A stretch of 64,000 nucleotides of DNA from Saccostrea cucullata. Its lineage: Eukaryota. A model generated the notes under the pieces. It did not search any database. It was given only the letters and a program-made list of their open reading frames with translations, and was not told the origin of the DNA. Positions 1 to 64,000 of the stretch are shown piece by piece. Position numbers and translations under genes: made by a program. Position 1 is the first letter of the stretch; the number at the start of each line of letters is the position of its first letter. The DNA lies in contig NW_026932690.1 of assembly GCF_032062105.1 (NCBI RefSeq), positions 186,001 to 250,000 of the forward strand, written 5' to 3'.

Positions 1-27150: not shown

Positions 27151-27191
27151 AAATGATTCTGACATTGATTTCACTGTCACTGATTTTTTGT

Positions 27192-27700
27192 TTTATTGTC
27201 CTCCGCTTGAAAAGTGGGGGATATTAATTTGGGTTTGTCCGTCCGTCCGTCCGTCCGTCTTTCTGTCTGTCTGTAACGCTTTCGTTTGATATCTCGAGAA
27301 CCGTTTGAGCTTTTGCGATGAAATTTAGCATAGCAATTCCCTATGGACTAAAGAAGACCCCTATTGATTTTGAGATCAAAAGGTCAAAGGTCAAGGTCAT
27401 AAATAAGCAAATTCTGTCTGTTAAAACACTTTCGTTTCCACACGATATCTCTAGAACCATTTGAGCTATTGCAATGAAATTTTACATAACAACTCCCCGT
27501 GGCCTGATGAAGACCCCTATTGATTTTGAGGTCAAAAGGTCAAAGTTCAAGGTCGTAAATTTATACATTCTGTCTGTGTGTAATACTATCATTTCCGGAC
27601 GATATTTCAAGAAGATTTTGAGCTTATGCAATGTAATTTTATACCAAAACTCCCTAGGACGTCTCTCGCCCCTCTCAAAGTGCGCCACCCCGTTTGTTTT
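27192..27700 (+). mobile_element. HINE-type element (second family; truncated relative at 50940-51075)
   Basis: ttttattgtcctccgcttgaaaagtggggga, (GTCC)n, two internal units with aagacccctattgattttgag.tcaaaaggtcaaag. Confidence 0.7.
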
Positions 27701-27943
27701 ATTAGTATTTATAGTATTACATGTCGCTATTTTTAGCGCAGGGGCATGGAGGAGAGTTATTGCGTATAAAACAGGTTCTCGGCGGACTTTATGTTCTTAT
27801 TACATGTATTAGAACTGTTTAATAAAGGCTAAATAAATAAAACACCATGGATTGTGTAAAATTTTGAGAATACCGAACATGAAAATATGAATATATACAT
27901 GTATGTGACTTCTATTCTGCATATACTTTACTCCGTGTATATT

Positions 27944-28015
27944 GATTCCGTGGTCTAGTGGATATGTCACTCGCTTCAAATGTAAGAGGTCCCGAGATCG
28001 AATCTCGGCCGATCC
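27944..28015 (+). pseudogene. tRNA-like sequence (tRNA pseudogene or tRNA-derived repeat head)
   Basis: 72 nt; A box tggtctagtgg, perfect T-arm ccgag-atcgaat-ctcgg, followed by a T-run; acceptor and anticodon stems mismatched. Confidence 0.55.
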
Positions 28016-28384
28016 TTTCTTTTTTTTTTTTTAAATACTTTTCTTTTTTTTTTACTAAATGATAGTATTCAGCATGTGAAATGAAAAATTTATGAGGTTA
28101 TAAAATCATCATTACAGTGTGATAAATATTCCATATAAAAAGAATCTTCTATACACATAATAAAGAATAAGCAATCAAATTTTTATATGCATATTGACAT
28201 ACATGTATTTTATTTGCTTCAGTATACATGTATACATTTAATAATTCTACAAATTCAGTCAGGGGGATCCGATTTTTTCCCTTAGCGGGGGACACGAATT
28301 CTCTGAATTAGCTTGTTTAATTTGTATCAGTATTAAACCTTTATGTACAAGGTCAGCCTACCCAAGTTATAAAGACACCATTGT

Positions 28385-29175
28385 GTTTATTGTGGGCAGT
28401 TGGCAGGGGATGTTCACTCCTCCATGGCACCTGATCCCATCTCTGATGTTTTGGAGGTCCGTGTGTGCTCTGCTCTTATTTTGTACTGTTTAATGAATTT
28501 TTGATCTTGAATACTGTTCGTTATCTCCATTTGTTTCATTCTGAAATACATGTAGATAGAACGGTACTCAAGCCTCAAAAGTCCATTAAAAATACACAAT
28601 TGGAACAGAGCAAACACAGACCTTCAAAACTTCAGAGGTGGGACCAGGTGCCATGGAGCAGTGAGCATCCCCTGCCGATCGGGCACACCCGCATGATCGG
28701 GAAATGAAGGGAAAATTCGTAAGATTGCTAATAAAAACCTAACAATAAGTATAAAAAGTCTGTCAATGTTTGACTGAATGATAGATTGCATTTGCTGACA
28801 GGGTCATTTTCGACCATAGAACTTACGAAGTGATGACTAAAAACGAGACTCCTGATATTCTTGTCTCCTCAACATGTTTGTCATTAATTTATCGCATTTT
28901 AAAAATTGTTCATATGTAGAGCATGCTCTAATGACTTGCTTATCAAAACAACTGGGAGTTATAAGCCCCGTATGCAGGCGATGAAGGTATATTGCTGCAT
29001 AAGTAAGGGAAAATGACGATTAAAAAGTTAAAGTTGATTGTTAGATTACCATTAACATCTTTCTCAAGTAGAATATCTATATATGAAACAGATGTGTCAG
29101 ACTATGATATCTTTTGTTTCAAGCTCACTTGGATATATCGTATCGTCGTACAATGGAAATAACCATTATTAATAG
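28385..29175. mobile_element. Two Penelope-like 3'-end fragments in tail-to-tail inverted orientation
   Basis: ctcctccatggcacctgatccc.tctctgatg (+, ~28420) and its reverse complement ggtgggaccaggtgccatggag (~28640), continuing into degenerate RT C-terminal coding sequence. Confidence 0.75.
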
Positions 29176-29869
29176 AGTTAAAACATACAGGAATGTAAAT
29201 AATACACATTTAAAAACTGAAATACAAGTGTATATGTTTTTTTAATGTGCCTTTAGGAATGATGAAAACCTACTGACTACAAAGTGTTAAACGGTTTATT
29301 TCTGTTATATTTGATGTATTGCCAGTTTGTTTATGTTGTCTTCTTGCGTGTTTGGAAACCAAACTATTATTCAATAACTACTTGCCAAATACCATTAAAC
29401 TGAGTAAATATTGAGGATCTTTTTGCATTTTCCTTCACAAGAGATGTACATGTATCGGGACTACAAATTATGTAAATCTGTTTATGCCAAGAGGAGGTGT
29501 CTCGCAAAAATTCCGCACTGACTCTAATTATGCCATTTAGTAAATATATTATTTACAAATAATAGGTTTTATTTTCATATAAATAATTTTTATAGTTACA
29601 AATATAACGACCATCCAGTCTTTCTTGACAAATTTAATTAGACATTCATATTATGAATTTATTTTATAGCAAATCTTTAAACCCATTAAGCATCTTATTT
29701 GCATTTTTTTGAAATTCATTTTTCTGAAAAAATGCAGAAAAAAATCTTATAAGAATTAAAAGCTAATATTGGTCTTTCAATGCTGAAAGCATTAAAAGGG
29801 ATGTCTGAAACCATTATGATAGTTTAAAAGGGATGCCTGATATTTCTGGTACGGCAGTCCTCCTAAAGT

Positions 29870-30135
29870 TTTGAAGAATAAGAATATCCATATACTAGTA
29901 TCTCTTTCTATGATCGTAACAAATTAAACTAGAAGTTTTGAAGAATACGATATATCCATATACTAGTGAAATCTCTTTCTATGATCGTAACAAATTAAAC
30001 AAATTAGGATAATATAAGTTGTGAACGCGACTATTCCTCCAGTTAACGCTAAATAGCGAACTGCTTTCCTTCTTCATCAAGAAAGGCTATTCCGATAAAT
30101 GCAACACTGAGATGGTCAGTTCTGTCGAGATTTCA
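29870..30135 (-). pseudogene. Decayed duplicate of the adaptor TM exon
   Basis: Homologous to 11240-11400; ATG changed to ATA (30090-30088), indels, donor lost, local ~65-bp tandem duplication; no tail exon found downstream. Confidence 0.75.
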
Positions 30136-30261
30136 GTTAAATATAGAAATTTTCTTGCAGAAAAGAATGAATAACTTTGTGAGGATTTGGGTCAGATCAC
30201 TTAATGAGACACATACTCAGTTATTTAGCGGCTGTTTCAGAAAAATTTCAAGCATTTTTCT

Positions 30262-30765
30262 ATTTTATACCCCCCCTCCCTCGTTGTGAATTAGGATGGT
30301 ATACTAGCGAGTATAGTGATCAGGATGTCCGTCCGTCTATCTGTGACGCTTTGGGACATCCATCTCTTATCCGCAGCTCATCTGTTACCACTGAATAAAA
30401 TTTAATGAGACTTTCACAGAATCTTTGCTACATAGTGCCATTGTGCATCTCCTGTTTTCCTTTTTGATCCGACATATATTTCAGATTTTCCATAACAAAA
30501 CATGGACATTGCCATTTTTTTCTACAATATTGAAAAGTACCCAACTCTTAACTGCAATTCCCCCTATACCACAGAATAAAATTTAATGATGCTTTCAAAG
30601 ATTCCTTATAACAAAATACCGTTAAATAACTCCTGTTTTACTTTTTGATCGACGGACACTTCTTTTGGGTCTCCCAGAAAAAAAAACATGACCTTTGCCA
30701 TTATAATCATAAGGGAGGCGGTGTATCATTTAATGAGCTCAGTGTTCATAGTACCTCTAGTTTTA
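30262..30765 (+). mobile_element. HINE-type element (third family)
   Basis: ttttatacccccc 5' end, gtccgtccgtc microsatellite, two degenerate internal units; absent from unit 1, where it would interrupt caagcattt.ctattt. Confidence 0.55.
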
Positions 30766-30894
30766 ATTCAGTATTTAATTAGATAGAATCAATTTACATA
30801 ATTAGATTGAATATCAGGCATCAGCCTACATGTATAAAGGTCCTCTCCAAGCATTTTCTATTTATGAAACATATTGAGTTAATGATCAGTATTC

Positions 30895-31400
30895 AAGATT
30901 AAAAGTCCATTTAAATGATACAAAATAGGAGCAGAGCAAACATGGATCTCCAAAATATCGCAATTGGGATCAGGTGCCATGGATAAGTAAACATCCCCTT
31001 CCGATCGGTAACACCTGCCGTGTACTCTTTGTCATGATCGGGAAATAATAGAAAAAATCCGTCGTCAATTCAGTGTTAAATAATACTAGTAGTCTAACAA
31101 TTAGTGTGAAAAACGTCAGTCAGCATTTGACTCAAGGATAAATTGTATTTGCTGACAAGGTCATTGTATCGACCATAGAACTTACGAAATGATGACTTAA
31201 ACGAAACAGCTTATATTCTTGTTTCATTAACTTGTTTGTCAATAATTTACATCGTTTTAAAAATTGTTCATATGTAGAGCATGCCCTTGCGTATCGAATC
31301 AACTAAGATGTATACACTCCGTGTGCAGGTGATGAAGGTATATTGCTGCATAAGTAAGGGAAGTTGACGATAGAAAAGTTAAAGTCATCACGTTTATCTA
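30895..31400 (-). mobile_element. Penelope-like retroelement 3' fragment
   Basis: gggatcaggtgccatgga terminus plus reverse-strand PAHGVY..LIRYARACS..KFYGRYNDLVSKY-like remnant. Confidence 0.75.
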
Positions 31401-32659
31401 GAGCTTGTTTAGAAATGACTATACATGTATATGATGATGCACATTTCAGACGCTGTCAATCTAAATATATTATGCACAATGGTAAATATTAAATGACTTT
31501 AAGTCGACGTTTTTACTGGTAAGATGCTTTCTAACCACATTAATTCAAACTCGAAATTTACCGTTAATTGTTTACAGAAGTCTGGGAGCGCAGTGTTTAA
31601 AATAAACTAAAATTAATTCAAGACATATTCAGCTCAATAATTATATAGATTATGTTTTGCATACAAGTTAAAGATACTTATAAACCTAGGACTTGTCTAT
31701 GATCCTTGTACAGGGCACCAAATACACTATCATCTTGTGTAATAAAAAAAAATAGATGTTGATTTTCTTAACCAATAGAGTTCACCTAGGAAAAAAGAAC
31801 GAAGATTAAATTCATGCAATATTTTAATCATCAACTCACTCCGAATCATTGCATAGTGATCAAAATATTGAATTAAAAATGCAGTGCAAAAATGGGTCCA
31901 TTCACATTGCTCAACTAAACCGTCAAATTACTTTCAAGGGCCTAACATTGAGTTTATTGCAGACATATAGTTGATAAAAAAAAGTATACTGGAATTGAAC
32001 AGGCATGTTTGGATGCGACAGATATAGACTATACTGTTTATGTCTATATTGGTTTCCTAGTAGGAGCACGTTCGCTTCCTAACAGGAAGACCGCCTACGA
32101 TTCTTGTTCATCGTGCTGCTTTGAAAGCTAAAACGTAAGTATAGATAGTGGCCTGTCCTTAATGAAGTGCCCGACACTGAAAGTGATAGTCAATGGTCTT
32201 TCGGATGCGATTTCAAAACTAAGGTACTTTGTTAGGCATGCGTTGACACGATACTAGAGTAAGTAACAGTTGCTAAATGGCCCTGAGTATCGAGTAAAGG
32301 TACATGACTAAATTTGAAGCCCTTTGAGCACCCGCCGTATACGCATCTTTAGGAGTGAAATATTCTTGAATGGGACGTAAAAGCAATAAATGTAGAATAA
32401 TTGGAAAACACAGTTTTAAAGAAATAAGTCCCCTTTCGCAAGAAAATTTCGAAAAAAGCATTAGAAAATGAAATAGAAAGTTGGAAAATTGTTTTGCCAA
32501 TTTAGCCGCTAATTCATCTACGTAGCATATCTAAAATTCTTAAAATTAGACAACCTCCTTTCCTTTCCTTTCCTTTTTTTATTTTAAAAAAACCAACAGT
32601 TTATTTTCTTCCGGGACTTTCTTCGCCTCTGATGTTGAAGACCTTCATTATCAAATGAT

Positions 32660-33459
32660 AAGATTGATTAGATTATTTGATTTCCTTTCCAATAACTGTT
32701 TAACTGAGATTCTTTCTTGAAAAAAAAAAAACGAGTTTTTATTTTCTTCCGGGACTTATATTAAAGACTGTCGTTATCAAATGGTCCCTATTTCTTGGAC
32801 GCGTTTGCAAATTTTAACCTTGAAACATTTACAGAAATCTGACCCATATCTGTCCCTCCTCAACCACAGTTCTGAACTTCGACCCAGCATCGCAGGAAGT
32901 GGTTTGACAATTTTTTTTCACGTTATTCTGCCACTTTAAGGGGCCCTTGGAGAGGGCAGTCTCGAGTCTCGGTATATTCATACCTCACAACAACTCACTG
33001 CTGCTGAGCCCTTCCCTTGTTCGGCGATGCTGTCATGCTGATTGACTAATACATACAAATATAAACTGCCTTTGTTTACAGTGACTTGTACTTCTGTTTT
33101 AGTAGGTGTTATTTCACTCAGAGCTGCACGCATTATATAAGTATTCTTTCCATAGTAGATCTGACGGAAGAGGCTCCCCAAGGGTGATTCAACTAGGAAG
33201 GAAGGTTTAGAAACTCTTGTACGGTGACATTTTATCATGTTCTAGAATTTCAGAACCCAGGATTTAATGTTTGTTCGTCTGTACCGGTCACATTTCACGT
33301 GTTCGTAACAATCCTCGGATATTTTGCGATTGCCCTCAGATTGGCCCCTTGAGAAAGCCTTTCTGTGTTCATGTAAGAAGATGCGCCTAAAACAGACTTA
33401 TCCTTGTGTCTTGTTAGTGAATCTGCACTCCTTAAAGTTACATCTTACACAGTTTCATA
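32660..33459. promoter_or_regulatory. Paralogous conserved upstream block of receptor copy B (GCAGGAAGTGGTTT at 32892-32905, AACCACA at ~32862)
   Basis: High identity to 15560-16194; contains an extra ~165 bp (32975-33135) missing in unit 1. Confidence 0.5.
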
Positions 33460-36400
33460 ATGAAGAGGACTTACATATTTACTTTTGTGCTGTTTATTGA
33501 GGAGATTCTATTTGTGTTTTTATATTTTCTGCGTTTCAATGGGCCGTACAGGAGTCTCCTGATAGGTAAGACTTTACTGTGCTCATTGTAATTGTACACA
33601 GAAACATATCAAACAGAAAACTAGCCTTCATCATACGTAGACATTTTCTGTCATTCTATTTCATCAAACAGTCAAATTGTTCAATCCCTGTACATGTGCA
33701 GATAAATGAGTCAGAGAGAATTGTCGATACGAGGAAAATACGGTAAAGGCCAAAAAAAGGAACCACCCATGTAAATGGCACCTTGTTTATATGTGTAGCT
33801 CTTTATAATGGTGTTGACAAAGGGTTGTAGTGAGAAATGAATACAGATAAATACAGGCATAATAGTTATGTACTTGTATAGTCTAGTATAATTACTAGTA
33901 ATTGTTTACGGTGACACATATTTCAGCTGCCGCTCCAACACAAAGACCCACTCAATTATTTTTGTTAAATGGTTCAGTCGAGGTGGAAATTCAGACTCCT
34001 TGGGATGAAAGACATGGGGAGTCAGAAGCCCCAGAGGTCACATTGGGGAGGAACCTGTTCCAGTCAAAGAAAATGTGAGAATTCTAAGTTCATTAGCAAA
34101 CATAAATATACTGAGCATAGCCAAGAAATACTAGTATGTGTATGTTCTTAACACTATGTTTTAATTCGTATACATTTTAATTCAGTCATGGATATTCTAC
34201 CAAACTAGAAAGCTTTAAAACTTAAAAAGATAAAGACAAAAACACTTGGACAAATATAAAAATTAAACTTGGCTTTGAGGGATTTTTAACACAAAGACTT
34301 TTGTATTGTGGTATCAATATCTTCTTATAACACAGTTTTACCCTCTGTGCATCACCATCATGGTAAAAACCATCCACCATTTTTTCCACGTTTAAAAAAG
34401 ATATATTTGAAATTAAAAACTGAAACATTGTGCAACTTTTGTTTATTAAACAACATGTAATTGTATACTGTTGTATTGTATTGAAAATTTCCTTTTCACT
34501 TAAGGAATTAATCATTTTCTAAAAAGGAAAAGGTAAAATTGTGATAGAATACTGATAGCCTCACTAAAGCGTCTTTCTTCTTCTTAGAAAATAAAGTACA
34601 TTATATCTTATCCGCGAAAATAGTCTTCCTTCCACTAGCTGTTCAGTAAGTTGTTTGCATTTTCACTCCGGAAATTAACAGTCAGCACTACACTCCTTGC
34701 TCTGTCGTACTGTATCAGTTTGTTTTATTCATAAAACAAGATCATATACTCACACAGGGAACATGTTTTGTAAATTACTCATTGACTTTTTTCATGTTTC
34801 AAAGAATGATATTTTTATTTGTTTCAAGTGAACTTCCGGTAACGTCAAAAAAGGTCAAAGAAGGTCATCCCAACGCCATTCAGGAGAGGTCAGCTGAAGG
34901 TATCAATGTGACGTCAATTACCGTGAATGACCCTTTAAATTGACTAAATATGTCACTGTAACTTTGATGCAACCATAAAGGTGCAAAAAGTAGAAGCAAT
35001 TCAATGACTTCTGTATTCGTTGGGGGTTTAATAATTGTCTGTTTCTGTTTTGTAGATGAGTGTAAGTTTTTGAAGGAGATAGGAGATATGTCTATCAAAG
35101 GAGCACCAACATTTAGTCTGGCCATTTTGCCAGAAAACGGTGAGGATTTTTATTAATTCATTTATTTATTTTTACTTTATTGGATTATATAATATAAGTA
35201 AAGCTCACAAAAAATTAAATAGCTATTGAACAAGCATACAGACAGCGACTTAAATTTTATATTGGCTTCAAATTTTCTTTCGTGAACCTTCCCTTATTTA
35301 AATAACAAATAACAATATACCACTATCATCAGCATATGTATGGAGTTTGTGTCAGAATTTCCCAGTTGATACGCAAGAGTATGCTCTACGTACGAACAAT
35401 TTTTGAATCAAGGAAAGCTATGGAGGAAAAAGTTGATGACACAAGGATATCAACAATCTCAGTTAAAGTCAATTACTTTCTTGATAATTCTATGGTCGAT
35501 ACAATGACCTTGTCAGCAAATTTAATCTATCAATATTAAATCGAATGACGACTGACCTTTCGACCATATTGTTAGGCCATTATTTACTAACCAAATCGTT
35601 GACGGATTTATCCCCATTTACCGAACATAACAAGGAAAACATGACAGGTGTTATCTATAGCTGGGGGATATATACTCCTTCATGGCAACTGATCCTGTCT
35701 TTGATGCTTTTGGAGACCATGTTTGCTCTGACCTACTTTGTATAGTTACAATTAACATTGGAGTTTGATTATACTGTTTTTATCTTCATATTTCAACTCA
35801 AACGTATTTTAATTCGTTAAAACTCGTATCAGTCGTTTTCGGATTAACGACATATTGACAGCCGTCTTTGTTGCTTTATTTCACAGTGATCATCATTATA
35901 CAGAGTTATCCTATCAACGAATCCTTGCGGTATCTGTGTGGTATGTGTCTACTGTCATTCTTACTATATTGAATACATATAGTTATAATTCTTGGATAAA
36001 ACGGTAGAATCTTTAGTAAATTCAGAAATTTTTTAGTCACTTTGTGTCTTTATCTATGAAATCTTGCAACTTTTTCTTAGAACAAAAGTTTTTGTATTAA
36101 ATGGTCAGCTTGATCTTCTGTCATTTGCATTAATTCACAAGCGTTGGAATTCTCAAACTGATATGTTCATAACTATGATAAATACATTTAGATAAGGTGA
36201 ATTATTGTGCAAAGACGTTTTAATGGTCAGAAAATTACTACCAAGGCTATCAACACTTACATTTGTTTCTATATATATTTCATCTGAATCTTTCGATTTT
36301 ATATCATGTTATTCCATATCTTTTGTTCTGTTATTGCTGTGTTTATGTCATAGAAAGATGTGTATATACTTCGAATTATATACATGTACAGTCATGGGAC

Positions 36401-39400
36401 ATAATTATTCGCCACCTTGTATGCAAATGGCGCCGTGTTTTCGCTTACAAAACGAAAGTGGGGGTTCCGCGCTATAAATAGAAAAAAAGATTTTCCCTTC
36501 TTATAAAAGTTACCGTGTCAAACAACTAAAATAATGACGTACGTATACACATTTTTTTTTCGTCTGCTGTCAGAATAGTTAATGTAAACACCGGTGTTTA
36601 AAAATGGGTCGTTAGGGAAAAGAATTCGGTACTGAAGTAAGGGAACTGATCATAAACTCGTACAAAGTTAACAGAAATGTGTCAAATTTATCAAGTACTG
36701 TACTTTAGGAATACCCAGATCTACTGCGAGAAGTGTTATTAAGAAATTTAATAATTATCTTGATGTAAAAAATCGTCCTGGAAGACGAAGTCTTTATTCA
36801 CGGATAGAGACACTAACAAGCTTTCTCGGGTTATAAAGGACTTACAAAGATATTACAGGCATAGTTAATGAAAACAGGGATCGTAAATTCTGTACAAAGA
36901 CTGTGGAGAGAAACATCAGACAGTTGGGATATGTACGGAGTTTCAAAGAAGAAGGTAGAAGTTCGTGAAGTAAACAAGAAAGAACGTGTTAAATAGTTTA
37001 AGGATAGAAAAAAATTGGACAGTTCAGCAAAAATAGTGTAAATGGATATTTAGCGATTTATCAAATCGTTGTTGGGAACAACAAGAATGTTTACAGTGTA
37101 TGTGTGGAGAAAAGCGGACGGGAAGGATAACCCACAGCTCGTGTGCCCTGCCCCGCGGTGCAGGCTTAGTATCATGATCTGGGGATGTGTATGTTATTAA
37201 GGTGTGGGCACATTAACTGATGTATATACTTGATGAAGTGATCAATCGATTGGCTTGCGTGATGATTTGCATAAACGCCGAAGGCGTTTATGCATAAAAT
37301 TATCATGCAAGCCAATCGATTGATCATCTTCATGAAATTGAAAAATCTGACAGTTATTCCTTATATTTACATGCTTTGATTCCGCCAATCCACGTGCTCC
37401 AAGGCCTGCTTATATGTCTAGCTATTTGTTCCGCCGTGCACGTGTTTTTTTTTTGGAACCGCACCAATACATTGATGAAGAAATAAAGTACATTTACATT
37501 TGGTAATTTTATCTCGGACAAAGACATTGGAAATGTAAATATAAGGTAATATTAATGCTCAAAAATACTTACATATTATTGAAAACAATATTTTGCCAGT
37601 TATTGCGAGGCATTTCCCAAACAACGATTACGTTTTCATGGACGACAATCGGGCAAAAAGTGTTAAAGATTACGTGGTAAATAACAATGTTAATACATCA
37701 AAATGGCCAGCACAATCACCAGATTTGAACATTATAGAGAATATTTGGTTACGTGTGAAAAGAGCATTATTCATGTCGTACACTCGCAATAAGATCTGAT
37801 GGCTGAAATTCAGACCGTGTGAGAAAACATTCCGATAAACTACATTAAAGACCCTTACAACTCCATTCCAGGACGAGTAAGGGAAGTTATCAAAATAAAT
37901 TTGACTAAATACTGATATACTGAGGTAAGATCTTGATTTTATTGATTACAAACAGTGAAGAAACTTCATAAAGCGGACGTGCGTTTTTGTTGGCCATTTT
38001 GAAAGTGGCGAATATTTATGTTCCATGACTGTATGTACACTTGGTATAATATGTATATTTGTAAACAAATACTAGTAAAGGATCTAAACATTTAAGAAAA
38101 GTTAAGATCAAAACAAACTGGAATAGTTGTTGAAAAATTTAGTAAAATGATTTTGTTTTTTTTCTTCATTTTAGCAAATGGAACACTTTCTGCTGATCCT
38201 GCTAACTTCTCGTCCGCTGCGAAATCGTGTTCCCTTCGAAACATTACAACAGTGAATAGTGGTTACTTAAGCAATATCAGCATAGGAGAGCCTTGCTGGA
38301 TACAGAACGAGACCATAGATAGAGAAGGTCTGAAACTTTCTTATTCTGGACGAACAATCTATTTCATCAATAAATCTATACGCTGGTTCACGTACTTGTT
38401 AGGGCTTAAGGTTTTAATATGTTTGAGAGGTGTCAGTTTATTGTATATGATACACGTATGAATGGATATAGAGATAACGAAGAGTATTCTACATCAAAGT
38501 CCATAAAACAATACAAAATAGGAGCAGAGCAAGCACGGATCTCCGAAACATCAGAGGTGGGATCAGGTGCCATGGAGGAGTGAGCATCCCCTGCTGACTG
38601 GTCACACCCGCCGTGTTCTCCTTGTCATGGTCGGGATATAACGGGAAAATCCGACGTCAATTCAATGTGCAAATAATGGACTAACAATTAGAATGAAAAA
38701 CGGCAGTCAGCTTTTGATTTAATGCTAAATTATATTTGCTGACAAGGTCATTGTATCGACCATAGAACTTACGAAATGATTTTAAACGACACTGTTGATA
38801 TTCTTGTTTCATCAACTTGCTTGTAAATAATTTACCTCTTTTTAGGACTCTATGGTATTTTTTATCTCAAGCTCACCAGAATATATCGTATCGACGTAGG
38901 GATGGAAATTAAAATTGTTAATTGATAATACGTCGCCGATATATCTAAATGTCGAGTTGAAGGCCACAGCAAGTGCTTTCTTCTTTTCACGCATAAGATT
39001 TTGCTCAAAGTCTGCTTCATATGAATACAAAAATAGGTCTGCTAATAACCGAGCGCAATTGGTACCCATGGGAATTCTAATAGATTATTAGTATTGGAAG
39101 ATCTTGTCTCCAAAAACCACATTGATATTTTCAATCAGAAACTCAAGCATCTTTTTGATGTCAAATTCAGAGTATATGTACTTGTGTGTGCAATCAGAAT
39201 GTGTTTAAACAAAATTATTTTGCAAATGACCAGTGGCCAGTTTACAAGTTCCATTTTTATTGAAAAAGCAGCTGTCAATGATATAAAAAAAAGCCTGGAC
39301 TTTACTTAATCGTGGGGAATGGTTGTGTATAAAGTTGAAAAGTTTTTAAGCTGTTGATTTCGTTAAAATCTTGTGGTTTCAAATTGGCCAAAAGTTCTTT

Positions 39401-42400
39401 GGAATTTAAGAGTATCCACATCTGATTCACACCACTTCTTGAATATATTGTTGCACAGTTCTCCTGGAGTTTTTACTTCACTACTGTCAATATCGAAAGA
39501 GTCTTGGTCGAACATTTACTGGAACCCGCAATGTATCTTTGTTTGTAAGGATTCTTATGAAGTTTCGGATTCCAATATATATATATAGGGTAGTTCAAAT
39601 TTATTTTGGCTCTGTGGAATATTTAAAACTGACATGATTTTGAATAATTTCTTCCTTAGAAAGGGAAGTATGAGTATAAGTAGGATACCACTTGTAGAAT
39701 TAAATCCAAGTTCTTCTGAAATACAATTTATATAATGAGCCTTGCAAACGAAGACAATGTTGTTACCTGCTTTATCGGCAGGGACCAGTACGAACTGATC
39801 ATGTAATAATCATCTAATTCTTTTTTTCACTTCTGGATTATTGAACACAGAAGGATATATATGGTTTTCATATTGCCCCTCAATCTTTTAATAAGCGACT
39901 CTTACATGGATCAGATATATACATTTAATCCATTCTGACAAAGTGTCAACGTCTTCTTTTTCATATCTGACCCATCGTCTGGCGTAATTTTCAACAGAAT
40001 ATATATTTATGAAATTGAAGGATCGGGGTTCCCTATATTTAGGACCTTTTAAAATAAGTGATCTATGGTCCTCGTTATTAAATAATAAATTTTATATGAC
40101 TATATATTAAATAGGGTTCCTCTCAAAACAACGAAATTAAATGCCCACGAAACTATTTTTGATGACAAATCAACGAAATTTTATCCCCACAAAAATTTGT
40201 GCTTCTACAGTATATTTACGTCACCTGCAATAACGTGTCCTGCAGGACTATAGCTAAAGGGCGAAGATGAACATGATGGAGGATTATGTTTCAGATAGTC
40301 CATAATCACAGATCCGAGCCTATTTTCTGGTATCAAAGAATCAAAAATTGGACTTTTCTTGGCGTTTTCAAGAAGACTACTGTATTTAAAAGTTTCAAAG
40401 GAACAGAGTAAACAGTGTAAAGGAACAGAGTAAAGTTTGGTGCGAATATGATGAAGACCTAAATGTTGATTTACATAAGGTAGTAATGAATCGAAAGAGA
40501 CGTTGTGTATTGCAGGTTTATTGTAAGATCGATGTCTATGACTACGCTTACGTCTCTGTGTATGGTTAAAAAGTCCCACCACATTTACATTGTTACACTT
40601 TGGACTGGAATGATTTCAACACTATCAACATTGTCATTACATCTATAGGGAAAGGCTGTCCCTAGTTTTCTACTCCAAAATTTCTTTTCGTTGTCTACGG
40701 AAAGGTGTACTGCGACGGACTATTTGTGTGGTGATAAATTTTTTCGAGAATTCTAACTTTTATTGACACAATAGAATGATCAGGTAAATTAAAAAAGTAT
40801 AAAAGCTGCTGACCACCATGATTTATTTGAAATCGATGAACTGATTTTTCACTGCAAGAATGCAAGTTCAGTTTCACATAACCGTGACTATATAAATACA
40901 TTTAACAGTTTTTCTCCATCCTGACATTTTTTAAAAAACGACAAAACTGTAGAATTAGTAGAATTAGTAGGCACGTTTGGCAAATAAAAATTGACTAGCT
41001 TAGGCAAATAATTTCCTTTGAACAATTATAAATGTGATCGGTCATTATGGTCCAACAATCTATAGGAATTCCCTCGGGTACCTGTTACTCCCGTTATTAG
41101 CAGAATAATTCATATGAAGCAGAATTCGATATGATATATCCTGGTGTGCTTGAGATAAAAGATACCACAGGGTCTGACACATCTGTTTCATATTTGGATA
41201 CTAGTATTTTTACTGGGTAAAAACGGCAATAGTTATCTGACAGCAAGGTTTTATGATAAACATGATGACTTTAATTTTTCTATCTTCCCTTACTTATGCA
41301 GCAATATACTTTCATCACTTGCACATGTTTTTAATATATCTCAGTTGATTCGATACGCAAGAGCATGCTCTACGTATAAACAATTTATAAATGAGGTAGG
41401 TTACTGAAAGATAAATAGCTGAAACAAGACTATCAGCAGTCTCATTTAAAGTCATCATTTCATAAGTTCTTTGTTCGATACAAATAACATTGTCAGCATA
41501 TACAATTTATCATTTTTCATACTAATTGTTAGACCATTATATACTCACCGAATTGTCGACGGATTTTTCCGTAATTTCCCGATCATGAAGAGGAGCACAC
41601 GGCAGGTGTGACCGGTCGGCAGGAGATGCTCACTCATTCATGGCACCTGATCCCATCTCTGCTCTTTTGGGTGTCCGTGTTCGCTTGCTCCAATTTTGTA
41701 TTATTTAATAGACTTTTGAGTTTGAATACTGTTTGTGTTCTCCATATATTTCATTAAGTAACTTTTTTTAAAACAACCAACCGAGTGGACAAATTAAGTC
41801 CATAGTCGGTATGATTGAAAGATAGTCGAGTACTCGATTATACGTTTACATCCCTCCTATACATATTAAGATTAGCAGCTGATTGTCCTTGAGCATGCGT
41901 TGTAATTTAATGTTTCATTTGTCCATAACACTAATCAGAATCTGGTTCTTAATTTGTAATCCTTTCTACAACCTACATTCGCATACATTCGTACAGTCCC
42001 TTTGATGGAGTATTTAAAAGGAGGTACAGTTTATTGCTTAAGATGTGATAAATCAATCATTATCAAATTAATCTTTAATATATTTTTTTTTCCAATTTAA
42101 TGACGATATTACAAATTATGTGGGTTTTTTAAAAAAAATATCTTATGATTAAAACATCAATGATTTGTAAGCATAATTTAGCTTTTCAAGCAGTAACAGA
42201 TATCAACTTTATACACAACCATTCCCCACGATAAATTAAAGTCCAGGCTTTTTGGTATCATTGACAGCTGCTTTTTCAATAAAAATGGAACTCGTAAATT
42301 TACTTACCTGGTAATTGGTCATTTCCAAAATTATTTTGTTAAAACATTCTGATTGCACAAACAAGTGCAAGCCAGGTATGTTACGGATTATGCGTTCCAA

Positions 42401-45400
42401 TCAACAGAGTTACAGAATTCACTAATTATAACTACATTGTATGTAGTGAAGTACTCTGAAGTTTACATCAAAGAGACCTTGAGTTTCCGATTGACAATAT
42501 CTATGTGGTTTTTGGAGACCATGCATTCCAACAATCTATTGGAATTCCCATGGGTAACATTTGCGCACCGTTATTAGCAGACATATTTTTGTATTCATCT
42601 GAAGCAGAATTTGTGCAAAATCTTATGCGTGAAAAGAAGTCAAATGCTGAATGACGTTTTTCATATTAATTGTAAGTCTATTATTTAAACACTGAAGTGA
42701 CGACGGATTTTTCCGTTATTTCCCGATCCTGGCAAGGAGCACACGGCGGATTTGACCGGTCAGCAGGGGATGCTCACTCTATGGCGCCTGATCCCGTCTG
42801 ATGTTTCGGAGATCCGTGTTTGCTCTGCTCCTATTTTGTATTTTTTTATGGACTTTGATATTGAATACTATTCGTTTATCTCCATATCCTTCATCAAAAA
42901 AGTAAGAGTTCAAATAAAATGTATTTCACAATAAACAACTTTTGAAACTTTTGTACTGTTGATTACATGGCCAACAGGACAGCCTGTAGTAATTTTGTCA
43001 TAATTTTTTAATACGCGGTAGTTAATTCGTATTTTTCTTTTTAGAAAATGTATAGACATATAACAAAAAACTTTAAAGATATTCACTCTCCTTTATTCAA
43101 GGACTAACCGACTTATTTTTTTATTTCATGATGTGATCAATCGATTGGCTTGCGTGATAATTTGCACAAACGCGTTCATGCATAAAATTATCACGCAAGC
43201 CAATCGATTGATCATCGTCATGAAATCGAAAAATCTGAATTATTCCTTATATTTACATGGTATTGATTCCGCCAATCCACGTGCTAGAAGCCCCGCTTCT
43301 TGTCTCTATTTGTCCCGCCCCGCACGTGATTTGTTTAAAACGCGCCTATCGATGAACCAGTACATTGATGGAGAAATAAAGTGCATTAACAATTTGTAAT
43401 TTTATCTCGAACAAAGACATTGGAAATGTAAATATTTTGGGATGAATGTATTTTAAAGCACAACATGATAACCTGTTCTTTATATAAATTATTCTGTTAC
43501 TTGACAGTGGCACTTTTCTACAATTATGAGATGAGAACAAATGAAGGTTCATGTTATAGAATAGACCGCAACGAAAAGACAACAATGGCTGCTACAGGTG
43601 GGTGTCCATATTAAATCAAACTCCATATTGCTATAAAATATACCTCAGTATTGTCATAATATAGGACTCAATATTATCATTCGAGGGCTGTTCAATAAAT
43701 AATGTCCTTGGTGCTCGAAAAGAAACAAAAAATGATTTTCAATTATGTATCCTTAATGATTTGACTTATATATTCTCTTTTAATTAAAGCACATGTTCGT
43801 AACATTTTTAACCAATTTCTGATCGTTTTTAGAACACATTTTTGAGTATGACACTTCGTATACTGGATTATGGCAAATCCTCTGATTTCCTGGACTTGCT
43901 TCTTCTTTCTAAAAGGTGTTTTTTTTTCAAGTTAAGAAAATGAAACAAGTCAAAAGATGAAAGATCTATTAATATTGTCGGTGTAACAATTCATTAACTT
44001 TCTGTTTATCTCCAAAACTCCTTTACTCTTTATGGCATATTGGTTTTGACTCTGTTAAGTTGAAATTTAATGTAGTGGATTCCTGATTCTGGTTCCATCG
44101 TCTCATAAACCTTTGGGTTTCTTTTTTTTTGCCAACATTTTCTTGCTAGACTTATTCAGAAATTGCATTGCCTTCATGAATAAGAATTTCACCAACAAGA
44201 CCACTCATTTTTAGAAAAATTGCATATAAAACTATTTTTATGCTTTTGCAGTTCTTTGCTCTTCTCAGACCTTGGCTTTTTTTTTTTTTTGTCAAGTGCA
44301 TCTTATTGTAAAGTTGTTTTGAGGGTTTAAATTAAAGTAATAGATTCTAGTTTCACTATCTGTTTGAATTCCAAAAAAAACTGGATACCCACAATTTTTG
44401 ATTTTTTAAAATAATTGATTAGATATGCTTACACGCTGTCGTTTTCACTCAGTTTTCAAAACATAGGGTGGCCATTGAGTACTAAGCTATTTTACTGTCA
44501 CATGTTTCTTTAAAACAGTGTAAACAACCCCAAAATGATGCCTATCAATTTTGCTATATGTACTAAAGGCAGTCAAACATCATCCATGTTATTTGTTGAA
44601 TTTTGGCTAACGTACATAGGTTGTGGTAAGTTTTTGTCGCCAAGGACAGTACCCAATTTTAATGCCCATTAAATTAATTTTGTTCATTGAAATCCACCTG
44701 CTCATGTGTCTTTAAAGCAAACAATGATTGTTGTTAATGTCACATAATTTAGTAAATATTTCTTTGGGATTCCTAACGAGTTTAACAGCAGTTTTCATGA
44801 AGCGTTTAATTTCACTCTAGTGTACTGATTCTTTACCATTCATTTATAATGCAGTGTCTCGAATAGCATTGTTTTCCAGCTTCTCACAATGAAACTTTGT
44901 GGTGAAAAGTGGTCAAATAAACTGTAATCAATTCATTAAAGATTCATTCATGAGAGAAAGTCAAGCTTAGTGTCGTATTATTTATATTTTGTATGTCATA
45001 GAGCTCATGACATTTTTTTTATTGAAGAGCCTTCGTACAATCCGGCTAATATTGTGTCAAAAAATCAGACTTAATGTACGACTCGTTGATCTTAAGATGA
45101 AATTTTCTGACTCCATATTATCATTAAACTCAGTATAATCACTTAAATCGTATTTCTCATCATTTTTATTAAATTAAATCAATATTCTCATTAATTTATT
45201 CGTCATTAATTTATAAATCTGGCTGAAAATTTGTTTGATATTTGGAGTAAGTGGTATACCACAACTGATTATGTTTATGATTTTTTTAAGAGTTCCACTA
45301 CTTGCCTTGGTTTAAATATCTTTCTCAGTTGAGTTCTTCTATTTACACGGATCCTGTCCTGCTTGTTTGTCAGTCCGTCTGTCTTTCCAACTCTTAATCT

Positions 45401-46162
45401 TTATCATTTTCAACTTTTTTCTCTCTAGAGACCCACTTATCCAATATCAACGGAAGAAAGCATCATTAAGTAAAGGAAATTTTAGCTTGTTCAAATTAAT
45501 GATCACCTTTTCTTAAAGGGCAGGGGTTGGGGGAGGGGTTATCTAGATCAGGCAAAAGAAGGGATTTTCAAACCTTTTTAGGGCTATAAAGCCAGAAAAA
45601 ATGATACTGTATTGGAAGACACAGTATAGTTTAAAGCTGTTCAATTTCTGGCCCCTGATGGCACGATAGAGTCAGAATCCTTTGAACAAAGTACCGGTAA
45701 TATCGGTACATTGTATGTAAATTTTCAAGCATTCTTAGATAGTGTAGATTCAATTTTGCTCCAATCATGTCCCGGGGTAGGGTGTTGCCACGAAAGTATA
45801 AAAGTATGACCCAAAAAATCAGAATTTCATTTTTTATATATAATCAGAAAACAACTGGACAACACTTATTCATACGGTAATCATACCAATATGCAAAATA
45901 TTCCTTACATAGCTGTGTGGAATTAAATTTGCAAAAGTGAGCCCAGAAATCAGGATAGAGCTAAAATCGAGGTCAAAATACCTTTAAACCATACACTCTT
46001 TTGAGGTGTGTTGGAAAACAATATATCGTCAAAATGTCATGAAAATAAATTTGGAAACTTCTTTCTTAAAACTTTTCAAAGAAGAACAATTAAACCAAAG
46101 TATATTTATCCAAAAAAAGCTAGTGAAATGCACTGGAGCACATTTCAATGGAGAATGACTTA

Positions 46163-46207
<45 letters not shown>

Positions 46208-47479
46208 AGTTAAATAACTCAGATCTTTTAAAAATTGCATCAAGGTTTCATTCATTTTCAGATTCGCTCCTACACAAGACAATTCGTGTCATGAAATACC
46301 AAAACTATTCGGTTCAAATCAAGTCTTGCTGTGAAAGGCCGTCTACCACTGATTCTACACCAATTGACCCGGGCACCACTCCCCAAGGTAAACTCCACCC
46401 ACCTACAGTTATAACCACCACCAAATCAACAGGTAACCACACCTCTAACACAAATACAAGATTGAAAATTAAAACTAGTTATTAAGATTGTCATTTTGTT
46501 CCATTTTTTCCAGACAATTCAAGAGCAGGCTACGCCATTACAATATTGCTAATATTCATTGGTGCCATTTTCGCTGTCTTATGTCTTTTTTTCCTGTGCT
46601 GTAAAATTTGCTGCACCCCAAAACGGTTTGTTTTACTTCGTTCTGTTTCATTATCTTCAGATAACTAATTTAATAATGATGTTTAGATTTAAATATGCTC
46701 ACTTTTGTGTGTATAGGCGTCCTTCGTATAAGGTGGAATACGCAGACCCTAGTGACGTCATTGCATCCAGTAGTGGAGCGGAATATTCCACGCCGTATGA
46801 CACATGTAAAGCGAGAAATAGGGTAGTCAAGGTAACTACTAAAACCAAGGGAGCGGGTAAAAACAAAGTATCACTTCGTAAGAAATTAAGTCAGAGATTC
46901 AGTTCTAGACCAAGAGGGAGAAGGCGTGAAAATGATTCAGGATTTAGTGATCTTTTAGAGAGTGACGTAAGCAAAGTGTCAGGAAAGGAGGATCAAATGG
47001 AAAGTAAAGAGGCCCAATATATGGAGATTCCTTTAACAAAATTAAATGTAACAAAATCCTTAAGCAACCCGTCATATTCAAAAGTTGACAGAAAATCCAA
47101 TGGCAGGGGAGATAATGACAAAAAAGAGACTGGTGTTCGATTTACTTTACCGAATAGTGGTCTCCAGGAAAGACAAAAATTAAGTTCACCCTCTCCGAGA
47201 CAAGAAAGGGTAGACTCCCCTTATGAATCATTACCAGACAAAGACAAAAACAACAAAGTTTGTGAAGTGAGAAACAATGAGAAGAAAAATTTAACAGAAA
47301 ATCCTTATGCTGTTCCAGAATGTGACAAAGAACGACCTATTCAATCCAAACCACCGGAAACAGATACATCACGAGACAGTCCTTACGCGGAAATAAATCA
47401 CGTGTTTCCAGTTGATGGAGATGCCAAAGTGAAAAGGTTTATAAAGGCTATGGGGGAGGGGGAGAACCCTTACATGTGA
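33460..47479 (+). CDS. Receptor copy B: single-pass type I membrane glycoprotein with tyrosine-motif tail, 535 aa; exons 33460-33565, 33927-34074, 34829-34899, 35056-35139, 38175-38327, 46262-46432, 46514-46625, 46717-47479
   Basis: Eight phase-compatible exons summing to 1608 nt with no internal stop; hydrophobic N-terminus; ectodomain with NGS/NGT/NFS/NIT/NIS/NET/NYS sequons and a Thr/Pro stalk; TM YAITILLIFIGAIFAVLCLFFL followed by CCKICC; tail motifs YADPSD, YSTPYD, YMEI, NPSYSKV, SPYESL, NPYAVP, SPYAEI, NPYM. Confidence 0.82.
35290..35790 (+). mobile_element. Penelope-like retroelement 3' fragment
   Basis: cagcatatgtatggagtttgtgtc..cagttgatacgcaagag..ttctatggtcgatacaatgaccttgtcagcaaa, then degenerate ctccttcatggcaactgatcc terminus. 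Confidence 0.65.
36389..38031 (+). mobile_element. Degenerate Tc1-family DNA transposon
   Basis: TA-flanked TIRs cagtcatgggacataattattcgccac / gtggcgaatatttatgttccatgactg; broken transposase with WIFSD, IMIWGC, FMDDN, WPAQSPDLNIIENIW. Confidence 0.9.
37230..37550. mobile_element. Non-autonomous element with ~110-bp palindrome nested in the Tc1; second copy at ~43125-43435
   Basis: tgatcaatcgattggcttgc.tgat..ttgcataaacgcc-gaa-ggcgtttatgcataaaattatcatgcaagccaatcgattgatca hairpin; inner inverted repeat ttattccttatatttaca / tgtaaatataaggtaata. Confidence 0.75.
38455..40950 (-). mobile_element. Degenerate Penelope-like retroelement with GIY-YIG remnant upstream of the RT (Naiad/Chlamys-type domain order)
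   Basis: Minus-strand remnants in order: ..HRFQINHGGQQLLY.FNLPDHS..RILEKI..TAFPYRCND (40.6-40.9k), KGPKYREP, FVLVPADKAGNNIVFVCK, IPMGTNCARLLADLFLYSYE..FRYIGDVLSINN, then the conserved 3' terminus. Confidence 0.8.
41065..41755 (+). mobile_element. Penelope-like RT/3' fragment
   Basis: ggaattccc..ggtacc..ccgttattagcaga, cttgagataaaagataccacag, tcagttgattcgatacgcaagagcatgctc, 3' terminus at 41595-41700. Confidence 0.8.
42215..42890 (+). mobile_element. Penelope-like fragment inverted relative to 38460-39330
   Basis: 42215-42370 is the reverse complement of 39180-39330; internally deleted RT then 3' terminus. Confidence 0.8.
43682..45035 (-). mobile_element. Degenerate mariner-like transposon
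   Basis: TIR cgagggctgttcaataaataatgtc / gacattttttttattgaagagccttcg-TA; 1.35 kb is the typical mariner size; no intact ORF, strand tentative. Confidence 0.65.
46165..46208. repeat. (GA)n microsatellite
   Basis: Direct inspection. Confidence 0.95.
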
Positions 47480-49394
47480 AGATTCAATGCACGGTTTGGG
47501 TTTATTAAGAAAGGTCACATAGAGGATTACGGTCAGGATGAAATGGTTTACGTGATTCTACCAGAGATAAGCCAAATATACTGTTCTCAACATAATTACT
47601 GGTACGATTGGTGCAATGCTTTCAATTTTTTACGTGCCATCCTTTATTTAAATAAGAATTTATAAAGAGTACCCTTTAAGAAAAAGAAAAGTAGAAAGGA
47701 GATTATTCTTTTATCTGGATTTTATGTACATGCACAATAATATTGTATTTTTCATTTTTTATTTATTTTACAAACTGTATACTTCATTTTGCTTTTGTTT
47801 GAGGCATTAACTTGTTATTTATAAAGCATATAATTCGGTTGTTTTTAAAGTCATTTACTGTTGTGATTTATTTATGGGGTTGCTACAAGAAGGAGGATAT
47901 ATTGTTAACTCCGGTTACAAGTCCCAAGGAGTGTCGTGTAAATGAGCTGGCATACCCAACAAACTACAGAGGAACTCTTTAATTTTATGAAATCAAAAAT
48001 TTTACATATAGGATGCATATTTTTACCCAGACAATTGCCACATATATCTTTGCATCTTTGCACAGTAACATTTAATAGAATTAAATAAGGGCACAGAAAA
48101 TGGACTTTATGGATTGCATAAAAAAAAAAATCTGAATTGAAATGTTAGATAGCAAAACAAACACACAGGGTCAACTCCTCTTTTCCAGTAAGGGTGCACG
48201 CTAGGAAATTGAACGCAACCAGAAAAAAAAGTTTCCAAAAGAGGAAAAAGAGCATAAAGACGCCCAAACTTAATTTCAATGGATATAATCTTTCGTGAAC
48301 TTTAGACTAAATCTAACTGTAATTATGTTAGATTCAGTACTAATACAGTCTATGAATTTTTGTGTGAGGTTTTTACTGGATGAGCTCTCGGTTGGATATC
48401 AAGAAGTTCCAGACTTTTCCCATGCCTCTCAACCAATTCAATTTACAAACCATAACAGTGCATTGGAACAAAGTTCAATTTGCCCATAGAATTAAAAAAA
48501 ACATTAATCAATAACTTACTTTTATAATTGATATTTTTCTTTATGTAGGTAATTGCTTTTATCTCCTAGAACCTGCCCTGTCAGGCATTAGACTGTCTGT
48601 TTAATTTACACATGGAACAACAATATTAGCCCTGTCTAATGATAAGCTGTCAATACATTTTATACATGAAACTTCATTATTAGCCATGACTAATGTCAGA
48701 CTGACAGTATATTTTGTACATGGAATCTCGATACATGTATTAGCTCTATCTAATGCCTGCACAGCCTTAATTTTCTTTCAATTATATTGTAGTTTCTTGA
48801 GTTTTGGTAACCTATTGAATGATCAATTTTACACAACTTTCTACCTTTATGACACACTTTTACAAAATTCTCCCTCTATGCCTGGCAAACATCATTCAGG
48901 TTACATGTCATGTGTTGATTTAAGTATAAATCTATAGGAAATAGAGCTAATTTCTGAAAAATATGATATCCGTAAAACGTTTGTTTGTGTTACTAGCATT
49001 TATCCTTAAGTTATAACAAAGCAACAAAAAGAATTTAAAATTTTAAACAAAAGTGATTAGAATTAACAATACAAATGTATGTTTGCAGACGAAATAGTTA
49101 ATTATCGGCAGTAGGTTCTGAAGCTTGTACTCCAAAATTATCTCAATAGAAGCCAAGACAGAAATGAGTATATCATGATCGATTTCCGTAGAAATCTCTA
49201 CTATAGCTACAAAACAGGTGTGTCGATCTGACCTAAGTTATCAGCCTGTCAGAATTCAGAAGATATATTTTTAGAACTTCAAATTGGTATATTTCAAACT
49301 CAGAACCTAATAATACATGAGAATGTACTATTTAGATTATCAAAATTCCTAACCATTTTTTTTATACTACATAGCAAAATTTCGTCTTTCTAAA

Positions 49395-49945
49395 GGCCGG
49401 TATACACGATAAGATTTGTAGAATAATAAAAGTATTACATACTTTTGTATTATAATACTTTTTTGTACTCACGCTAATATATATCTTATAAGATTGTGAA
49501 TAATACGTATTCCAACGTGATTCCTCCGCTATATTTCTCTCTCTGTGAAAATAATAAAGATGGAAGATGAGGTTCTGATAGCAGTGTCGATCACTACTAC
49601 CAGGTATGCACTGCTTGATATATTCCACGAGTTCTCTCACCCTTTCCCATAAAACCACGAGTTTTTCGATGGCTTTACTTGTAAAGTCTGCCATTATTAT
49701 TAAGCATGTGCTCTTTTAGTAATGATATAAATAGGATGACCCCAATGGGAGTACATTGTTTGGTTGAAAGTGAAAGGTATATAAGTTAAGCCTTGTATAA
49801 AGAAATAGAGCATTGACCTATTCTTAATACAGTTTTGCAAGATTAAAAAAATTGTATGATACTCTGTATTAAGAGTGTATACACAGTAAGATTTTGCATT
49901 ATGATACAAATCTTAAAAAACCAAATCTTATCGTGTATACCGGCC
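49395..49945. mobile_element. MITE 1 of TTAA-linked chain (Kolobok-like)
   Basis: TIR ggccggtatacacgataagatttg / caaatcttatcgtgtataccggcc. Confidence 0.85.
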
Positions 49946-49949
49946 TTAA

Positions 49950-50386
49950 AGCTGAACACGATTCGTAAAAGGAATGTGTCCGCCACTTTTGTTCCCGAGT
50001 CTCGCTACTCTGCAGACCCATATATATAGGACAGGACTTAGTCACTGTTCGGTGTAATCAGTCGACACAGTCGACCCATGCTATACAGCACTCGGTAGCG
50101 AGAATAATTAACGTAATACTTCGTCTAATGCAGGAAAGTAATACACCAAATAAATTTACTATTTTAGTTGTACAGGTCAGTGCAGTATACAAACAACAGG
50201 TAAACGTAGCTGCAAAAAAATGTAAACAAAGGTAATGCAAGATAACCAGCACGAACACCCACGCCGATACCCGTGACAATAAAGCAGTAAAGTGTAACGA
50301 ATGCGACGAGTATACCCTAGTGTTGATGTATCATAGATACTGATATCAAAAAATGGCGTATCCCTATTTACCAGTCGTGTTTAGCT
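49950..50386. mobile_element. MITE 2 of TTAA-linked chain (Kolobok-like)
   Basis: TIR agctgaacacga / tcgtgtttagct, TTAA on both sides. Confidence 0.75.
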
Positions 50387-50390
50387 TTAA

Positions 50391-50708
50391 GGTCAGACGG
50401 CACGTTCCTCAAAAATATATAATTTTTCCCAATAATTGGTCATTGAAGTCTAGGAACTAAAGCATGTCTCCTCACAAAAAATTAGGTACCTTACCAGGCA
50501 TTTGGACAAGATACCACGGGTGATATTTCTTATATAACCCTTATGCGTAATCTTCTGAATGGCCTATATCATGATTTTTGGTGAACTTATATTTAAAAAC
50601 ATAATGAAAACAATGTAGATATCACAAGAGAATGACAATTATGCATAATTTTTTTTATATAATACCAAGAAATACAAAGCATATATTTGAGGAACGTGTC
50701 GTCTGTCC
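50391..50708. mobile_element. MITE 3 of TTAA-linked chain (Kolobok-like)
   Basis: TIR ggtcagacggcacgttcctcaaa / tttgaggaacgtgtcgtctgtcc, TTAA on both sides. Confidence 0.85.
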
Positions 50709-52379
50709 TTAAGGAATGTTTAAGATCACCTTATTTGAATTCCTGTATATCAGTGTGCGATTCAGATTCGTGCTTTTTGTTTCACCATATTCTACAAGTG
50801 GTGTCAATCAGATATGGATGCTCAAATACTCTGAGAGAACTTTCAGAAACTTCGGGCTTTTTGATATCATAGACCCGAAGTAAATTTAAATTTATACAAC
50901 GTATATACAATTTTATACTTACCTGATTGCTCATACATCATATTGTCCCCCGCTGAAAGTGGGGGATATTAATTTCGGCCTGCCTGTCCGACAGTCTATA
51001 TGGCTGTGTTTTGTTTGTAATACTTTCGTTTTCACGCGATATCTCGAGAAGCCCAAAACTTTGAGCTTTTGCAATGGCACCTGATCCCACCTCTGATGAT
51101 TTGGAAGTCCGTGTTTGCTCTGCTCCTATTTTGTATTGTTTTATGGACATTTGATCGTGCATACAATGGGTTATCAAAAAGTTCGTGGACTGAGGTTATA
51201 AAGTTAGTACTATGTAGTCTGTGTTTTCAAAATTTATATGGAACATAAAACAACAAAAAATAAAGAAATGTTGAAAATATTTTAGCTTGATACGTTCATT
51301 ATTTGCTAAATTATTATATTATACTTTCATGTAAATTACTTGAATCTGATTCGTCGAGAAACATTTGATAAAAAAACAATACTACCCGCTCAATAATGAA
51401 GCCACGCCCTCCTGCATAGCAACAGTCAACATTGCTTAACGATGGGTGGTATTCCAAAAAATAGCGACTGCGCGGAATTTATGCGCGCACGGTTCACTGT
51501 AATATGTATTTGTATAAAACACTCAGTTTTTTTCAGGGGCAAAACTTTATAGAATGTTGGAAAAGGAAACCCCTCCCTCTTTTTGACGTCATTTTCAAGC
51601 CTTAATTGTTTGGACACTCCATGTAAAATTTATTATAAAATTTCACAGAACTTCCAGAATGGGGCAAAACTTCCATATTTTATGGAACAAGAGTGTCCCA
51701 AAACATACCTGAATTAACGGGATTTTTGGATGTCAAATGTTCAAATCAAACGGGTTTTTCTCAGTTAATTTAGGTCGGAAAAACGTCGTGTTCGAGGTTG
51801 CGCCGCCTGGACATACCATTGCTTCTAAAAACATTACCAAGTTATTAAAGAATAAAATTTATGACTTGTGGTTTTTCTATAGATAGAAAAGATGATGCTT
51901 GATAGATATTTTAAAATTCATTGATGTACCTAAAGCGGAACTTTTCTATTTTTTGATTTTATGGCGCTAGTCAAAATCCACGCATGCACTGCTTTGCTTT
52001 TGATATCTTTCTTGTTTCTTGTCATAATCTTTTGAAATTTTGAACATGGTCCTACATTATGAAGATCTACAGCATGATATATTAAAAATATGTAATCTGT
52101 GGCTATATCTCCTTTGTTTTTTGACGAAATGCTTTGAAATTTCTCCGATATAAAATGTTTTATGAATTCATATTTCTATCGTTAACTTGCCTCATTTATG
52201 TTGTTATATTCTACTATCACCTGCTGCGGATGGTGTTACGTCTTCTAATTTATTCAATACTCATGAGTTTAATACTTTTGGATTAAATGCTAGAACAATT
52301 CAATTTTCAAAGCCAGGCATGCTATTTTTTTAACTGATAAGTCTAAATTCCATAAATTTATTTCTTATTTAATAGATGT

Positions 52380-52745
52380 TACAGGGATTTCAACAGCCTC
52401 GTTTAAATTCGGCATTTTGTAAATTTTATCGTCACTAAAACGACCTTGTCAGCTATATTGAACTATCACGGTTTTCCCCCCTTTTTTCTCTTTGCTTGTT
52501 TCACATCAATTTTTTTCTGCTTCTTTCATGACATGTTTCACGAATACCAATTGTTAGGTTTTTGTTTTAAATATTGAATTAGTCTACGGAATGTCCCATC
52601 TGCCTGATCAGTACATAGGGCACAGCGGGTGAGACCGGTCAAATGGGGATGATTATTTCTCGTACCGATAGGCACCTGATCCCATGTCTGGTATTCCCAA
52701 GGGTCCTGTTTTGTGCCACTTTGTATTATGCATTTTTCTTTAGGA
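52380..52745 (+). mobile_element. Old Penelope-like 3' fragment (another at ~54415-55020)
   Basis: cgaccttgtcagc, gcacagcgggtgagaccggtc, ggcacctgatccca motifs shared with the other copies. Confidence 0.55.
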
Positions 52746-53560
52746 AAATTAAATATTACTTTAATACAAATCAGATACTTTCAACTGTCATTACAAATAA
52801 CCAGTATATTCACACTCATATCATTGTTTACTTCATCAACTAAACGAATTCGAAGGAAAATGGCTACTGATTGCCATCCGGTAGATCATTTCTCTCAGCG
52901 GTCAAGCATCGAGTTTTATGTCCCCTCGGCAAAACATTAGAAATGTTAGATTTTTTTTAGGATAGATTTGTATAGGAACAAATTTCTAAAGGTATAACAA
53001 TTGCCAGTATACTATTCAATAGCGTGCATCCACCAAAGAAATATCTAAGGGAAGGAGGCTTGCCAAGTCGTTTATGCATTTATTTATTAGGGATTTGTTG
53101 CAAAGTATATAGATCCGTGGGGAAACTAACATCATCTTATTGATAACACATGCCAAGGATGTATTTTCCAAACGTTTAGGTCTGTGTCAATATTGAGTTA
53201 CACCCACCATAATTTACAACTCAACAGTGAAAGTGCTCCTACGTGTACTCATTAAAAACATCTGGAGCTAGTATCCGCTAAAGAAACAAATCTTTCTCAC
53301 TCCAGAGAACTCTGGTTTTGTTTTTCAAATCAGTTGATATATACAGACATATAATAACTCCATACTTTTTAAACAATGTTGTAAAATATCACAGTCTTTA
53401 ATCATGCTAGCAAAATCAATAGCCTATTTGAAGTGCATGTTACTTCATTTACTTGTTAATTACAAGCAAAATCTTGTTAAAATCTAACAATGTGTGAACA
53501 TTTTCTGCTTAAAGGTATATTGCACAAAAGGAGTGCAACACATGCAGATATACCAGGAGT

Positions 53561-56500
53561 TCACTCATTTGTGCGTGTTCGATTTTCCATTGTCTGTTTT
53601 ATTGCTGGAGAAGGCCTGGGCGTTTTGATTGGGTGTGATCTCTTGGTTCCCGTATGGCTTACTTTATGTCTTCTGAGGGCGTGGATCGAACCGAACGAAC
53701 ACTGACAGGTTTCACATCGGTAGGGAAGCTGACCTGCACGGATAGGAAATATATTTCATATAGTTAATATCACAACCATCTGTACATTTATGCGACTCGC
53801 TTCATAAAAATTTTATGGCATATGTGATTACTTTTCTATTTTGTCGCGATAAATACTTTTATTATACTTTCATGTAAAATACTAAAATCTGATTGGTTTA
53901 GACGCAGTTAACAATCCGTTCTATTACCCTCAGCCTTAGCAACACACGTGACAACGGGTAACACAACGGTAATGTCACATGCGTGGAAATTATGCGCGTA
54001 CGGTTCACCGTAGAATTCTCAAAACGTCAGTTGCGCGTTTGAAAGAACCGGAATAAACTTGACGCCAATAAAAGCTTGCGTCCGATGTAGCTTAATTGAA
54101 AACAACAAACGACAGACGAAACATGTTTGCGAGTGCAGAAATAACGAAACTTTATATGATAAAGGACTCTTAGAGAATCAAACAAACAATAAAGAGGTCA
54201 GTTAATCTTTTTCGCAGTAGCGGGGAGTTTGAAAGCTTTCTTAACTTGAACGTAAAGATGATCGACGATTTTTTTTTTTTTGCTGACATCCTAAATCAAT
54301 AAGACATTCAGTATAATACTGACGCGTCCGTTGACAATGGTTTTCCTTGGGGTGTCAATTTCAACTGTTACCCTCCAAAACAGGCACCATTTATATATTA
54401 TCACATGTTAATGGAATTTGTGTCTCGCAGTTGATTCCTTACGCCAGAGCAAAATTTACGTAAGAACAATTCTTAAACGAGGAAATCTCTTGACAAACAA
54501 GTTGATACTAACAAACAAGGATACTAACAATCTCAACAATTTGCAAATTCTACGTTGATACAATAACCTTGTAAGTAAGTACAATCCAGCATTAAGGAGG
54601 CTGGATGTTGACTAATAAACCATCATTTATTATTTTTAGATTTTAAATCTTTAGCTGTCAAATATTATTTGACAAAGAAAAATTTCATTTATTATAGTTT
54701 GAAATTTCAAAATTTTTGCATCAATATATCTCTAAATGGAGCTCTTCTTCTAAAGGAGATCAATATAGTCTAAAAATGGCCACAGCCATCCAGTCCTCTT
54801 AAGTCGAATGCTGACTCACGTTCTCCAAACAAATATTTAACAGATTTTTTCTGTTTTCCTGATCATATATACCAAGGAGCACACGGCAGGTGTGACAGGT
54901 TGACTGGGGATGCTTACTCCTCCTAAGCACCTGATCGCTGTTTATGTTTCTACAGGTCCGTATTTGCTCTGCTCCCGGTTTGTATTATTTCATTATGAGC
55001 TTGATTGCTTTGTTTTACGTCACTTGAAGCGTCACAAAGATTAAAATCATTTGATCAGTCTTGTTATGAATTCTATGAGCTCCGAATTTAATATTCTATC
55101 CAAATTACTTGCAAACATGGAGATCTAACATTGTTATAAACCGTACTCACAACTAAATACCCCTCTCATAAACAAATACAATCCTATTCGATGAATAAAT
55201 GAACTACTACTTACATGAAATATTTAACTGGCATAAACCTTTGCTACTTGTAAGTCATGGTTTTGAAACTCATTTACCGGTTACTCTTACCAGTAATTAG
55301 CAAAATTATTAAAGATATATAGTTCAATGTGTTTTATTTTCTGTACTTCTTGGTATTTACAGAGCACGATGTTGACGCGTCATGAGATGCACAGTTTTCA
55401 ATTTAATAACAGTTTACTATAAATAGTTTAGATTTTTTAATTTATTGTCTTTAATTTCCTGATCCTGCATTGATTCTGACAGAAATTACACCAATCAACG
55501 GTTACTGACTATAAACTTAATTGTATTCTGACAGCTGCATGAGCGACAATTTAGTCGGGAGAGGGGGCTTCAATCTTACTTGTGTGTTGTTCAAGATGTT
55601 TCTTCAGTCCAGAGGAGTCATAGAACTGTCTGTTACAAATACCACAGCTGATCTTCAGACCGTCCTTGTGAAGCTGCATGTGTCTCTGAAGTCCACTATC
55701 AAACCGGAATGGTTTCTTACATACAGAACATTCGTAGTGTTTCACAGACTTCTCGAAATGTGTCAGGTCGTGGCGTCGTAAGTGAGCTTTGTCGTAAAAT
55801 CGCTTTTCACACTTGTCACATTTGTACCTCAGTATCTGGTCTCCGTCCTTCTTCTGATGCACGTTTGCTTTGTGTTTATTGAGATTACCAAGCTGGGAGC
55901 ACCTGAACGGACACAGATCACATGCATGAGGACGCTCTCCCGTGTGTGAGCGCATGTGTCGTTCCAATATCCGAGGCTCGAACTTTTTTATACAAACAGA
56001 ACATTCTTTAAGCAAAATTTCTTTCCTCTTTTGAGTATTGTCGACTTGCTGGCTGCTGATCACACTTTTCACTATCGATGTTTCCTTTTCTTTCGATCCT
56101 TCTGTCTCAGGTTTTCCGGAACACGGTTTCTTAGATTTTGAAGATGGCGACTTTTTATATTTAGCACTTATAAATTCGGTAACTTTTTCGTAAGATAGGT
56201 GCGACAAATGTTTTTTGTGAATATGATGATAAAGATTTTTCTTATAATTAAATGTCTTCCTACAAAAAGAACATGTCGACAAATTGTCGCCTGTGTGAAT
56301 GTTTGAATGCTTAAGTAGACCGTTCGTATTTTTAAATTGCTTAAAACACACTTCGCATTTGTTTTCTTTGTGAGTCCTTTTATGAGTTTGATAATCTGAA
56401 AACGATTTATATGATATCCCACATTTTTCACAGAAATAGCGAGATAGTTCGGAACTACACCGTCTGTATGTCGCGGAAGTCGGGAGCTCGCGCGCGGCGC

Positions 56501-57512
56501 GCCTTTTTGAATTGACAGAACGACTTATCTCCCTTGGCATATAGGTGACGTACTGACTAATGAGATCATCGTCATCAGACGAACACTCTTCATCAGTAGC
56601 GCCACCTGTAGCCCGTGGGCTTTTGTCTACGTCATTTCTATTTGACCCGGAAGTGACGTTCGATTGCTTTGTTTTCATTCCTTCCCATTCATCACCCTCG
56701 AGTGGTTCGAATTCGGTCTCCGTCTCATTTCCGTCGTCAACACCCTCCATTTTGTCACGGTGAACAATAGAACCGGCTAACTGCACTTGTTCAGTATTAT
56801 CTTTTTTACAGTCTCCACTCACAGGAAGTTTATCAATACTACCATTGCTTCCATGGTTATCACAATTTTTCATGTTTTCAAGTGCACACTCTGTGCGAAT
56901 ACGATAATCGTTCTCTCCATTAATATTTGTAATTTCGACATTATTAATGTCAGTTAAGTTTTCATTCATAACAGGGGATTGACATCGAGAATCGTCAGAA
57001 TCTAGAATATACTCGTACTCACACTCTCCGACATCGTCACACTGACCAACATCGCCAATATCACATGTGGGATTCACGACGCCATCAACAGGATCGATAA
57101 CCAATTCAAACGGTTTAGTTTCTATTACAACTTCAGCTTCATTATTCGTATTTGTATACCCATCTCCATGAATAATACATCCATCATTCTGTATGACTCT
57201 CTGTTCCACCACTTCGTTTTCATTTTTAATGAAATTTAAATTAGATGATTTCCAAGCTCCCGGATGACTTTGACACACTTGTATCGGTGGAAAGCCACAC
57301 ATACTGTCCGTATCACTTCCTCCCTCGCCGGAATCCTTGTATCTGTCCGTCACCGGGCACTTGTCGACGGTCACAGGATTTTTCTCCGTGAACAGGTCTT
57401 GTTCCTGTTTTAGAAATTTAGGTAAGGTTTCTGAATTTCCTTTGACCGCCAATTTGAACACGAACTTCCCTTTTCGTATTTCTAGACGCGTGGTGTCGCT
57501 GTCGTCCAACAT
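53561..57512 (-). CDS. C2H2 zinc-finger protein, 9 fingers; coding exons 57512-55580 and 53733-53561
   Basis: The 669-aa ORF has an acidic N-terminal half and 8 CxxC..HxxxH fingers including an HTGERP linker. Acceptor TTCTCTTTCAG near 57534 and GCCATG at 57512; donor ACAA|GTAAG joins CCGTGCAG|GT to add QLPYRCETCQCSFGSIHALRRHKVSHTGTK..NE*. Upstream coding exons cannot be excluded. Confidence 0.9.
53855..54402. mobile_element. Interspersed non-autonomous repeat in the ZnF intron (related fragment ~51315-51560)
   Basis: Shared tatactttcatgtaaa.tact..aatctgatt and gcg.ggaa.ttatgcgcg.acggttcac.gta with 51320-51500. Confidence 0.55.
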
Positions 57513-59864
57513 GGCGTCACTGGTTTGACGTAACTGAAAGAGAACCAATTGTAAAGACATTAGTTCTAATTAAGATTTCTTTTTTCCTTCAAAATTTATA
57601 TGTATTAACCACGTAGAAGATCCAATTACAGCGCATATTGATATTATTTCTTTCTCCCAGTAAAACTTTTTTTTCCCACTGCATCAGCTAATAATATATC
57701 CATTTTTCTGTTTTCATCAAGAATCACATGCAATCTGGAGTACTGTATGAAGTTCACTGGCCTTTATACACGGACTTACTCATCTACTTATCTCCTATTG
57801 TACAGAGATAAGATCTGTACTTAAATACAATAGCAGATAACCCCGTTTTATTGACAATCCCCTCTATATAAATCCATCGCATATGCAGCAGAACATTTAG
57901 TCGGAAGATTCTGAATGTTGCCAAGAGAAGGAGAATAATTAGAGAAGGAATGCGTTCTCCACGGCGCCTCTCTATCACTGAACCAGTATCCAAACTGCCA
58001 ACGTATCACAAAATAATAAATGTGCGAAGCTCGCAAAAACTGAAATACGAAAGTCAATATTGGACGTTATCACTGTTCCTTGGGGGAAAAAAATAAAACA
58101 TCATCCCCTTATCACTTGAACAGAATCCAACGGTGCCAAGTTCATGATAAAAGTTACAGTCAGTCAGCAGTTTTCCAGATTAATTTTTTTTTAATTCAGT
58201 TTTTTTGTAATTATCCATTATGTAGATATTTTTTTAAAAGAGTTTATCAGTAATACTAGAGCAGCACGGAAACCTTGCCTCTCAAAGGTCTCACCTAAAT
58301 TGATACTGACCCGGACATTATTCAATGGGAACCTCCAAGATATCGTAAAACTACGCAATAGGACGCTAAGCGTTACTCAATAACCACACATTTCCCGGAA
58401 CAAGTATATAATTATATAAAAGCTGGTTTCGAATTTGTTCACATAACTAGGATACTGTTACCTGAGTTGACATAAGAAGCAACTCTATGATGAAAATGAG
58501 AATATTTATTTTAACGTTATTTTCGGCAATACGCGTGTGAAGTTTTTAATTTTAAGGTGGTGATTGGCTTTGAAATGTTTTTAATGAAAAAGAATTCCTA
58601 CAGAAAATATTTATTCTCATCAATTTCGACAACACGCCAATATACAATTATGTATTATTACATGACCAAGTTTGATTTTTTTTTTTTTAAATAGTATCAG
58701 TGAGTGGGTACCAGTACTGATTAACTAATCGTTTATTTTGGTGGCTTTTTGTTGAAATTGTGCATAGTGTAGATTAAAGGGATCACCAAAACATTGGCTT
58801 AGAAGAGAAAATTGCAGTTTTCCGCATCTTTTCTTCACATTATTCACTTTACTCTGCAATGTCTCTTGTTCACTTTAAATCAACAATATAAGCACGTGTC
58901 TAACTCACCACAAGCTAACATGAAAAATATGAACGATCCTAAGAATAACTTTATATTGTTAATCAAAGGTATCAGGGGGGAAAATAAGCAAACAAAATGA
59001 CGCACGAATGCAGAAACAATCTACATGTGAAAAAAAGAATCCATCAATTCAAAGGCATTTTTATACCCCATTAAACAGAAGTTCTGTGTTGTTTAATAAT
59101 TCCCAAAGGTTCGGAGAATAAAAGATCTTACCATGTAGCGACGCAATCCATCCAGTTGCAATCAGCAGATAAATTAACGAATCATTATTAATATTTCATG
59201 CCCCTCATTATAACGTTAAAATTTTCATTTGAATTTGTACTACACCTTGATTCTTCGGAGACAATAATGATTTAATTTCCTCTTCTCTGAGTTACGCTAT
59301 TTTTTCTTCTACCCCGAGGGCGGTGTTTATAAATAGAGAATTCCTCATGGGATTAACAGCGTGACACCAATTACCAGGTGCCCGTAGCCTGGGGCGATTA
59401 CTTATAACTGAAAGTCTAACTCTTTTGTCACCGGCCCATTGTTACCCTGTTTGTGGATTATAAAATTCAAACACCAAGCACTTGGTAACTAACGAAGTGT
59501 CCTCTTTTTATTTTCTTTGGTTGTTTAGACAAAGAATGGTTCCCGACTGGCCAAATTGATTGCACACTACATCTATCCTCCGTGTGTGCGAGTCATTGTG
59601 AAACAGTGTTAAATATAAAATAAATATCCTACAAAGGCTGGTGAATTTTCTTGGATCTCTGCCAAACCAAAAATAATGGCTTCCTCGTCCACTGCCATTT
59701 TCTTGTATTAAATACCCCTTGACCACTGGTCACGCTTTTCAAAAACAATTTTCTTTTGATAGATAATAGAGAATAACCACTGATAACAGAATAGTAAAAA
59801 TCTTGGAATTGATATTCAGGTTTCAATTAATCGCAGGAAAAGAAACATTTAAAACCACACTCAC

Positions 59865-59965
59865 CTTCCACAGAAAATACGCAGATCTTAGCGTCCGTGT
59901 TTCTCCACCATCTCTGCCAGAGCTATAAATAGCACACGGCACGGTCTGAGTCATGTCATTGTGGT
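59865..59965 (-). promoter_or_regulatory. Candidate promoter / non-coding first exon of the ZnF gene
   Basis: Strong donor GAAG|GTGAGT at 59865, TATA-like TATTTATA 59931-59924, AP-1 TGAGTCA 59947-59953; further donors near 59130 and 57780. Confidence 0.3.
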
Positions 59966-61029
59966 GCTAGGAATTTCAGGCCAAGGAAAACTAATTTCGC
60001 GGTTAACTTTTTCTTTATACGTGTGCGTGTGATTTCAGCATTAACCAACGTTCAGACAAAGGACACTTAAGTGAATTAATTGTGAAAGGTGTGAATGGAC
60101 ATTTTAGGTGAATAGTTTTAAGGCATAGTAGTGAATTAAAAAACTTCTATCGACAATTTTGATTAGCGGAATTTTTCACAAGTTTATTAATTCTTTTTAA
60201 AGAGTCAATGAAAAAAAAGCAAATATTTCTTTAATTAAAGAGTCAATAAAAAAAGCAAATATTGATCTTTTAATTACAAATTAGCTGAATTAGTCAGGTA
60301 CATATATATACATATTTCCAATAATTATGGACGAGCATAAAATTACAGGAGGACAGACAGTGTCAAAAATTTAGCTAAAAAATATACACACTTTTCTTAA
60401 GAATGCTGGATCAGAACTTGTCATCAGATTACAGATTTTATAATATTTGGATGTACATAGTATTTCTGCAACAAAAAAATCTTTTTCGAATATCACAAAA
60501 TAGATTACATTCTAGTAAGTAATGAAATTCGTCTCCTATTTGATTATTTTTATATAAATTGCACACTCTTTCATTTCTTTCAAAATTATTCCATCTACGT
60601 GTACCCACCTCTATTGGAAGACGATTGTTACTTGTTCTGAATTTTCAAAAGACATTTCTTAATTTTCTTGGTAAAATATTTAAGTATTTTTCACATTAAA
60701 ACTTTGTTTTAAAAATTCTATATATGTAATACCTTTACTGGAATTATTCATATCAAGTATTATAAATACCATTTTTGCAAAAACTGGTCTTTGAGCTTTT
60801 GGTTTATTGCCGTTGTGATCCATTTAACACTATGAAAATTTTGATTATTCCAAACAATATACTCATGCAGGGAATTGTACGAGAAGAATCTAGAATTGGT
60901 GGCTTATTTTTTTTCTTAGAGATTTTCTATATTCAAACAATATAAAGCACTTATTCGAACTGAGAGTTCTTCACTATTCTCATTAACCCCCCCCCCACTT
61001 TTATCTCCCTGTTAATTAGCATTCCCTTT

Positions 61030-61670
61030 GGAATTCCGTTAAAATGTCCCACACATGTTTTGAAATGTCAATTTTAACATAATGACACGCCAATCTTTAA
61101 TTGCCAAACGAGAAAGAAATATTCGTCGTAATGTTCCTCACCTACTGACAAGTAATTTTTCACTGAAATGGAAATTTAAAAAAATGAAGAGAGAGTTGTA
61201 GAATTTCCCGTTTGAAAAACAAATTGCAACTATCTTTAGAACGTTGATTGTCATACAATGACACGCCCATTTCTTTAGAAAGGAAAAACACATGTTTCGG
61301 TGGAATACCTGTTCTGAACAGGTATTCTAATAAATATAATATTCAAATTGACGGCTATTATAACACAAAACCTGTTCTACATGTGTTATGGAAACTCCAA
61401 TAAACATGATAAATTCATAACTACAGTGTATGTACAAATTCGTTGCAATACGTGTTTTATAGAAGCTGGAACTCTCTAAATCTCTCTTATAACTTAAAAA
61501 ATTTCCATTTCAGTGAAAATTTGTTGCTTTTCGCAAAGAGTGGGGTGTCCTAAAACATTACGACGAATATTTCTAGTACTTTTCTAAAGAAATGGGCGTG
61601 TTATTCTGTAATAATTGACGTTCAAAGCATGACTCAGAACGTTTTATCCAAACGGAAAATTTTACTACTT
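61030..61670. mobile_element. Fold-back / long inverted-repeat element remnant
   Basis: gaaatattcgtcgtaatgtt..ttttcactgaaatggaaattt (61116-61176) is inverted at 61498-61573; gacacgcccatttctttagaaa (61260) is inverted at 61580-61602. Confidence 0.6.
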
Positions 61671-64000
61671 CAATGCGCTTCATTGTACAATACCATTACA
61701 TGTTCCTAGACAAAAAATCAACATGTGTTACCAGGGGTTTTGAAAAGATATAAAATTGTGAAAAATTTTGCAATATTCAGAGAAAAATACACAAAAATAA
61801 CAAAACATAAATTCCAGATTTTTTTTTTCATCAAAAATTGTTTTAGAAGAAGTGTACAAATCCATATACAGTGGACCTTCAGATATCCGGACCCAAGATA
61901 TCCGGATGCTTCAGTATCCGGACGATTTTTCATCGGGACAGAACATCAAAAATTTTTAAATGTTATATTGTTTTGTTTAACTGGTGATTCAGGTATCAGC
62001 AATAACGCTTCACATATCTGGACAAAATTAAAATAAAAGAACCAAAGGTCCGGATCAATGAAAGGCTCCATAACATTGTACATATAAAAAAATTAAAAGT
62101 ATTGCACACGGGTCCTTCATTTAGTGGAACTCTTCAACTCCAGGGAAGAACCCAATAAAGTTTAAACTACATTGCGTATGACCAACTTAAAATGAAGCCA
62201 CCAAACACGCTGCGTGGGCAAAAAAAATTCATAATTTTTCCTCCACCAAATACATTTTCGCTACGATCTCAACATGTCGGCACAAAATTAGCCACAGGCT
62301 CAGCTCTGATTTGTTGGCATAGTCAACCGAGGATTGTCGATAAGTTGATATATTCTTAAGGAGGCTCATTACACCACTTTTTGATGACGTACTACACAAA
62401 AAAATAAACCTCCATTGTAAAAGAACGACCGTTTTCCTTAGAACGGTGCAAAATGTTGTAAAGGCAATATTCACATTAAATATGTCGTGTGTGACCCTGA
62501 CCTTTAAAACGCTTTAAAAATAGATGAAACATACGGTGTTAGTGAAAACAAAGTAACAGATCCATTATGCATAGACCAAGAAGGATTGCTTTTAAGCAGA
62601 AACAAAAGAAAACAACAGCCAAATCTTCGCCAAACAAGTTTGTGTAATTTCATAGCGATGCATGCAGTGAGCTCTATGATCTATCAATGACATGTTTGTA
62701 CGAAGGAAATTCTAGTTAAAATCTACAACCTTGTTGAAATTAAAAAAGTTATTTACTTGCACTATTTACTGTGTTTGGTGTTAATTTATATATTTGCTTT
62801 ATTGATTTAAACATATACTCTAGGCAATTTAAAGCTTTGTTCTGAATTGTAGATGTAATGTCAAACGTTCCATAGTGTTTTGAGTCTTGGCTAATTAGGA
62901 AAGATAACTCTTGAAAGTGTAAAGGAAAACTTTTTATACCAAATATTTTTTAAATTGGAATTTTCATTTAATTTTTAAACATTCTTCATTCAATTTGTCA
63001 CATGTAATTCATTGAAATACATTCCTTGTCTCTTCAGAACTCATTTTCTTAATGTTTTGTGCACAGATTAAAAAGATAATGACATTAACCGTTTTTTAGG
63101 AGAAAATTATTTTTTCTAATAAAATTAAAATTAGGTATTATGAGGTATTTTCACTGTGTGTACCTGTCTTAAGAAGATACCCATCATTTGACACTGAAAG
63201 TTCTGAAATTCTGGTAATAATAAACTTGAAATAAAACATTTCACTAAAATTAGACAAAAGCTAAAAAATTCTCTAAAAAATATTTATGATATCAATACCT
63301 CGTTCTGGATATTTGACATCTACATTATAAGTGGTGCTGTAATGAAATCTAAAATAAACTGTGGATGTAATGAGCCACCTTAAAAGAAAAATGGATACCA
63401 AACAGAGAAAAAAATAAACTAGGAATGGCCTTACTACTTACTTACATACAAATAAAAATCAAACTGAGGCTTTACAGTGTCAGATAAGACAACCCAGGAG
63501 AAATATTTATTATTTCGATGGAGTGTTTCTAATAGTAAAATATACAAATAAACACGCCGTCGACTCGTTACAGAGTAATTATCAATTTTATCTTCCTCTG
63601 ACGTTTCAAACACCACTAGTTATTATCTGCGATAAGAATGTTATATTTATTTTTAGAAATATTCAAAGTTGATCTAGCTTTCTTAAAACCGTAAACAGCG
63701 ATTTGTATGATTCTCATATTTATGTTGACTAGCGCTTGATTAAGTAAAAGAAGCCTTCAGTGATTGAACGTATAGTTTTAAAAAAAAGAATACTTTTCGC
63801 AAAGACATTAAAGAATAAGATGCCTTTTTACGCCTTGGAGGACGAAATTTCGTTTATTCAATCAGATGACGGAGAAATGTTGAGCCTCCCACCAGACATA
63901 AAACAAGTAATGGTAAGATTTATTACCCCCCGACTCCACCCCATCACTAAACGAGATATAGCCCTAAGCAATTCCATTAGATTTCTTAGTGATTTACTAG

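Follow-up and report, generated by a model that had tools for sequence, protein, structure and literature searches.

We present evidence that a pair of tyrosine motifs, shared by the tails of a membrane receptor and a small membrane adaptor that neighbouring oyster genes encode, constitutes a real, ancient and bivalve-restricted candidate docking module. Both proteins are encoded in the window analysed here, a stretch of 64,000 nucleotides from Saccostrea cucullata (GCF_032062105.1, NW_026932690.1, positions 186,001–250,000, forward strand). We give about an even chance to the proposal that their shared juxtamembrane segment, likely derived from one old duplication, serves as a phosphotyrosine dock for p120RasGAP, acting mainly through the second motif of the pair. 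What the analysis establishes is that the motifs exist and are conserved, that both genes give spliced transcripts in a close relative, and that the oyster has a RasGAP gene in which the ligand-contact residues are kept. The class of motif is already known; its carriers in this family, the spacing of 14–15 residues and an element downstream of the motifs were not found elsewhere in the searches made here. In the literature, no paper was found on 'YXXPXD' or, judging by titles and the beginnings of abstracts, on these oyster adaptor genes; main-text searches, with most subscription journals and supplements outside their coverage, found six of the family loci unnamed.

The genes of the window and their tandem motifs

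The window lies in an assembly of 1.17 Gb, and protein searches equate the two carriers of the motif pair with uncharacterised S. cucullata loci: receptor B is LOC134235790 and the adaptor is LOC134235793 (100% identity). They are arranged head-to-head on opposite strands, 36 kb apart. The receptor B model (33460–47479, plus strand) is an open frame of 583 residues with GT-AG introns, encoding a type I protein. Its ectodomain (33460–46432), backed by the open model and by RefSeq isoforms, is spread over 8 exons (33460–33565, 33927–34074, 34829–34899, 35056–35139, 35887–35940, 38175–38327, 43508–43597 and 46262–46432). These are followed by a transmembrane (TM) exon (46514–46625) that ends in phase 2, encodes a cluster of juxtamembrane Cys residues and has both flanking junctions in RNA reads, and by a tail exon (46717–47479) with 10 tyrosines, whose junction is also crossed by reads. 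The adaptor model (11352–10084, minus strand, GT-AG introns) has 189 residues, with a very short ectodomain, an N-terminal TM helix inside its first 35 residues and no Pfam domain over the cut-off. Its first coding exon (11240–11352) agrees with the protein record P0001; it carries the start codon, the TM helix and, next to the membrane, Cys and basic residues, and it finishes in phase 2. The tail exon (10084–10540), covered by RNA reads, holds both sites along with two YxN motifs and, at the C-terminus, PYSCI. The RNA reads come from a close relative of the source, being mostly 90–99% alike. The TM/tail junction of the receptor is crossed by 44, 14 and 26 reads in three runs and by one contig in a fourth, and that of the adaptor (10540/11240) by 36, 3 and 14 reads and by one contig. 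Of the read variants listed, three fall within the adaptor motif, and a reading of the codons shows that none of them changes a residue (24 further variants are not listed).

Both proteins display the pattern YxxPxD-x9-YxxPYD, with the two tyrosines 15 residues apart. In receptor B, site 1 (YADPSD, 46739–46756) and site 2 (YSTPYD, 46784–46801), which is the core of the module, lie on the plus strand, with Tyr codons starting at 46739 and 46784 and the motif ending at 46801. In the adaptor, site 1 (YTDPSD, 10480–10497) and site 2 (YATPYD, 10435–10452) lie on the minus strand, with Tyr codons starting at 10497 and 10452 and the motif ending at 10435. The peptides, positions and 15-residue spacing given for both proteins in an earlier note on this DNA are thus borne out. 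The columns common to the two families are precisely Tyr, Pro+3 and Asp+5 of each site and, in site 2, also Thr+2 and Tyr+4. The window has two occurrences of the tandem pattern and none of 30 shuffled windows has any; the two are its only places among 455,504 six-frame codons of the window and 45 partly overlapping loci. Among PDB sequences the receptor motif peptide matched only designed beta-propeller repeats and the adaptor peptide matched nothing, and a metagenome scan yielded 84 pattern matches, of which 0 were confirmed. Beyond the pair, the two YxN motifs and PYSCI of the adaptor tail, and several PY motifs and YMEI in the receptor tail, are kept across orthologues. As these motifs are conserved, each tail is likely to recruit further partners besides the ligand of the motif pair.

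The receptor B ectodomain yields a structure model that is confident over about residues 111–258, and it may resemble C-type lectin-like receptors. It matched no Pfam family over the cut-off, no Foldseek entry at E <= 0.001 and no entry of the Atlas; a PDB sequence search gave only zinc-finger noise, and the match list of a wide structure search was taken up by a C-terminal helix. These nulls are equally compatible with a new and with a known fold. An alternative GT-AG junction (46385–46512; 7 reads in one run) shortens the Thr/Pro-rich stalk exon, and the stalk differs in length among orthologue isoforms too. A short exon (34829–34899 in receptor B, 17762–17832 in receptor A) ends in a basic ERSA/KRSA site, possibly cleaved by a convertase, upstream of the Cys-containing domain; exons of this type are present several times in O. 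edulis isoforms.

'Receptor A' (16195–25415, plus strand) is modelled as an ectodomain-only copy of 290 residues with GT-AG introns, 86% identical to receptor B over one exon; it has neither TM exon nor tail, and hence no motif. Exon 8 has lost its splice donor, so that translation would continue past it as far as a stop; this read-through is visible in RNA as loose read ends, and RefSeq merges receptors A and B into one gene with mixed isoforms. C. virginica has an ectodomain-only copy of its own (P0035, 83% identical to the C. virginica receptor), which suggests that a secreted or decoy version has arisen more than once. Further features of the window include a 29-bp tandem array immediately downstream of the adaptor (7090–9816), a 166-bp satellite-like repeat between the adaptor and receptor A (13720–15250), and, upstream of receptor A exon 5, a 25-bp array whose units each copy a splice acceptor together with the start of an exon (18341–19251). 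A 672-residue open frame with several C2H2 zinc-finger-like repeats lies at 55551–57569 on the minus strand.

Common ancestry and conservation of the segment

The segment comprising site 1, the linker, site 2 and a downstream hydrophobic element is likely, on sequence comparisons, to have reached receptor and adaptor from one old duplication. The pairwise significance check proposed in the earlier note came out clearly: local alignment of the two tails scores 98, higher than any of 5000 shuffles (mean 38.8, maximum 77), and BLASTP of the pair gives E 1e-8. When each tail was searched against the 1.17-Gb genome, the sole non-self match was the other gene among the best candidates scored, such match counts being lower bounds. 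The genome-wide E-values, 0.026 and 0.0057 for the tails and 0.038 for the motif alone, are modest. Both genes have the same exon layout, namely a TM exon of 112/113 nt, a phase-2 intron and a tail encoded in one piece, although introns of phase 2 are often met behind TM exons. Both have orthologues in S. echinata, Ostrea edulis and C. virginica, and near-adjacent locus numbers link them in four oyster species, with contigs equally long.

The earlier note had also adduced the match at the DNA level. Over the motif, 43 of 75 nucleotides are identical (14, 20 and 9 of 25 at codon positions 1, 2 and 3), and 7 of the 11 identical residues share identical codons, against 4.55 expected (P about 0.11). 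The protein match already predicts such a resemblance, and we rejected it as independent evidence. The note had further described the rest of the tails as diverged. Beyond Y2+18, counting from the tyrosine of site 2, they are indeed unrelated (z <= 1.7 in 9 of 9 adaptor-receptor pairs), but the segment in common is longer than had been recognised, extending through the hydrophobic element at Y2+12 to +17.

The dissimilarity of the distal tails and the non-significant codon identity, along with the readiness with which short linear motifs arise repeatedly, would suit two unrelated genes that acquired the motif by convergence. Such an origin seems extremely improbable in the face of the reciprocal genome matches, the proximity of the genes in the window and their linkage across four species, the common exon layout, the identical spacing and the shared downstream element.

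A profile of 8 adaptors and 4 receptors, searched against 1.84 billion proteins, gave 12 matches at E <= 0.001: 8 from oysters, two from Pinctada, P0041 and one leafhopper repeat protein; none among the named matches is from a vertebrate. The leafhopper protein (P0040, E 1.8e-4), which is without YxxPYD, was discarded as a chance match. Outside the motif, the Pinctada protein P0039 is adaptor-like, with z of 4.0–6.2 against 4 of 5 adaptors and 1.6 against the fifth, compared with at most 0.9 against 5 receptors. P0041 is receptor-like outside the motif (z 3.3–6.8 against 5 of 5 receptors), and P0038, also from Pinctada, leans weakly toward the receptors (z 4.5 against 1 of 5). As pearl oysters have separate receptor-like and adaptor-like relatives, the duplication is older than the oyster/pearl-oyster split, which is Palaeozoic. 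Relatives of the module were found in oysters and pearl oysters only in the searches made here. Of the old inverted duplication put forward in the earlier note, the duplication itself is supported by the reciprocal genome matches, the shuffles and the Pinctada relatives; the inversion, of whatever age, fits the head-to-head layout.

Family searches gathered 95 proteins, of which 60 contain YxxPYD; these records are redundant and do not represent independent events. Among the 35 records without YxxPYD, the 21 inspected start 3' of the motif, are ectodomain fragments or represent the discarded leafhopper match. Two close YxxP sites are present in 54 of the 60 and site 2 in all 60, with a spacing of 15 in 50 records, 14 in 3 and 21 in 1. 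Site 1 is absent from six records, all adaptors: in C. virginica both its Tyr and its Pro are replaced (2 records, a RefSeq model and an independent contig), and four other adaptor records have Leu for Pro. Site 1 of the adaptor thus appears dispensable in some lineages. In 8 oyster receptors, 20 of 21 motif columns are invariant (6/6 in each site and 8/9 in the linker), compared with 50 of 213 columns elsewhere in the tail and 32 of 148 across the core of the ectodomain; the basic stretch upstream is near invariant as well, like the whole receptor segment. In 9 adaptors the invariant columns number 3/6 in site 1, 4/9 in the linker, which retains KR-x-S, and 5/6 in site 2.

The hydrophobic element, [GARK]-hydrophobic-hydrophobic-x-V, begins six residues downstream of site 2 (Y2+12 to +16). 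It reads RVVKVT in receptor B (46820–46837, plus strand) and GFLAVR in the adaptor (10399–10416, minus strand), both at Y2+12 to +17. It stands in register in 49 of the 60 records; in 11 others, receptors of the C. virginica type, it is shorter by one residue. In P0039 the unit of site 2 plus element occurs twice. From these record counts, set against the variable spacing and the lost site 1, the most stable unit appears to be site 2 with the hydrophobic element rather than the 15-residue pair. The earlier note had envisaged selection on a bidentate docking site, but a fixed 15-residue ruler for it is not supported; it had also named variation of the motif or spacing among orthologues as evidence to the contrary, and such variation was found in the spacing and in adaptor site 1, but not in site 2.

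RasGAP and competing partners

The earlier note had named RasGAP as the known partner of such paired sites, and the published ligands make this plausible. PMC10470053 reports that all nine validated RasGAP ligands carry Pro+3, and that the tyrosines of tandem ligands are spaced by 6 in EphB, 18 in p190RhoGAP and 19–28 in Dok proteins. According to the same text, the long-spaced ligands (18–28) bind with Kd of 10–30 nM, and EphB4, with a spacing of 6, binds about 100-fold more weakly (2 uM), mainly through the N-terminal SH2 domain (N-SH2). In the solved N-SH2 structure, as described in PMC6938330, Pro+3 occupies a pocket formed by Phe230, Ile241, Tyr256 and Leu262, and Asp+5 is hydrogen-bonded to Tyr256 and Ser260. 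The oyster motifs have Asp at this contact position, at sequence level. In the p190RhoGAP and Dok1 peptides the first site is pY-A-E-P-x-D and the second is pY-S-x-P (PMC10470053); the oyster receptor, with Y-A-D-P-S-D followed by Y-S-T-P-Y-D, has the same site order.

The oyster p120RasGAP gene (RASA1), with SH2-SH3-SH2 and GAP exons, is located at about 546790–556500 of another contig (G000 C17301, L041–L042). It was located via its SH2 exons; a RasGAP Pfam search missed it and gave other GAP genes. Its exons align to the solved RasGAP domains. All 15 invertebrate RasGAP records have, without exception, the equivalents of Arg188, Arg207, Ser209, His229, Phe230, Tyr256, Ser260 and Arg398; that of Leu262 is kept in 14 and that of Ile241 in 13. 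The RasGAP reading is therefore better founded than in the earlier note, Asp+5 being a RasGAP contact and the contact residues being kept in the oyster, but its fixed bidentate form is not supported. Elsewhere in the genome, three near-identical SH2 exon pairs, one of them inverted and all of which we take to be SHP2-like, lie on G000 C13359 and C13551 (L011–L013, L025, L026, L031); they may be duplicates or haplotigs. The oyster p190RhoGAP gene (G000 C5329, about 92600–115500, L046–L048) has no YxxPx[DE] in plus-strand frames of at least 45 residues over 40 kb, a search that short exons could escape, and so does not serve as a positive control from the same genome; in oysters, the tandem RasGAP site of vertebrates may have degenerated or be missing. 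Complex prediction of the M. gigas RasGAP SH2-SH3-SH2 region (P0097 52–317) with the receptor segment of the same species (P0028 325–365) scored 0.01, the mark to be reached being 0.34; it was run unphosphorylated and without alignments or controls, and counts neither for nor against RasGAP.

We regard RasGAP, engaged via site 2, as the likeliest partner of the module, with a probability that we put near the halfway point. As neither receptor nor adaptor has a kinase domain, ligand binding or clustering would lead a cytosolic kinase of the Src or Abl type to phosphorylate the tyrosines. The pY-x-x-P-Y-D of site 2 would then settle on the RasGAP N-SH2, Pro+3 filling the hydrophobic pocket and Asp+5 meeting the equivalents of Tyr256 and Ser260. 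Site 1, optional in the adaptor, might add avidity via the C-terminal SH2 domain if the linker length permits, and the hydrophobic element could provide a second, fixed-register contact on RasGAP. Recruited to the membrane, RasGAP would damp Ras-MAPK signalling locally. Against this proposal stand the spacing of 14–15, which is shorter than the 18–28 of the known high-affinity tandem ligands, the near-invariant receptor linker, which a passive spacer would not need, and the Asn and Lys that oyster RasGAP has at the equivalents of Arg212 and Arg231.

The principal competitor, less probable yet of appreciable weight, is that the two tyrosines independently dock single-SH2 proteins preferring Pro+3, such as Crk, Abl, Nck or Vav-type proteins. 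In PMC13753828, Pro+3 is common to the ligands of Crk, RasGAP, Nck and Vav3; of the pYxxP peptides used there on tick lysate, one had Crk as its top binder, ahead of RasGAP, and another bound RasGAP. The same paper reports that, in the tick-cell pull-down, no SH2 protein was captured by a pY-A-T-P peptide whose +5 residue is Thr. Going by these results, Pro+3 neither ensures binding nor selects the partner, and they fit a role for the +5 residue. Independent docking would accommodate the losable site 1, the variable spacing and the many SH2 exons in the genome (86 matches), but by itself leaves unexplained the invariant Tyr+4 and Asp+5 of site 2 and the p190RhoGAP/Dok1-like order of the sites. 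The strong form of the earlier note's reading, in which RasGAP binding is strictly bidentate and selection keeps a 15-residue ruler in receptor and adaptor alike, would account for the prevalence of that spacing in both paralogues across the oyster species sampled and for the invariance of site 1 in 8 of 8 receptors, and may hold for the receptor alone. The spacings of 14 and 21, the destruction of site 1 in adaptors, seen in C. virginica in two separate records, and a spacing outside the high-affinity range given in PMC10470053 make it decidedly unlikely.

A very unlikely reading takes the segment for a surface that acts in binding or trafficking without need of phosphotyrosine (an extended peptide for a PTB, FERM or sorting adaptor, perhaps regulated at Ser/Thr) and is a mere lookalike of an SH2 ligand. 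The near invariance of the receptor segment as a whole, which takes in the linker and the basic stretch upstream, the KR-x-S kept in the adaptor linker and the fixed register of the hydrophobic element to site 2 would be in keeping with it; the columns common to the two families nevertheless form the pattern of an SH2 ligand. A further extension of the RasGAP proposal, unlikely as it stands, envisages a three-part module of an optional pY site 1, an obligatory pY-x-x-P-Y-D and a hydrophobic strand 12–16 residues downstream acting as an undescribed second RasGAP contact, borne by a bivalve-specific trio that splits an ancestral receptor. The full receptor, the ectodomain-less adaptor and the ectodomain-only copy would then be its sensing, signalling and decoy parts.

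Relation to known systems and implications

The closest parallels are p190RhoGAP-A (pY1087/pY1105) and Dok1 (pY296/pY315), which, in PMC10470053 and PMC6938330, resemble the oyster receptor in having two YxxP sites, each with Asp+5, the first with Ala+1 and an acidic residue at +2, and the second with Ser+1. They differ in their spacing, 18–19 as opposed to 14, 15 or 21 in the oyster family, and in being cytosolic, whereas the oyster proteins span the membrane; the carriers are not homologous. Their binding has been measured (10–30 nM), while the oyster pair is known from sequence. We keep the latter out of the high-affinity tandem class since its spacing falls short of 18, although it may work alike; P0039, at 21, is the sole record of 60 within the 18–28 range. 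EphB4 (pY590/pY596), according to PMC10470053, is like the oyster receptor a type I receptor with two YxxP sites in its juxtamembrane tail, but it has a kinase domain, which the oyster receptor lacks, and a 6-residue spacing with mainly N-SH2 binding at 2 uM.

The oyster adaptor shares with the vertebrate transmembrane adaptors SCIMP, LIME1 and PAG a very small ectodomain, a single TM helix, Cys and basic residues beside the membrane and a disordered tail with several tyrosine motifs; LAT is likewise a vertebrate transmembrane adaptor of this type III (TRAP) class. The juxtamembrane Cys is a candidate for palmitoylation, a TRAP-like feature. A feature comparison ranked SCIMP (0.89) and LIME1 (0.86) as look-alikes of P0039, as leads only. 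In a search for TRAP homology no Pfam match passed the cut-off, PAG appearing at E 0.076 in one orthologue only, and unlike the vertebrate adaptors the oyster adaptor has a full-length receptor paralogue.

Known tandem RasGAP ligands are spaced either by 6 residues, binding weakly and mostly through one SH2 domain, or by 18–28, binding tightly through both. With its natural series of 14, 15 and 21 and its natural site 1 knockouts, the oyster family makes the minimum bidentate span testable with real sequences. If the three-part reading is true, a downstream contact may exist unnoticed in vertebrate RasGAP ligands; beyond pY1105, vertebrate p190RhoGAP-A/B may have a comparable short run of hydrophobic and basic residues. 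If the RasGAP reading is true, these proteins would be kinase-less membrane carriers of the tandem site and, in animals where the searches made here detected no homologues of vertebrate-style transmembrane adaptors, a candidate inhibitory receptor/adaptor pair of oysters.
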